Below, piece after piece: positions 1 through 64,000 of a stretch of 64,000 nucleotides of DNA (within the stretch, counting starts at the first letter, position 1; every line of letters begins with the position of its first letter). The notes under the pieces were generated by a model, which was given only the letters and a program-made list of their open reading frames with translations, was not told the origin of the DNA and searched no databases. The stretch is from Polyangiales bacterium (GTDB lineage: Bacteria; Myxococcota_A; Polyangia; Polyangiales; JADJQN01). Made by a program: the position numbers and the translations under genes. The stretch covers positions 152,968-216,967 of the forward strand of contig CAXNJO010000009.1 of NCBI GenBank assembly GCA_964202905.1. The letters run 5' to 3'.

Positions 1-70
1 GGCCACCGACCGCACGCAGGCGGCCATCCGGCTCGCAACGGGCGAGCACCTTCGCGTCACGCAGCATCAT
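1..70 (-). CDS. Possible 5' end of a gene running off the left edge (MMLRDAKVLARCEPDGRLRAVGG...)
   Basis: ATGATG at 65-70 on the minus strand with an open frame to the window edge, divergent from the gene at 290; product not identifiable. Confidence 0.3.
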   Translation of the reverse strand, partial: MMLRDAKVLARCEPDGRLRAVGG

Positions 71-289
71 CCAGCGCCAGGGCACGGGCAGCGTCTATCA
101 GAGAGGGCGCCCCACGCACAACCGATCCGTCGCGCCCCGCCCCACGACGCGGCGGATCGCTCCGCAAAATGGTGCGGACGCGCGGCGCAAGGACGCGTCG
201 GATGTCGCGAACCGCACTGCGAAACCGCGGTACCCCGGCTATCTCCGCGTGGCCCGCGCCTTGCGTGGCGTCCGCGGCGGAGGTCGATC

Positions 290-2329
290 ATGCGTCGAAC
301 GGCAGCGCTCGGTTCCCCCCTCTCGTGCGTCCTCGTCGCGGCGGCGTGCATCCTGACGCTGCCCGCGTGCGGGCTGCTCCTCGACACCTCGCCGCCCGAC
401 CCATTCACGGGGTCAGGCGATGCCGGGGACGACCGCGACGCACGGACGGACGACGACGCGGGACGCGATGCCGGACCGACCGACGCAGACGTCGACGCGG
501 GGCCGACCGACGCAGGCGTCGACGCGGGCCCGACCGACGCCGGCGTCGACGCGGGGCCGATCGACGCAGGCGTCGATGCAGGGCCGACCGACGCAGGCGT
601 CGACGCGGGGCCGACCGACGCAGGCCCTATCGATGCCGGGTTCGACGCGGGGCCGTGCACGGGTCGTGAGGTCGACGGCGACGGTGATGGAGTCAGCGTG
701 TGCGACGGCGACTGCGACGACGCGAACGCGCTCGTCTACCCGAGCTTCGTCGAGCTGTGTAACGACGGCCTCGACAACGACTGCGCCGCCTCCACGCCGG
801 ACGCGTGCAGCGAGCGCCGCGCGGTCTACGTGTCCCAGCGCGTCGGCGCCGACACGAACCCAGGGACCCGCGACCGCCCCGTCGCAAGCATCACCCGGGG
901 CATCGCGATCGCGCGCGATCTCGGCGTCCCCCAAAGCGTCATCGTCGGTGGTGGCCTCTACGTCGAGGACGTCACGCTGGTCGATCGGGTGTCGCTGCGC
1001 GGCGGCTTCCGCTGCGCCTCGGACGCGCTCTGCGACTGGGCCTTCGATCCGATCGCCGCCGAGAGCACGATCCAGAATCTCGACTCGGACGGCATCGTCG
1101 CCGACGCGACGGTGCGCGAGGAGACGGTCGTCGAGGACTTCCGCATCCTGGGCTCGGAGCCGTCCGGCAGTGAACGCGAAGAGATTGCGGGGTTCACGCT
1201 GCTCGGCGGCGCGCCGACGATCCGCGACAACGTCATCGAGGTCGGACTCGCGGGCACCACCGCCGGACTGAGGCCGCGCGTCGTCGGCGTGAGCATCCCG
1301 TCGACGGCGGGCGGGGGCACCGCACAGATCCTCGACAACGAAATCCGTGCGGGCGAAGCCGTGATCCTCTCGGCCGCGATCCGCATGAACAGCGCCACCG
1401 GGGAGCGCACGCGCGCCCGCATCGAGGGCAATGTGCTCCAGCCCGGAGAGGCGCAGCGCTCCGTGGGCCTCGTCGCGTTCAACTCGAACGACGGCACGGA
1501 GGTCGTGGACAACGACTTCCTCGTCGGGTCGTCACGAATGGGCGTCATCCACGGCATCGAGGTCGCATCGACGATGCGCATCGCGCGGAACCGAATCCAC
1601 GTCCCTCCCCCGGCGGGCACACCCGCCCCCTCCGGCTGCTCGACGTCGGGGGCGTGGTGCACCGGGATCGCGAGCGCGAGCGCGACGCTCGTCCTTGAAA
1701 ACAACGTAATCTTCGGCCCCCCTGGGCCGCGCTCGACGGCGCTATTGCTTGGCGAGATCGAGGGGCCCGCCGGCCGCGTCTTGGTCGCCAACAACCTGCT
1801 CGACGGCGGCGGCGGCATCCCGTTCGGAACGCCGAGTGGCGGCGGCGACAAGAGCGCGGCCATGGTGTTCACGAACGGCCCCTGCGTGACGTGCACCCCC
1901 GGCGAGAGCCCGTTCGCGAGCCTCGAGAACAACATCCTGCTCGGAGGCCGCGCGACGTTTCGCTTCGGCGTCTACGAGGACCCGGTTGCCTCGGGCGGCG
2001 TCGCCCGCGACGTGTTTCCAGGCCTGCTCGCGCACAACGTGTTCTTCTTCCGCCCCACCGCCGCTGCGGCGCCGCCGGGCGTGCTGTATCGCCGGTATCG
2101 AGGCGCCTCAGTGATGTCGATCGACGACATCGCGATGGTGAACGCGCTGACCTCTCCGCTCGCCTTCGCGAACCAGCTGGTGGATCCACAGCTCGACCCG
2201 ACGTTCCACCTGCTGCCCCGCTCGGCCTGCATCGACACCGGCCTCTCCGACCGCGCCCCGCTCGACGACTTCGACGGCGAGGCACGTCCGCGCGGCGCGG
2301 GCTTCGACATCGGGCCGGACGAGTACTGA
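290..2329 (+). CDS. Secreted lipoprotein: DAG-repeat linker, Cys/Asp metal-binding (MopE-like) motif, DUF1565/pectin-lyase-like beta-helix, C-terminal choice-of-anchor-Q-like end
   Basis: GGAGG SD; signal peptide with lipobox LPAC; DGDGDG..CDGDCDD..VYP..ELCNDGLDNDC; VYVS..GADTNPGTRDRPVASI; terminal SACIDTG..DFDGEARPRGAGFDIGPDEY. Confidence 0.8.
   Translation: MRRTAALGSPLSCVLVAAACILTLPACGLLLDTSPPDPFTGSGDAGDDRDARTDDDAGRDAGPTDADVDAGPTDAGVDAGPTDAGVDAGPIDAGVDAGPTDAGVDAGPTDAGPIDAGFDAGPCTGREVDGDGDGVSVCDGDCDDANALVYPSFVELCNDGLDNDCAASTPDACSERRAVYVSQRVGADTNPGTRDRPVASITRGIAIARDLGVPQSVIVGGGLYVEDVTLVDRVSLRGGFRCASDALCDWAFDPIAAESTIQNLDSDGIVADATVREETVVEDFRILGSEPSGSEREEIAGFTLLGGAPTIRDNVIEVGLAGTTAGLRPRVVGVSIPSTAGGGTAQILDNEIRAGEAVILSAAIRMNSATGERTRARIEGNVLQPGEAQRSVGLVAFNSNDGTEVVDNDFLVGSSRMGVIHGIEVASTMRIARNRIHVPPPAGTPAPSGCSTSGAWCTGIASASATLVLENNVIFGPPGPRSTALLLGEIEGPAGRVLVANNLLDGGGGIPFGTPSGGGDKSAAMVFTNGPCVTCTPGESPFASLENNILLGGRATFRFGVYEDPVASGGVARDVFPGLLAHNVFFFRPTAAAAPPGVLYRRYRGASVMSIDDIAMVNALTSPLAFANQLVDPQLDPTFHLLPRSACIDTGLSDRAPLDDFDGEARPRGAGFDIGPDEY
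467..655 (+). repeat. Coding tandem repeat, mainly 27-bp units (DAGVDAGPT)
   Basis: Repeated gacgc(a/c)ggcgtcgacgcggg(g/c)ccga units visible in the DNA. Confidence 0.9.
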
Positions 2330-2411
2330 TTCTGATCGCGCGCAGGCGCACGCGGCGCCGCACGGGCCACCACGCTCTCCACGGACTCGAACCGCGTTAG
2401 AGTCCCGCGCC

Positions 2412-3326
2412 ATGCGTACCCAGCCGCTCCGCCCCGCGTCCGCCGTGCTCGCCGCGCTCCTCGCGCTCCCTGCCTGCTCGAAGGAGGCGCCGCCCTCGAA
2501 CGGGACGCCCGCCGAGCGCCCGCAGCCGACGACGGCGACGCCCACGGCTGCGCCACCCGCTGCGCCGGCCGCGCCCGCGCCGATTCCGCCGCCGCCCGAC
2601 GTCGCGGCGCCCCCCGCAGACGCGCAGCGGACGGCCTCGGGGCTCGCTTCGCGCGTGCTGCAGCCGGGCACGGGCACCGAGCACCCGACGACCCAGAGCC
2701 GCGTGACCGTGCACTACACGGGCTGGACGACCGACGGGAAGATGTTCGACTCGTCCATCGCGCGCGGCGCACCCGCGACCTTCCCGCTCGGGCGCGTCAT
2801 CCCCGGCTGGACGGAAGGCGTGCAGCTGATGGTGCAGGGCGAGAAGCGCCGGTTCTGGATCCCCGAGCAGCTCGCATACCGCGGCCGCGCCGGTGCGCCC
2901 GCGGGGATGCTCGTCTTCGACGTCGAACTCCTCGAGATGCAGGGGCCGCCCGCGCCGCCTCCCGTGCCGCCGGATGTCGCCGCGCCGCCCGCAGACGCCG
3001 AGCGCACGGCCTCGGGGCTCGCCTCGAAGGTGATCGCGCGCGGCACGGGCACGCGGCACCCGGGCGCCGACGCGCTCGTGGAGGTGCACTACACGGGGTG
3101 GACGACCGACGGTCGGCAGTTCGATTCATCCGTCGCGCGCGGGCGGCCCGCGAGTTTCCCGCTGAGCCACGTGATCGCCGGCTGGACGGAGGGCGTCCAG
3201 CTCATGGTCGAGGGCGAGAAGCGGCGCTTCTGGATCCCGGAGAACCTCGCCTACGGCGGCCGCCCCGGCGCGCCCGCGGGGATGCTGGTCTTCGACATCG
3301 AGTTGATCGGGATCCGCGGCGAATAG
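2412..3326 (+). CDS. Lipoprotein with two tandem FKBP-type peptidyl-prolyl isomerase domains
   Basis: Lipobox LPAC; two copies of VHYTGWTTDG..FDSS..VI(P/A)GWTEGVQLM..GEKRRFWIP..LAY..LVFD(V/I)EL, 375 nt apart. Confidence 0.95.
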   Translation: MRTQPLRPASAVLAALLALPACSKEAPPSNGTPAERPQPTTATPTAAPPAAPAAPAPIPPPPDVAAPPADAQRTASGLASRVLQPGTGTEHPTTQSRVTVHYTGWTTDGKMFDSSIARGAPATFPLGRVIPGWTEGVQLMVQGEKRRFWIPEQLAYRGRAGAPAGMLVFDVELLEMQGPPAPPPVPPDVAAPPADAERTASGLASKVIARGTGTRHPGADALVEVHYTGWTTDGRQFDSSVARGRPASFPLSHVIAGWTEGVQLMVEGEKRRFWIPENLAYGGRPGAPAGMLVFDIELIGIRGE

Positions 3327-3403
3327 CGTCTGCGTCGCTCGGGCGTGCCCCCCCCGGGCCCGCCACCATCGCGCCCCGAGCCGCGGACTCCGCAGCGCAG
3401 CGC

Positions 3404-3586
3404 TCAGGCGCGCGCGACGGTCGCGCCGTGCGCGACGGCGGGGCGCGTGCGCTCGGCGGGACGGCGCCCGACGGGCGGCTCCCACGCGAGCGCGACACCG
3501 GCGAGCGCGCCGAGCAGGGCGGCGACGGCGAGGGCGGCGACGAGCGGGGAGGCGGGCGAGGCGTCGGAATCGGGCGCGCGGTGCAA
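3404..3586 (-). CDS. Possible small membrane protein (about 60 aa, TTG start)
   Basis: One hydrophobic stretch LVAALAVAALLGALAGVALAW with GC3-rich codons; fills the gap between genes. Confidence 0.4.
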   Translation of the reverse strand: MHRAPDSDASPASPLVAALAVAALLGALAGVALAWEPPVGRRPAERTRPAVAHGATVARA

Positions 3587-3758
3587 AGGGTGACTCCGTG
3601 GGAGAGGTGGTCGGCCTCGAGCAACCGGCGTGCCGGACGCAAACCCACGTTTCACAAAGGAATTCACGCGGGCCCGGCGCGCGGCGTGAACCCCGCGCCC
3701 GCTCTGCCAACCGGCGTTCACGCTCCCCGGCGGCAGCGGGCGGGCTATCCTCGCGGCC

Positions 3759-4448
3759 ATGACTTCCCTCCGCCGCGCGCCCGGCGCCCCACGGCTGGTC
3801 GCGACGATCGCCGTCGTCACGCTGTGCGCCGGGCCGCTACTCTGCGGCGCCTGCGAAGGCCCCGCCTCCCCCGGCCCGGCGGCCGCGTCGTCCGCATCGG
3901 CTCCGACGTCTGGCGGCTCGCCAGCGCGCCCGCTGCCCACCGATCATGCCGCGCCCGAACCGACCCAAGCGCCCGGGGCAGACAACGCAGGAACCGGGTC
4001 GGGGCCGCCGCCCGAGGTCGCACGCCCCTACGACGAGAGCGCGGACGCCGACGCCGACGTCGCCGCGGCGCTCGCGCGGGCGGCGCGCGTGAACCGGCGC
4101 GTGCTGCTCGTGTTCGGGGCGAACTGGTGCCCCTGGTGCCGGCGCCTCGAGCACACGCTCACGACGGACCCGACGCTCGCGATGGCGCTCGCATCGGGCT
4201 TCGAGGTCGTGCACGTCGACACGGGTGCGCGCCGCTCGGGGAAGAACGCGGCCCTCGCCGCGCGCTACGGCGACGCCACACGGCTCGGCCTCCCCGCGCT
4301 CGCCGTGCTCTCGGCGGACGGGACGCTCCTCGCGACGCAGGAGACGGGCTCCCTCGAGGTCGGCGATCGCCATGATCCCCTCAAGATCGGGCTCTTTCTC
4401 GCGAGCATGGCCTCGCCGAGCGCCGCCGCCGAAGCGCCGGGACGCTGA
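3759..4448 (+). CDS. Thioredoxin-family exported (lipo)protein
   Basis: Signal with LCGAC; VLLVFGANWCPWC active site; GLPALAVL cis-Pro loop. Confidence 0.9.
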   Translation: MTSLRRAPGAPRLVATIAVVTLCAGPLLCGACEGPASPGPAAASSASAPTSGGSPARPLPTDHAAPEPTQAPGADNAGTGSGPPPEVARPYDESADADADVAAALARAARVNRRVLLVFGANWCPWCRRLEHTLTTDPTLAMALASGFEVVHVDTGARRSGKNAALAARYGDATRLGLPALAVLSADGTLLATQETGSLEVGDRHDPLKIGLFLASMASPSAAAEAPGR

Positions 4449-4451
4449 GCC

Positions 4452-5531
4452 GTGTCGGTGCCCGTGCGGGACTCGAAGGGACCGGTCGGCGGCGTGCGGC
4501 GCGCCCTCCTCGCGCTCGGCGCGCTGGGGCTCGCGGCGCTCGGCGTGTGGGTCGTGCTCACCTGGCGGAGCCCGCTGCCTGCGTCGCCGCTCGAGGCCGT
4601 GCCGGAGCGCTCGGTCGCGGTCGCCTCCGTGCGGCTGCGTGCGCTGCGCGCAGCGCCGGCGTGGCGGGCGCTCGTGGGCGAGGACGGTGACCGGGGCATG
4701 CGCGAGGCCGAGCGGATCTGCGGCTTCGATCCGCTCTCGCTCGTCGAGGACGCGACCCTGTTCGTGACCGGTGAAGAGGATGTCGGGCTCGAGCACGTCG
4801 GCTTCGTCGCGCGCGGCGCGGCGTTGCAGGGCACGAGGTTCCTCGACTGCGTCCGCCGCGTCGTCGCCGAGGACCGCGGCGGGGTCCGGGAGATGCGCAT
4901 CGAGGGCGAGCGCGCGCTCGCGTCCGCGCACGGCAGCGGGCGCGCGGCGTTCGTGCGGAGCGACGGCGTCGCGGGCGGCACCGAGCTGAGCGTCGCGGCG
5001 GTCATCCGCACGCTGCGCGGGGATGAGCCGAGCGCGGCGCGCGATCCGCAGCTGCGCGGGCTCTGGGAGCGCGTCGGGGCGGGCGGACGCGAGCTCGCCC
5101 TCGTCGCGCGGGTGCCCGCGGCGTGGCGGCGCGTGCTCGTGGCGCGCCTCGCCGCGCGGTCGGAACTTCGCGCGCTCACGCGGGTCGTCGCGAGTGATCT
5201 CGCGGCGCTCGTCGACGGACCGGCCGACGTGCGCGCGAGCACGTGCTCCGCGGCGCGTCGGCGGGCGCTCTGCAGCGATGGTCGACGCGGCGACCCGCGC
5301 GCGCGACGGCGCGCTCGTCGGCGCCGTGCGGCACGCCGCTCGGCCGCGCGCTCGGCGCGCTGCGCCTGCGAGGCGGGCGGCCCCGACGCGGTCGGCAGCG
5401 TCGACCTCGACGCCGCGCAGCTGCGCGCGCTCGCGGCGCTGGTCCGCGAGGCCCTGCGCCCGGCTGCGGGGGACGCTGCGCCCGCGCCGCTGCCGACGCC
5501 CGACGCGGTGCTGCGTCCGGCCCGACCATAG
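4452..5531 (+). CDS. Membrane-anchored hypothetical protein; compensating frameshifts probable at about 5240-5375
   Basis: N-terminal TM helix; the Arg-rich stretch at about 5240-5375 reads sensibly in the other frames (AMVDAATRARDGALVGAV; PLGRALGALRL). Confidence 0.65.
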   Translation: MSVPVRDSKGPVGGVRRALLALGALGLAALGVWVVLTWRSPLPASPLEAVPERSVAVASVRLRALRAAPAWRALVGEDGDRGMREAERICGFDPLSLVEDATLFVTGEEDVGLEHVGFVARGAALQGTRFLDCVRRVVAEDRGGVREMRIEGERALASAHGSGRAAFVRSDGVAGGTELSVAAVIRTLRGDEPSAARDPQLRGLWERVGAGGRELALVARVPAAWRRVLVARLAARSELRALTRVVASDLAALVDGPADVRASTCSAARRRALCSDGRRGDPRARRRARRRRAARRSAARSARCACEAGGPDAVGSVDLDAAQLRALAALVREALRPAAGDAAPAPLPTPDAVLRPARP

Positions 5532-5662
5532 CCTCGCGCCGACCGCGCGCTCTGCGCCCCCAAGACTCCGTAACCATTGAACAATACCCCGCGTCGCGCC
5601 CACGCGAAGCGCCGCACTGGCCCGTCAGCCCTCCAGCGCGGCGGCGCAGGCCCGTGAATCCC

Positions 5663-6889
5663 TCAGCGCGGCAGCGCGGACTCGAGCGCCGCGAGGAAAC
5701 GCTCGGCGTCCTCGGGATCGACGCCCTCGACGCGCAGCGCGCCCGTCGGCAGCGTGCGGAGCATGAAGGCGACGCGGCCCCGACGCCCGGCGAGGAGGAC
5801 GTCGAGCGCGAGGTCGAGACCCGCCCCGGCGAGCACGAGCAGCGCCCCGAGCGCGAGCAGCGAGGGCTCTCCGGCGCGCAACCCGTCGAAGCCGAGGAGC
5901 CCGCCGACGAGCACGCCCGCGGAGAGCCCCACAGCGCCGACGACGAGGCCGAGGCGCGGGTAGCGCACCTCCCGCGCCGCGCCCCCGAGGGCCGCCCAGC
6001 GCCAGGTCTCCGCGGACTCGCGCACGACCCGTCCGAAGAGCCGCGTGCTCCGCCGCACGCGCACGCCCTGCTCGCCCAGCTCGAGCTCGGCGTCGCGACG
6101 GTGGGCGGCGAGGGCGAGGAGCGCCCGCGCACACCACGCGGCGAGCGCCCAGCCACTGACCCAGCGGAGCCCTTCGCGGAGCGGCCCGCCGCGCACGCGC
6201 CCGACGCGCCCACGCACGCGCGCAGGCCCCGCCGCGAGCCCCCCCGCCGTGCTCGGCGCCGGACCGCGCGCGAGAGCTTCGGCGAAGGCGCGCACCACGC
6301 GGTCGGGCGCTTCGGACGCCACGCGCAGCAACTCCGCCTGCGCGGCGGATGACCCAGCCAGCGCCGCGAGCCGCGCCGCCTGCCGCGCACGCGCCGCGGG
6401 GGTGGTCTCGCCGGCGCGCGCTTCGGCGATCGTGCGCTCGGCGACCGTGCGCCACACGGCCGCCCCGAGAGGCCCGGCGAGCAGGCGATCGACGAGCGGA
6501 TAGACCGCGTAGGGCGAGGCGGTGTCGAGCCAGTCGGCGTGGCGCACGAAGCGCACGAGCAGCGACTCCGGCTCCCGCGCCGCCCCGAGCGCCGCGCCGA
6601 GCCCCACGACCCCGAACGCCGCGACGAGCGCGCGCTCCCGCGGCGTGCCTGGCCCTCGCTCGAGGACGTCGAGCAGGTTGCCCGCCGAGGTGCCCGCGCG
6701 CGCACGGTCGACGCCGTGCTCGCGCGCCCGGGCCTCGACGAACTCACGCCCCGTGAACAGCACGCGGCCCTCGGCCTGCCGCGAGAGCACCTCGAAGCAG
6801 AGCGCGCCGAGTGCGCGTCGTTCTGCGTGGGACGCCACCTCCTCGGCGGCGCGCTCGAGGTCTTCGTCCCGCGCGGGATCGTTCGCCAT
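5663..6889 (-). CDS. Hypothetical membrane protein (MANDPARDEDLE...) with C-terminal TM hairpin
   Basis: GC3-biased frame; two hydrophobic segments near the C-terminus. Confidence 0.75.
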   Translation of the reverse strand: MANDPARDEDLERAAEEVASHAERRALGALCFEVLSRQAEGRVLFTGREFVEARAREHGVDRARAGTSAGNLLDVLERGPGTPRERALVAAFGVVGLGAALGAAREPESLLVRFVRHADWLDTASPYAVYPLVDRLLAGPLGAAVWRTVAERTIAEARAGETTPAARARQAARLAALAGSSAAQAELLRVASEAPDRVVRAFAEALARGPAPSTAGGLAAGPARVRGRVGRVRGGPLREGLRWVSGWALAAWCARALLALAAHRRDAELELGEQGVRVRRSTRLFGRVVRESAETWRWAALGGAAREVRYPRLGLVVGAVGLSAGVLVGGLLGFDGLRAGEPSLLALGALLVLAGAGLDLALDVLLAGRRGRVAFMLRTLPTGALRVEGVDPEDAERFLAALESALPR

Positions 6890-6990
6890 GCGGCCTTGCT
6901 CGTAGCGCCCGGTCCCGCGGCGCGCAAACGCGCATCGCCCCGCGCCGCGCGCACTGGCGCCCGCGTGCACGGGCCGCTAGCGTGCTCCCG

Positions 6991-7635
6991 ATGCGCGAAG
7001 AGGACCGGCTCGACGCGGTGCGCGACGTCTTCGATCGCTGGGCGACGAGCGGGCGCGCCGAAGGCATGGAGCGCGGCCACGCGCCGACGGCACGGCAGGC
7101 CTTCGATCGGCTCGGCGTGCGCGCGGGGCAACACTTCCTCGACGTCGGCTGCGGCAACGGCTACGCGGTGCGCTGGGCCGCGTCGATCGACCCGACCACG
7201 CGCGCCGTCGGCATCGACCTCAGCGCCGCGATGATCGCGCGGGCGCGCGCCGAAACCCCGGCGCCGAACGCGCGCTTCATCCACGCGCCCTTCCCGCTCC
7301 CGCTGCTGCGGGCGCGCACCTTCGACGCGATCCTCTCGATGGAGGCGTTCTACTACCTGCCGGATCCGGGCTGGGGCGCGATCAGCGCGGCGCGCCTGCT
7401 CGCTCCGGGCGGCCTCTTCGCCTGCGTCGTCGACTTCTACGAGGAGAACCCCGCGAGCCACGACTGGCCGGAGCAGGTCGGCGTGCCGATGTACCGGTTG
7501 CCCGCCGCGGGGTGGCGCGCGCTGCTCGCCGCGACCGGGCTCGAGGTCGTCGAGCAGACCCGCCTGCATGCCCCCGACGCCCCGCCCGGAGACGCGGGGA
7601 GCCTGCTCACGCTCGCTCGCCGCCCGGAGGAGTGA
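6991..7635 (+). CDS. Class I SAM-dependent methyltransferase
   Basis: FLDVGCGNG motif I; GIDLS; FDAILSMEAFYY; LAPGG. Confidence 0.9.
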   Translation: MREEDRLDAVRDVFDRWATSGRAEGMERGHAPTARQAFDRLGVRAGQHFLDVGCGNGYAVRWAASIDPTTRAVGIDLSAAMIARARAETPAPNARFIHAPFPLPLLRARTFDAILSMEAFYYLPDPGWGAISAARLLAPGGLFACVVDFYEENPASHDWPEQVGVPMYRLPAAGWRALLAATGLEVVEQTRLHAPDAPPGDAGSLLTLARRPEE

Positions 7636-7731
7636 CCCCGCCGCGCCCAGCGACGAACGTGATAGAAAAGCGGGCGCAAACCCGCATCCACCGCCCACGG
7701 GCGCCCGAGCGCGTCCCCCGCAGGAGAACCC

Positions 7732-9390
7732 TTGGCGAAGCTCATCCTCGACTACGTCTACGACAACGAATCCGCCCACCGCGACCGTGTCTATCTCACG
7801 CAGCCCACCGGGGGCGGCGCGGTGGTCGACTACACGTGGGGACGCGTCGTCGACGAGGCCCGTCGCATGGCGGCGCACCTGCAGACGCTCGGCCTCGAGC
7901 GCGGTGATCGCGTCGCGATCCTCTCGAAGAACTGCGCGCACTTCTTCATGGCCGAGCTCGCCATCTGGATCGGCGGCTACACGACGGTCGCGATCTTCCC
8001 GACCGAGAACGCCGACACCGTGCGCTACGTGCTCGAGCACTCCGAGTCGAAGGCGCTGTTCGTGGGCAAGCTCGACACCTGGGCGCAGCAGCAGGCGGGC
8101 GTCCCGGCAGGCGTGCAGCGCATCGCGTTCCCCCTCGCGCCGCCCGACGCCGCCGAGGGCTGGGACACCATCGTGACGCGTACCAAGCCCCTCGAGGGCC
8201 GCCCCGCGCGCGACGGCGACGACCTCGCGATGATCATCTACACGTCGGGCTCGACCGGTCAGCCGAAGGGCGTGATGCACTGCTTCACGAACGTCACGCG
8301 CGCGACTGAGGGCATCGTGAAGGGCATCGGCTACACGGCGGACGAGCGCGCCCTCTCGTACCTGCCGCTCGCGCACGTCTTCGAGCGCGCCTACATCGAG
8401 TGCGCCTCGTTCGTGGGCGGCGGCCACATCTTCTTCGCGGAGACGCTCGAGACCTTCGTCGCAGACCTCAAGCGCGCGCGCCCGACGCTCTTCATCTCGG
8501 TGCCGCGGCTCTGGCTGAAGTTCCAGCAGGGCGTCTTCAAGAAGATGCCCCCCGCCAAGCTCGACCGGCTCCTCAAGATCCCGCTCGTCGGCCGCTTCAT
8601 CGCGAAGAAGGTCCTCACCGGCCTCGGCCTCGAGAACGTGCGGCTCGCGGGCAGCGGCTCGGCGCCGATCCCGGCCGAGCTCATCGCGTGGTACCGCCGC
8701 CTCGGGCTGAACCTGCTCGAGGGCTACGCGATGACGGAGGACTTCGCGTTCTCGCACCTCTCGTCGGTGGGCAAGAGCGAGCCCGGCTACGTCGGCTGCC
8801 CCTACGAGGGCGTCGAGGTGCGCATCAGCGAGGAGGGCGAGGTGCTCATCAAGTCGCCCGGCGCGATGGTGGGCTACTACAAGCAGCCCGAACTCACGGC
8901 CGAGGCCTTCGCCGCGGACGGCTTCTTCCGGACGGGCGACAAGGGCGAGCGGCGCGCCGACGGGCTGCTCAAGCTCACCGGCCGCGTGAAGGAGCTCTTC
9001 AAGACGGCGAAGGGCAAGTACGTCGCGCCGGCCCCCATCGAGAACCGAATCAACGAGCATCCGTTCGTCGAGCTCTCGTGCGTGTCGGGCTCGGGGCAGC
9101 CGGCCGCGTACGCGCTCGTCGTGCTCGCCGAGGACATCCGCGGGCGGATCGGCGACGCCGAGCTCCGCAAGCAGGTCGAAGACGAGCTCGCGCCCCTGCT
9201 CAAGAAGCTGAACGGCGTGCTCTCGACCTACGAACAACTCCAGATGCTCGTCATCGCGAAGGAGCCGTGGAGCATCGAGTCCGGCACGCTCACGCCGACG
9301 ATGAAGATCAAGCGCTCGCGGATCGAGGCGCTCGCCGAGCCGCACATCGCGGGTTGGTACGCGGCCAACAAGTCCGTCATCTGGGCGTAG
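7732..9390 (+). CDS. Long-chain fatty-acid--CoA ligase (AMP-binding enzyme)
   Basis: AGGAG SD plus TTG start; YTSGSTGQPKG; EGYAMTE; FRTGDKG; GRVKE; TPTMKIKR. Confidence 0.92.
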   Translation: MAKLILDYVYDNESAHRDRVYLTQPTGGGAVVDYTWGRVVDEARRMAAHLQTLGLERGDRVAILSKNCAHFFMAELAIWIGGYTTVAIFPTENADTVRYVLEHSESKALFVGKLDTWAQQQAGVPAGVQRIAFPLAPPDAAEGWDTIVTRTKPLEGRPARDGDDLAMIIYTSGSTGQPKGVMHCFTNVTRATEGIVKGIGYTADERALSYLPLAHVFERAYIECASFVGGGHIFFAETLETFVADLKRARPTLFISVPRLWLKFQQGVFKKMPPAKLDRLLKIPLVGRFIAKKVLTGLGLENVRLAGSGSAPIPAELIAWYRRLGLNLLEGYAMTEDFAFSHLSSVGKSEPGYVGCPYEGVEVRISEEGEVLIKSPGAMVGYYKQPELTAEAFAADGFFRTGDKGERRADGLLKLTGRVKELFKTAKGKYVAPAPIENRINEHPFVELSCVSGSGQPAAYALVVLAEDIRGRIGDAELRKQVEDELAPLLKKLNGVLSTYEQLQMLVIAKEPWSIESGTLTPTMKIKRSRIEALAEPHIAGWYAANKSVIWA

Positions 9391-9573
9391 CGCGCGCACC
9401 GCGACGCATGGCGGTGGTCACCGTGCCGTGACCACCGCGCAGCGCCCCGTGCGGCGGGGTCGATGCGGCCCGGGAGCGACGACGTCGCCTCCGGGCCGTT
9501 GCCCATCGCGCGCCGCGCGCCGCTCCGGGGCCGCGAGGGAGAGCCGCTCTTGCGAGCGGCGTGCTCGTCGCCC

Positions 9574-10824
9574 TCAGCCTTCGGCGGGCGGCGGCGGGGG
9601 CGCCGGGGCGGGCGCGTCGACGTGGACCTCCGACACGGCCGCGGGCGGCGCCGCGGCGGCCGGCACCTCGCGCTCGGGTGCGGCGGCCTCCGGCGGGGCG
9701 TTCTCCGCAGCGGGTGGCGAGGCGGCGGGCGGCGAGGCGGCGTAGAACGGCGACCGCCGGTAGGCGCGGAGCGCACGCACGACGAAGATCTTGAGCACCG
9801 CGGCCGCGGGCAGCGCGAGCAGCACCCCGAGGAACCCGAACAACTCGGCCCCGACGAGCAGCGCGAGCAACACCCAGAGCGGCGAGAGCCCGACCTTCTC
9901 GCCGATGACGCGCGGCGTGATGACGAGCCCCTCGAAGAGTTGGATCACGACGTAGGCCGCGAGCACACCGATGACGCGCTCCCAGCCGTCGAAGTCGACG
10001 AGCGAGAGCAGGAGCGCCGAGGCCAGCGCCGTCACACTGCCGACGTAGGGGATGAAGGCGAGCGCGCCCGCGACGAAGCCGATCGGCACGGCGAGCCGCA
10101 CCCCGAGCGCGCTGTACGCGCCCGCGTAGAGCGCACCGAGCAACGCCATGACGATGAGCTGCCCGCGGACGAAGTGCGCGAGGGTCTGGTCGATCTCGCG
10201 GGCGACCTCGACCGCGGCGTCACGCCAGCGCGTGGGAACCAGCGCCGCCGCGCCCCCCGTGATCCGATGGAAGTCGAAGAGCAGGTAGAACGACACCACG
10301 GGCACGACGAAGAGCGTTCCGAGCGCACCGACGAGCGACGACGTGCCGCCGACGACCCAGCGCAGCACCGCGCCCGCGGGCGCGACCGCGCGCTGCGCGA
10401 GGTCCGGCGCATCGACCTGGTATTGCGTGAGCGCCTCGCCGACCGAGTGCGGCACGCGCACGCCGTAGCGCGCGAGCCACGGCTCCGCGCGGGCGAGCAG
10501 CGCGGCTGCGTGGCGCGGCAGCTCGTGCACGAAGCCCGCGAGGTCGCGCAGCACGCCCGGCAGCACGAGCACGATCACGAGCCCGAGCGCGCCGAGCAGC
10601 ACGGCGAGCAGAAGCAGGATCGCGAGCGCACGCGGGATGCGGCGCGCCTCGAGCCGATCGACGAGCGGGTTGAGGAGATACGCGATGAGGAACGCCGCGA
10701 AGACGGGCGTGAGTACGCCGCGCAGCGCGTGGAGCAGCCCGCCGAGCGCGGCGAGCGCGAGCGCAGCGACGATCCAGCGGGGCGGGAGCCAGCTCGAGCG
10801 GTCGGACGGCACAGCGGCACACAT
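9574..10824 (-). CDS. AI-2E family (PerM/UPF0118) transporter
   Basis: C-terminal part of the long minus-strand ORF: AYLLNPLVD, FVRGQ, FIPYVG, EGLVITPRVIG, GFLGVLLALP; start approximate (10812 or 10824). Confidence 0.9.
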   Translation of the reverse strand: MCAAVPSDRSSWLPPRWIVAALALAALGGLLHALRGVLTPVFAAFLIAYLLNPLVDRLEARRIPRALAILLLLAVLLGALGLVIVLVLPGVLRDLAGFVHELPRHAAALLARAEPWLARYGVRVPHSVGEALTQYQVDAPDLAQRAVAPAGAVLRWVVGGTSSLVGALGTLFVVPVVSFYLLFDFHRITGGAAALVPTRWRDAAVEVAREIDQTLAHFVRGQLIVMALLGALYAGAYSALGVRLAVPIGFVAGALAFIPYVGSVTALASALLLSLVDFDGWERVIGVLAAYVVIQLFEGLVITPRVIGEKVGLSPLWVLLALLVGAELFGFLGVLLALPAAAVLKIFVVRALRAYRRSPFYAASPPAASPPAAENAPPEAAAPEREVPAAAAPPAAVSEVHVDAPAPAPPPPPAEG

Positions 10825-10851
10825 ACCACGCGGCTCGGTTATGCTGCCGCG

Positions 10852-12471
10852 ATGGCTCGCCTCGACATGTACGTCCAGCACCTCGTGAAGCACCGCGCAT
10901 CGAGCCTCCTGCTCACGAGCGGCAAGCCCGTGACCTTCCGCTTCCCGACGGGCGACCGTCACTCGAACAGCGTGGTGGACCACGGCGACATCGCGCGACT
11001 CGTCGAGGAGGTCGGCCCGCGCGACGCGCTCGCGGCGCTCATGCGCACCGGCCGCACTGATTTTCCCTACAAGACCCCCGAGGGGCTCGAGGTCCGCGTC
11101 GACGTCGAAGCCGTCGCCGCAGGCAACTGGACCGTCGTGATCGCGGCCCCGACCGACGCGGCCACCAGCGCGGCCTCCGCGACGCGCCCGACGGGCGGCA
11201 CGGGCGCGGCCACGGCGCCGGGGTCGAACGGCGGTTCCGGAGCGGGCACCGGGACGGGCGCGGGCGCTGTGCCGCCTGGCGCGGGCGCGGAGCCCGCAGC
11301 GACGGCGACGGCTGCGAAGGTGGCGGTCGCGAAGGAGCCGGAGCGCCCCGCGCCCGAGATCCAAATGAGCCCCGGTGAGCCCGCGCTCCACCGCTACCTC
11401 CGCCTGATGGTGCGCGCCGGCGCGAGCGACCTGCACCTCTCGTCGGACCGCGTGGCGATGGTGCGGCTGAACGGCGAGATCCAGCCGCTCGAGTCCGGCA
11501 CGCCCCCCCTCAGCGACGCGCAGCTGCGCGAGCTCCTCATGCCCATCGCGACACCGAAGGCCGCCGCAGAGTTCAAGGCGAGCAACGACACCGACTTCGC
11601 GCACACGATCCCGGGCGTCGCGCGGTTCCGCTGCAACTACTTCATGGATCTGAAGGGCATCGGGGCCGCGTTCCGTCAGATCCCCTTCAAGATCCTCTCT
11701 CCCGAGGTCCTCGGCATCCCGAAGCAGGTGCTCGACCTCTGCTGGCTCACCAAGGGGTTGGTGCTCGTCACGGGGCCCACGGGCTCGGGCAAGTCGACGA
11801 CGCTCGCGACGCTCATCGATCACGTCAACGCGCACCGCTCCGACCACATCATCACGATCGAAGACCCCATCGAGTTCGTCCACGAACCGAAGAAGTGCCT
11901 CATCAACCAGCGCGAGGTCGGCACGCACACGGGCGGCTTCAAGAACGCGCTCCGCGCCGCGCTCCGCGAGGATCCGGACATCGTGCTCGTCGGCGAGATG
12001 CGCGATCTCGAGACGATCGCGATCGCGATCGAGACGGCGGAGACGGGCCACCTCGTGTTCGGGACGCTCCACACGTCGTCGGCCATCGGCACCATCGACC
12101 GCATCATCGATCAGTTCCCGGCCGACCGACAGGACCAGATCCGCACGATGTTGAGCGGGTCGCTGAAGGGCGTGATCTCGCAAGTCCTTTGCAAGAAGAA
12201 GGGGGGCGGCCGCGTCGCGGCGTACGAGGTGCTGCTCGGCAACTCGGCCGTCTCGAACCTCATCCGGGAGGGCAAGACCTTCCAGCTCGTCAGCACCATG
12301 CAGACAGGCAAGGCGCAGGGCATGCAGACGCTCGCCGAGCACCTCGTCGACCTCGTGAAGAGCGGTCGCGTCGAGCCGCGCGAGGCCTACATGAAGGCGA
12401 CCGACAAGATCGCGTTCAACGAGCTGCTCGCGAAGAACAACATCAAGTTCGACCTGAACGCGACGGAGTGA
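10852..12471 (+). CDS. pilT: Type IV pilus retraction ATPase PilT-family protein with an N-terminal extension
   Basis: GASDLHL; GPTGSGKSTT; TIEDPIE; QREVG; ALRAALREDPDIVLVGEMRD; TGHLVFGTLHT; NLIRE; GMQT. Confidence 0.93.
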   Translation: MARLDMYVQHLVKHRASSLLLTSGKPVTFRFPTGDRHSNSVVDHGDIARLVEEVGPRDALAALMRTGRTDFPYKTPEGLEVRVDVEAVAAGNWTVVIAAPTDAATSAASATRPTGGTGAATAPGSNGGSGAGTGTGAGAVPPGAGAEPAATATAAKVAVAKEPERPAPEIQMSPGEPALHRYLRLMVRAGASDLHLSSDRVAMVRLNGEIQPLESGTPPLSDAQLRELLMPIATPKAAAEFKASNDTDFAHTIPGVARFRCNYFMDLKGIGAAFRQIPFKILSPEVLGIPKQVLDLCWLTKGLVLVTGPTGSGKSTTLATLIDHVNAHRSDHIITIEDPIEFVHEPKKCLINQREVGTHTGGFKNALRAALREDPDIVLVGEMRDLETIAIAIETAETGHLVFGTLHTSSAIGTIDRIIDQFPADRQDQIRTMLSGSLKGVISQVLCKKKGGGRVAAYEVLLGNSAVSNLIREGKTFQLVSTMQTGKAQGMQTLAEHLVDLVKSGRVEPREAYMKATDKIAFNELLAKNNIKFDLNATE

Positions 12472-12534
12472 GCGCGACGCGCGGTTTTGTTCAGCCGCGG
12501 CGCACGCGGCAACCTTCCACGAGCGCGGCCCCGC

Positions 12535-13446
12535 TCAGCCGCGGCGCGCGAAGCAATCGTCGACGAGGCCGAGCGCCACGCGCACCGAGGCGCTGCCCTC
12601 GACGAAGCGTCGCGTGACCGGGTCGTGGTAGCCGCTCGCGGCGGGCAGACCGGGCGTGCGCGCGCGGTAGAAGCGCACCACGCGCTCCATCGTGACCTCG
12701 CGGACGTACTTGCCGACCATCGACGCGAGCGCGACCGGGAGGTGCGCGTCGTCCGCGTCGACGAGGAAGCGCACCGCGCCGACGCCGGGCACCTCCCACG
12801 CCGACACACCGGGCTCGCGTGGGCCGGGCCGTGCGAGGAGAAAGTGCCGGAAGTAGGCGTCGTACTTGCGGATTCCGCCGATCATCCCGCAGAGCGCGAT
12901 CACGTCCTCGCCCGCTGTCGCGCGCGCATCGAGCACGAGGCGCTCGAAGGCCGCGAGGTTCACCGCGAGTTTGTTCACGCCGCGATCGAGCTGCGCGTTG
13001 AGCACGCCCGCGCACGCGACGGCGGTGCGGGCGCGCACCGGCACGGCCCCGGCGCGCGCGAGACCCGCGAGCAGCGCGTGGCCCTCGGCCGCGCTGCCGC
13101 CGTACGTCGGCAGTGGCAGCGCCTCGCCCCAGCACTGCGCGCGCGTGCCCTCCGGACATGGCGCATGCAGCGGCACGAGGCCGCCCTCACCGAGCGCCTC
13201 GAGGAGCGCGTCGGCGTCGGCGACCGGTCGCCCGGAGAGCGTCTCGGCGAGCGCGAGCGCGACGGACTCGCAGCGCGCCATGCGCCCGAAGCCGCCGCTC
13301 TTCTTGCTGTCCGTGAGGCCCGCGCGGAGGCCGAGCGCGCGCAGCGTCCCGGCGTCGTAGGCCGGCACCTCGAGCGTGACCGCGGTGGAGACGAGCGCGC
13401 CGAGCAGGGGGCCGAGCCCGTTCTCGTCGACCCCGACGACGAACAT
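12535..13446 (-). CDS. Ribonuclease HII-like protein
   Basis: GVDENGLGPLLG; TDSKK; ALASMVGKYVRE; SGY. Confidence 0.8.
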   Translation of the reverse strand: MFVVGVDENGLGPLLGALVSTAVTLEVPAYDAGTLRALGLRAGLTDSKKSGGFGRMARCESVALALAETLSGRPVADADALLEALGEGGLVPLHAPCPEGTRAQCWGEALPLPTYGGSAAEGHALLAGLARAGAVPVRARTAVACAGVLNAQLDRGVNKLAVNLAAFERLVLDARATAGEDVIALCGMIGGIRKYDAYFRHFLLARPGPREPGVSAWEVPGVGAVRFLVDADDAHLPVALASMVGKYVREVTMERVVRFYRARTPGLPAASGYHDPVTRRFVEGSASVRVALGLVDDCFARRG

Positions 13447-13532
13447 ACGGCCGTCGTACACGAAGCCCGCCGCGCCGACCAGCCCGCGTACGGCGCGATG
13501 CCCGCATGCACGCGCGTGCTATCTCGCCGCCC

Positions 13533-14474
13533 GTGACCACCGCGCCCGGAACGCCCGCGTTCGCCGACGTCGACGACACCCTCGCCCGCCTCGCAGCCGC
13601 GGGCTACGTCGGCGACCGCGAGATCGCCGTCGCCACCTTCCTCGCCGCGCAGCTCGGCAAGCCGCTGTTGCTCGAGGGACCGGCCGGCGTCGGCAAGACG
13701 GAGCTCGCGAAGGCCGTCGCCGCCGCGACCGGGCGCGAGCTCGTCCGGCTCCAGTGCTACGAGGGACTCGACGAGTCGAAGGCGCTCTACGAGTGGGAGT
13801 ACGGCAAGCAGTTGCTCTACACGCAGCTCGTGCGCGACGTGCTCGGCGGGCTCGTCGCGGGCGCGGGCAGCGTGAAGGCCGCGGTCGAGCGCGTCGCGGC
13901 CGAGGAGGCGGCGTTCTTCCACGAGCGATTCCTGCTCGCGCGACCGCTCCTCCACGCGCTCCGCAGCGAGGCGCCCGTGGTGCTGCTCATCGACGAGGTC
14001 GATCGCAGCGACCCCGAGTTCGAGGCGCTCCTCCTCGAGGTGCTGAGCGACTTCCAGGTCACCGTGCCGGAGCTCGGCACCTTCCGCGCGCGGCACGTTC
14101 CCTTCGTCGTGCTCACGAGCAACGCGACGCGCGAGCTCACCGAAGCGCTGCGCCGCCGCTGCCTGCACCTCTTCGTCGACTACCCGTCGACGCAGCGCGA
14201 GCTCGCGATCGTGCGGCAGCGCGTGCCGGAGGCGGGTGAGGTGTTGAGCCGGCAGGTCGTCGCCGTCGTGCAGGCGCTGCGCACGCTCGATCTGCGCAAG
14301 TCGCCGAGCGTCAGCGAGACGCTCGACTGGACGCGCGCGCTCGTGCTGCTCGGCGCGCAGGGCCTCGACGCGGGGCTCGTGCGCGAGACGCTCGCGACGC
14401 TCGTCAAGCACCGGGAAGACGCCGCGCGCGCGCTCGACAAGGCCGGGCAGGTGCTGCGCGCGGGCGCGGGCTGA
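13533..14474 (+). CDS. MoxR-family (CoxD-like) AAA+ ATPase
   Basis: LEGPAGVGKTEL; RLQCYEGLDESKALYEW; LLIDEVDR; TSNATREL.EALRRRC; start 13506 or 13533. Confidence 0.92.
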   Translation: MTTAPGTPAFADVDDTLARLAAAGYVGDREIAVATFLAAQLGKPLLLEGPAGVGKTELAKAVAAATGRELVRLQCYEGLDESKALYEWEYGKQLLYTQLVRDVLGGLVAGAGSVKAAVERVAAEEAAFFHERFLLARPLLHALRSEAPVVLLIDEVDRSDPEFEALLLEVLSDFQVTVPELGTFRARHVPFVVLTSNATRELTEALRRRCLHLFVDYPSTQRELAIVRQRVPEAGEVLSRQVVAVVQALRTLDLRKSPSVSETLDWTRALVLLGAQGLDAGLVRETLATLVKHREDAARALDKAGQVLRAGAG

Positions 14475-14493
14475 GGCGCCGCTCTCCGCGCGT

Positions 14494-15384
14494 TCACTGC
14501 GCGGCGAGCAGCGGGCCCCCGGGCGCGTCGTCGAGCAGCGCGTGCAGCAGCGCGGCGTCGTCGAGCGCGTCGCCGCCCGGCGCGTCGGGCTTCTCGTGAT
14601 CGCCGCGCAGCCACGGCCACACGGGGCCGTTGTCGTCGCAGCCATGCGCCCGCTCCCGCGCGGTGCAGGCGAGGCGGACGTGAAAATGGTCGTCGTGCGG
14701 CCGCCCGTCGGTGGGCTGCTGCAGCACGTACGCCGCGCGCACGAGGAGCCGCGCGTCACGCTCGTGCGCGAGCGCGTGCGCGAGGATCTGCGCCTTCACC
14801 CCCGCCGAGCAGAAGATCCACTGTACGGGCGCGTCGTCGTCCGCGAGCAGCGCGCGGAAGAACCCCCAGGTGCGCGCGACGTCGAGGTAGCGCAGCCGCG
14901 GACGCTCGGACGAACGCGTGGGGGCGTCCCCATCGACCGGCCGCGCGTCGCGCGCGACCCCGAAGCGATCGAAGGCGTAGAAGCCCGCGCCATCCGTCGG
15001 GCGTCCGTCCTCGTCGAGCGCGTAATACAAGATGTCGGCGTCACGTCCGCTGCGGTGGCTGCGGTGTCGACCGTGTCGCCCGCCCCCCGGCGCGGAGAGA
15101 TCCCCGATGCGCACGGGCACCGTCCCCGCGTGCGTCGCGGCGACCCCGGCCGCCGCACGCGTGATCGCGACGACGAGCGCGGGGGTGCCGTAGCGCGTCT
15201 CCTCGCCAGGCCGCGCCCGCACGAAGCCAGGCCCGCGGTCCGGGAGCGAAGCCCCGACATGGAGGATGCGCCCCGCCGACGGCGTGCCCCACGTCCCTGC
15301 CCCCGCGGACGCGAGCGCGTCGCCGAAGCAGCCCGCGAGGGCGACCGCCGCGACGAGCGGCAGGACGATGGGCGCGGGCCGCAC
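14494..15384 (-). CDS. Penicillin-insensitive murein endopeptidase (MepA-like, M74) lipoprotein
   Basis: Lipobox ALAGC; IGDLSAPGGG..H.SH.SGRDAD; HDDHFHVR. Confidence 0.85.
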   Translation of the reverse strand: MRPAPIVLPLVAAVALAGCFGDALASAGAGTWGTPSAGRILHVGASLPDRGPGFVRARPGEETRYGTPALVVAITRAAAGVAATHAGTVPVRIGDLSAPGGGRHGRHRSHRSGRDADILYYALDEDGRPTDGAGFYAFDRFGVARDARPVDGDAPTRSSERPRLRYLDVARTWGFFRALLADDDAPVQWIFCSAGVKAQILAHALAHERDARLLVRAAYVLQQPTDGRPHDDHFHVRLACTARERAHGCDDNGPVWPWLRGDHEKPDAPGGDALDDAALLHALLDDAPGGPLLAAQ

Positions 15385-15462
15385 GCGAACGGGTGTAGCG
15401 AAGGCCGACAAATCCCGCCAGAAACGGGGTTCGCACACGGACCGCGGGCAGACGCCCCCCGC

Positions 15463-15490
15463 TTGACGAAGGGCCGCACGGCCGTAACTT
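15463..15490 (+). promoter_or_regulatory. Putative sigma70 promoter for the TPR gene
   Basis: TTGACG-N16-TAACTT upstream of 15536. Confidence 0.45.
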
Positions 15491-15535
15491 CGCCTCCCGC
15501 CGCGCGCGTGCGCGGCCGCCCTGCAGGAGCCCACG

Positions 15536-16603
15536 ATGACCAGCGACAGAGGACCGATGGGAGAGCTCGCCGCGCACCTGGACCGCGGCTGGGACCTCGT
15601 GTCGCGCGGCGACTTCGCGGGCGCGCTGCTCTCCGCGGAGAAGACGGTCGAGATCGACGCGCAGTCGCCCGAGGCCCACAACCTGTTGGGCTTCGTGCTC
15701 GCCGCCGAGGGGCGCGCCGAGGAGGCGGTCGAGCACTACCGGCAGGCCGTCGAGCTCGACGAGACCTTCGTCGAGGCGATGCTCAACGCGGCCGAGGTGC
15801 TCATCCACCCGCTCCACGACTACGAAGCCGCCCTCGGCTTCATCGAGGATGCGCTCGACCTCTCCGAGGGCGACGACGAGGTCGCGGACGCGATGCTGTT
15901 GAAGTTCGACGCGCATCTGCACGCCGGCGATCGCGAGGCCGCCAAGCGCGTCGTCGCGGCGCTCCCTGGGGGGCCGTTCGAGAACCCGAGCCTCGATTTC
16001 CTCATCGGTCGCGCGCATTTCGAAGCGGGCGACGCCGCGCGCGCGGAGCCCCACATCCGCGCGGCCCTCGCCCGCGACGTCGGGCACGCCGAGGCGCACT
16101 ACTACCTCGGCATGATCCTCGAGGCGAAGGGCGACGCGCGCGGCGCGACGGTGGCGTTCCTGCAATCGCGCGAGCTCGACGCCGCCGAGGGGGGCGAGCC
16201 CTGGTCGCTGCCCGCGGAGGTCTTCGAGCAGCGCGCGCAGGCCGCGGTCGACGCGCTCGACGCCGTGCACCGCGAGGTCCTCGAGGGCGCGCTCATCGTC
16301 GTCGCCGACGTGCCCGGCATCGAGGTCATCGCGGACGGCATCGACCCGCGCGTCGGTGTGATGCTCGACGGGCTCGCCGCGGAGCGCGAGACGCCGCGCG
16401 CCGCGCGGATGTTCGTCTACCAGCGCAACATCGAGCGCGCAGCGGGCAGCGAAGACAACCTCGACGACGAGCTGACGCACGCGATCGAGGCCGAGATCCA
16501 CGCCGCGTTTCCGTCCCTCGCACCCGCGGGCGACGCCGTCCCCGAGGCGCCGCACGGCGCGGCCCGCCGGCGCAGCGCGCCCGACGACGACGACCTCCAC
16601 TGA
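15536..16603 (+). CDS. TPR protein with a C-terminal degenerate zincin-like domain
   Basis: Several TPR helix pairs (EAHNLLG, EAMLNAA, EAHYYLG); ADVP..DPRVG..MFVYQRNIER; start 15536 or 15557. Confidence 0.8.
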   Translation: MTSDRGPMGELAAHLDRGWDLVSRGDFAGALLSAEKTVEIDAQSPEAHNLLGFVLAAEGRAEEAVEHYRQAVELDETFVEAMLNAAEVLIHPLHDYEAALGFIEDALDLSEGDDEVADAMLLKFDAHLHAGDREAAKRVVAALPGGPFENPSLDFLIGRAHFEAGDAARAEPHIRAALARDVGHAEAHYYLGMILEAKGDARGATVAFLQSRELDAAEGGEPWSLPAEVFEQRAQAAVDALDAVHREVLEGALIVVADVPGIEVIADGIDPRVGVMLDGLAAERETPRAARMFVYQRNIERAAGSEDNLDDELTHAIEAEIHAAFPSLAPAGDAVPEAPHGAARRRSAPDDDDLH

Positions 16604-16634
16604 CGCAGGCAGGACGCGGTCGCCCGCGCCGCCG

Positions 16635-17426
16635 TCACGCAGGCACGGGCTGAGCCTCGGACTCAGGCTCGGGCTGCAGCGCGGCCGGATCGCCGCCGAG
16701 CGCCGCCCACACCCCAGCGAGATCCGCCGGGGGCGCGGCGCGCACGACGCGGCGCGCGCCTGCGTGTCCACCCACCTGCGGAAGCACCAACAACGCGCAG
16801 TGCAGCAGCACGCGCCGCGCCGCGACGACGCGCCCGTCGGGCGCCGTGACCCGCGCGGCGCCGCCGTACGCGACGTCGCCGAGCAGCGGTGAACCCGCTG
16901 CGGCGCAGTGCACGCGCAGCTGGTGCGTGCGTCCGGTGCGCGGGCGCAGGTGCAGCGCGGCACCGAGCGGCCGCTCGGCCGCGGTCGCGTAGGTCGTCCA
17001 GGCCTCGCGGACGTCGGTCGCGTCGGCGCGGGGCGAGCCGGCCACCGTGCGGAGCCGTTTGTCGCGCTGATCGTGGGCGATCGCCCAGCGCCATTCGCCT
17101 GCGGGCGGCGACGGCGCGCGCGCGGCGAGCGCGAGGTAGCAGCGCTCGTAGGTCCCTGCCCGTCGCGCCGCGAGCAGCGCCTCGATCGCGCGCGTCGTCC
17201 GCGCGAACGTCACGAGCCCCGTGACCTCCGCGTCGAGGCGCGAGCTCGCGTGCAGGCGCGGTGCGCCCGGGTCGAGCGCGCGGACGCGCTCCACGAGGCA
17301 ACCACGACCATCTGGAGAGGTGGTAGGTATTCCCGGCGGTTTGACGACCACGAGGAGATCGTCGTCGCGATACGCCACCCCGAGCGGCGTCTCCCCCGGT
17401 CCGTTGCCCGAGACCACGCGGCTCAC
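16635..17426 (-). CDS. RluA-family RNA pseudouridine synthase
   Basis: VVVKPPG; SRLDAEVTG with catalytic Asp; TGRTHQLRVH; GDVAYG; LH. Confidence 0.9.
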   Translation of the reverse strand: MSRVVSGNGPGETPLGVAYRDDDLLVVVKPPGIPTTSPDGRGCLVERVRALDPGAPRLHASSRLDAEVTGLVTFARTTRAIEALLAARRAGTYERCYLALAARAPSPPAGEWRWAIAHDQRDKRLRTVAGSPRADATDVREAWTTYATAAERPLGAALHLRPRTGRTHQLRVHCAAAGSPLLGDVAYGGAARVTAPDGRVVAARRVLLHCALLVLPQVGGHAGARRVVRAAPPADLAGVWAALGGDPAALQPEPESEAQPVPA

Positions 17427-20131
17427 GACGATTCCGGTGCGGCGGCGCGCTCGAGGATGCGGACGGTGCCGCGGTCGCCATCGACCTCGAGCAGATCACC
17501 CGTCGCGATCGCGCGGGTGCCTGCCTTCACGTTCATCACGCTGGGGACGCCGTATTCGCGGGCGATGATCGCCGCGTGGGACAGCGGCCCGCCGAGATCG
17601 GTGACGACCGCGGCCGCGACGAGGAAGAGCGGCGACCAGCCCACGTCCGCCCAGGGCGCGACGAGGATCTCACCCGCGCAGAGGCTCGTCGCGTCGCCCG
17701 GCGCGCGCAGCACCCGCGCCCGGCCGACCGCGCGTCCCGAACTCACCGCGAGCCCCGAGAGCGCGTCGGTCGTGGGCGCGGACTCGGCCACCGGGGGCGG
17801 AAAGCCGACGAACGTGTCGGGCGGATCGGGCAGCGCGACGTCGCGCAGGTATTGCTGACGCCGCGCACGCACGAGCGGCGCGACGCCCTCGACGCGCCCC
17901 TCGAGCCACGCCCGCAGCTCGTCGACGCCGAGGAAGAAGGCCGCGTCCTCGCCGCACACCTCCTTCACGTCGATGCGCCGCCCCGCCTCGAGCGCGACGG
18001 CGCGGAACAGGCCGAGCACGTCCGTGACGTGCGCACGCAGCCGCTCGCGCAGCCGCAGGAAGCGCTGCACGAGGCCGAGCAGGTGCCGCACCGCCGAGAG
18101 CGCGAGGACGGGGACCCGACGCGCCAGCTCGGCCTCCGCAGCCTCGCGCGTCGCAAGGCGGCGGCGCTCCAGGTCGAGCAGCCCCGGCGCGCCCGGCGGA
18201 CGCAGGAGGTGCGCGCGGAGCGTCGCGAAGAGCAGCGAGGGGTCTTCGCGCCAGCGCGGCTCGGAGAGCTCGGCCTCGCGCGCGCCACGCGCGCCGTGCG
18301 CCTCGAGAAAGCGCTCGAGCGCGCGCCGCGTCGGGCCCGGCGGGAGTGACGCGACGCGCAGCCGCTGCGGGTCGTCGCCGACGAGCACGGCGCGCGCCTC
18401 GGGCTCGGCCCGGGCCATCTCCGCGATGTGCCAGAGCGCGATGCCTGGCGCCGCGCTCTCGACGTCCGCCAGCCCGGTCGTGAGATCCCGCTGCAGGGCC
18501 TCGGCGCGGTCGCCCGCGGCGAGCTCGAGCGCCTTGCCGAGCAGGACGGCAGCGCCGAGGAGGTTGCCGTAGCAGGTGAGCATGATCGCACCGGTGTCGT
18601 CGAGGAGACGCTCGACGTCGCGCAGGGCGTGCGCGAGGGCGGCGGGCGCGAGGATGCGCAGGTCCACGCCGCCGACCCGCGCGCGCTCGGTCGCGAAGGC
18701 GGCCTCGAACTCGGCGACGCGCGCGGTGATCGCCATGTTTTCGCGGACGAAACGCGCCGTGGTGAAGGGCAGGCGCGCGAGAAAGGCCGAGTGACCGCGC
18801 GCCTCGACCTGCGCCTCGAGCCGCTCGACCTCGCCGCCACCGCCGAGCGCGAGCAGCGTGCGGGGCCGCAGCCCCGGCACCTGCGTGAGGATCGCCATGA
18901 ACTCCGAGAGATTCAGGTAGATGCGCCCGCGGAAGTCACCGACCAGTTCGGCGTCGCGCGGCACCGAGCAGCCGAGCGCGCCGAACGCGCGGCGGAAGCC
19001 GAGCTCCGAGAACTTGCTGAGGACCGACCACGTGAGCGGCGTCGCGACGCCGGGCAGCGCCTCACCCACGTTGACGTTCGACCACACGAAGCGCGCGCGC
19101 TCTGCGGCGCGCTCGCGCGAACGACGCGGGCGACGCGGGGCCAAGCGCGCCGCGACGGTGGTCACGGGGCGCGCCTGCAACACGTAGAGCGTCCCCCCGG
19201 CGAAGGCCCACTCGACGTCGCGCGGGTCGCCGAAATGGGCCTCGATGCGCCGCCCGAGCGCGACGAGCTCCTCGAGCTGGCGCGGGTCGAGCGCCGCGCG
19301 CTGCACGAGCTCGTCGGGCACCGGCTCCTCGCGCACGCCCGCCCCCGTCGCGACCGCGCGGACGCGCTTGTCGCCGGGGACGTGATCGCGCGCGAGCCCG
19401 CTCTGCTTGTCGATGCGCCAGGTGTCCGGCGACACGCGGCCGTCGACGACGAGCGAGCCGAGCCCCCACGACGCATCGACCACCATCTCGCCCGCGTCAC
19501 CGGTGAGCGGATTCACCGTGAAGAGCACGCCCGCGACGTCCGCCGGCACCATCGCCTGCACCACCACGCCGACGCGCGCCTCGACCCCCCCCGACACGCC
19601 CGCGCCCTGCGCGGCTGCGCGCCGCTCGACCGCCCGCAGGTACACGAGCACGCGCGGCGCATACACGCTCGCCCAGCATGCGCGCACCGCGTCGAGCAGC
19701 GCGTCTTCGCGCGCGACGTCGAGCACCGTGAGGTGGAGGCCGGCGCCGCTCGCCGCCTCCTCGTCCTCGCGCGTCGACGACGAGCGCACCGCCACGCTCG
19801 CGACGCCGCTGCGGCGCAGGTCGCGGAACGCGTCGCGCAACGCCGCCTCGAGCGGCGGATCGAGGGGGTGCGCACGCACGCGCGCGGCGATCGACGCGAG
19901 CCGCTCCGCGCCCACCTCGTCCTCGGGCGCGGCGAGGAGCGACGCGATGCGGTCCGCAGCGGGCAGCGCGGCTGCGGCGTGCGCCTCGGACGCATCGGCC
20001 GCGAGCGCGTACGCGGCTGGCACCGGGAAGCCCGCCCGCGCGAGCGCAGCCAGCGCGCGCGCCTTGCCGCCGAAGCCCTCCGAGCGCCGCGGGACGATCG
20101 ACTCGATGCGCCTGAGGTGCCGACTCGCCAT
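17423..20131 (-). CDS. PEP-synthase-like phosphotransferase with Rph/PigC domain order (ATP-grasp, central domain, C-terminal phosphohistidine domain)
   Basis: GGKA..GFPVP; AVRSS..ED; VVVQAMV..AGVLFT.NP; DVEWA..LQARP; WSNVNVGEALP; PRWREDP; GGPLSHAAIIAREYGVP. Confidence 0.9.
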   Translation of the reverse strand: MASRHLRRIESIVPRRSEGFGGKARALAALARAGFPVPAAYALAADASEAHAAAALPAADRIASLLAAPEDEVGAERLASIAARVRAHPLDPPLEAALRDAFRDLRRSGVASVAVRSSSTREDEEAASGAGLHLTVLDVAREDALLDAVRACWASVYAPRVLVYLRAVERRAAAQGAGVSGGVEARVGVVVQAMVPADVAGVLFTVNPLTGDAGEMVVDASWGLGSLVVDGRVSPDTWRIDKQSGLARDHVPGDKRVRAVATGAGVREEPVPDELVQRAALDPRQLEELVALGRRIEAHFGDPRDVEWAFAGGTLYVLQARPVTTVAARLAPRRPRRSRERAAERARFVWSNVNVGEALPGVATPLTWSVLSKFSELGFRRAFGALGCSVPRDAELVGDFRGRIYLNLSEFMAILTQVPGLRPRTLLALGGGGEVERLEAQVEARGHSAFLARLPFTTARFVRENMAITARVAEFEAAFATERARVGGVDLRILAPAALAHALRDVERLLDDTGAIMLTCYGNLLGAAVLLGKALELAAGDRAEALQRDLTTGLADVESAAPGIALWHIAEMARAEPEARAVLVGDDPQRLRVASLPPGPTRRALERFLEAHGARGAREAELSEPRWREDPSLLFATLRAHLLRPPGAPGLLDLERRRLATREAAEAELARRVPVLALSAVRHLLGLVQRFLRLRERLRAHVTDVLGLFRAVALEAGRRIDVKEVCGEDAAFFLGVDELRAWLEGRVEGVAPLVRARRQQYLRDVALPDPPDTFVGFPPPVAESAPTTDALSGLAVSSGRAVGRARVLRAPGDATSLCAGEILVAPWADVGWSPLFLVAAAVVTDLGGPLSHAAIIAREYGVPSVMNVKAGTRAIATGDLLEVDGDRGTVRILERAAAPESS

Positions 20132-20239
20132 GCGGCGCGGGAGTGTACTCCCCGGGCCGCGGGGCGCACTGACCGCGCCCCGCTTCCCGATGCACGCGGA
20201 CGCGCATCGTTCTATGCTCGCCCTCCTCTCGAGGCCCCG

Positions 20240-21413
20240 ATGCGTCCTTCTCTCTTTTCCTTCGTCGTCGCGGTCCTCGTGCTCGCGGGATGTGCCAGCG
20301 GCTCGAGCGGCCGCGTGCCCGGCTCCCCCGACGGAGCCATCCGCCGCGATGCGGGCGGCGACCTCGGCGACCCGGACCTCGGCGGCCTCGACGGCGGCGC
20401 TCCGGACCTCGCGCTCCCCGACCTCGGCGACGCGGACCTCGGCAACACCGATCTCGGAGCCGCCGACCTCGGCAGCGACGATCTCGGTGCCTCCGACCTC
20501 GGTCGCACCGACCTCGGCGCGCCCGACCTCGGGCGCGATCTCGGTCCCCCCGGTTGTACGAGCGCCGCGTCCTGCCAGGACGGCCTCGCCTGCAACGGCG
20601 TCGAGGCGTGCATCGGCGGTGCCTGCCGCCCGGGCACGAGCGTGGTGTGCGACGACGGGATCGCGTGCACGACGAACAGCTGCCTCGAGCCGTCCGGCGC
20701 GTGCGAGTTCGTCCGCAACGACGCGGCCTGCCCGGCGGGCCAGACGTGCACGGCGCCAACGGCCTCCGGTTGCGCGGCGAGCGGGACGTGCAGCGAATCG
20801 CCATGCCGCCTCGTCGCCCCGCAGTGCGGCTGCCCGACGGGTCAGGGTTGCACGCTGTCCGGCTCGACGCGCGTCTGCGCAGCGGCGGGCACGGGCGCGA
20901 CGGGCGCCACCTGCGGCACCGCGGGCCTCGGATGCACCGCGGGCAACGCCTGCATCGGCCTCGGCGTGGGCACGACGGCGGCGGCCTGCGAGCGCTTCTG
21001 TGCGACCGATGCCGACTGCAGCGGCGCCGGCGCCCTCTGCATCCTCCGGCTCAACGACGCGGGCGGCATGCCCATCCCCGGCGTCACCCTCTGCACGCTC
21101 TCCTGCAACCCTGTGTCGGGCGCGTCGTGTCCGTCGGGCAGCGCGTGCCGCGTGTTCGTCGAGTCCATGGGCGCCGGTCGCTACCTGACGCACTGCGAAG
21201 GCCCTGTCGGTGACCGGCACACAAGGCTTCCCGTGCATCGACGACGGCGACTGCACGAGCGGCTACGCCTGCCTCAACGCAGGCTTCGGCAACGAGTGCA
21301 CGCGCTGGTGCAACCTCGCGACCGGCGCCGGGTGCCCGTTCGGAACCCTTTGTCAGGACCCGTTCGCCGATCCAGTGACGATCGGGGGCACGTCGTACGG
21401 CGTCTGCATCTGA
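20240..21413 (+). CDS. Cys-rich lipoprotein with DLG-repeat linker; +1 frameshift at about 21210
   Basis: Lipobox LAGC; many Cys modules ([21 protein letters not shown]); after HCEGPVG the Cys-rich reading continues in the 21210-21413 frame ([19 protein letters not shown]). Confidence 0.8.
20360..20545 (+). repeat. 15-bp coding tandem repeat (DLGxx, about 13 units)
   Basis: ga(c/t)ctcgg repeated at 15-nt spacing. Confidence 0.9.
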
Positions 21414-21489
21414 GCCGGCGCGCGCGCGGGCCCCGTCACGCACGCTTGGCGTAGACGCTGCGCGCCGCGAGGGTGTAGACCTCCGCGCC

Positions 21490-22929
21490 ATGGCGCAGCA
21501 CGACGACGACCACTTCCACGACCAGTGCGGCGTCTTCGGCGTCTTCGGCGACCCGGAAGCGGCCAACCTCACCTACCTCGGCCTGCACTCGCTCCAGCAC
21601 CGCGGGCAGGAAGCCGCCGGCATCGCCTCGACCGACGGCCGCCAGCTCTTCGTGCACAAGGCGAGCGGCCTCGTGCAGGACATCTTCACGAGCAGCGTCA
21701 TCGCGCAGCTCCCGGGCACACGCGCGATCGGCCACGTCCGCTACTCGACGGCGGGCGGCTCGCACCTGAAGAACGCGCAGCCCATCGCGGTCGACTACCG
21801 CGACGGCTCCATCGCGGTCGGCCACAACGGCAACCTCACGAACGCCGACCAACTCCGCGCCGAGCTCGAGGAGGCCGGCTCGATCTTCCAGACCACGAGC
21901 GACACCGAGGTCGTGGTCCACCTCATCGCGCGCTCGCAGAAACCCACGCTCGAGGAGAAGATCGTCGACGCGCTGCGGCGCGTCGAGGGCGCGTACTCGC
22001 TGCTCTTCCTCACGCCGGACAAGCTCGTCGCCGTGCGCGATCCGTGGGGATTCCGCCCGCTGTGCCTCGGCACGTGCAAGGGCGGCTACGTGTTCTCGTC
22101 GGAGCCGCCGGCCTTCGACCTCATCGCCGCCGAGTACGTGCGCGACGTCGAGCCGGGCGAGATGATCGTCGTCGACGCAGCCGGTCTCCGCACGCTGAAG
22201 CCCTTCGACGCGCGCCCGTCGCGCATGTGCATCTTCGAGCACGTCTACTTCGCGCGCCCCGACTCCCGGCTCGGCGGCGTCGTGGTGTACGAGGCGCGCA
22301 AGCGGCTCGGGCGCGTGCTCGCCGACGAGCAAGGCGTCGCGGCGGACGTCGTCATGCCCGTGCCCGACAGCGGCGTCGCGGCGGCGCTCGGCTATGCCGA
22401 TCGCTCGGGCATCCCTTTCGAGCTCGGGCTGATCCGCAGCCACTACGTCGGCCGCACCTTCATCGAGCCGAGCGCGTCCATCCGGCACTTCGGCGTGCGC
22501 CTGAAGCTCTCGCCGGTACGCGCCGCCATCGCGGGCAAGCGCGTCGTCGTCGTCGACGACTCGATCGTGCGCGGCACCACGAGCCGCAAGATCGTGCGGA
22601 TGCTCCGCGACGCCGGAGCGCGCGAGGTGCACATGCGCGTCTCGTCGCCGCCGACGCGCTGGCCCTGCTTCTACGGCATCGACACGCCGTCGCGCTCGGA
22701 GTTGATCGCCTCGAGCCACACGCCCGAGGAGATCGCGAAGTACATCACGAGCGACAGCGTCGGCTATCTCAGCATCGAGGGCCTGCACCGCGCGGTGCGC
22801 GGCGAGGGGACGCCGACGACGTCGGGCTTCTGCGACGCCTGCTTCACGGGTGAGTACCCCGTCGCGTTCAACGGCCAGGACGAGCGCACGCCTCCGTCCG
22901 CGCGCCATCTCCCGATCGTCGGGTTCTGA
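21490..22929 (+). CDS. purF: Amidophosphoribosyltransferase
   Basis: Propeptide then [35 protein letters not shown]; Fe-S Cys in CFYGID and CDAC. Confidence 0.97.
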
Positions 22930-23085
22930 CGACGCGCCGCCTGGGATGCGCTCGACGCGCAGGCACCCGGGCGCCGCCGACCGCTCCTGCGGGGCGGCGC
23001 CGGACGCGGACCGTGCCGGACTTGCGACGCGGCGCGCGGAGCTTACGCCCGCGCGATGACCGTGGCTGCTACCCTCGCAGCGCCC

Positions 23086-24228
23086 ATGCGCGCCATCGCT
23101 GCCACCGTCCTCGTCCTCTGCGGTCTCCTCGCCGCGCTGCTGGCCCCGCGCGAGGCCGCTGCCCAGCCCGCACCGCTAGGCGGCGTCCGCGCTCCGGGTG
23201 CGCGCGCCCCGGCACGCCCGGCCGCCGTGCCCGCGTCACCCGCCACCGCCGCACCGCGGGCCGCCCCCGTAGCACCGCCGCCGGCGGGCACAGACGCCGC
23301 CGACGCCGGGGACGACGCAACCGCCCCGGCCCTCGCGACACCGCCCCCGGCCTCGTCCGCGGGGCCCGCGGCGACACCGACCACGCCGCCCGCCCGTGCA
23401 CCGGGCACGGCCCAAGGCGCCGACGAGCCGCGCGAAGCCCCCGACGCGCGTGACCAACACGGCGCGCGCAGCGCACACGACGAGCGCGAGGAGCGCGAGC
23501 GCTGGCGCATCCCCTCCGATCTGGTCAATCCGTTCGTCGATCGGCCCGGCCTCGCGACGCCACGCCCGGCGCACGGGTCCGCCGACGCTGAATCGTGGTT
23601 CATCGCGGACTCGGACCTCGTCGATCCATGGGGCGCTGGGGCCTTCGGGCCGTTCTACGGTGTCCGCTGCCAGGGGCGGTGGTGCCGCCCCGATCCCGCG
23701 CGGCGCGTCTTCCTCGCGCCCGCACGCGAGCGCCCGTTCGGTCCCTTGCGCCACCCGCGCCGCCGCACCGCGCTGCCGGGCGTCGACCTCTCCGCGCTCG
23801 TGTCCGCGACGAGCGTCGGCGACACCGCGCGCGCGCGCCTCGAGGCGCAGGCGACCGTGCACACCGGCGCATTCGGGCTCGGCCTCACGCTCTCGACGAG
23901 CACGGGCCCCACGCGCGTCGCAGGCGTCTCGCTCACCCACACGCGCCACGCCCTCGCCGTGCTCGCGCAGCACCGCGTGTCGGACGGCACCGTGTCGCTC
24001 GATCTCGGCGTCGCGGCCGGCATCGTGCTCACCGACCTCAAGGAGGCCGGCCTCGCGCCCCTGGCGCGCGTCCTCGCGACCGTCGGCGTGCCGCTCGGGC
24101 GCAACATCGAGGTGCTCTTCCGCGCGGATGCGCTCACGACGTTCGTGAGGCCGGTGGGCGCCGGCGACGATGGGCCGGGCGCCTTCGAGTTCGGCATGGG
24201 CGTCGGCCTCCGCGTCGCGACCCGCTGA
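23086..24228 (+). CDS. Secreted hypothetical protein: Pro/Ala-rich linker and probable C-terminal beta-barrel
   Basis: Signal peptide; amphipathic beta-strands ending FEFGMGVGLRV. Confidence 0.65.
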   Translation: MRAIAATVLVLCGLLAALLAPREAAAQPAPLGGVRAPGARAPARPAAVPASPATAAPRAAPVAPPPAGTDAADAGDDATAPALATPPPASSAGPAATPTTPPARAPGTAQGADEPREAPDARDQHGARSAHDEREERERWRIPSDLVNPFVDRPGLATPRPAHGSADAESWFIADSDLVDPWGAGAFGPFYGVRCQGRWCRPDPARRVFLAPARERPFGPLRHPRRRTALPGVDLSALVSATSVGDTARARLEAQATVHTGAFGLGLTLSTSTGPTRVAGVSLTHTRHALAVLAQHRVSDGTVSLDLGVAAGIVLTDLKEAGLAPLARVLATVGVPLGRNIEVLFRADALTTFVRPVGAGDDGPGAFEFGMGVGLRVATR

Positions 24229-24279
24229 ACGCCGCGCGCGTCGCGCCCATCGCCCGATCGTTCCGCGCTACACCTCGGC

Positions 24280-25221
24280 ATGTCCGCGACGCCCATGCCG
24301 CCCGAGCCCCAGTCCCCGGACGCCGAGCGCGGGAGCGGGCAGGTCGCCCTCCGCTACGAAGACGTCGCGCAGGACGGCCGCGTGATGCTCGGCGCGATGC
24401 CGCAGGCCCTCGGCGAGTCCGTGTGGCGCGCGCTGCTCCGGCACCACCCCGCGGACGCCGCGATGCGCGCGCAAGGTGTGCTGCCGATCCTCTCGCGGCT
24501 CGTGGTCGTCGGCGGCGACGGGCCGTGCTCGGTCGATCGGCTGCTCGAGGCGCATGGCACCTACGAGCCCGCCTGCGCGCTCGGTCCGGACGGCGACGTC
24601 GAGCGCCTCTACCTCAACATGTGGGCGCGCCTCGAGGGGCCACGCGCGCGCACCTTCGACCCCCAACCCGAGCGCGCGGGCGAGTCGCACCTCGTCGGCC
24701 GCGTCTTCGGCGAGCACGTGTTCACCCGCCCCTTCGCGCCGCCGGACGCGCGGCGCGTCACGTCCCTCGCCCTCCCCGGCCTGCCGCCGCGCCCCCCGCG
24801 GGTGTACGCGCCGCGCACGCTCGACGCGGTGCTGGCCGCGCCCGCGGACGCCGTGCCGCTCGAGCCCGCCTCGACGGCCCCGGACGCGTTCGCCGACGAC
24901 CTCACGATCGCCTTCGCGCTCAGCCACACGGACTCGAACCAGCACGTCAACTCGCTCGCGTATCCGCGCCTCTTCGAGGACGCGGCGACCCGCCGCCTCG
25001 CGCGTCTCGGGGTCGTGCGCCCCGTCCTCGCGCGCGCGGTGGAGTTGCTCTACCGCAAGCCGTTCTTCGCGGGCGAGCGGGCGCGCATCGTGCTGCGCGT
25101 GTTCCGGGAGGGGCCCCGGCACCTCGCGGTCGGCGCGTTCTACGCGGCCGACGCCGTCACGCCGGACGGGCTCGCCCCCGGCGCGCGTCCGCACTGCGCC
25201 GTGCGCATGCTGCTTCGGTGA
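24280..25221 (+). CDS. Acyl-ACP thioesterase-like double-hotdog protein
   Basis: LRYEDVAQDG in the first fold; HTDSNQHVNSLAY in the second. Confidence 0.75.
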   Translation: MSATPMPPEPQSPDAERGSGQVALRYEDVAQDGRVMLGAMPQALGESVWRALLRHHPADAAMRAQGVLPILSRLVVVGGDGPCSVDRLLEAHGTYEPACALGPDGDVERLYLNMWARLEGPRARTFDPQPERAGESHLVGRVFGEHVFTRPFAPPDARRVTSLALPGLPPRPPRVYAPRTLDAVLAAPADAVPLEPASTAPDAFADDLTIAFALSHTDSNQHVNSLAYPRLFEDAATRRLARLGVVRPVLARAVELLYRKPFFAGERARIVLRVFREGPRHLAVGAFYAADAVTPDGLAPGARPHCAVRMLLR

Positions 25222-25247
25222 AGCCGACGCCGCGTTATGCTCGCGGG

Positions 25248-26577
25248 GTGCGCAGAGCCTTCGCTCTCCCCGTCCTGCTGTGCCCTGCTCGGCGCGGCGC
25301 CGCCCGCCTTCCGGGGCTGCGACGGCAGCTCGCCCCCGGAGGTCGCGCTTCCGCCGACCCCGCCCGACGCAGGCGTCTGCGCGTTCGACACCGACTGCCC
25401 CTCGCCCGGCGCGTGCGCGGACGTGCGCTGCCTCGCGGGCGCGTGCGTCGTCGTCGCGGGCACCGTCGACCGCGATCGCGACGGGGAGCCCGCCGCGCCC
25501 TGCGGCGCCGATTGCGACGACGGCGACCCCACGACCTACCCCGGCGCCCCCGAGGCCTGCAACGGCCGCGACGACGACTGCGACGGCCGCGTCGACGACG
25601 ACGCGCCGCCCGCGCTGTCGACGCGCTCGCTCGCCGGACTCGAGCCGGCCTCGACGCTCGTGACGGTCGGCGACGCGCTGCTGCTCGCGAGCGGCGCGGG
25701 CGCCCGCCCCCTCGATCGCTTCGGTCGCGTGGGCGCCCCGCTCGACGTCTTCGGCGCGCGGACGATCACGCACCTCGAGGCCGCGACGGCGCCGGACGGT
25801 CGGGCGGTCCTCGCCGCGGCGACGACGCTCCCGCGCCCTGCGCTGCTCGTCGCGACGCTCTCTCCGGACACGCCCCCGGCGATCGCAGAACCCCTCGAGA
25901 TTCCCGGGGGATCGACCATCCGCGCGCTCGCCGTGACCGCGCATCGCGGCGGCTTCGCGGTCGCCTGGGTCGAGACCGACGACCTCGGCGCGAGCCAGCT
26001 CCGCGTGCTCCCGGGCCTCTCCGCTACAGCGACGGCACTCACCATCGACGTCGCCGTGGCCGCGCTCGCGAGCGACGGCGACGCCCTCGCCTTCCCCGAG
26101 CCGGGGGGCATCGGTTTCCTCGACGCCGCAGGCGCACGGACGGCGATCGCCCTCCCCGGCACGGAGACCACCGGCCATGGACTCGCGGGCGGGGGAGGCT
26201 ACGTCGTCGCCCTCACGGGCACGACGACGCTGGGTTACGCGCTGCGGCGCGTCACCCGCGCGGGCGGCGCGGAGACCGCCGCAAGCCTCTTCGGCCCGCC
26301 CGAGGTCGGCGACGGCCCCGCCCTCACGCGGCTCGCGCGCGTCGGCGAGCGCTACCTCGGCGTCGAAGCCAGTCCGCGGGGCTTGCTCCTCGCCCGCATC
26401 GACGCGACGTCCTCGCCGCCGGAGGTGCGCGAGGACGCGCTGCCTCCGCGCCCGATCCCGGCCCGAAATGCGGTCGCGCGGGTCCCCGGCGTCACGCTCG
26501 TGCTCCATGTGCCGGACGAGGGCACCGGCCCGCGTGCGGGCGAGTTGATCCTGATCACGGACTGCGTGGCCCCCTGA
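25248..26577 (+). CDS. Probable lipoprotein with a MopE-like Cys/Asp metal-binding motif; frameshift inside the signal peptide
   Basis: GTG 25248 reads MRRAFALPVLL, then shifts into ALLGAA..GC; DRDRDG..DCDDGDPTTYPGAPEACNGRDDDCDG. Confidence 0.7.
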
Positions 26578-26639
26578 AGACCGCGCGTACGCCTCGGGTG
26601 CGCGCTCGCCACGACACCGCACCGCACTCGCACTCCCCG

Positions 26640-26678
26640 AAACGCACGAAGGGCCCCGCGCCGCGCGCAAAGCCCTTC
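26640..26678 (-). terminator. Intrinsic terminator-like hairpin downstream of the 26756-27523 gene
   Basis: Minus strand GAAGGGCTTTGCG-cgcgg-CGCGGGGCCCTTC (13 bp, G-U pairs form only on this strand) followed by GTGCGTTT. Confidence 0.6.
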
Positions 26679-26755
26679 ATCATCATCCCGATGTCCGCCG
26701 CCTCCGTACCCCGACCGCCTCGCGAGAGCGCCGAGATACGCCCCGGGGGACGCGC

Positions 26756-27523
26756 TCAGAAAGTGGCGGTGAGCAGCGAGACGCGGACCTCGGTGCGCTG
26801 GTCGCGGATCCCGAGACGGAGCTGCTCCTCGGCCGAGTAGGTCGGCAGCGTCGCGATCGCGGGGACGCCGAGCGCGACGCCGTTCGCGTTGACCCGGACG
26901 AAGCCGTGATCGCGCGGGTCCCGCATCGCCACTGCCGGCCCGCGACGCATGCGTCGCGTTTGGGGCGCAGGCGCCGCCGGGGGGGCCGCGGCGGGCTCAG
27001 CCGCGGGCGCGGGCGCCGCCTCTCCGCCAGGTCCCGCGGGGGCCGCGCCAGACGGGCTGTTCCCACCGCCGACCTCATAGTCTTCGGCTTGCACGGGACC
27101 AACCTCCGCACCGACCTCGTCCTCCTGCTCGACCGCGGCCTCGTCATCCGGGTCGTAGGCGGTCGCCGAGAGCGTGATCACCATCGTGGGGACGATGAGC
27201 GCGAGGCCGATGGCGAGCGTCGCCACGTTCAGCTCGGCGCTCTTGCCCGCGCCCTCGAGGAGGAAGTAACCGGCGGTCGCGCCGCCCGCCGCGCCCACCG
27301 CCGGGAAGACGATGTACGCCCAGGTCTCGTCCATCCCGGCAAGCGCCGGGATTGCGAACCCGAGCTCCGCGCCGAAGAGGCCGAGGCCAACGACGCCCTT
27401 GTAACCGGTGGCGATCTCCACAGGCGCCGGGACGGCCTGGGCGCTCACCTTTTCGGGGAGGGCGCCGGGGATCGCGATGAACAGCGCGGCCGCGAAGGCC
27501 ACGGACCAGTTGAAGCTACGCAC
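26756..27523 (-). CDS. Hypothetical membrane protein (signal peptide plus about 3 TM helices, acidic linker)
   Basis: GGGAGGGA SD before GTG (MRSFNWSVAF..); hydrophobic segments. Confidence 0.7.
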   Translation of the reverse strand: MRSFNWSVAFAAALFIAIPGALPEKVSAQAVPAPVEIATGYKGVVGLGLFGAELGFAIPALAGMDETWAYIVFPAVGAAGGATAGYFLLEGAGKSAELNVATLAIGLALIVPTMVITLSATAYDPDDEAAVEQEDEVGAEVGPVQAEDYEVGGGNSPSGAAPAGPGGEAAPAPAAEPAAAPPAAPAPQTRRMRRGPAVAMRDPRDHGFVRVNANGVALGVPAIATLPTYSAEEQLRLGIRDQRTEVRVSLLTATF

Positions 27524-27806
27524 GGAGCGCTCCCTCCCATCGACGAGGGGCCTCCCTGAGAGGCCCGTCCGGTGTGGACGGCGCAAGGTACACGGAGCGC
27601 CCCGCCACGGCAACCGCCGGACGCCCCGTCGCCTGCGCTCTTGCCTCCGAACGCAGCCCGCGTCACCGCGCGGCCCTCACTGAATCGCCATTCATTCGGG
27701 CTTGACGCCCGCCCCCCGCGCTCGCTACATGCCCGGCGGCCGACGCGAGGCGCCCCTGCGGCTCTCCCAGTCGGATCTTTCGTCCGTCCACCCCGGAGGC
27801 CGCGCG

Positions 27807-28730
27807 ATGTCCCTCGAAGACAAGGTCGTCATCACCTGCGCGCTGAGCGGCGTGCTCGCGAACCGCAAGCAGTGTCCCGGCATCCCGTACACGCCCGTGG
27901 AAATCGCGGAGGAGGCGCGGCGCGCCTGGGATGCCGGCGCCTCCGTCGTGCACATCCACGCGCGCAACGACGATGGCTCGCCCACCTTCTCGCCCGCCGT
28001 CTTCGCCGCCATCAAGGCCGAAATTCGCCAGCGCTGCCCGGTCATCCTGAACTTCTCGACCGGCACGATGATCGACGACGTCAGCGAACAGAGCACCTAC
28101 GTCCGCGAGTCGCGCCCCGAGATCGCGGCGCTGAACATGGGCTCGATGAACTACTCCAAGTACTCGGAGAAGCGGAAGGAGTTCGTCTTCGACCTCATCT
28201 TCCCCAACCCGTACGCGAAGATCATCAAGCTCCTCGAGGCGATGAACGCCGCGGGCGTGAAGCCGGAGCTCGAGTGCTTCGACACGGGCTTCACCGCGGG
28301 CACCGCGCCGCTCATCGACATGGGCGTGCTCAAGCCGCCCTTCCAGTTCTCGTTCATCGTCGGTGTGCTCGGCGGCATCCCGCCGCACGTCGAGTCGCTG
28401 CAACTCCAGACGAAGCTGATGCCGGCGGGCGCGCAGTGGGAGGTCATCGGCATCTCGCACTCCCACTGGCGGATGATCGCGGCCGCGCTCGTGCTCGGCG
28501 GGAACATCCGCACGGGCCTCGAAGATCACCTCTACCTGCCCAACAAGCAGATGGCGCGCAACAACGGCGAGATGACGGGGGTGGCCGCGCGCCTCACCCG
28601 CGACGTCGGGCGCGAGCCCGCGACGGTCGAGGAGGCCCGCGTGATCCTCGGGCTGGATCAGTTCGGCGCAGGCCGCGACGCCGCGACGGAGGCCGCGCGC
28701 CTGCACCCGGCACCGCAGGCCGAGGCCTGA
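27807..28730 (+). CDS. Beta-keto acid cleavage enzyme (BKACE/DUF849, 3-keto-5-aminohexanoate cleavage family)
   Basis: GGAGG SD; ITCALSG; P.TPVEIAEEA; GASVVHIHAR; KPELECFD; GGNIRTGLED. Confidence 0.92.
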   Translation: MSLEDKVVITCALSGVLANRKQCPGIPYTPVEIAEEARRAWDAGASVVHIHARNDDGSPTFSPAVFAAIKAEIRQRCPVILNFSTGTMIDDVSEQSTYVRESRPEIAALNMGSMNYSKYSEKRKEFVFDLIFPNPYAKIIKLLEAMNAAGVKPELECFDTGFTAGTAPLIDMGVLKPPFQFSFIVGVLGGIPPHVESLQLQTKLMPAGAQWEVIGISHSHWRMIAAALVLGGNIRTGLEDHLYLPNKQMARNNGEMTGVAARLTRDVGREPATVEEARVILGLDQFGAGRDAATEAARLHPAPQAEA

Positions 28731-28737
28731 GTCCGCG

Positions 28738-29514
28738 ATGCCGCCCGAGTTCCGCACGATCCGCTACGGCGTCGACGCACACATCGCCACGATCGCGATG
28801 AACCGCCCCGAGCGGAAGAACGCGATCGGCCCGGAGATGGCCAACGAGCTCGTGTGGGCGCTCGACGAGGCACGCGACGACGCCGACGTGCGCGTCGTCG
28901 TGCTCACCGGCGAGGGCGGCGTCTTCAGTGCGGGCGGCGACCTCGGCGGGATGAGCGCGGCCGGCGAGCCGCTCGCGATGAGGGGCGACTTCGCGGACCT
29001 GCTCGTGCGGCTCAGCGAGCTCGGCAAGCCGACGATCGCGCGCGTGCCCGGCCCGGCGATGGGGGGCGGCTGTGGGCTCGTCGCGAGTTGCGCCTTCGCC
29101 GTGGCCTCAGAGAGCGCCGTCCTCGGGACGCCCGAGATCAAGCGCGGCTTGTTCCCCTTCATGATCCTCGCCCCGCTCTCGCGCGTCATGCGTCGCCGCG
29201 ACCTGCTCGAGCTGATGCTCCTCGGCGAGCGGATCTCCGCGCAGCGGGCGCTCGCGCTCGGGTTGCTGTCGCACGTGGTGCCCGACGCCCAGCTCGACGC
29301 GGCCGTCGCGGACCTCGCGCACCGACTCGCCGCGCAATCGCCGACCGCGATGCGGCTCGGCCTGCGCGCCTTCCAGACCCACGCGGAGGTGCCCCTCGCC
29401 GAGGCCGTGCCGAAGCTGCGCGACGAGCTCGCCGCGATCCTCGGGACGGCCGACGCTCAGGAGGGGCTGCGCGCGTTCCTCGAGAAGCGCGAGCCGCGCT
29501 GGACGGGCCGCTAG
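28738..29514 (+). CDS. Enoyl-CoA hydratase/isomerase (crotonase) family protein
   Basis: NRPERKNA; FSAGGDL; AMGGGC; PEIKRG; EGLRAFLEKR.P. Confidence 0.92.
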   Translation: MPPEFRTIRYGVDAHIATIAMNRPERKNAIGPEMANELVWALDEARDDADVRVVVLTGEGGVFSAGGDLGGMSAAGEPLAMRGDFADLLVRLSELGKPTIARVPGPAMGGGCGLVASCAFAVASESAVLGTPEIKRGLFPFMILAPLSRVMRRRDLLELMLLGERISAQRALALGLLSHVVPDAQLDAAVADLAHRLAAQSPTAMRLGLRAFQTHAEVPLAEAVPKLRDELAAILGTADAQEGLRAFLEKREPRWTGR

Positions 29515-29606
29515 GGCCGCCGTCGCCCGCGTCCACCGAGATCCGCGCCCGCCTGCGCAGAGGCGTCCGGCGCCCGCCCGCGGCGCCGCCTCCGACGTGA
29601 TCGGCG

Positions 29607-31577
29607 CTACCCGCGCGCGCGCGCCGTCGCACGACGCGTGCGTCGCCGAGCGAGCCCGACGAGCAGCAGCGCGAGCAGCGAGAGCGCGCCCCCGCGGTGC
29701 GCGCGGGGCGCGCCGACGCTGCAGCCGCCGTCGTCGTCCACGGTCGGCGCGGCTGCCGGCGCCCGACACGTGGCGTCGAGGCCGTCCGCGGTGCGCCGAC
29801 AGAGCAGGCCCGCAGGGCAGGCGACGCCACCGAGGCACGACTCCGTGCAGCGCCCCTCGAAGCACCCGCCGACGGCGCAGTCCGCGTTGGTCGCGCAGGC
29901 CTCGCCGTAGAACGACGCCGCGGGCGCGCAGAGGCGCGCGCCGGCGTCGACGCACGCGAAGCCTGCGGGACAATCGGTGTCGGCCGTGCAGAGCGCCGCA
30001 CACCAGCTCGTCGCGCCACGCGTCGCGCAGAAGCCGGTGCTCGCGCAGTCCTCGTTGCGCGTACAAGCACCGCCGACGGGAGACCGGTCGCCGCGCGCGC
30101 AGCGCTCGCCCACGCAGTGGAAGCCGGGGCCGCACGCCGCGTCGTCCCCGCTGCAGGCGCGCGTGCAGGACGGCTCGGCCGCGGTCGTCGCGCAGAGCGC
30201 GCTGCCGCACTCCGCGTCCGCCGTGCAGGGCTCGCCGAGGCCCCGCGCGCCACTCACGAGTCCCGCAGGGAAGCACGCTCCGCAGCCGCCCGGCGCTGCC
30301 GTGCAGACCTCGCCGATCGGGCAGCTCCCCGCGTCGCCCACGCAGGCGTCGAGACAGCGCGCGACGCCGTCACCCGGGTCGGCGCAGCTGAGGGAGGCGC
30401 AGTCGGTGGCCGCACGGCAGGCTGCGCCGTTCGCGAGCGCGCCGCGCACCGCGGGCTGGCAGAGCCCTTGACAGGCCGCGCCCACCACGCACGAGGCGCC
30501 TTCCCAGCGCGTGCTCCCGTCGTCGTAAGGGTGATCGATCGCTGCGCAAGAATCTGCGCCGGGCGCGCAGGGCCGCGTGCAGATGCGGCCCGCCGTCGTC
30601 TCGGCGCAGACCGAGGCGTTCGTCAGCGGGGCGAGATAGCCGGGGAGCTGCCCAAACGCGCACTCGGCGTCCTCGGCGCACGGCGCGCCGAGCGGCGTGC
30701 ACGTCTCGTCGATCTCGCCGTCGCAGTCGTTGTCGAGGCTGTCGCAGCGCTCCTCGCCGAGATCGACGCAGTCGCCGGCCTCGATGATCGCGCGGTCGAT
30801 GAGATCCATCTCGACGTCGACGCGGTTGTGCCCGTCCTGCGGGCTCGGGCAGGATCCGATCGCGCCGAACGAGGCGACGCCGATGACGCGGCGCTCCGGC
30901 GTCTCCTGAATCATCGGCCCGCCGGAGTCGCCGGGGCAGATGGTCTCCGCCGAATAGATGACCCGACCGCGAACGGCGCCGATCGTGCTCGTGGTCTTGT
31001 ACTTCACCCCCGACTCGCCCGCCGGCGTCTGCCCGAAGCCGATCGCGGTGTACGGCAGGCCGATCTGGTCGGTCGGCGCGTCGCGGCGAACCGGGATGGG
31101 CGTGACGCTCGTCTGCGGCGTCGCGAGCACGAGGACCGCGATGTCGACGCCGACGAGCGCGCCCCCGAGCCCCGTGGTCGGCGAGGTGGTGTAGACGCCG
31201 GGCGTCGTGTAGACGCGCGTGACACGCACGTCGCGCGTCGCGCCTGCGCGGCTGCCGAAGCCGATGGTGATCACCCCTGGCGAGTAGGGACGTGCGGCGT
31301 CGTCGGCCTGCACGCAATGCTTCGCAGTGAGAACGACGCGCGGCGTGATCAGCGTCCCCGTGCACCGCCCAACGCCGCCGTAAATGCTGACGAGCACGAC
31401 GGCGTCTTCACCCGTCTCACGCGTGCCGTTCACGATCGGGCTCGCGATACGTGCCCCGTCACCAACGTCCGCCGACGGCGCGGCGCAGGAGGCCGCGGCG
31501 AGGGACAGCGCCAGCAGGAGTGCGGGGCGAAGAGCGACGCGGGCGCCCGCAACGAAGCGAACGGGAAAGCAGTCCAT
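29607..31577 (-). CDS. S1 (trypsin-fold) serine protease with Cys-rich repeats and MYXO-CTERM sorting signal
   Basis: Lipobox AAASC; PIVNG; TAKHC, DIAVL, GDSGGP triad; C-terminal GGCSV..LLALLLVGLARRR. Confidence 0.92.
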   Translation of the reverse strand: MDCFPVRFVAGARVALRPALLLALSLAAASCAAPSADVGDGARIASPIVNGTRETGEDAVVLVSIYGGVGRCTGTLITPRVVLTAKHCVQADDAARPYSPGVITIGFGSRAGATRDVRVTRVYTTPGVYTTSPTTGLGGALVGVDIAVLVLATPQTSVTPIPVRRDAPTDQIGLPYTAIGFGQTPAGESGVKYKTTSTIGAVRGRVIYSAETICPGDSGGPMIQETPERRVIGVASFGAIGSCPSPQDGHNRVDVEMDLIDRAIIEAGDCVDLGEERCDSLDNDCDGEIDETCTPLGAPCAEDAECAFGQLPGYLAPLTNASVCAETTAGRICTRPCAPGADSCAAIDHPYDDGSTRWEGASCVVGAACQGLCQPAVRGALANGAACRAATDCASLSCADPGDGVARCLDACVGDAGSCPIGEVCTAAPGGCGACFPAGLVSGARGLGEPCTADAECGSALCATTAAEPSCTRACSGDDAACGPGFHCVGERCARGDRSPVGGACTRNEDCASTGFCATRGATSWCAALCTADTDCPAGFACVDAGARLCAPAASFYGEACATNADCAVGGCFEGRCTESCLGGVACPAGLLCRRTADGLDATCRAPAAAPTVDDDGGCSVGAPRAHRGGALSLLALLLVGLARRRTRRATARARG

Positions 31578-31663
31578 GGAGCGCGAGTATCGGGGCACGG
31601 CGCGCCCGCGTCCACTCCGGCCGATCCGTGTTGCGCGCGAGACGCCGCGCGCCGACCAGGCCC

Positions 31664-33430
31664 TCAGAGGGACGTGATCCGCAACTCCACGGCGTCCCCG
31701 CCGCGCCAGGTGTCCGGTCGGAGCGTCCCGACGAGGTCGAGCGTCCCGCGCGCCTCGCCGATCCGCGCACCGAGCTCGAAGCCGAAGGCCGTCAGCGGCG
31801 CCCCACCGCAGCGCAATGCCAACTTGAGATGGCGGGCAGCGACCACGGTCGCACGCTCGACGCGCACCCCCGGCAACGCGAAGCGCGGCTCTTCGTTGCC
31901 GGCACCGAGCGGCTCGAGACGCGCGAGCTCGCGGGCGGGCGGGAGCGTGAAGGTGCCCCCATCGAGGACGACGTCGATGGGGTTCTCGGTCCGCGTCGCG
32001 CCGTGCACCGCGGCGAGCCCGCGCACCGCGTCGTCGAAGCCGGCGCGCAGCGCCTCGATGCGCTCGGCGCGCACCGTGAGACCCGCCGCGGCCTGGTGCC
32101 CCCCGAACCGGACGAGCGAGGCCGCGCATGCGCTCACCGCATCGAACAAGCGGAAGCCCTCCGGCGCACGGCAGCTGCCATGACCGACGCCCTCGTCGAC
32201 GCCGACGACGACGACGGGCACGTCGAAGCGGTCGACGAGCCGCGCGGCTGTGATCCCCACGACGCCCCGGTGCCACCCCTCGGCCGCCACCACGATGCCA
32301 GCCGACGGGCGTTCCCCGTAGACCTCGAGCACCTGCGCGATGGCCGCCTCGGTGACAGCGCGCTCGACGTCTTTCCGGCGCTCGTTCAGGGCGTCGATCT
32401 CCGCAGCGAGCGCACGGGCGCGTGCCGGGTCGCGCGCGCGCAGCAGAGAAAGTGTGATGGTCGGGTCACCGAGCCGCCCCGCGGCATTGAGGCGCGGCGC
32501 GAGCCGGAAGGCGACGTCGATCGCCCCGAGCGAGACCCCGGGCCGCAGCCGCGCGACCTCCCGGAGCGCCTGCACGCCGGGACGCGCATCCGCGGACGCG
32601 AGCTGCGCGAGCCCCGCGCGAACGAGACGGCGGTTGTCCCCGTCGAGGGGCGCGACGTCGGCGATCGTGCCGAGCGCGACGAGGTCGAGCCAGGGGCGCA
32701 GGTCGAGGGTGCGGCCAAGCGCGCTCCGGACGGCGGCGCCGAGCGAGAGCGCGAGTCCCGCGCTCGTCAGGTGCTTGTAGGCGAAGCCGCACTCGGGGCG
32801 CTGCGGGTTCAGGAAGGCGAGCGCCGGCAGCGGCTCCGCAGGGACGAGGTGATGATCGACCACGATGACGTCGAGGCCATGCGCGCGCGCCGCCGCGATC
32901 CGCGGGTGGTCGCTCGAGCCGCAGTCGCACGTCACCAGCAGGCGCGCGCCGGTGTCACGAACGCGCGCGAGCGCCTCGTCGGAAAAGCCGTATCCCCCCG
33001 AAAATCGGCTCGCGACGAGCGCCACGACGTCGCCACCGAGTGCCTCGAGGACATCCGCGAGGAGCGCGGCGCTCGTCGTCCCGTCCACGTCGTAGTCGCC
33101 GAAGACGGCGATCCGCTCCCGCGCGCGCACCGCCCGAGCGAGCCGGTCGGCCGCCTCTGCGCGGTCGCGCATCGCATCGGGCGGCGTGAGCTCCGCGAGG
33201 CGCGGATCCAAGAAGGCACGCGCGCGCGCGTGTTGCTGGCCGTCGCGGTCGTCCGCGAAGCCCCGGTGCAACAGCACCTGCGCGATCGTGGCAGAGACCC
33301 CGATGGCGCGCCCCAACTCGCCGGCCGCCAGGGGATCCGCCGGACGAATCGGGTCTGCGGCCGGCACCTTCCGGCTGGGGCCGCCAGCACCCGCGGAAGG
33401 CCCCGCGTCGGATGACGGCACGTCGCTCAC
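31664..33430 (-). CDS. recJ: Single-stranded DNA exonuclease RecJ
   Basis: FGDYDVDG; TCDCG; VDHH; LGTIADV; PRLNAAGRL; GGHQAAAG. Confidence 0.95.
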   Translation of the reverse strand: MSDVPSSDAGPSAGAGGPSRKVPAADPIRPADPLAAGELGRAIGVSATIAQVLLHRGFADDRDGQQHARARAFLDPRLAELTPPDAMRDRAEAADRLARAVRARERIAVFGDYDVDGTTSAALLADVLEALGGDVVALVASRFSGGYGFSDEALARVRDTGARLLVTCDCGSSDHPRIAAARAHGLDVIVVDHHLVPAEPLPALAFLNPQRPECGFAYKHLTSAGLALSLGAAVRSALGRTLDLRPWLDLVALGTIADVAPLDGDNRRLVRAGLAQLASADARPGVQALREVARLRPGVSLGAIDVAFRLAPRLNAAGRLGDPTITLSLLRARDPARARALAAEIDALNERRKDVERAVTEAAIAQVLEVYGERPSAGIVVAAEGWHRGVVGITAARLVDRFDVPVVVVGVDEGVGHGSCRAPEGFRLFDAVSACAASLVRFGGHQAAAGLTVRAERIEALRAGFDDAVRGLAAVHGATRTENPIDVVLDGGTFTLPPARELARLEPLGAGNEEPRFALPGVRVERATVVAARHLKLALRCGGAPLTAFGFELGARIGEARGTLDLVGTLRPDTWRGGDAVELRITSL

Positions 33431-33446
33431 GGCGGTGCCGTCGTGC

Positions 33447-34637
33447 TCACGCCTTGCGCGGGGCGCCGACGCCGGACGCGCGACCGACAGGCTTGTCGGC
33501 CGGGGCGCGGAAGTAGTGGCGGTCGAGCCACTCGGTCATCGGGGCCGCGACGTAGATCGACGAGTACGTCCCGATGAAGATGCCGATGATCATGGTCAGC
33601 GCGAAGTCGCGGATGACCGGCGTGCCCCAGATGAGGAAGCCCGTCACGGAGATCACGGTGGTGAGCGAGGTCAGGACCGTGCGCGAGAGCGTCTGCGAGG
33701 TGCTGACGTTGATGATCTCGATCATCGATTTGCCGCGGAGCCGACCGAGATTCTCACGCACGCGGTCGTAGACGACGATGGTGTCGTTGACCGAGTAGCC
33801 GACGATGGTGAGCAGCGCCGCAACCGACGTCAGCGTGAACTCCCGGCGGAGCAGCACGAGCAGGCCGGCCGTGATCACGACGTCGTGGACCATCGCGAAG
33901 ACCGCGCCCGGCGCGAAGCGCAGGTCGAAGCGGAAGGCGATGTAGACCATGATGAGCGCCATCGCGAAGAGCAGCGACTTGATGCCCGAGTCGCGCAGCT
34001 GCGCGCCGGCCTTCGGGCCGACCCACTCGACGCGCAGCGGGGCCTCAGGAGCACGCTCGCCGAGCGTGTCGTGGAGACCGCGCACGATGTCGTCAGCGAG
34101 GCCGATGAGCGCGCACTCGTAGCGGTTGTCGTCTTGCGCGCCGAAGCGGACGCAGCCGTTTTCGCGGACGCGGACGCCCGCCTCGACGAGCACGGTGCGA
34201 ATCGCCTCGGGGCTCGCGCTGTCCGAGAGGCGCAGCGCGATCTTGTCGCCGCCGGGGGAGAACTTCGTCTCCTTGACCCCGGCCGCGCTGCCGTCGATGC
34301 CACGGCGCAGGCGCGCGCGGACGCGCTCCTTGTCGGCCCCGCTCAGTGCGGAGACCTCGCTCACGCGCACGATGTACTCGTTGGCGCGGCCCTCGACACT
34401 CACGACCTCGGTGCCCGGGTGCCCGAGCGTCGTCATCGTCTGACGCAACTCTGTGGCCGTCACCGAGCCCGTGAAGGCGAGCTGAATCTCGGTACCGCCC
34501 TTGAAGTCGAGGCCCCAGTTCGGTCCGGGAAAGAAATAAAGCCCGATGGCGGCCACGAACGAGACCAGCGACAGGGTCACGTTGAAGCGCCGGAGGCGCA
34601 TGAAGTCGAAGTACAGAGTTGGCTTGAAGAACTCCAT
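33447..34637 (-). CDS. secF: Protein translocase subunit SecF
   Basis: WGLDFKGG; VGPKAG; GYSVNDTIVVYDRVRE; GTYSSIYVA. Confidence 0.95.
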   Translation of the reverse strand: MEFFKPTLYFDFMRLRRFNVTLSLVSFVAAIGLYFFPGPNWGLDFKGGTEIQLAFTGSVTATELRQTMTTLGHPGTEVVSVEGRANEYIVRVSEVSALSGADKERVRARLRRGIDGSAAGVKETKFSPGGDKIALRLSDSASPEAIRTVLVEAGVRVRENGCVRFGAQDDNRYECALIGLADDIVRGLHDTLGERAPEAPLRVEWVGPKAGAQLRDSGIKSLLFAMALIMVYIAFRFDLRFAPGAVFAMVHDVVITAGLLVLLRREFTLTSVAALLTIVGYSVNDTIVVYDRVRENLGRLRGKSMIEIINVSTSQTLSRTVLTSLTTVISVTGFLIWGTPVIRDFALTMIIGIFIGTYSSIYVAAPMTEWLDRHYFRAPADKPVGRASGVGAPRKA

Positions 34638-34641
34638 CGTC

Positions 34642-36493
34642 TCACCCGATCCGGAGGTTCTGGACGCGGAGGCCGCGAACGAGCCAGTCGAAGGCAATGC
34701 GCGAGCAGAAGACGCCCGTGAAGATCGAGATGAGGACGCCGATCCCGAGGGTCACCGCGAAGCCCTTGATGGGCCCCGTGCCGTACTGGAAGAGCACGAT
34801 GGCCGAGAGCATCGTGGTGAACTGGCCGTCGAAGATGGCCTGGAACGCGCGGCTGAAGCCCTGCTCGACGGCCGAGCGCGGTGATTTGCCGGCGCGGAGC
34901 TCCTCGCGGATGCGCTCGTTGATGAGCACGTTCGCGTCGACCGACATGCCGACCGTGAGCGCGATGCCCGCCACGCCCGGGCAGCGTCAGCGTGCCCTCG
35001 AAGAAGGCGAGGGTCGCGAGCAGGAAGAGCACGTTCGCGGTGACCATCACGTCGGCGATGACGCCGCCGAGCTGGTAGTAGAGCGCCATGAAGATCGCGA
35101 CGAGGATGACGCTCGCGAGGCCGCCCCAGCCCGCCTGAGTGATCGCGTCACGCCCGAGCGTGGGGCCGATGAGCTGCTCGTTGCTCGGGCGGATGGGCGC
35201 AGGCAGCGCGCCCGCCTTGAGGACGACGACGAGGTCGCGCGCCTCGTTCATCACCGAGTTGTAGTCGCGCATCCCGCCGAGGGTGATCTGCGCGCGGCCG
35301 CCGCCGATGCGTGTCTGGATGACGGGCGCCGACTCGACGCGGTCGTCGAGGACGATGGCGAAGCGGCGCTTCACGTTTTGCCCGGTGAGACGCTCGAACA
35401 CATCCGCGCCGGCGTTGCCGGGCTTGAACTGAAGCGAGACGTAGGGCTTCTGCGTCTGCGGGTCATTCGCGACGAAGGCGTCGTCGATCATCTCGCCGCT
35501 CACGTCCGCGCGGCTGTAGAGAAAGTACGTTCGCCAGGCTTCGGTCGTCGCAGCGGCGCGGTTGCGGTTCTTGGCGGAGCGCGTGTCCTCGCGCTCGAGC
35601 TTGCCGACGGCGAGCGTGCGCCCCTCGGGGAAGCCGGGCGCGGCCTCGAGCGTCGCGACGTAGTCCGCGAGTTTCTCGCGCGCGCCGTCGCCCTCCGCCA
35701 CGAGGTATTGCACCACGACCGAGGGCCGCGACGCGCCAGCGGAGACCTGCTCGCTGCTGCGCGTGATGCCCTCGGGGAGGTCGCTGAGGCCGGAGACGTA
35801 CTCGGAATCGTCGTCGACGATCTTGAACTCGAGACGCGCCGTCTGACTGACGATCGCGCGGATGCGGTTGAACGCGGCCTCGTCCGCACCCGGGATCTCG
35901 ATGATGATGTCGTTGTCGCGCGAGGTGATGCTCGTCTCGCGGAGACCGAGCTCGTCGATGCGGTTGGAGACGGTCTGCTTCGCCTGTTCGACGGCGAGGT
36001 CGCGGATGTTCTCGAGACGATCCGCGCGGAGCTCGAGGGTCACGACGCTCCCATCGCGGCTGGTCTCGCGCACGTCGGCGAGGCGCTCGACGAGGGCCAC
36101 GTCGAGCTTGGCGGCGTCCGCGGCGGCGACGAAGGTGGCCGTGAGCGCGCGGTCGCCGGTGCTGCGGACGGTGACTTTCTGCCGGAGTTGGTCGCGCTGC
36201 TCACGCGTGATCGGGTCGTCCTCCGAGCAGACGCCGAGCGCGCGACAGAGCTCGTCGGAGAGCTGGTCGGCGCGGCGATCACGGATGTCGCGGATCGCCT
36301 CCTCGACCTCGACCTCGTACGCGAGGCGGAGACCGCCGCGGATGTCGAGTCCGGGCGCGATGCGCCCGGCGAAGGTCTTCTTCACCCAGCGGGGCGCCGG
36401 GACCCACGTGTCGAGGCTCGGCCACAGCGCGAGTGTCGCGACGACGAGGAGGGACGCGAAGAAACCGAACCGGATGTACCAACCCCTGTCCAT
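34642..36493 (-). CDS. secD: Protein translocase subunit SecD, with an apparent +1 indel at 34976-34978
   Basis: GLDIRGG; NRIDELG; AIVLD; AGALPAP; GPTLG; TLTLPG then, in the shifted frame, AGIALTVGMSVDANVLINERIREE. Confidence 0.93.
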
Positions 36494-36562
36494 GCTTGTC
36501 CTTGCGGGGAAAACGACCTCTGGAGGGAACGCGCGGTCGTGGAGTTCTGGTCGCGGGCGACG

Positions 36563-36988
36563 TCAGCCGTTCTTGGACTTGTCGGCCTTGTCGTCGGCTG
36601 CGGGCTTGTCCTTCGACGCCGGCGACGCCGCGGGGGCGTCGTGGCCGGCGATGTGCGTGCGGAGCACGTTGATCTTCACGCGGTCGGCCACGATGAGGTT
36701 CGCGTCGTGGTCGGTCAGTTCCGCGATCTCGCCGCGGATGCCGCCGGAGGTACGCACCTTGTCGCCGCGCTTGAGGCTCTTGAGCATCGTGTCGACTTCG
36801 CGCTGCCGCTTCTGCTGCGGACGGATCAGCAGGAAGTAGAACACCGCGAACATCACCGGCAGCAGGAACAGCTGGGACGAACCGCCCAAGCAGCCGCCGG
36901 GGCCCGCGGGCCCAGCGTCGCCTCCGCCGGTGGCGCCGGTGGCTTCGGGCTGGAACCAGGTGAGAAGCTCGACGATCGTCAGCAGCAC
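36563..36988 (-). CDS. yajC: Preprotein translocase subunit YajC
   Basis: AGAGGA SD; FYFLLIRPQQKR; LKRGDKVRTSGGI; directly upstream of secD. Confidence 0.93.
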   Translation of the reverse strand: MLLTIVELLTWFQPEATGATGGGDAGPAGPGGCLGGSSQLFLLPVMFAVFYFLLIRPQQKRQREVDTMLKSLKRGDKVRTSGGIRGEIAELTDHDANLIVADRVKINVLRTHIAGHDAPAASPASKDKPAADDKADKSKNG

Positions 36989-37195
36989 GGGGGGTCCTCT
37001 CGGAGCGGGGCACGCCTGCAGGAGCGCCGTCGACACGGCGCCCCCGACCGACTCTGCGACGCGCGGTGGCGCCCTCACGGGGCCAGGCACGGACGGAGAG
37101 CGCCCACGTGGGCGGCAGGGCGCGCGGTTCTACTCCGAAGGCCCTACCCCGTCAACCGCGGGAGCCGGCGTCGGCATTGCCTGCGGCTGCCCAGC

Positions 37196-39877
37196 TCACG
37201 GCCCCGCGTCCGGCGCGGGCGCAGGTCCCACCCCGCCGTCGAGCCCGGCGCCTTCGGCCGCGAGCTCCATCATCTCCTCCATCGTGAGGACACGCTGCGG
37301 CGCCGCGGGTGCATCGCCCGCCGGCGCGCCCTCCTCGGCCTGACGCATCATCTCCTCCATCGTCATCGCACCGCCGCCCCCGGCTGCGCGAGGCGCGGCT
37401 TCGCCGGACCCGTCCGCATCGTCGACCACCTCGGCCGGGCGTCCGGTCGACGTGCCCTCCGTCGGTGGGATCAGCCAGTTCGCGACGCCTACCGAGGGCG
37501 CATCGGTGAAGGTGATGATGCCGAGTCCGACCAGCATGACCGCCACGAAGGGCAGCGCCGCGCGCGTGATGTACCCGACGGGCTTGTTGAAGAGCGTGCT
37601 CGCGATGAAGAGGTTCAACCCGACGGGCGGCGTGAGATAGCCGATCTCGAGGTTGACGATGAAGATGATCCCGAAGTGCAGCGGGTCGATGCCGGCCGCG
37701 AGCGCCATCGGGGCGAGCAGCGGCACGAAGATGAAGATCGCGCTCATGATGTCGAGCAGGCAGCCCACCACGAGCAGCAGCAGGTTGACCACGATGAGGA
37801 ACTGCCAGGGCGCGAGATGCATCGAGTCGACCCAGTCGGCCGCGAGCGCGGGCAGGCCCTGCATGTCGAGGAACTCGCCGAAGGTCATGGCGACCACGAG
37901 GATCACGAGGAACGAGCCGAGCATCACGCCCGTTTCCTGGAAGACGCTGGGGATCTCCGAGAGCTTGACCGCGCGGTGGATGAACACCTCGACGACCACG
38001 GCGTACACGACGCTGAAGCACGCGGACTCGATCGCGTTGAAGATGCCGCTGAAGATCCCGACCGAGATGATCACCGGGAAGAGCAGCGCCCAGATGCCGT
38101 CTCGGGTCTCGCGCCAGAGCGTCGATAGCGAGAACGCCTGCCGGGGGGTCTTGTCGCGGAGCCCCTGGACCACGCCCATCGCCATCAGGATCGAACCGAT
38201 CACGAAGCCCGGACCGTAGCCGCACGCGAAGAGTCGCTCGACCTGGATGGGCGCGGTCGTGTTGACGATCGCGTACACGATCATCGGGATGGACGGCGGA
38301 ATCAGGATGCCGAGCGAGCCGGCGCTGGTCACGAGTCCGTACGAGAACTCCTTCTTGTAGCCCTGCGCGATGAGCGACGGCGCCATCATCCCGCCGATCG
38401 CGACGACGGTCGCCGGCGACGAACCGCTGATCGCCGCGAAGATCATGCACGCGAGGACCGCGCTCACGGCGAGGCCGCCGGGTAGCCAGCCGACGAGCGC
38501 CATCGAGAAGGCGACGAGTCGCTTCGAGATCTCGCCGCGCCCCATGACGGCGCCGCTCATGATGAAGAAGGGGATGGCGAGCAGCGCCTGGTTGTCGGCG
38601 AGGCCGCGAACGCGCTCGATCAGCGTGAGGTCGTTGAAGCTCGTGAGCCCCCCCCAGAGGAAGAAGCAGAGCACGGCGACGATGCCGAGGAGCACGAACA
38701 TCGGGAGCCCGAGGGCGACCATCACGAGGATCGCCGCGCCGAGCAGGCCGCCCTTGCCGAGGAAGCAGAGGCCAACCGCGACGACGGCGACGATCGCGAG
38801 GACGACGGGCTTACCGCGGCGCTCGGCCTCCTCCGCATCTCGCTGCGCGGCCAGCATCTCCGGCGTCTTCTCGGCACTCTGGGCCGCCTTCTCAGCGTCC
38901 TCCATGCCCTCGGCCTTCGCGGGCGTCCCGTAGTCGCCACCGCGGAGCGCGCTCACGGCCGCCGCGATGAAGCGAACCATCGTGAGCCCGAACGCGATCG
39001 GCACCGCGACCGTCTGCACCCAGTCCGGGACGCCTGTTTGCGCGAGCCGGCCTCCGATCGCGTAGAGGCCCGTGGCCGGAAGGAACACGTAGCGGTAGCC
39101 GAGGTAGGTGAAGAGCAAGCAGAAGGCGGCCGTGACGAGATAACCGGCGGCGCGGACGTACGCCCGGAAGCGCGCCGGGATGGCCTTGTCCAGCGACTCG
39201 ACGCGGATGTGCTTGCCGATCGGCACGCAGACGCTCGCGCCGAAGAACCCCACCCAGAGGATGAGGAGCATCGAGAGCTCCTTCGCCCACGTGTAGTCGT
39301 CGGGGAAGAAGGTGAACGCGATGTAGACGAAGAGTGGCGCGAACACGAGCGCGGCCGCACCGAGTCGCGCGGCCCACGCGCGCTCCTTCGCGCGCACGGT
39401 GGACGCGATGTAGACGACCAGCGACGCGCCAAAGAGCAACAGATAGACGTTCCGCGACGCGGTCGAGAGCATCAGCCACGCGAGGCCGACGATGCCGATC
39501 GTGAGGCCGAGGGCGACCACGAAAGCCGACCCCGGGAACGGGAATACGCGCGTGCCCTTGCGACGCTGCGCCTCGACGGATCCGACGAGCATCACGAGAT
39601 ACGTGAGCAGCACGGCGGCCCACGGCGCGACGTTCGCGTCGAGCGCGGCGCGCGCGGCGGGCTCGGTGATCCCGGCGATGCCAGCGAGGATCGCGCCGAC
39701 CTTGCTGTCGGGTGCGACGAGTCGCCGATACGCGACGTCGAGAAAGACCATCACCGTCGTCGCGATCAGCGCGAACGAGAGCAGGCCGCTCTCGGCGCGG
39801 AAGACGAGGTCGTCGAGCGCACGGAGGGGGTTGCGCTTCGAATCGCGGGCGGTGGGCACGGCGGCCTGGGCGGACAT
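37196..39877 (-). CDS. TRAP transporter fused small+large permease (DctQM), copy 1
   Basis: Q motif WAKELS..WVGFFGAS..HIRVE; M motifs LLAIPFF, AISGSSPAT, GSLGILIPPSIP, GCLLDI, EIGYLTPPVGLNLF. Confidence 0.92.
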   Translation of the reverse strand: MSAQAAVPTARDSKRNPLRALDDLVFRAESGLLSFALIATTVMVFLDVAYRRLVAPDSKVGAILAGIAGITEPAARAALDANVAPWAAVLLTYLVMLVGSVEAQRRKGTRVFPFPGSAFVVALGLTIGIVGLAWLMLSTASRNVYLLLFGASLVVYIASTVRAKERAWAARLGAAALVFAPLFVYIAFTFFPDDYTWAKELSMLLILWVGFFGASVCVPIGKHIRVESLDKAIPARFRAYVRAAGYLVTAAFCLLFTYLGYRYVFLPATGLYAIGGRLAQTGVPDWVQTVAVPIAFGLTMVRFIAAAVSALRGGDYGTPAKAEGMEDAEKAAQSAEKTPEMLAAQRDAEEAERRGKPVVLAIVAVVAVGLCFLGKGGLLGAAILVMVALGLPMFVLLGIVAVLCFFLWGGLTSFNDLTLIERVRGLADNQALLAIPFFIMSGAVMGRGEISKRLVAFSMALVGWLPGGLAVSAVLACMIFAAISGSSPATVVAIGGMMAPSLIAQGYKKEFSYGLVTSAGSLGILIPPSIPMIVYAIVNTTAPIQVERLFACGYGPGFVIGSILMAMGVVQGLRDKTPRQAFSLSTLWRETRDGIWALLFPVIISVGIFSGIFNAIESACFSVVYAVVVEVFIHRAVKLSEIPSVFQETGVMLGSFLVILVVAMTFGEFLDMQGLPALAADWVDSMHLAPWQFLIVVNLLLLVVGCLLDIMSAIFIFVPLLAPMALAAGIDPLHFGIIFIVNLEIGYLTPPVGLNLFIASTLFNKPVGYITRAALPFVAVMLVGLGIITFTDAPSVGVANWLIPPTEGTSTGRPAEVVDDADGSGEAAPRAAGGGGAMTMEEMMRQAEEGAPAGDAPAAPQRVLTMEEMMELAAEGAGLDGGVGPAPAPDAGP

Positions 39878-39987
39878 GGCGCGCATCTTCACCGAATAGC
39901 GCGCAGGGCGGAAGAGCCGCGCGCCGTGACGCAGTGCGTTGCGTGCAAACACCCCGGGGCGCGACGAAGCAGGCGGGGCCGCGACCG

Positions 39988-40017
39988 TTGACACCGCGTC
40001 CCCACGCGGGCTACGCA
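39988..40017 (+). promoter_or_regulatory. Putative sigma70 promoter for tatT
   Basis: TTGACA-N18-TACGCA, 9 nt before ATG 40027. Confidence 0.45.
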
Positions 40018-40026
40018 CCGTCGCCT

Positions 40027-41214
40027 ATGACCCGCACCGTCGCCGTCTCTCTCGCCCTCGCCGCGCTCGCCCTCGCGGGCTGCGACATGGCCGCCTTCGC
40101 CGCCGGCTCGACCATCAAGGTCTTCGTCCGCGCCTCGCCCGGGATCCAGCGTTACCGCGATCCGGACCTCGCGGAGGCCGCGATCCCCGGATCGATCTCC
40201 CAGCTCGAGGGCGTGATGATCCTCAAGCCCGAGAACGCCGATCTCCGCGGCCTGCTCGCGCGGAGCTACGGCTCGTACGGCTACGGCTTCCTCGAGGATC
40301 GCATGGAGCGCGCCGTCGTCGCCGACGACCCCGAGGGCGCCGAGCACTTCCGCGCGCGGGCCTCGATGGCGTACGCCCGCGGCAAGGAAGTCGCCATGGA
40401 GATGATGACCGTCTGGGAGGACGGCGACGGCGGCGCCATGGGCGCGCACGGCCGCGGGATCGACGCCTGGAAGAGCTACCTCGCCCGCTTCGACGACGCC
40501 GATCAGGTGCCCGTGCTCTTCTGGTGCGCGTACAACTGGGCGCGCTACATCGGCGTCAACCGCGCCGACATGGGCGCGGTCGCGGACCTCGAGTTCGTGC
40601 GCGAGCTCGCGAACCGCGTGTTGCAGCTGGATCGCAGCTACTTCCACTACGCCCCCGTCGCGATGCACGCCGGCATCCTCGCGACCCTGCCCGCGGCGGT
40701 CGGCGGCCAGCCAGAGGTCGCGAAGGCCGAATTCGACGAGGTCATCCGCCTCACCGAGCGCAAGAACCTGCTCTACCTCGTCACCGAGGCACAGCTCGTC
40801 GCCGTCGCGCTTCAGGACCGCGCGCTCTATCGCTCGCTGCTCCAGGAGGTCATCGACGCGGGCGACATCGACCCCGACAACCGCCTCGGCAACCTGATCG
40901 CGAAGCGCCGCGCCGCGCGCTACCTCGCGCGGATCGACGAGCTGTTCGAGCCGGTCGAGGGCGAGACGCCCGCCGCGCAGCCGCAGGGCAGCTGCGACGA
41001 GCCCGGCGCGAACGAGAGCTTTCGAGGACTTCAACCGCCGCTGCACGGTGATGGAGGGCAGCGCCGCGCCCGAGGCGGCGCCGCAGCGGCGGCGCCCGCA
41101 GCGGCGGCGCCCGCAGCGGCGCCCGAGGCCGCGCCCGCCGAGACCGCGTCCGCGGCACCCGCGCCGGCCCCTGCAGCGCCCGCGCGCCCCGCGCGGCGCG
41201 GCTCCCCCCGCTGA
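40027..41214 (+). CDS. TRAP transporter T-component (TatT-type TPR lipoprotein); paired indels in the C-terminal tail
   Basis: Lipobox LAGC; DPDLAEAAIP; YGYGF; GGQPEVAKAEF; QDRALYRSLLQEVI; NLIAKRRAARYL; adjacent to dctP. Confidence 0.85.
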   Translation: MTRTVAVSLALAALALAGCDMAAFAAGSTIKVFVRASPGIQRYRDPDLAEAAIPGSISQLEGVMILKPENADLRGLLARSYGSYGYGFLEDRMERAVVADDPEGAEHFRARASMAYARGKEVAMEMMTVWEDGDGGAMGAHGRGIDAWKSYLARFDDADQVPVLFWCAYNWARYIGVNRADMGAVADLEFVRELANRVLQLDRSYFHYAPVAMHAGILATLPAAVGGQPEVAKAEFDEVIRLTERKNLLYLVTEAQLVAVALQDRALYRSLLQEVIDAGDIDPDNRLGNLIAKRRAARYLARIDELFEPVEGETPAAQPQGSCDEPGANESFRGLQPPLHGDGGQRRARGGAAAAAPAAAAPAAAPEAAPAETASAAPAPAPAAPARPARRGSPR

Positions 41215-41357
41215 ACAACACCGCGAATCACCGCCGCGACACGCACCCGCGGCGCGCGACAGCCAAGCTCGACGACAGACGGACACCGAGCGCGCGCGGC
41301 CCGAGGATGAATCCACGCGCGCGCCGGCCGTCCATGGCCCCACGAGGAGATGATCGA

Positions 41358-42356
41358 ATGAGAAAACATGCGGTTTGGATGCTCGCCCTCGCCTTCGCAG
41401 GGCTCATCGGGCACGGCGCGGGCTCGGCACAGACTCCGGCGACGACGACGCTGTCGTTCGCGACGCTCGCTCCCCCCGGCTCGACCTGGATGCGCGTATA
41501 CGACTCGTGGACGCGCGAGGTCCGTCGCCGCTCGAATCAATCGCTCACCCTGCGGTTCTACGCGGGCGGCGTGCAGGGCGACGAGTCGGAGGTCATCCGC
41601 AAGATCCGCAACGGACGCCTCGACGGCGCCGGCGTGACGGCGGTCGGGCTCGGGCAGGTCTACCGCCCGGCGCTCGTCTTCCAGATGCCCGGCATCCTGC
41701 GCTCGTACGAGCAGCTCGACCGCGCCCGGGAGGCGTTGCAGACCGACATGGAAGCGGGCTTCAGCGGCGCGGGCTTCCGGCTCATCGGCTGGGCCGACGT
41801 CGGGCAGGCGCGCCTCTTCTCGACGGCGCCCATCCGCGTCCCGGCGGATCTCGCGAGCCGCAAGCCGTTCGCGTGGCGCGACGACTCGGTGCTCCCGACG
41901 CTCTACTCGATCATCCGCTCGAACCCCGTTCGTCTCCAGCTGCCCGAGGTGCTCGGCGCGCTCCAGACCAACCGCATCGACACGCTCATCACGCCGCCCG
42001 TGCCGTGCGTGCAGCTGCAGTGGTGCTCGCGCCTGACGCACATGATGGACTCGCCGCTCTCGATCGTGCTCGGCGGCACCGTGATGTCGAAGGCGAAGTG
42101 GGACGCGCTCACGCCCGAGCAGCAGACCATCCTCCGCGAGACGGGCGCGCAGTTCCACGCGCTCGCGCGGCGCAACCTCCGCAACGACGAGCGCACCGCG
42201 CTCACGACCATCGCGTCGCGCGGGATTCAGGCCGTCGCGATCACGCCCGCCCAGCGCGCGGAGTGGGAGCGCCTCGGCACGCAGGTGCGGGAGCGCCTCA
42301 CCGGGCAGATCGCCGACGCCGCGCTCATCGCGCGCGTGAGCGCGTTCGGCCGCTGA
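41358..42356 (+). CDS. TRAP substrate-binding protein (DctP/TatP type)
   Basis: GAGGAG SD; signal peptide; ATLAPPGSTW; YAGGVQGDE..KIR.GRLD; EVLGALQT; WDAL.PEQQ. Confidence 0.92.
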   Translation: MRKHAVWMLALAFAGLIGHGAGSAQTPATTTLSFATLAPPGSTWMRVYDSWTREVRRRSNQSLTLRFYAGGVQGDESEVIRKIRNGRLDGAGVTAVGLGQVYRPALVFQMPGILRSYEQLDRAREALQTDMEAGFSGAGFRLIGWADVGQARLFSTAPIRVPADLASRKPFAWRDDSVLPTLYSIIRSNPVRLQLPEVLGALQTNRIDTLITPPVPCVQLQWCSRLTHMMDSPLSIVLGGTVMSKAKWDALTPEQQTILRETGAQFHALARRNLRNDERTALTTIASRGIQAVAITPAQRAEWERLGTQVRERLTGQIADAALIARVSAFGR

Positions 42357-42424
42357 GTCCGACGCAGCGCGTCATGCGCTGCGACGCGATTTAGAGCATC
42401 AGAAGCGCTCAGGTTTTACGTACG

Positions 42425-42462
42425 ATGCGCGGCGCGAGGAGACTCGCGTCGCGCATTCGTTT
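42425..42462 (+). terminator. Hairpin between tatP and permease copy 2 (terminator, attenuator or mRNA stabiliser)
   Basis: 14-bp stem ATGCGCGGCGCGAG / CTCGCGTCGCGCAT with GAGA tetraloop followed by TCGTTT; second 8-bp hairpin at 42363-42383. Confidence 0.6.
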
Positions 42463-42489
42463 GCCGTCTACAGAGAGAGCACCCACGAG

Positions 42490-45339
42490 ATGGCTGGAGC
42501 CGCCCCGACCGCCAAGCCCGCACCGTTCCTCCAACCGCTCGACCTGCTCGATCGCGGGATTCTCCTCGCGGAGAGCTCGCTCAGCGTCGTCGTCGTGATC
42601 GTGATGGTGCTCGCGGCCGTGCTCGACACGCTGAGCGGCGCGCTGCAATCGTTCGCGGGCATCCAGCTCAAGTTCGCGCAAGGCGCCGGCGATGTGCTGA
42701 TGAACGGCACGATCTGGGCGGCCTTCCTCGGGGCGAGCTTCGCGACGCGGGGGCGCCGTCACCTCGCCATCGACGCCATCGGGCGACTGCTCCCGGACCG
42801 CGCGCGGCGCGTCACGGTGGCCGTCGCCGCGACGCTCGGGGCCGTCGTCGCGTTCGCGCTCGCGCGCGGCGTCTACGAGGCGCTCGCGGAGCAGGCACAC
42901 ACGGTGGCCGAGCAGGTCCGCGCGAACCTCGAGAACGGCATCGCGGATGCGCGCGTCGATCGCTCGTACGAGTACCACTACGTCATCCCGTTCGGCTTCG
43001 TGCTCATCGCGCTGCGGCTGCTGATGCATGGCTTCCACGAATTCCTCGCGGCCTTCCGCGGGGGCGCGGCGCACTCGCCGATCGAGCCCGCGTCGGACAA
43101 GTCGCGCGTGCACCACGCCGAGCCCGAGGACGCGACGCGCCCCGCGGACGAGGGCGTCCCCGCCGAGGCCGCCGTGCCCGCGGAGCTCGAGACGCGCGTC
43201 GCGCCGGTGTCGCAGGCCTCCGGCGCGGAGATCCTCATCGCCATCGGCGCGCTCGTCGCCGTCGTCGCCGCGAGCGCGCGCAGCACGATCGCGACGCCGG
43301 TCGCAGTCCTCGCCGGGCTCGCGGTGCTCACCCTCGGCATCCCGCTCGTGCTGCGCTGGCGCAAGCGCGTGGCGGGCTCGGCCAGCTGGTTCGCGGCGCC
43401 CATCCCGAGCCAGGAGAATCCGCTCACCGACCCGAAGCCCCTCGAGCTCGTCGTCGCGCTCGCGGGCGTCGGCGCGGTGCTGGCGCTCGCCAGCTTCGGC
43501 ATCGCCCACATCGAGTCCATCCCCGTCGGGGTCGGCGTGGCCTTCTTCGCGGGCATGGCGCTCATCGGCGCGCCGCTGTTCACCTTCCTCGGCGGCCTCG
43601 CGCTCTTCCTCTGGCTGCACGGCACGGCGGACATCACGCCGCTGAGCCTCCCGCAGGCCGTCGAGGACGTGCTCGGCTCGCACTTCGCGCGCATGAGCGC
43701 GCTGCCGACGATCCCCGTCTTCACGCTCGCCGGCTACCTGATGAGCGAGGCGAAGACGGCGCAGCGCCTCGTGCGCGTCGCGCGCGCCTTCCTCGGCACG
43801 CTGCCGGGCGGCATCGCCGTCGTGTGCATCGTCGCCTCCGCGCTCTTCACGGTCTTCAGCGGCGCGAGCGGCATCACCATCGTCGCGATCGGCGGCCTGC
43901 TCTTCCCCGCGCTGCTCCGCGACAAGTACCCGGAGCGCTTCTCGCTCGGCCTCGTGACGACGGGCGGCGCGCTCGGCATCACCTTCTTCCCGTGCCTGCC
44001 GCTCATCGTCTACGGCATCGTCGCCGGCTTGCAGGAGCCCGCGCCCGGTCAGGAAAAAGTCGAGATCCAGAAGCTCGCCATCGCGGGCATCGCCCCCGGC
44101 CTGCTCATCATCGTCCTGCTCTCGCTCTACGCCGTCTACATCGGCATCCGCCACAAGGTGCCGCGCTCAAAGTTCGAGCTGCGGGAGGCGCTCGCCGCGC
44201 TCTGGGACGCGAAGTGGGAGCTGATGCTGCCCGCGCCCGTCTACTTCGGCCTGATCTTCGCGGGCCCCGGCGGCGCGGCGGCGTTCACCGCGTTCTACGT
44301 GCTCATCATCGAGACCTTCGTCTACAAGGACCTCTCGCTCACGAAGGATCTCCCGCGGATCATCCCGGAATCGATGGTGCTCGTCGGCGCGATCTTCGTG
44401 AAGATCTGCGCCGCCACGGTGCTCACGTTCTTCTTCGTGCAGGCGCAGACGGCCGACAAACTCTTCGAGAGCCTCACGTGCGGCCCCGAGGCGCAGGCCT
44501 ATCTCGCGGCGCACTCGGACGTGCTCGGCACGTGCCGCGAGGCGGTCGCGGCGCTCGCGGCGGAGGGCAAGCCGGCGGGCGGTCTCATCGACTCGCCGAT
44601 CACGTTCCTGCTCGCCCTCAACGTGTTCCTGCTCGTCGTCGGCATGCTGATGGACATCTTCTCGGCGATCGTCGTGATCGTCCCGCTCATCAGCGGCATC
44701 GCGCTCTTCTTCGGGATCAACCCGTACCACCTCGGCATCGTGTTCCTGATCAACCTGGAGATCGGCTACCTGATGCCGCCGATGGGGCTGAACCTCTTCA
44801 TCGCGGGGTTCCGCTTCAACCGCCCCGTGCCCGACCTCTACCGCGTGGTGCTGCCCTTCATCGGCATCTTCGTGTTCTGCGTCGGCGTCACGACCTACTG
44901 GCCGACGCTGACGCTCTTCGCGCTGCCTGGGCAGTCCGAGACCACGCCCGGACCGACGGCGCCTGCGGAACCCACGCCGACGGACACCATCGCACCAGGT
45001 GGTGAGGGCGGCGACGCACCGCCCCCGGCGGGAGACTGCGATCAGCCGGGTGCGGACGAGTCGTTCGAGGACTTCGAGCGGCGCTGCCTCTCGGGCGACG
45101 GCGCCGGGGCGAACGACGCGCCCGCGCCGGCCGGCGGCGCGGCGATCCCCGCAGACTGCGAGCAGCCCCGGGCAGACGAGACGTTTGCGGACTTCGAGCG
45201 GCGCTGCATGGCCGCCGACGCGCCTGCGCCTGAAGCGGCCCCCGCTGACGCGCCCGCGGCGGCACCCGCAGAGGCGCCGGCGCCCGCGGCGGCCCCCGCC
45301 GACGCGCCCGCGCCGACCGCGCCCCCCGCCGCCCCCTGA
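42490..45339 (+). CDS. TRAP transporter fused small+large permease (DctQM), copy 2
   Basis: WAAFLGAS..HLAID; TIPVFTLAG; FSGASGITI; GMLMDIFSA; EIGYLMPPMGLNLF; Cys-motif tail. Confidence 0.92.
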   Translation: MAGAAPTAKPAPFLQPLDLLDRGILLAESSLSVVVVIVMVLAAVLDTLSGALQSFAGIQLKFAQGAGDVLMNGTIWAAFLGASFATRGRRHLAIDAIGRLLPDRARRVTVAVAATLGAVVAFALARGVYEALAEQAHTVAEQVRANLENGIADARVDRSYEYHYVIPFGFVLIALRLLMHGFHEFLAAFRGGAAHSPIEPASDKSRVHHAEPEDATRPADEGVPAEAAVPAELETRVAPVSQASGAEILIAIGALVAVVAASARSTIATPVAVLAGLAVLTLGIPLVLRWRKRVAGSASWFAAPIPSQENPLTDPKPLELVVALAGVGAVLALASFGIAHIESIPVGVGVAFFAGMALIGAPLFTFLGGLALFLWLHGTADITPLSLPQAVEDVLGSHFARMSALPTIPVFTLAGYLMSEAKTAQRLVRVARAFLGTLPGGIAVVCIVASALFTVFSGASGITIVAIGGLLFPALLRDKYPERFSLGLVTTGGALGITFFPCLPLIVYGIVAGLQEPAPGQEKVEIQKLAIAGIAPGLLIIVLLSLYAVYIGIRHKVPRSKFELREALAALWDAKWELMLPAPVYFGLIFAGPGGAAAFTAFYVLIIETFVYKDLSLTKDLPRIIPESMVLVGAIFVKICAATVLTFFFVQAQTADKLFESLTCGPEAQAYLAAHSDVLGTCREAVAALAAEGKPAGGLIDSPITFLLALNVFLLVVGMLMDIFSAIVVIVPLISGIALFFGINPYHLGIVFLINLEIGYLMPPMGLNLFIAGFRFNRPVPDLYRVVLPFIGIFVFCVGVTTYWPTLTLFALPGQSETTPGPTAPAEPTPTDTIAPGGEGGDAPPPAGDCDQPGADESFEDFERRCLSGDGAGANDAPAPAGGAAIPADCEQPRADETFADFERRCMAADAPAPEAAPADAPAAAPAEAPAPAAAPADAPAPTAPPAAP
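45037..45207 (+). repeat. Two copies (120-nt period) of the motif C-x2-P-x-A-x-E-[ST]-F-x-D-F-E-R-R-C
   Basis: CDQPGADESFEDFERRC (45037-45087) and CEQPRADETFADFERRC (45157-45207). Confidence 0.9.
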
Positions 45340-45342
45340 GCG

Positions 45343-46620
45343 ATGGCGCGCGGGAAGCGGACGCGCGGCGCGCCGCCGCCGACGGGAGGTGGACGAGGCG
45401 CCCTGCTCTGGATCGCGCTGGTCGGGGTCGCCGGCGCGCTCGCGCTCGCCTTCGCGCGGACGCCCGCGCCGCGTCCGCGCCCTCTTCCGCCAGAAGAACT
45501 CGTCGAGATCGACATCCTCACCCCCGACGCGGGCGCGCCCGGCACAAGCGCGCCGGTCGTCGACCCAGCCACCGGGCTGCCACCGATGACCGGCGGCGAT
45601 CGCCAACTGATGGGCTCGCCATGGCACATCGGCATCTCCGGTGCGCGCGATCCCGCTGCCGCGCGCGCCGCGATCGAGCGTGCGTTCGACGAGGTCGCAC
45701 GCCTCGAGTCGCTGCTCAGCGAGTGGCGGCCGACGAGCGAGATCTCGCGCGTGTCCGCAGCGGCCGGCGGCGCGCCCGCGCGCGTCGGGCCGGAGCTGCT
45801 CGCGTGCGTGAAGGCGAGCCTCGAGGTGGCGCGCTGGAGCGACGGCGCGTTCGACATCTCGTGGGCGTCGCTGCGCGGCCTCTGGGACTTCAGCCGCGAC
45901 AGCGCGCACGTCCCGCCGACGCCCGACGCCGTCCGGGCGCGGCTCCCGCTGTGGAACTACCGCAACATCCTCGTCGACGAGGCCGCGAGCACGATCGCGC
46001 TCCGCAGAGCGGGCATGGCGCTCGGCCTCGGCGGCGTCGCGAAGGGCTACGCGCTCGACCGCGTCGCGGAGATCCTCGTCGCCGCGGGCTTCCCCGACTT
46101 CGTCGTCTTCGGCGGCGGGCAGGTGCTCGTCGGCGGCAAGCGCGGCGGCCGCGGCTGGCGCGTGGGGATCCAGCACCCGCGCACCCCCGAGCGCTACTTC
46201 GCGTTCGTCGAGGTCGAAGGCCCTGCCTCGGTCTCCACCAGCGGCGACTACGAGCACAGCTGGGAGCACGAGGGCCGGCGCTACCACCACATCCTCGATC
46301 CGCGCACGGGCTTCCCGAGCGAGCGCAGCGCCTCGGTCACGGTCATCTCACCGACGGCGCTCTGGGCGGACGCGGTCGACACCGCCGTCTTCATCCTCGG
46401 ACCGCGGCGCGGGCTGGACGCGCTGCGCACCGCACCAGGCGGGCCGCACGAAGCCATCGTGGTCGATCCGCAGCTCCGCCTCTCCGCGACGCCCGGCACC
46501 GAGCGGCGCCTCGTGATGCGCGCGACGCTCGACGCGGCGCATCGGCTCGGCGGCTGGACGGACGGAGACGCCGAGCCGGTCGCCGTGCCGCCGCTCCCGC
46601 CGCGCGCCGACGGCCCCTGA
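45343..46620 (+). CDS. apbE: FAD:protein FMN transferase ApbE with an N-terminal TM anchor
   Basis: LMGS; SEW..SEIS; SDGAFDI; LGGVAKGY; GGQ; STSGDYE; YHHILDPRTG; ADAVDTA. Confidence 0.92.
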   Translation: MARGKRTRGAPPPTGGGRGALLWIALVGVAGALALAFARTPAPRPRPLPPEELVEIDILTPDAGAPGTSAPVVDPATGLPPMTGGDRQLMGSPWHIGISGARDPAAARAAIERAFDEVARLESLLSEWRPTSEISRVSAAAGGAPARVGPELLACVKASLEVARWSDGAFDISWASLRGLWDFSRDSAHVPPTPDAVRARLPLWNYRNILVDEAASTIALRRAGMALGLGGVAKGYALDRVAEILVAAGFPDFVVFGGGQVLVGGKRGGRGWRVGIQHPRTPERYFAFVEVEGPASVSTSGDYEHSWEHEGRRYHHILDPRTGFPSERSASVTVISPTALWADAVDTAVFILGPRRGLDALRTAPGGPHEAIVVDPQLRLSATPGTERRLVMRATLDAAHRLGGWTDGDAEPVAVPPLPPRADGP

Positions 46621-46622
46621 CG

Positions 46623-49550
46623 ATGGACGCGCAAGCCGCGCTCGAGGCGTACCGGGAGGCGGGCGGCGAGCCGTGGTCGAAGGCCGCGCGCGAGGCGGTG
46701 GTGGCCCTCGCGGCGCACGCGCCGGCGCTGTTTCCGCTGGTCCTCGCCGAGCCCGCGATGCTGCGCGACGTGCTCGCGCGCCCACTCGCGCGCGCGACGA
46801 GCGCCGAGACGCTGCACCGCGACTTCGCGAAGGCGACGACCATGCTCGATGATGGTCATGCGCTGCGGCGCACGCTCCGCAGGCTGCGACATCGCGCGCT
46901 CGTACGCGTCGCGCTGCGCGAGGTGCTCCGCCTCGCCGACATCGACCGCACGAGCGCCGAGATCTCGGCCATCGCCGCCGCCGCGACGGACGCCGCGCTC
47001 GCCGCCTGCACGCGCAGCGCGTTCGCGCGCCATGGGACGCCGCGCGCGCGGCGCGACGGGGGCGGCCCCGGCGAGGTCGTTCCCCTCGTCGTGCTCGGGA
47101 TGGGCAAGCTCGGCGGCGACGAGCTGAACCTCGGCAGCGACATCGACCTCTGCTTCTTCTACGACCACGACGAGGCCACCGTCGAGCGCGACACGGAGGC
47201 CGCCCGCGCGGGCCGCGAGCTGACCGTGCACGAGCTCTACGGGCGCATCGCGAGCGCGACGGCGCAGGCGCTCTCCGACGTCACGGAGGACGGCTTCTGT
47301 TTCCGCGTCGACCTGCGGCTCCGGCCCGAGGGCACGCGCGGACCGCTCGTGAACTCGCTCGCGAGCGCCGAGCGCTACTACGAGTCGTGGGGCCGCACGT
47401 GGGAGCGCGCCGCGCTGCTCCGCGCGCGCCCGATCGCCGGGGACCTCGCGTTCGGCGCACGGCTCCTCGACGCGCTGCGCCCCTTCGTGTTCCGGCGCGA
47501 GGTGCGGCCGGGGCTCGCGCAGGAGCTCGCAGAGTTGCTGCGCCGCGCACGCCGTGAGCTCGGCGCGGACGCGGAGCGGGACGTGAAGCTCGGCCGCGGC
47601 GGGATCCGCGAGGCCGAGTTCTTCGTGCAGTCGCTACAGCTCGTGTGGGGCGGGCGGCACCCGGCGCTGCAGGTCCCCGGAACGATGGACGCCGTCGCGC
47701 GGCTCGTCGCGGCGGGCATCCTCACCGATCGCGAGGCGCGCGACCTCGCTGCGGGCTGGTCGCTGCTCCGGCGTGTCGAGCACCGCATCCACATGAGCCG
47801 CGGCTACCAGACGCACGCGCTGCCCGAGCCCGGGAGCGCCGAGCACGAGCGCATGGCCCGCTCGCTCGGCGTCGGCACCGGCGCGGCCTTCGCGCACACG
47901 CTCGACGCGGCGCGCGCGCGGATCGCGGGGTTGTTCGCGAGCTTGGAGATCCCGGAAGGGACGGAAACCCCGGACATCGACGAACTCGCGGAGCTCGTGG
48001 CCTCCGGCGCCGACGCGGGCGTCGTCGCGGAGCGCGTGCAGGCGGTGCTCCCCGTGACCGACGCGGATGAGGCCGCCGCGCACCTGCTGCGCCTCGCACG
48101 GCGGGCGGGCGCGCCGCTCGGCCCCGTCGCCCGCGAGCGCACGCCCGGGCTCGGCGCCGCGCTGCTCCGGCACGTTCGGGAGGCGGCGGACGCGGACGCG
48201 GCGCTCTCCTTCCTCGCGGATTTCTTCGCGCGGCTCGGGGCTGGCTTCAGCTACGACAAGTTGCTCACCGCCGAGCCGCGTCTCGCGCGGCGGCTCGTCG
48301 GGCTCTTCGGCGCGAGCGCGACCCTGTCGACGGCCCTCGTGGGGCACCCTGAGGAGATTGATCGCATCCTCGCGTTCGGGAGCCTCCCCGACGAGGCCGA
48401 GATCGACGCCATGCACGCGGCGCTCGACGCGCACGACGACGACACCGAGCGGCTCGTTGCCGCGCTCCGTCGCTGCAAGCGCGAAGTGACCCTGCGCGTC
48501 GGGCTCGCGCACGTCGCGGAGGAGGTGGACGCGGCGCGCACCGAGCGGCTGCTCACTGCGCTCGCCGAGGCACAGCTGCGGGTCGTCCTCGCGAAGGCGA
48601 CGCACGATCTCGGGGCCGAGGGGCTGCCGCTCGTCGTCTGCGGGCTCGGCAAACTCGGCGGGCGCGAGCTCGGCTTCGGCAGCGACCTCGACGTGCTGTT
48701 CGTGTACCGCGAGGCGGGCGAGGTCGACTTCGAGGGCCCCGAGCGCGCGACGCGGGTCGCGCAGCGGACGATGCGCCTGCTCTCGCAGCCGGACGGCGAG
48801 GGCCCCGGCTACTCCACGGACGCGCGCCTGCGGCCGAGCGGCTCGCACGGCATGCTCGTCGTGTCGCGGAGCGCGTTCCAGCGCTACCAAGAGCGCGACG
48901 CGGCGCCTTGGGAGCGGCAGGCGCTCGTGCGCGCGCGCATCGTCGCCGGGGACGCGGCGCTCGGCGCGGAGGTGGCGGCGATCGCGGCACGCGCGGCCTT
49001 CGAGCGTGGCGCTCCGGAGCCCGCGGAGCTCGCGCGGCTGCGGCGGCGCATGGAGGCCGAGCTTGCTGGCGAGAGGGCCGGTCGATATCATCCAAAGCTC
49101 GGCCACGGTGCGCTCGTGGACGTCGAGTTCGTCATTCAGTTTCTGCAAATGCGCCACGGAGGGGACGCCACGGTGCGGCTGACGTGCACGCTCGACGCGC
49201 TCGGCGCCCTCCGGCGCGCGGGCCATCTGGGTGCCGCCGATGCGGAGGCGCTCGCCGAGGCGTGGACGTTCTTCCGCGGGGTCGAGCAAGCCCTGCGGTT
49301 GCTCGACGAGACGCGTGAGCCGGTCCTCGTGTTCGCCGGTCCGCGCGGGGAGTCCACGGGGCGGCGGCGGACGGAGCAGGTGGCGCGCCGGCTCGGTGTG
49401 CGCGACCGCGACGGGGTGCGCCGCGTGGAGGTGCTCGAAGCGACCTACGCGCGCACGGCCCTCGAAGTGCGACGCATCTTCGAGCGGCTCGTCGCGCCGG
49501 TCGGGCTCGAGGCGCCCTTCCCTGCGACGCTCGCGGAGGCGGGCGCGTGA
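46623..49550 (+). CDS. glnE: Bifunctional glutamine synthetase adenylyltransferase/deadenylase
   Basis: Two nucleotidyltransferase domains: GMGKLGGDELNLGSDIDL..RVDLRLRPEG and GLGKLGGRELGFGSDLD..DARLRPSG; KLGRGGIREAEF. Confidence 0.95.
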   Translation: MDAQAALEAYREAGGEPWSKAAREAVVALAAHAPALFPLVLAEPAMLRDVLARPLARATSAETLHRDFAKATTMLDDGHALRRTLRRLRHRALVRVALREVLRLADIDRTSAEISAIAAAATDAALAACTRSAFARHGTPRARRDGGGPGEVVPLVVLGMGKLGGDELNLGSDIDLCFFYDHDEATVERDTEAARAGRELTVHELYGRIASATAQALSDVTEDGFCFRVDLRLRPEGTRGPLVNSLASAERYYESWGRTWERAALLRARPIAGDLAFGARLLDALRPFVFRREVRPGLAQELAELLRRARRELGADAERDVKLGRGGIREAEFFVQSLQLVWGGRHPALQVPGTMDAVARLVAAGILTDREARDLAAGWSLLRRVEHRIHMSRGYQTHALPEPGSAEHERMARSLGVGTGAAFAHTLDAARARIAGLFASLEIPEGTETPDIDELAELVASGADAGVVAERVQAVLPVTDADEAAAHLLRLARRAGAPLGPVARERTPGLGAALLRHVREAADADAALSFLADFFARLGAGFSYDKLLTAEPRLARRLVGLFGASATLSTALVGHPEEIDRILAFGSLPDEAEIDAMHAALDAHDDDTERLVAALRRCKREVTLRVGLAHVAEEVDAARTERLLTALAEAQLRVVLAKATHDLGAEGLPLVVCGLGKLGGRELGFGSDLDVLFVYREAGEVDFEGPERATRVAQRTMRLLSQPDGEGPGYSTDARLRPSGSHGMLVVSRSAFQRYQERDAAPWERQALVRARIVAGDAALGAEVAAIAARAAFERGAPEPAELARLRRRMEAELAGERAGRYHPKLGHGALVDVEFVIQFLQMRHGGDATVRLTCTLDALGALRRAGHLGAADAEALAEAWTFFRGVEQALRLLDETREPVLVFAGPRGESTGRRRTEQVARRLGVRDRDGVRRVEVLEATYARTALEVRRIFERLVAPVGLEAPFPATLAEAGA

Positions 49551-52035
49551 ACGTCACCGTGGCGCGCACGGGCGAGGGGGCGGTGCTCGTCGTCCATGCG
49601 GACTCGGCCTTCGCGGAGCGCGTCGTGCGGGCGCTGCGCGGTTATGGTCTCGAGGCCGAGCCCGTCGCCGACGGCGAGCGCGCGATCGACCGCTTCGTCC
49701 AGCACCCGGCCCGTGCGCTGGTCGTCGGGGCGGAGCTCCCGGGGCGCGATGGGGAGGCGACGATCGAGTCGATCCGCTGGGCGCCCGGCGGCGCGCTCGT
49801 GCCCATCGTGCTCGCCGCCGAGCACGGCAGCCCCGCGAAGCTGAGCGACACCGGTCGGCGCCTCGGCGCTGCCACGGTACACGGCGCCGACGCGCGCGAC
49901 GCGGACCTCGTCGCGCACCTCGTGCGGCGCACGCTCGGGCTGCCCCCTCTCGAGATGGCCATGACTTCGGCGGCCCCTGATGGGCACACCAAGCCCGCGA
50001 TCGCGGCGACACACACCTCGCCGACGCTGAGCGCGCTCGGGGGCTTGGACGGCTCGGTCGCGGGGGACGACGACGACACCCTCGCGCCGCGCGCGTCGGC
50101 GGTCACGTCCCGAGGCGGTCGTGCCCGCGAGACGGTCGCGACCGACACGCGGACGCCCGCCTTCGCCGATCGTGCGAAGCGGCGCCCCGCGACCGACGCG
50201 CCGCCCGACGACGACGCCCCTTCCAACGCGGCGACGACCCGGAGGCCGAGCGCGAGGGTCGGGAGGTCGAACGGCGAGCCGCGGACCTCACGCCGGGCGC
50301 GGCAGCGCACGCAGGGCGCTTCGCCGAATTGCCCTTCCCGCGCGTGCTCGCGCGGCTCGCGGCCCAGCGGGCGACGGGCGCGCTCGTCGTCGTCGCGCCC
50401 GACGACGACGACCTGCGGACGACCACCGGCGAATCTCCGAAGAAGGTCGTGTATTTCCGCAACGGCATGCCGGTGTACGTCCGCTCGAACCTCGTGCGCG
50501 AGTGCCTCGGCCAGTTGCTCGTCGCGAACGACGTCATCACGCCGCACGAGCGGAACGTGTCAGTGCAACGCATGCGCGCCGGAGAGGGCCGCCAGGGCGC
50601 GATCCTCCTCGCGATGGGCGCGCTCGAGCCCGAGCAGTTGCGCGACGCGCTCGCCGAGCAGCTCCGCACGAAGCTCTTCGATCTGTTTCGCTGGGACACG
50701 GGCGAGTTCCGCTTCACGACGCGCGTGCCGCCCCCGCCCGAGGTCGTCACGCTCGAGCTCGGTCTCGCGGAGATCGTGTTCGAGGGCGTGGTGCGCCGCA
50801 TGACACCGGCGCGGCTGCTCGCGCTGCTCGAGCCGAAGCTCGACGCCTACGTCATCCCATCCACGGACCGCATGACGCGCTTCCTGCGCCTCGATTTGGT
50901 CGCAGAGGCGCGCCACGTGCTGCGCGTGCTCGACGGGACGCAGCGGCTGCGCGCGCTGCTGACGTTCGCGGGGCAGCGCCCGGGGGCGGCAGCGCAGCTC
51001 GTCTACGCGATGGAGTGCCTTGGCGCGGTGCGCTTCAGCGACCTGCCCGTGCCGATCGACGGGCACGGGACGACCGACGACGGCGCGGTCGACCGCGTCC
51101 CGACCGACGACGCGCCGGGCGGCGACACCGGACTGCCCGCGTCGCGCGCGGACGCGACATCGCGCGGCCCCATCCCCGCGTTTCGAGCCCGTGCGCCGGG
51201 CGCTTCGGAGACGGCGCGCCTCGTGACGCCAGAGGCCCGCGCCCATGCGCCGCGCGCCGCCGTCGAATCGGAAAACACTCGCAGGCCGAGCGACGGCGCA
51301 GGCCCGGTCCCCGCGGATGGCGGCGTGGACTGGGACGACGAGACGAACGAGGTCAGCAGCGTCGCCGTCCTCGCGGGTTGGCTCGGTTACGCGCCGCAGG
51401 ACGCGCGCAGCCCCGGCGTCGTTTCCGTGCCGCGCGCTCCGGCCGCGCCCGAGCCGAGGGCATCCGACGACGACTACGACGACGCGACGGAGGCAGACGT
51501 CGAAGCGTTCTCCATCGACACGCCGCCGTCGCGCTCGGCCGGCGGCGCCGCCGCGCAGGCGGCTCCAGCGGCGACGACGCCCACCCCCGGAGCGAACCCC
51601 GGACCATCTGCTGCGCCGCACGCAGCGCCCGCGGCCGCCCTCGATGCACGCGTCGAACGCATCGCCGAGGCGGAGCGACACAGCCGCCGCGGGGAGCGCG
51701 CCCTCGCGCGCAGCCGCCTCGAGGACGCCGAGGACGCCTTCGCGCGGGCGGCCGAGCTCGTCCCGGACGACGCCGAGTTCGCCGCGCGCCTCGCGCACAC
51801 GCGGCTGCTCATCCGGCCGGACGACGTGGTCGCCCTCGACGCTGCACTCGAAGCGCTCGGGCGCGCAGCGCACCTCGCGCCGCAGCGCGCACTGCCGCAC
51901 CTGCTGCTCGCCGACGTTCACCAGCGGCGCGGCGATGTCCCCGCTGCGCGCAGGGCCTTGGAGGACGCGCTCACCGCGGATCCGGGCTGCCGCGAAGCGC
52001 TCGCCCAACTCGGCGCGCTCGCTCCGCCGCGCTGA
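49547..52035 (+). CDS. Pseudo-receiver / DUF4388-like / TPR protein; -1 indel at the C-run 50217-50220 joins two ORFs
   Basis: Receiver-like N-terminus; GRFAELPFPRVL..KVVYFRNG.P..SN..ECLGQLL..FRWDTGEFRF; C-terminal TPRs; adding one C gives DDDAPFQRGDDPEAERE. Confidence 0.78.
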
Positions 52036-52114
52036 CCGGGGCGGGGGCATCGGATCCCGCGCGCAGAGAACGTCGACCGCGCGCTCCGCCGAGCTGCCTC
52101 CGCACTCGGCGAAA

Positions 52115-52834
52115 TCAGTCCTCGATCATCAACTTGAGGAACACGAAACGGCGGCAGTGCGGGCACTGCGCGATCTCAGGCGGCTCGTCGCGCTGCAAAT
52201 CGATCAGCATCTGCGGCGGGATGGCCATGCGGCAGCCCGAGCACGTGCCGGTGGCGATCTCTGCGACCGCGGCGCCGCGCTTTTCGCGAAGCTGGTCGTA
52301 GCGGCGCAGCGTGACCTTGTCGATCTGCGACGCGAAGGCGTCTCGTCCCGACGTCACCCGCGCGCGCTCGGCGCGGAGCGACTCGGCCATCGCCTCCGTC
52401 TCGCGCTCTTCCTCGACGAGCAGGTCGCGAAGCTTCGCGAACTCCCCCTCGTGCTCCGCGAGCGCCTTGCGCTGCTGCTCCATCGCCACGACGAGCCGGT
52501 CGCGCTCCGCTTCGCGGTCCTTGATGGCGCGCCGCGCGGTCTCGACCTCACGCTCGACGGCGTCGGCTTCTCGGGCGTTGCGGGCCTTCGCGGACTTCGC
52601 GCGGGAGCGGCCGAGCGACTCGTTGTGCCGCGCGATGTCGTCGGCGTGGCTCTGCTTCAGGCGCTCGGCGCCCGCGAGGTCGGCGCGCTCACGAGCGAGC
52701 AGCGCCTCGAGGCGGGCCAGGTCGGCACGGGACTCCGCGATGCGCGCGGGGATCGCTTGGAGTTGGAGCTCGACCTCGCGCGCGGAGGAGTCGATCTCCG
52801 AGAGTTTCACCAGCGCCCGCAGACGTTCGTGCAA
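52115..52834 (-). CDS. Coiled-coil C4 Zn-ribbon protein (DUF164 / HP0958-CT398 family)
   Basis: AGGAGG SD plus TTG; long coiled coil; CSGCRMAIPPQ..CPHCRR. Confidence 0.88.
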   Translation of the reverse strand: MHERLRALVKLSEIDSSAREVELQLQAIPARIAESRADLARLEALLARERADLAGAERLKQSHADDIARHNESLGRSRAKSAKARNAREADAVEREVETARRAIKDREAERDRLVVAMEQQRKALAEHEGEFAKLRDLLVEEERETEAMAESLRAERARVTSGRDAFASQIDKVTLRRYDQLREKRGAAVAEIATGTCSGCRMAIPPQMLIDLQRDEPPEIAQCPHCRRFVFLKLMIED

Positions 52835-52912
52835 TGCCAGCCTCCTGAATGCGGCCCCGTGTACCCCGCGCGCCCGATCGACGCAAGAAGGTGTGGGCGA
52901 TTGTCTCGGCGG

Positions 52913-52986
52913 TGGGCCCACCAGGACTCGAACCTGGACACACCCGGTTATGAGCCGGGAGCTCTGACCGATTGAGCTATGGGCCC
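52913..52986 (-). tRNA. tRNA with CAT anticodon, most likely tRNA-Ile2 (lysidine-modified); CCA not fully encoded
   Basis: Cloverleaf GGGCCCA-TA-GCTC-AATCGGTCA-GAGC-T-CCCGG-CTCATAA-CCGGG-TGTGT-CCAGG-TTCGAGT-CCTGG-TGGGCCC-A; position after rpoD is typical for Ile2. Confidence 0.9.
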
Positions 52987-53038
52987 GGTGCTCAGCGATG
53001 CGGGGCGCCGGATGTGCCGGCGCGGCCCGCGATGCGCG

Positions 53039-55607
<2,569 letters not shown>

Positions 55608-55624
55608 CGTCTCCCCTTGGCGCC

Positions 55625-57574
55625 TCACTTCTTGGCACCCTGCGTCGCAAAGATTGTCGCGTGCAGCTCGTCGACGCGCCGTTGCAGCGCGATGGCCCCC
55701 GGGTCATCGCCGCGTCGCCGAGCCTGTAAAACCTGCTGTTTCACGTCAGTGAGCGCAGCGTGGAGCCCCGCCAGCTTGAGCCGGGGGAGCCCGTCCGAGA
55801 GGACCCGCTGAGCCGCGACGCCGTCGTATTTCTCCAGGGAGAGACGCTCCTCGAGCCACCGTTTGAGAGGCTGTTGTCCCACCGCGGCGAGCAGCGCCGC
55901 CGCATCGATCCTCCCCCGGTTCACAGCCTCCCGGGCGGCGGTGAAGATGGCCCGAAGATCCGGACTCGTCAAAACGTCCAGCAAAATTTCCGCTTCCTCG
56001 CTCGCGAAGAGCTCCGGCTGGTCGAGCAACGCGCCGACGAGCTCCCCCTCGAGCGGCGGCGGGCGGCGCTGCGGCGGGCCGGGCTCGGGCTCGCGGGACA
56101 TCGCGACGCTCCCCATCGGGCCGCTTTGCGGACCTGGGCGCACGCCTGCCGGGGGGCGGCCGCTCTCGCCACGCTGTCCCGTTGCGGGAGCGACGCCGCG
56201 CTCCGCGGGACCGCGGCCGGAGCCACCGGCGGCGCGGGCCGCGAGGAATCCCTGGCGCAGCGTGCGCCGAACGATGCCGACATCCCCGATCGCGAAGCGC
56301 TGCGCGACGCGCTCGACGTAGAGCGAGCGCTCGACCTCGTTGTCGATCGCCGCGAGCAGCGGGCCGAGGGACGCGACCCCCGCGGCGCGCGCCTGCGGGT
56401 CGGCGCCGGCGGTCTCGGCCGTGTCCTCGATGAGGTGCTCGACCATGCCGGGGGCGTGGTCGACGAGCGCGCGGAAGGCGTCGGCGCCGCGCTCGCGGAG
56501 GAAGGTGTCCGGATCCTCACCGCGGGGAAGACTGACGACGCGCGCGGCAAGGCCCGCCTCGCGGAAGACCGGGAACGCGGCGCGCACCGCCTTGCGACCG
56601 GCGTTGTCCCCATCGAAGACGCACACCACACGCTCCGCGAAGCGCCGCAGGAGCTTGGCCTGCGCGAGCGTCAGCGCGGTGCCCATCGGCGCGACGGCGT
56701 GGTCGAAGCCCGCCTGATGCAACATCACGAGGTCGAAGTTCCCCTCGCAGAGGAGCGCGACGCCCTGCCGCCGGATCGACACACGCCCCTCGTGCAGCCC
56801 GAAGAGCGTCTCGCCCTTCTTGTAGAGGGGGCTCTCCGGGCTGTTCACGTACTTCGCGCCGGCCTCGCCCTCCGCGGGCTCCTTCTCGCCGGGCGGCGTC
56901 GCGAGGAGCCGACCGCTGAAGGCGATCACCGTGCCGTGGACGTCGGTGATCGGGAAGACGAGGCGATGCCGAAAGCGATCGTAGTGCCCGTCGCGCGTGC
57001 GGCGCGGGACGAGCAGGCCGAGTTCTTCGGCCTCGGTCGCGGACCAGCCGTCGCGCGCGAGCTGGGTGGCGAGCGCGTCCCAGCCGTGCGGCGCGTAGCC
57101 GAGGCGGAAGTGGCGCGCGGTCTCGGGCCGCACACCGCGGCGCGCGAGCTCGTCCTGGGCCATCGGCCCGAGCGGATGCTCGTCGAGCATGCGCATGTAG
57201 AACTCGGTCGCCGCGCCCATGAGGCCGCCGAGCCGCTCCCGGCGCTGGCGCGCCCGACGGTGCTCTTGCGCGTCGACGGTGTCCTCCTCGGGGAGGTCGA
57301 TGCCGCCGCGCTCGGCGAGCTGCCGCGCGGCCTCGGGGAAGGAGCGGCCATCGAGCTTCATCACGAAGCTGATGACGTCGCCCGACACGCCGCAGCCGAA
57401 GCAGTGAAAGAACTGCTTGCTCGGGGTGACGTAGAAGCTCGGCGATTTCTCGTTGTGGAACGGGCAGAGCCCCTTGAAGCTCGCGCCGCTCCGCACGAGG
57501 CGCACGGACTCGCCCACCAGCGCGGCGATGTCCGTCCGCTCGCGAATCTCCGCGATCTTCTCGTCGGACAGCAC
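55625..57574 (-). CDS. dnaG: DNA primase
   Basis: CPFHNEKSPSF..CFGC zinc finger; DRFRHRLVFPI; KYVNSPE; EGNFD; FDGDNAG; EDPD. Confidence 0.96.
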   Translation of the reverse strand: MLSDEKIAEIRERTDIAALVGESVRLVRSGASFKGLCPFHNEKSPSFYVTPSKQFFHCFGCGVSGDVISFVMKLDGRSFPEAARQLAERGGIDLPEEDTVDAQEHRRARQRRERLGGLMGAATEFYMRMLDEHPLGPMAQDELARRGVRPETARHFRLGYAPHGWDALATQLARDGWSATEAEELGLLVPRRTRDGHYDRFRHRLVFPITDVHGTVIAFSGRLLATPPGEKEPAEGEAGAKYVNSPESPLYKKGETLFGLHEGRVSIRRQGVALLCEGNFDLVMLHQAGFDHAVAPMGTALTLAQAKLLRRFAERVVCVFDGDNAGRKAVRAAFPVFREAGLAARVVSLPRGEDPDTFLRERGADAFRALVDHAPGMVEHLIEDTAETAGADPQARAAGVASLGPLLAAIDNEVERSLYVERVAQRFAIGDVGIVRRTLRQGFLAARAAGGSGRGPAERGVAPATGQRGESGRPPAGVRPGPQSGPMGSVAMSREPEPGPPQRRPPPLEGELVGALLDQPELFASEEAEILLDVLTSPDLRAIFTAAREAVNRGRIDAAALLAAVGQQPLKRWLEERLSLEKYDGVAAQRVLSDGLPRLKLAGLHAALTDVKQQVLQARRRGDDPGAIALQRRVDELHATIFATQGAKK

Positions 57575-57744
57575 GGCCCCTCGCTCGCGTCGCTGCGCGC
57601 GGAGGATCCCGCGGAGCGGGCGCAGTGTAGGGAGCGGGCCCCCGGGGGCAAGCAGGCGCGCGCTGCCCCGCGGCGCACGGCACCGGCACGCACACGGCAC
57701 CGGCCCGGCACGCGCACGCACGCCGGCCGCGCATACTGCGCCGC

Positions 57745-59128
57745 GTGACCCTCGACGCCCTGCCCCGCCTCGCCGCCGCCCGCCCGCGCGCCCGCGGCGC
57801 GGCGATGTCGCGGCGCTTGCGTGCGTTCCCCCTCGCGGCCTTCGCCGTCGCGCTCGTGCTCCGCTTCGGCGCCGTCGCGCTGCTCCCCGCCGCGCCCGCT
57901 TGGGACGGCGTCATCTACGCGCGCGCCGCGGACCAGATGGCACGCGGCGAGGGCTACACGCAGCGCAGCCTCGATCCGGCGGCGCCCGCGCGCCCGACGG
58001 CCTTCTTCCCCGTGGGCCTCCCCGCCGTGCTCGCCGTGCCGCGCTGGCTCGGCCTCGGACGTTCGCTCGACCTCGCGATGCAGGCGCTCGCGGGCGCGCT
58101 GCTCGTCCCGCTCGGCGCCGCCTTCGCCCGGCGCGCGCACGGGCGACGCGCAGGCCGCTACGCCGCATGGGCGCTCGCGCTCTGGCCCGGCGGCGTGCTG
58201 CTCTCCGTGTCGTATCTCGCTGAGCCGCTCTTCGCGCTCGGCTGCGGCCTCGCGCTGCTGCCGCTGCTCCATGCGCGCCGCCGCCACCGCGTGCGCGCGC
58301 TCGCGTTCTCGTCCGTCGGCCTCGGCCTCGTCGCGTACATCCGACCGACGGCGCTCGTCGTGCTCGCCCTCGTCGCGCTCGGCGTCGCCGCGCTCGAGTG
58401 GAGGCAACGCGCGGCATCGTTCAAGAAAACAGAACAAAGCGCGCAAAGCTCTTCGATTTTTGCGAACAGAGCGCGCCTCGTCGCGCGCAGCGCGGGGATC
58501 GTCACACTGGCCCTCGCGCTGGGCATCGCGCCGCTCGCGCCGTGGATGCTCCGCAACGCACGCACGCTCGGCGCGCCCGTGCTCGTCTCGACGAACGGCG
58601 GCGTGAACCTGCTCCTCGGCACGGTCGGCGAGGGCAGCTACGGCGCCGTCCCGCCCGAGGTCGACTGCCCGCACGGCATGCGTGAGATCGCGCGCGACCG
58701 CTGCCGCCAGCAGCATGCGCTCGCCCGCATCGCCGCGGATCCCGCTCGGCTGGCTCGCCCGCGGCGCGCTGAAGCTCGCCGACACCTTCGGCCACGAGTC
58801 CGCGCCCGCCTACTACGTCGCCGAGACGCTCGGCCCCCCCGGGCCGCGCCGCGAGCGCGCGCTCCTCGGCCTGCTCGCCCTCTCGCGCATCGCCTGGCTC
58901 GCGCTCGTCGCCCTCGCCGCCGTCGGCACCGCCGCGCTCTGGCGCGCACGTCGCTCTGCCATCGCGCAGCGTCCTCTCGCAGCGCTACTCATCCTCGCCC
59001 CCATCGCCGCGCTCGCGGCGCTGCACTTCGTCTACCTCGGCGGCGACCGCTACCACGCGGGCGTCATGCCCATGATCGGCGCCCTCGCCGGCGTCGGCCT
59101 CGCGACGCTGCGCCGCGACCGCGCCTGA
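57745..59128 (+). CDS. GT-C (ArnT/PMT-like) membrane glycosyltransferase; +1 indel at 58741-58743
   Basis: WDGVIY..A; PTAFFPVG; AEPLF; RPT; PWMLRN; STNGGVNL; shifted frame ends GGDRYH; start 57745 or 57805. Confidence 0.78.
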
Positions 59129-59219
59129 AGGCACCGCGCCTCCACCTCGTCGCGCGCCCGTGACGCGTTGTGACGTGCGCGTCGCACGCCCGAGACGCCG
59201 GCTCGGGACAATCGCGCGC

Positions 59220-60422
59220 ATGGCCTCCCTCGCTCCGTCCGGCGCGCCCCCCGCCGCCGCCGTCACCGCGCAGGCACCGGCGCGCGCCACCGCCGCCACG
59301 GACACGACACGCTGGGAGGGCCTCGATCTCCTGCGCTTCCTCGCGATGCTGCTGATGGTGCAGGGCCACGCGTTCCGCGTCGTGGTCGCGCCTGCGGTCC
59401 GCGAAGCGCGCTGGTTCGCGTGGCACGACTTCATTCACGGCTTCACCGCGCCCGCGTTCCTGCTCGGCGCGGGGCTCGCGTGGGGCGTCGCGACGTTCTC
59501 GCGCTTCGACGCGCAGGCGCGACCCGGCCACGCCGCGCGCCGTCGCTTCGCGCGCTACGCGCTGCTCTTCGCGATCGGCTGCGCGTTGAACCTCCCGGAC
59601 ATGTCCTTCGGGCGCGCGCTCGCGCATCCCGCCCGCTTCCTGGCGGCCCTCCAGATCGGCCCGCTGCACCTGCTCGGCCTCGTGCTCGCCGCGATGGAGG
59701 GCACCGCGCTCGCGACACGCAGCCGCCGCACGGTCGCGTGCGTCGCCGCGTTCGGCGCAGCGGGCGTGCTGCTCGGCGCGCCCATCGTGGGCCGCTTCGA
59801 CGCGCAGTCCGGCGTGCCGGAAGCGCTGCGCGCGCTCCTCAACGGCACGACGGGCTCGTCGTTCCCGCTCTTCCCGTGGGGCGGCTTGGCGCTGCTCGGC
59901 ATCGTCGCGGCCCACCTCGCGCTCGACGCGCGCGGTCGACTGCGCCGCGCGGCCGTGCCCGCCTTCGCGCTCGTCGGCGCCGCGCTCTTCTTCGGCTGCT
60001 ACGCGCTCTACCGCGCGGGCTTCGCGCCCTACGGCCCGCACGACTTCTGGCGCACGAACCCTCTCTACACGGGCTTCCTCGCGGGCGGCGTGGCGCTGCT
60101 CCTCGCCCTCGCCTCGCTCGCTGCGCCGCGCCTGCCGAACACGGTGCGCCGCTGGGTCGGCGGCGTCGCGCGCGAGTCGCTCGTCGTCTACGTCGCGCAC
60201 CTCGTCGTGCTCTACGGCTCGCCCCTCGCGCGCGGCCTGCGCCACGCGCCCGGCGCGACGCTCACGCTGCCCGCCGCGTGCGCCGTCACCGGCGCGCTCC
60301 TCGCGGCGATGCTCCTGCTCGCGACGCTGTGGCCCGGGTTGCGGCGGCGTCGCCTCTGGTCGCGCAGCCTCGTGCGGCTGCCGATCACGGGGTTGCTCGT
60401 CTACGTGCTGCTGCTGCGCTGA
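59220..60422 (+). CDS. Membrane acyltransferase (DUF1624 / heparan-alpha-glucosaminide N-acetyltransferase-like)
   Basis: LDLLRFLAMLLMVQGH; TAPAF; FPLFPW; ESLVVYVAH; multiple TM helices. Confidence 0.82.
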   Translation: MASLAPSGAPPAAAVTAQAPARATAATDTTRWEGLDLLRFLAMLLMVQGHAFRVVVAPAVREARWFAWHDFIHGFTAPAFLLGAGLAWGVATFSRFDAQARPGHAARRRFARYALLFAIGCALNLPDMSFGRALAHPARFLAALQIGPLHLLGLVLAAMEGTALATRSRRTVACVAAFGAAGVLLGAPIVGRFDAQSGVPEALRALLNGTTGSSFPLFPWGGLALLGIVAAHLALDARGRLRRAAVPAFALVGAALFFGCYALYRAGFAPYGPHDFWRTNPLYTGFLAGGVALLLALASLAAPRLPNTVRRWVGGVARESLVVYVAHLVVLYGSPLARGLRHAPGATLTLPAACAVTGALLAAMLLLATLWPGLRRRRLWSRSLVRLPITGLLVYVLLLR

Positions 60423-60464
60423 GCGCCCCATCGACCCGCGTCGTGCGCGTCCACGACGGTTCGC

Positions 60465-61949
60465 TCACTCGACGGTGATGGGGTTCGTGAACGCGAGCGG
60501 TGTGACGTCGCCGCGCGGCAGCACGGGCATCGGCACATCGCCCTCCACGAGCACGACGAGCTCCTCGGGCCGCGGCCCATCCCCGACCTCCCGGGGCGTG
60601 AGCGGCACGTCGACGCGCACCTCGTGCGAGCGCGCCGCAGCGTCGAGCGTGCGCATGACGACGCGCTCGGTGCCGCGCCACACCTCGAGCCGCGCGAGCG
60701 ACATCCACGACGGCGTGTCGATGCGCACGCGCAGCGGCGCGCGCCCGGCGCGACGGCCGCGCGCGTCGAGCACGGCGCGCTCCCCCGGCCCGCGACCGAG
60801 CACCGTCGCGCGCACGAGCGGTCCATTGCTCACCACCGCGCGACCGGCCCGCAGCGCGGCGATGATCTCGTGCGTCCCAGGCGTGCTCCCCGCCTCACGC
60901 GCGCGCCCCGCGCCCTGCACGCGCACATACGTCCGCGGATAGCCCGGGAGCTGCCGCGCGGCGTCGTGCGCATCGCTGTTGCCCGTCGCGACGATCGGCA
61001 GCCCCGCGGCGCGGAGCGCGAGCCAGTCTGCGAACACCGCGCGCACGCGGTCCGGACGTGCGACGTCGAAGCCGTTGTAGACCTCGAGTCCATCGAACCG
61101 CAGCCGCGGGTCGGCGCGATCGAGCGCCTGGCGCGGCGCGATCCCGTGCAGCTCGAAATAGGCGATGTGGTCTTCGAGGCGCGGGTGGTTCACCTGCACG
61201 AACACCTCATCGCCGAGCCCATCGAGCGACGCGAGCAGCTCCCCGATCTCCCGACCGTCGTAGTCGGGCGCCCCGCCACGCCGCAGCGCCGGCTGAACGG
61301 GCAGCGGAAAGACGTTGAAGTGACCGAGCTCGGGCGCCCACGTCGTGACCTCGACGCCCGCCGCCGTCGTGAGTTTCGCCCCCGCGACGCGCGGCAGCTC
61401 CGTCACGCGGTTGTGCTCCGTCGCGACCGCGAACTGCACGTCTTCGAGCGCGAGCGACGCGGCGCGCGCCGACGCACGGATGCGCCCATCCGGGCTCGCG
61501 TCCGAATGCACGTGCAGATCGGCGCCGACCCAATCCCCCGCATCGACCTCGCGCCGCAGCGCCGCCTCGAGCACGTGCCCGCCCCCCCGCGCCGCGTCCA
61601 GCGCGAGCGTCTCCCCGACGATGCTCCACGCAGGCCCGTGCGACACCGTCACGCGATAGCGGCCCGCCGGCACCCGCAGCGTGATGTCGCCGTCGAGCCC
61701 ATCCTCCGGTGTGGACAGCTGCGGCTCGGCGAGCAGCGCGCGCACCTCCCCCACAGGCAGCAGGTGCACGCGCGCCGGAATCGCCTGCCCCGTGCGCGCA
61801 TCCCGCGCCCGCACACGCAGCGTCGCGTGCTCCCCATCGCGCCCGCGAGCCGTCGCCGCCCGCACGCCCGCGAGCGCGGCCAGCAACGGCACCCCGAGCA
61901 CCGCGAACGCGACCAGTGCGACGACGACCAGGCGGCGCGAAACCTTCAT
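60465..61949 (-). CDS. Exported CehA/McbA-like PHP-domain metallohydrolase
   Basis: Signal/TM segment; ADLHVHS; ATEHN; GHFN; NHPR; GNSDAH; AFTNP. Confidence 0.85.
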   Translation of the reverse strand: MKVSRRLVVVALVAFAVLGVPLLAALAGVRAATARGRDGEHATLRVRARDARTGQAIPARVHLLPVGEVRALLAEPQLSTPEDGLDGDITLRVPAGRYRVTVSHGPAWSIVGETLALDAARGGGHVLEAALRREVDAGDWVGADLHVHSDASPDGRIRASARAASLALEDVQFAVATEHNRVTELPRVAGAKLTTAAGVEVTTWAPELGHFNVFPLPVQPALRRGGAPDYDGREIGELLASLDGLGDEVFVQVNHPRLEDHIAYFELHGIAPRQALDRADPRLRFDGLEVYNGFDVARPDRVRAVFADWLALRAAGLPIVATGNSDAHDAARQLPGYPRTYVRVQGAGRAREAGSTPGTHEIIAALRAGRAVVSNGPLVRATVLGRGPGERAVLDARGRRAGRAPLRVRIDTPSWMSLARLEVWRGTERVVMRTLDAAARSHEVRVDVPLTPREVGDGPRPEELVVLVEGDVPMPVLPRGDVTPLAFTNPITVE

Positions 61950-62129
61950 GACGCGTGCAGGCTCGCGCCCGTCCGCGACCTCACGACGCCGGCCTCGCAA
62001 CACGCGCGCAAAGCCTCTCGACGACTGTGTGACGACGCCCGCGGCGTGACCGAACCGCGACGCCGGGATCAGGACGCGCTCACTGCGTACGGGACGCTCG
62101 GCGGAGCCATCCGACGCGCGCCACGCGCA

Positions 62130-62448
62130 CAGCCGAACTCGGCGCCCACCAGCCCCCCACGATGGCGAAGAAATCTTCGAGAGGGTCGTCTCCCCGCTCC
62201 CGCGCCTGCGCCCTCCACGCTGCGTCAGCACCCTCTTCCTCGACCTCGCCGCCCACCTCGCCCGCGAGCGCCCCGTCGAAAGCCGCGCCGTCCTCGAGGT
62301 CGAGCACGACGCAGACGAGCGCCCCACCGGCCGCTTCACCCCCCAGCGTCGCCCCCACCGCCCTCGCCCACCGACTCCCTCCGGCGAGAGCGGCGCCGCC
62401 CGCCTCGGCGTCACCCGCAGCGAACTGGCAACGCGGGTCGAAGCATGA
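62130..62448 (+). pseudogene. Decayed 3' fragment of a MutS-domain-V-like ATPase gene
   Basis: GEEIFERVVS..VSTLFLDLAAHL..LEVEHDADERPTGRF..(SVAPTALAHR)..AARLGVTRSEL*; no start codon; internal indels. Confidence 0.6.
62166..62194 (+). repeat. 29-nt direct repeat, copy 1 (contains palindrome CGAAGA-aa-TCTTCG)
   Basis: CGAAGAAATCTTCGAGAGGGTCGTCTCCC, identical to 63393-63421. Confidence 0.9.
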
Positions 62449-62584
62449 TGGGAGAAGCGATGCGTGCGTTGTCGTTCACGCCTGATCCGCACGAGACACG
62501 GACTTCGGCGTTCATGACCGACCCCTGCATTCCGACGCCACGCTGCGCATGCTATTTTCGGACGCCTGCTACCGGAGGGCGCAC

Positions 62585-62818
62585 ATGACCGAGCCTCGCA
62601 TCACCATCAGCCCGGGCGTCTGTGGCGGTCGTCCCACCATCCGCGGCATGCGCATCACCGTCGCGGACATCCTCGAACTTCTCGCCGGCGGCATGAGCCA
62701 CGACGAGATCCTCGCCGACTATCCCTATTTGGAGCGCGAAGACATCGCCGCTTGCCTCGACTTCGCGGCGCGGCTGGCCCGACGTGACGAGCTCCCCATC
62801 CGACGCGACGCCGCGTGA
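62585..62818 (+). CDS. DUF433 antitoxin (VapB45-like)
   Basis: GGAGG SD; RITISPGVCGGRPTIRGMRITV..EILADYP.LEREDI.ACL. Confidence 0.92.
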   Translation: MTEPRITISPGVCGGRPTIRGMRITVADILELLAGGMSHDEILADYPYLEREDIAACLDFAARLARRDELPIRRDAA

Positions 62819-63181
62819 GATTCTTGATCGACGCGCAGTTGCCGCCTCGCCTCGTGGGTTGGCTGGTCGAGCGCGGGCACGAAGCGGCGCACGTCTCGAC
62901 GCTGCCCAACGGACTTCAGATGCCGGACACGGACATCTGGAAACATGCCCCGCCAATCCGGCTCGATCCTGGTCAGCAAGGACCGTGACTTCCTCGAGCT
63001 TGCCGCCGTGTGGGGGATACCGCCCCGTATCCTGCTCATCACCCCCGGCAATGCGTCGACGCCCAGGCTCCTCGCCGCTCTCGCCGACGCATGGCCATCG
63101 ATCATCCAAGCACTCGAGGCACCGACAGCGGGCGTCGTTACGCTGGAGCGCGACCACATCGTTGCGCTCAGTCGCACCTAG
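62815..63181 (+). CDS. DUF5615 PIN-like toxin (VapC45-like); +1 indel at 62948-62951
   Basis: GTGA overlap with the antitoxin; MRFLIDAQLP..HV..D..IW..(shift)..ILVSKDRDF..PP.I...GN. Confidence 0.85.
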
Positions 63182-63189
63182 CGCGTCGC

Positions 63190-63502
63190 CGGGTTGACGC
63201 TCGATCCGAGCGCACCCGCATCTCCCGCGCGCCGCGCATCTTCCTGTCGAACGTCGACGAGGGCGACGCCGGCCAGGTCGAGGGCCGCCTCGGCACCGAG
63301 CGGATGCACATCCGCCGCCTCTTTGAGCAGCTCAAGCCCGGCTCCCTCGCCGTCCTCGACGCGCGCTGCTCCGGCACCAGCCCCGTCGAAACCGAAGAAA
63401 TCTTCGAGAGGGTCGTCTCCCTGCTACCCGCGGCTGCGCCCCCAGCGCTACGTCAGCACCCATTTCCTCAGCCTCGCGACGCCGCGCCGCGACCGCGCCT
63501 GA
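63190..63502 (+). pseudogene. Decayed internal fragment of a MutS-domain-V-like ATPase gene
   Basis: EGRLGTERMHIRRLFEQLKPGSLAVLDARCSGTSPVETEEIFERVVSLL..VSTHFL; Walker B eroded (LDAR in place of LDE); frameshift. Confidence 0.62.
63393..63421 (+). repeat. 29-nt direct repeat, copy 2
   Basis: Identical to 62166-62194; looser similarity extends about 60 nt further downstream. Confidence 0.9.
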
Positions 63503-63537
63503 GCACCGCACCCAGCCCGCTCTTCAACGCACGCGCA

Positions 63538-63803
63538 TCAAGCGCGCGACTTCGGCCGCCCCGGTCCGCGCCGCGCCCGCACCCGCGGGGCCTCGAAGAG
63601 CGCCGTGACCTCGACCCTGAGCGCCGCCGCGAGCCGCGCGAGGCTCTTCACCGACAGATTCACGCGCCCGCTCTCGATGCGCCGCAAATAGACGTCGGAC
63701 ATCCCGAGCCGCGCCGCGAGCGTCTCCTGCGTCAGCCCTCCAGCCTCGCGGAGCTCCGCCGCGCGACATCGAAGAGAATCTGCTCGGGACTGCGTGGCCG
63801 CAA
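63538..63803 (-). CDS. XRE-family HTH regulator, frameshifted near 63755-63762
   Basis: LRPRSPEQILFDVARR / AELREAGGLTQETLAARLGMSDVYLRRIESGRVNLSVKSLARLAAAL..GPGRPKSRA*. Confidence 0.75.
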
Positions 63804-63945
63804 AGCACGCGAAAGGTCGTGCGCGCAGGCACAGACGAATAGACTGTGATTTGTTTACAATTCGACTCTAGACGAGAGCGCGATTCCGAGCGTTCAGCAC
63901 CTCCAGAGGTTCCATGCAGAACCATCGAGGAGCGTCCGTCCGGAG

Positions 63946-64000
63946 TGAACCTCCCCCCGGTTCTGCGGACAGTTTGACTATGCAGCCCGCCCTTGAACCT
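63946..64000 (-). mobile_element. Probable terminal inverted repeat and transposase 3' end of an IS3-family element, continuing beyond the window
   Basis: TGAACCTCCCCCCGGTTCTGCGGACA resembles IS3-family ends (5'-TG..C-run..GGACA); a minus-strand frame ends ..GRAA-TAG at 63978. Confidence 0.5.

Follow-up and report, generated by a model that had tools for sequence, protein, structure and literature searches.

A Repeated Cysteine-Bracketed Motif in the Tail of a Myxococcota TRAP Permease and Its Possible Role as a Bait for the Soluble Binding Protein

Why should two different subunits of one transporter end in the same short, cysteine-bracketed sequence? The question is raised by a locus of a Polyangiales bacterium, which we analysed as a stretch of 64,000 nucleotides (the window). 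The genes tatT, tatP, and QM1 lie in one run on the plus strand with the Pfam families TAtT, DctP, DctQ, and DctM, which is the gene set of a TPAT transporter. The features of the locus are as follows.

37196..39877, minus strand: QM2, another fused DctQM permease, transcribed divergently from tatT (Pfam DctQ and DctM).
37268..37363, minus strand: acidic helix repeat TMEEMM, present twice in the QM2 tail (at 37346-37363 and at 37268-37285), the unstapled counterpart of the motif core.
40027..41214, plus strand: tatT, TPAT T-component and putative lipoprotein with an Ala/Pro tail (Pfam TAtT, E 1.9e-51; PDB relatives 8g52 and 3u64; LAGC lipobox by eye).
40993..41044, plus strand: C-x15-C motif copy of the TatT tail, interrupted in this assembly by a surplus base within a T run.
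41045..41211, plus strand: TatT linker 3' of the motif, where the loss of one base has to be restored (alignment with an intact TatT).
41358..42356, plus strand: tatP, DctP-family binding protein (Pfam DctP; Tp0957 among the top PDB matches; no lipobox in the signal peptide; net charge +11).
42490..45339, plus strand: QM1, fused DctQ-DctM permease (Pfam DctQ 69-180, DctM 351-806; hydropathy).
45037..45087, plus strand: C-x15-C motif, QM1 copy 1 (residues 850-866; translation; predicted helix).
45157..45207, plus strand: C-x15-C motif, QM1 copy 2 (residues 890-906; translation).

Both the gene set and the folds are those of the TPAT (TatT-TatP-TatQM) of Treponema pallidum and of Es_TatT of Enhygromyxa salina. 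According to the accessible portions of PMC5812351 and PMC11713862, hydrophobic ligands pass from T to P to QM in these systems, TatT binds long-chain fatty acids, and a TatT trimer binds TatP 3:3 and hands the ligand on; the same portions make no mention of tails such as those described here.

The module is 17 residues long, with a cysteine at each end and the consensus C-D-x-P-x3-E-S-F-E-x-F-x2-R-C, and each copy has a net charge of -2 to -4. The two permease copies translate as originally predicted, within a tail of 140 residues rich in Ala, Pro, and Gly that lies beyond the last membrane helix (by hydropathy). In the 5.7 Mb genome, the strict pattern matches these two QM1 copies and nothing else, and looser patterns add one further true copy, on contig C3. 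Because the matches are so few, chance occurrence is excluded, and the motif is real. It also appears not to be a named domain, as had been supposed: there was no match above the curated cut-offs in Pfam or NCBIfam and nothing significant in the PDB (best sequence E 0.32; best Foldseek E 7.9), and a query of the ESM Atlas with the tail returned no usable match.

In TatT, the motif was said to be hidden by one T too many at 41020-41022, with a missing base at 41081-41082 restoring the frame into the linker. For the first indel, TatT orthologs from a genome of the same genus (G001) and from a metagenome (L282) both carry the motif in frame. In addition, one contig of sequencing run X4, which may be the source sample, is identical to the window up to 41021 and then continues with the letters that come after the third T, over a comparison that extends 10 letters past this site. 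Among the run contig pieces listed, none spans 41020 with 31 letters on each side, and the short run pieces over 41081 gave mostly low-complexity matches. No RNA run was among those listed. For the second indel, the evidence is orthology: L282 runs from the motif through TVMEG and an Ala/Pro linker to PARPARRG in a single frame, and this C-terminal end is also the end of the original tatT frame in the window. The compensating loss would then fall at the CC of 41081-41082, a position deduced from a 12-base repeat unit. Since the relatives are in frame, the extra T is absent from one run contig, and similar one-base breaks occur in secD and carB, an assembly error is very likely the source of the tatT frameshift, which should be annotated accordingly and not as a pseudogene. 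With one base removed, the tatT copy is identical to the two permease copies at 40/51 and 38/51 positions.

The idea of a feature common to TatT and permease did not survive a wider survey. All 26 complete QM1-clade DctQM permease tails carry the motif (25 by pattern, one as a variant) in one to four copies each, whereas it is present in only 4 of 67 TatTs and absent from the other 63; most genomes have permease copies and no TatT copy. A Myxococcota-wide search of 401 genomes found full-length copies in G000, G043, and G050 only, plus six partial matches, and 9 of 46 DNA-pattern matches, in records of other phyla, lacked an ORF with the motif when the pattern was applied. On the available sequences, the home of the motif is the permease tail, not TatT. 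A symmetric hand-off from TatT to permease, as first proposed, thus fails as a general mechanism and is possible in one family only. The proposal that the TatT and permease copies associate with each other as a trans-periplasmic tether draws on the near-identical copies on both subunits in that family, but it is very unlikely given the negative charge of every copy and the missing TatT copy in most genomes.

If the motif were a neutral repeat, or a mobile DNA element that had entered in frame, its spread within genomes and its optional presence in hosts other than TRAP transporters would be explained. The copies themselves argue against it: 135 distinct DNA copies encode 119 peptides, synonymous codons are free to vary, Ser is written as both TCN and AGY, and DNA conservation beyond the protein level, looked for in these 135 copies, was not found. 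Between the TatT copies of the window and G001, one residue differs and three codons differ synonymously. As judged from such comparisons, the motif is conserved as protein, with fixed length and residues, and it is present in every complete QM1-clade tail. We regard neutrality of the whole family as extremely improbable and as possible for the non-TRAP copies only.

The stapled motif has unstapled relatives. Nearly all Myxococcota DctM tails examined bear repeated acidic-hydrophobic helix motifs (TLDDL, TMEEMM, SFEDF), and the QM2 tail in the window has its two TMEEMM repeats and no Cys motif. With a core pattern composed after inspection of the tails, an acidic-hydrophobic core without staple was found in 20/20 QM2-type tails (46 cores; shuffles mean 8.3, maximum 18) and in 15 of 21 other DctM tails (61 cores; shuffles mean 10.2, maximum 22); four of the remaining six have DDLM/DEDLF-type repeats by eye. 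Weak Pfam hydrophobin and phosphatase matches on the repeat tails were below cut-off and were set aside. No acidic tail was seen in the gammaproteobacterial (10/10) and spirochaete (9/9) TPAT permeases examined, so that, in this comparison, the long acidic repeat tail is peculiar to the permeases described here. Because these tail-less TPATs work, the tail is an accessory.

The S-F-E-D-F core is similar to the exit helix of an EF-hand. A PROSITE-like EF-hand pattern (a 12-residue D-x-[DN]-x-[DG] loop ending in E) matches 8 of 20 QM2-type tails, seven of them with Cys, and in these seven the core sits in a Cys-containing loop; Pfam EF-hand matches on the QM2-type tails were below cut-off. The QM1-clade tails do not match the pattern, and the stapled motif has neither a D-x-D-x-D-G loop nor an EF-hand match. 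The helix has apparently been rigidified twice, by a Cys pair in the QM1 clade and by an EF-hand-like loop in its paralog, in one family of QM2-type tails. Such loops, in 7/20 QM2-type tails, together with a Cys-x17-Cys insertion within DctM that is particular to the QM1 clade, might suggest that the tail folds back onto the permease, or senses Ca2+ or redox state, and so regulates the elevator. This is improbable, for the loop is absent from the stapled motif, and several copies on long tethers, which have also moved into unrelated hosts, fit a partner in trans.

For the motif, AlphaFold places a helix at 17-25. The motif is predicted to be carried on a disordered tether and to form, behind a Ser cap, a helix from F10 to C17, in agreement with the mini-helix between two cysteines of the original prediction; the Cys pair would form a disulfide staple. 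The predicted form, an acidic helix on a flexible linker, is that of an MlaA-type bait. Ahead of its last membrane helix, QM1 has three Arg; a periplasmic C-terminus is proposed for DctM, and the QM1 tail likely faces the periplasm.

Which partner might such a helix have? TatP had been put forward as the most plausible one, and we infer the same. TatP is soluble and basic, TatT is acidic (about -10), and both permeases of this genome bear acidic helices, their common class of partner being DctP-type proteins. Several Arg are kept across 60 Myxococcota TatPs and are rare in 17 outgroup TatPs (R73, 98% versus 18%; R281, 97% versus 0%), although they may come from ancestry, high GC, or ligand binding. 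The Arg-richness of TatP, part of the original argument, is real as basic charge and a weak pointer to a partner, as 14 of the 17 outgroup TatPs, from tail-less lineages, are net positive too; the charge per 100 residues is 3.3 for TatP and from +2.4 to +4.1 for three out of 10 further binding proteins in this genome. The lack of a lipobox sets this TatP apart from the lipoprotein TatP of Treponema. A Cys after the signal peptide is absent from the 23 Myxococcota TatPs listed, and a lipoprotein TatP is not required of all TPATs. We considered that the tail replaces the lipid anchor of TatP and rejected it: the gammaproteobacterial TatPs examined also lack a lipobox by eye, and the permeases there are tail-less. 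Alternatively, the helix could bind TatT and link the permease to the TatT trimer, which up to three or four copies might suit, and tatT and permease genes are neighbours in many genomes. The acidity of TatT makes this quite improbable, and a single-chain model of intact TatT, in which the motif helix (pLDDT about 70) follows a linker with pLDDT <50, adds a weak argument, with only three alignment rows containing the motif.

Fourteen of the representative motif matches are not TRAP proteins. These hosts include lipoproteins, a Ser/Thr kinase, a DUF898/TPR/SH3 protein, and a bitopic beta-domain protein; a search for longer homologs of the beta-domain of the C3 protein found none, and P0027, a repeat precursor, was discarded as a chance match. 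Occurrence in unrelated proteins, which would have counted against the original prediction, is in part the case, but it is not random, since the hosts are by eye nearly all exported or membrane-anchored. They would suit a general envelope docking tag as well as a TatP bait. On such a reading, many membrane proteins would be positioned by a periplasmic partner that is specific to Myxococcota and distinct from TatP, be it a scaffold, a chaperone, a protease adaptor, or a wall-associated protein. Of the three groups examined, Myxococcota alone showed acidic tails. However, the non-TRAP copies are sporadic (2/6 family members), and the permease is the apparent donor because, in 2 of 3 cases, the nearest of 124 permease copies is that of the same genome. 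In this genome, moreover, acidic helix patterns within low-complexity linkers are confined to the two DctM tails (under the filter used). We therefore consider a general docking tag rather unlikely. In unrelated lipoproteins and membrane proteins, into which it was apparently copied, the motif is an optional cassette.

We tentatively prefer, with a probability of about 0.45, that the motif is a multivalent periplasmic bait helix for a soluble TatP shuttle. The stapled acidic amphipathic helix, pre-formed by its disulfide, would catch TatP and keep it close to the permease, and two to four baits per permease would raise the local TatP concentration through avidity. In one family, the bait would have been copied onto TatT, so that a likely fatty-acid route could have a catching point for TatP at each end; elsewhere in the envelope, other proteins may have acquired the bait as an optional cassette, useful or neutral. 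The model is the acidic tail helix of MlaA, which, in the part available of bioRxiv 10.1101/2022.06.08.495403, recruits the lipid shuttle MlaC in E. coli from a flexible linker. The likeness would lie in a short, flexibly linked acidic helix that baits a soluble shuttle; no homology to the MlaA tail was found, and the helix here is repeated, Cys-bracketed, and mainly on an inner-membrane transporter, with an inferred partner. The ABC importers OpuA and GlnPQ, as far as the sources available describe them, likewise hold a binding protein near the transporter, by gene fusion, whereas the tether here would be non-covalent and exchangeable. The available parts of the literature searched hold nothing on such tails, and no such docking step in TRAP transport.

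The bait helix bears on the way in which soluble TRAP binding proteins reach their permeases, and on the passage of lipids through the periplasm by TPATs. It also offers a testable handle in a synthesisable 17-mer, in three naturally occurring forms of a single helix, and in candidate Arg residues on TatP. If the model is true, TRAP transport would gain a step of capture by tether, and periplasmic recruitment would gain a disulfide module of very small size. More speculatively, and with distinctly lower probability, Myxococcota TRAP permeases may have their own multivalent capture arms, twice rigidified, of which the stapled form would be a plug-in tag that opens a periplasmic fatty-acid shuttle to kinases, to lipoproteins, and perhaps to a single phage lipoprotein.

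The TatT-TatP-TatQM transporter (TPAT) locus of the window, which is assigned to that class by gene content, has the following genes:

40027-41214, tatT (putative lipoprotein), carrying a third copy of the motif
41358-42356, tatP (DctP-type binding protein)
42490-45339, QM1 (fused DctQM permease), its tail ending in two motif copies
37196-39877, QM2 (second fused permease), divergently oriented

The two C-x15-C copies at the end of QM1 are as originally described. Scanned in six frames, the genome holds just one more, on contig C3, where it belongs to an unrelated protein with a single membrane pass. The consensus is C-D-x-P-R-x-x-E-S-F-E-x-F-x-x-R-C, in which the invariance of C1, E8, R16, and C17 is partly by construction, because the search pattern set them. 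Comparisons with Pfam, NCBIfam, PDB sequences, and Foldseek were all empty, which agrees with the original view that this is not a named domain, and no description was found in the literature searched, which took in few subscription papers and no supplements. It is thus a mini-module absent from these libraries. In the AlphaFold prediction, F10-C17 form a helix (mean pLDDT 74.8), which in the model of an intact TatT follows a disordered linker. Because the cysteines are paired and the hosts are exported, we infer a disulfide across the motif. The likeness to SiaQM and the positive-inside pattern would place the tail on the periplasmic side; in the available text on SiaQM, the C-terminus side is proposed to be periplasmic, which its authors say was not directly observed.

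Several other features of the locus and the genome should be mentioned. The gene apbE (45343-46620) follows QM1 in the window and in the compared genome G002, and the DctM part of QM1 has a Cys-x17-Cys insertion (about 44480-44535), as do clade members. Elsewhere in the genome there are a second tatT-dctP pair (C7:2339-4548), with no permease found alongside, and an orphan TatP (C6:211438-212409; 54% identity); most relatives searched have several TatP-like paralogs.

The tatT copy had been predicted to be hidden by two indels. In the window it is indeed interrupted, being one base too long, whereas the motif lies in the TatT reading frame of both G001 (same genus) and the metagenome locus L282; the L282 protein runs in one frame to the C-terminus of the window's TatT, which needs both indels. 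In sequencing run X4, possibly the source sample, one contig is identical to the window up to 41021 and then lacks the third T (10 letters past the site). Uncompensated single-base differences from G001 occur only in tatT and secD, as read in aligned conserved coding DNA with poorly aligned linkers uncounted, and two frame switches were found among 60 genes tested with G002 proteins: carB (C4, about 461152) and one other gene (C13, about 71790). A recent true mutation in tatT is a remote possibility; an assembly error is very likely. In secD (minus strand), one extra base near 34979 breaks the C-terminal part relative to G001, likely an error of the same kind. A single response-regulator-like protein at 49547-52035 seems, by eye, to be broken by a frameshift near 50330 into a pair of ORFs that overlap in different frames.

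The motif had been taken as common to TatT and permease tails, and this generality did not hold: it is on 4/67 distinct TatTs (the window, G247, G003, and L282; 68 rows with one duplicate gene, G247 and G001 sharing a core and counted once) versus all 26 complete tails of the QM1 clade. It is quite unlikely that the motif binds TatT. The QM1 orthologs form a tight clade (69-94% identity; 28 loci, two with tails cut off by contig ends), whose complete tails bear 1-4 copies, 25 by pattern and one as a variant. The motif is conserved at the protein level, and that it is neutral is scarcely credible; regulation of the permease by its tail is unlikely. The G247 TatT (L035/L113) is identical to that of G001 over the aligned part, despite placement in another family; its contig is possibly mis-binned. 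Across the order, 69 of 401 genomes match the motif profile at E up to 0.1. Strong matches occur in families f1 (3/3), f16 (25/31), f22 (14/32, including the unpublished G122), and f18 (1/1) and in two f17 genomes; those elsewhere are mostly weak. The named motif-bearing records are mostly titled Polyangiales, Sandaracinaceae, Polyangiaceae, Myxococcales, or Deltaproteobacteria.

Scanning 1.84 billion representatives with the profile yielded 27 matches (26 read), which sort into ten DctM tails (one assigned from length only), 14 non-TRAP proteins, two chimeric-looking, and one chance match. Nearly all of the 14 have, by eye, a lipobox or membrane helix ahead of the motif. Non-TRAP hosts in known genomes include a Ser/Thr kinase that also bears an FGE domain, as well as a DUF898/TPR/SH3 protein, and in the C3 protein family the motif is a cassette in 2/6 members. 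For two of three non-TRAP copies of known genome, the nearest of 124 permease copies at the DNA level is the same genome's, and therefore the permease tail is the likely donor. A general docking partner would fit the non-TRAP hosts, although we hold this reading to be doubtful. A viral contig (L268:4001-4306) encodes a 102-residue lipoprotein with one motif-like copy (profile E 7.6e-4; single case), either by coincidence or perhaps as phage mimicry.

In the order's other DctMs the tail is long and acidic, with repeats of TLDDL, LDLDALE, DDLMNDIMG, or DEDLFREMMG, and a TMEEM-like core is repeated in 20/20 QM2-type tails. A hydrophobic-acid-acid-hydrophobic pattern, devised after the tails were seen and counted over tails of which kin are not independent, is well in excess of shuffles in each group: it occurs 45 times in QM1-clade tails (shuffle mean 0.8), 61 in other DctM tails (10.2), and 46 in QM2-type tails (8.3). 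In seven of the 20 QM2-type tails the core closes a Cys-containing EF-hand-like loop, a pattern without a match in any QM1-clade tail. All ten gammaproteobacterial DctMs adjoining tatT stop at the last helix, as do five of nine spirochaete DctMs (10 loci), the other four having a folded-looking domain instead. The helix core is thus the constant element; of the groups compared, only Myxococcota have it, and it seems to have been stiffened on two occasions. The tandem single Cys-containing EF-hand-like loops on QM2-type tails (L230, L238, L240-L243, L247) are a possible periplasmic calcium-dependent module. The terminal domains of the four spirochaete DctMs beside tatT (L252-L255) span 190-350 residues; that of L254, the one scanned, gave weak DUF5640 and lipocalin-like matches and is possibly a fused lipid-binding domain. 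By eye, L173, L174, and L177 have larger Cys-rich segments ahead of DDLM-type repeats, and L174 has an acyl-CoA-ligase-like gene between tatP and the permease.

A DctP-type protein would be the simplest partner common to both permeases. The window's TatP lacks a lipobox, is basic, and has conserved Arg residues specific to its lineage, and TatT is acidic. In E. coli, MlaA is reported to bait MlaC with an acidic helix that ends its tail on a flexible linker (bioRxiv 10.1101/2022.06.08.495403, in the part available). We give a probability of about 0.45 to a model in which the motif likewise serves as bait for TatP. Against this model, basicity also marks outgroup TatPs and some further binding proteins, TPATs without the tail exist, and the non-TRAP hosts would suit the general docking partner mentioned above. 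Self-association of motif copies is highly improbable. Because TatT homologs bind long-chain fatty acids, according to the accessible parts of two reviews (PMC5812351, PMC11713862), a fatty acid is the probable cargo here. The partner is what we infer; the motif itself is real, conserved, and directly testable and, provided that it works alike, would be a device of a kind comparable to the MlaA tail.
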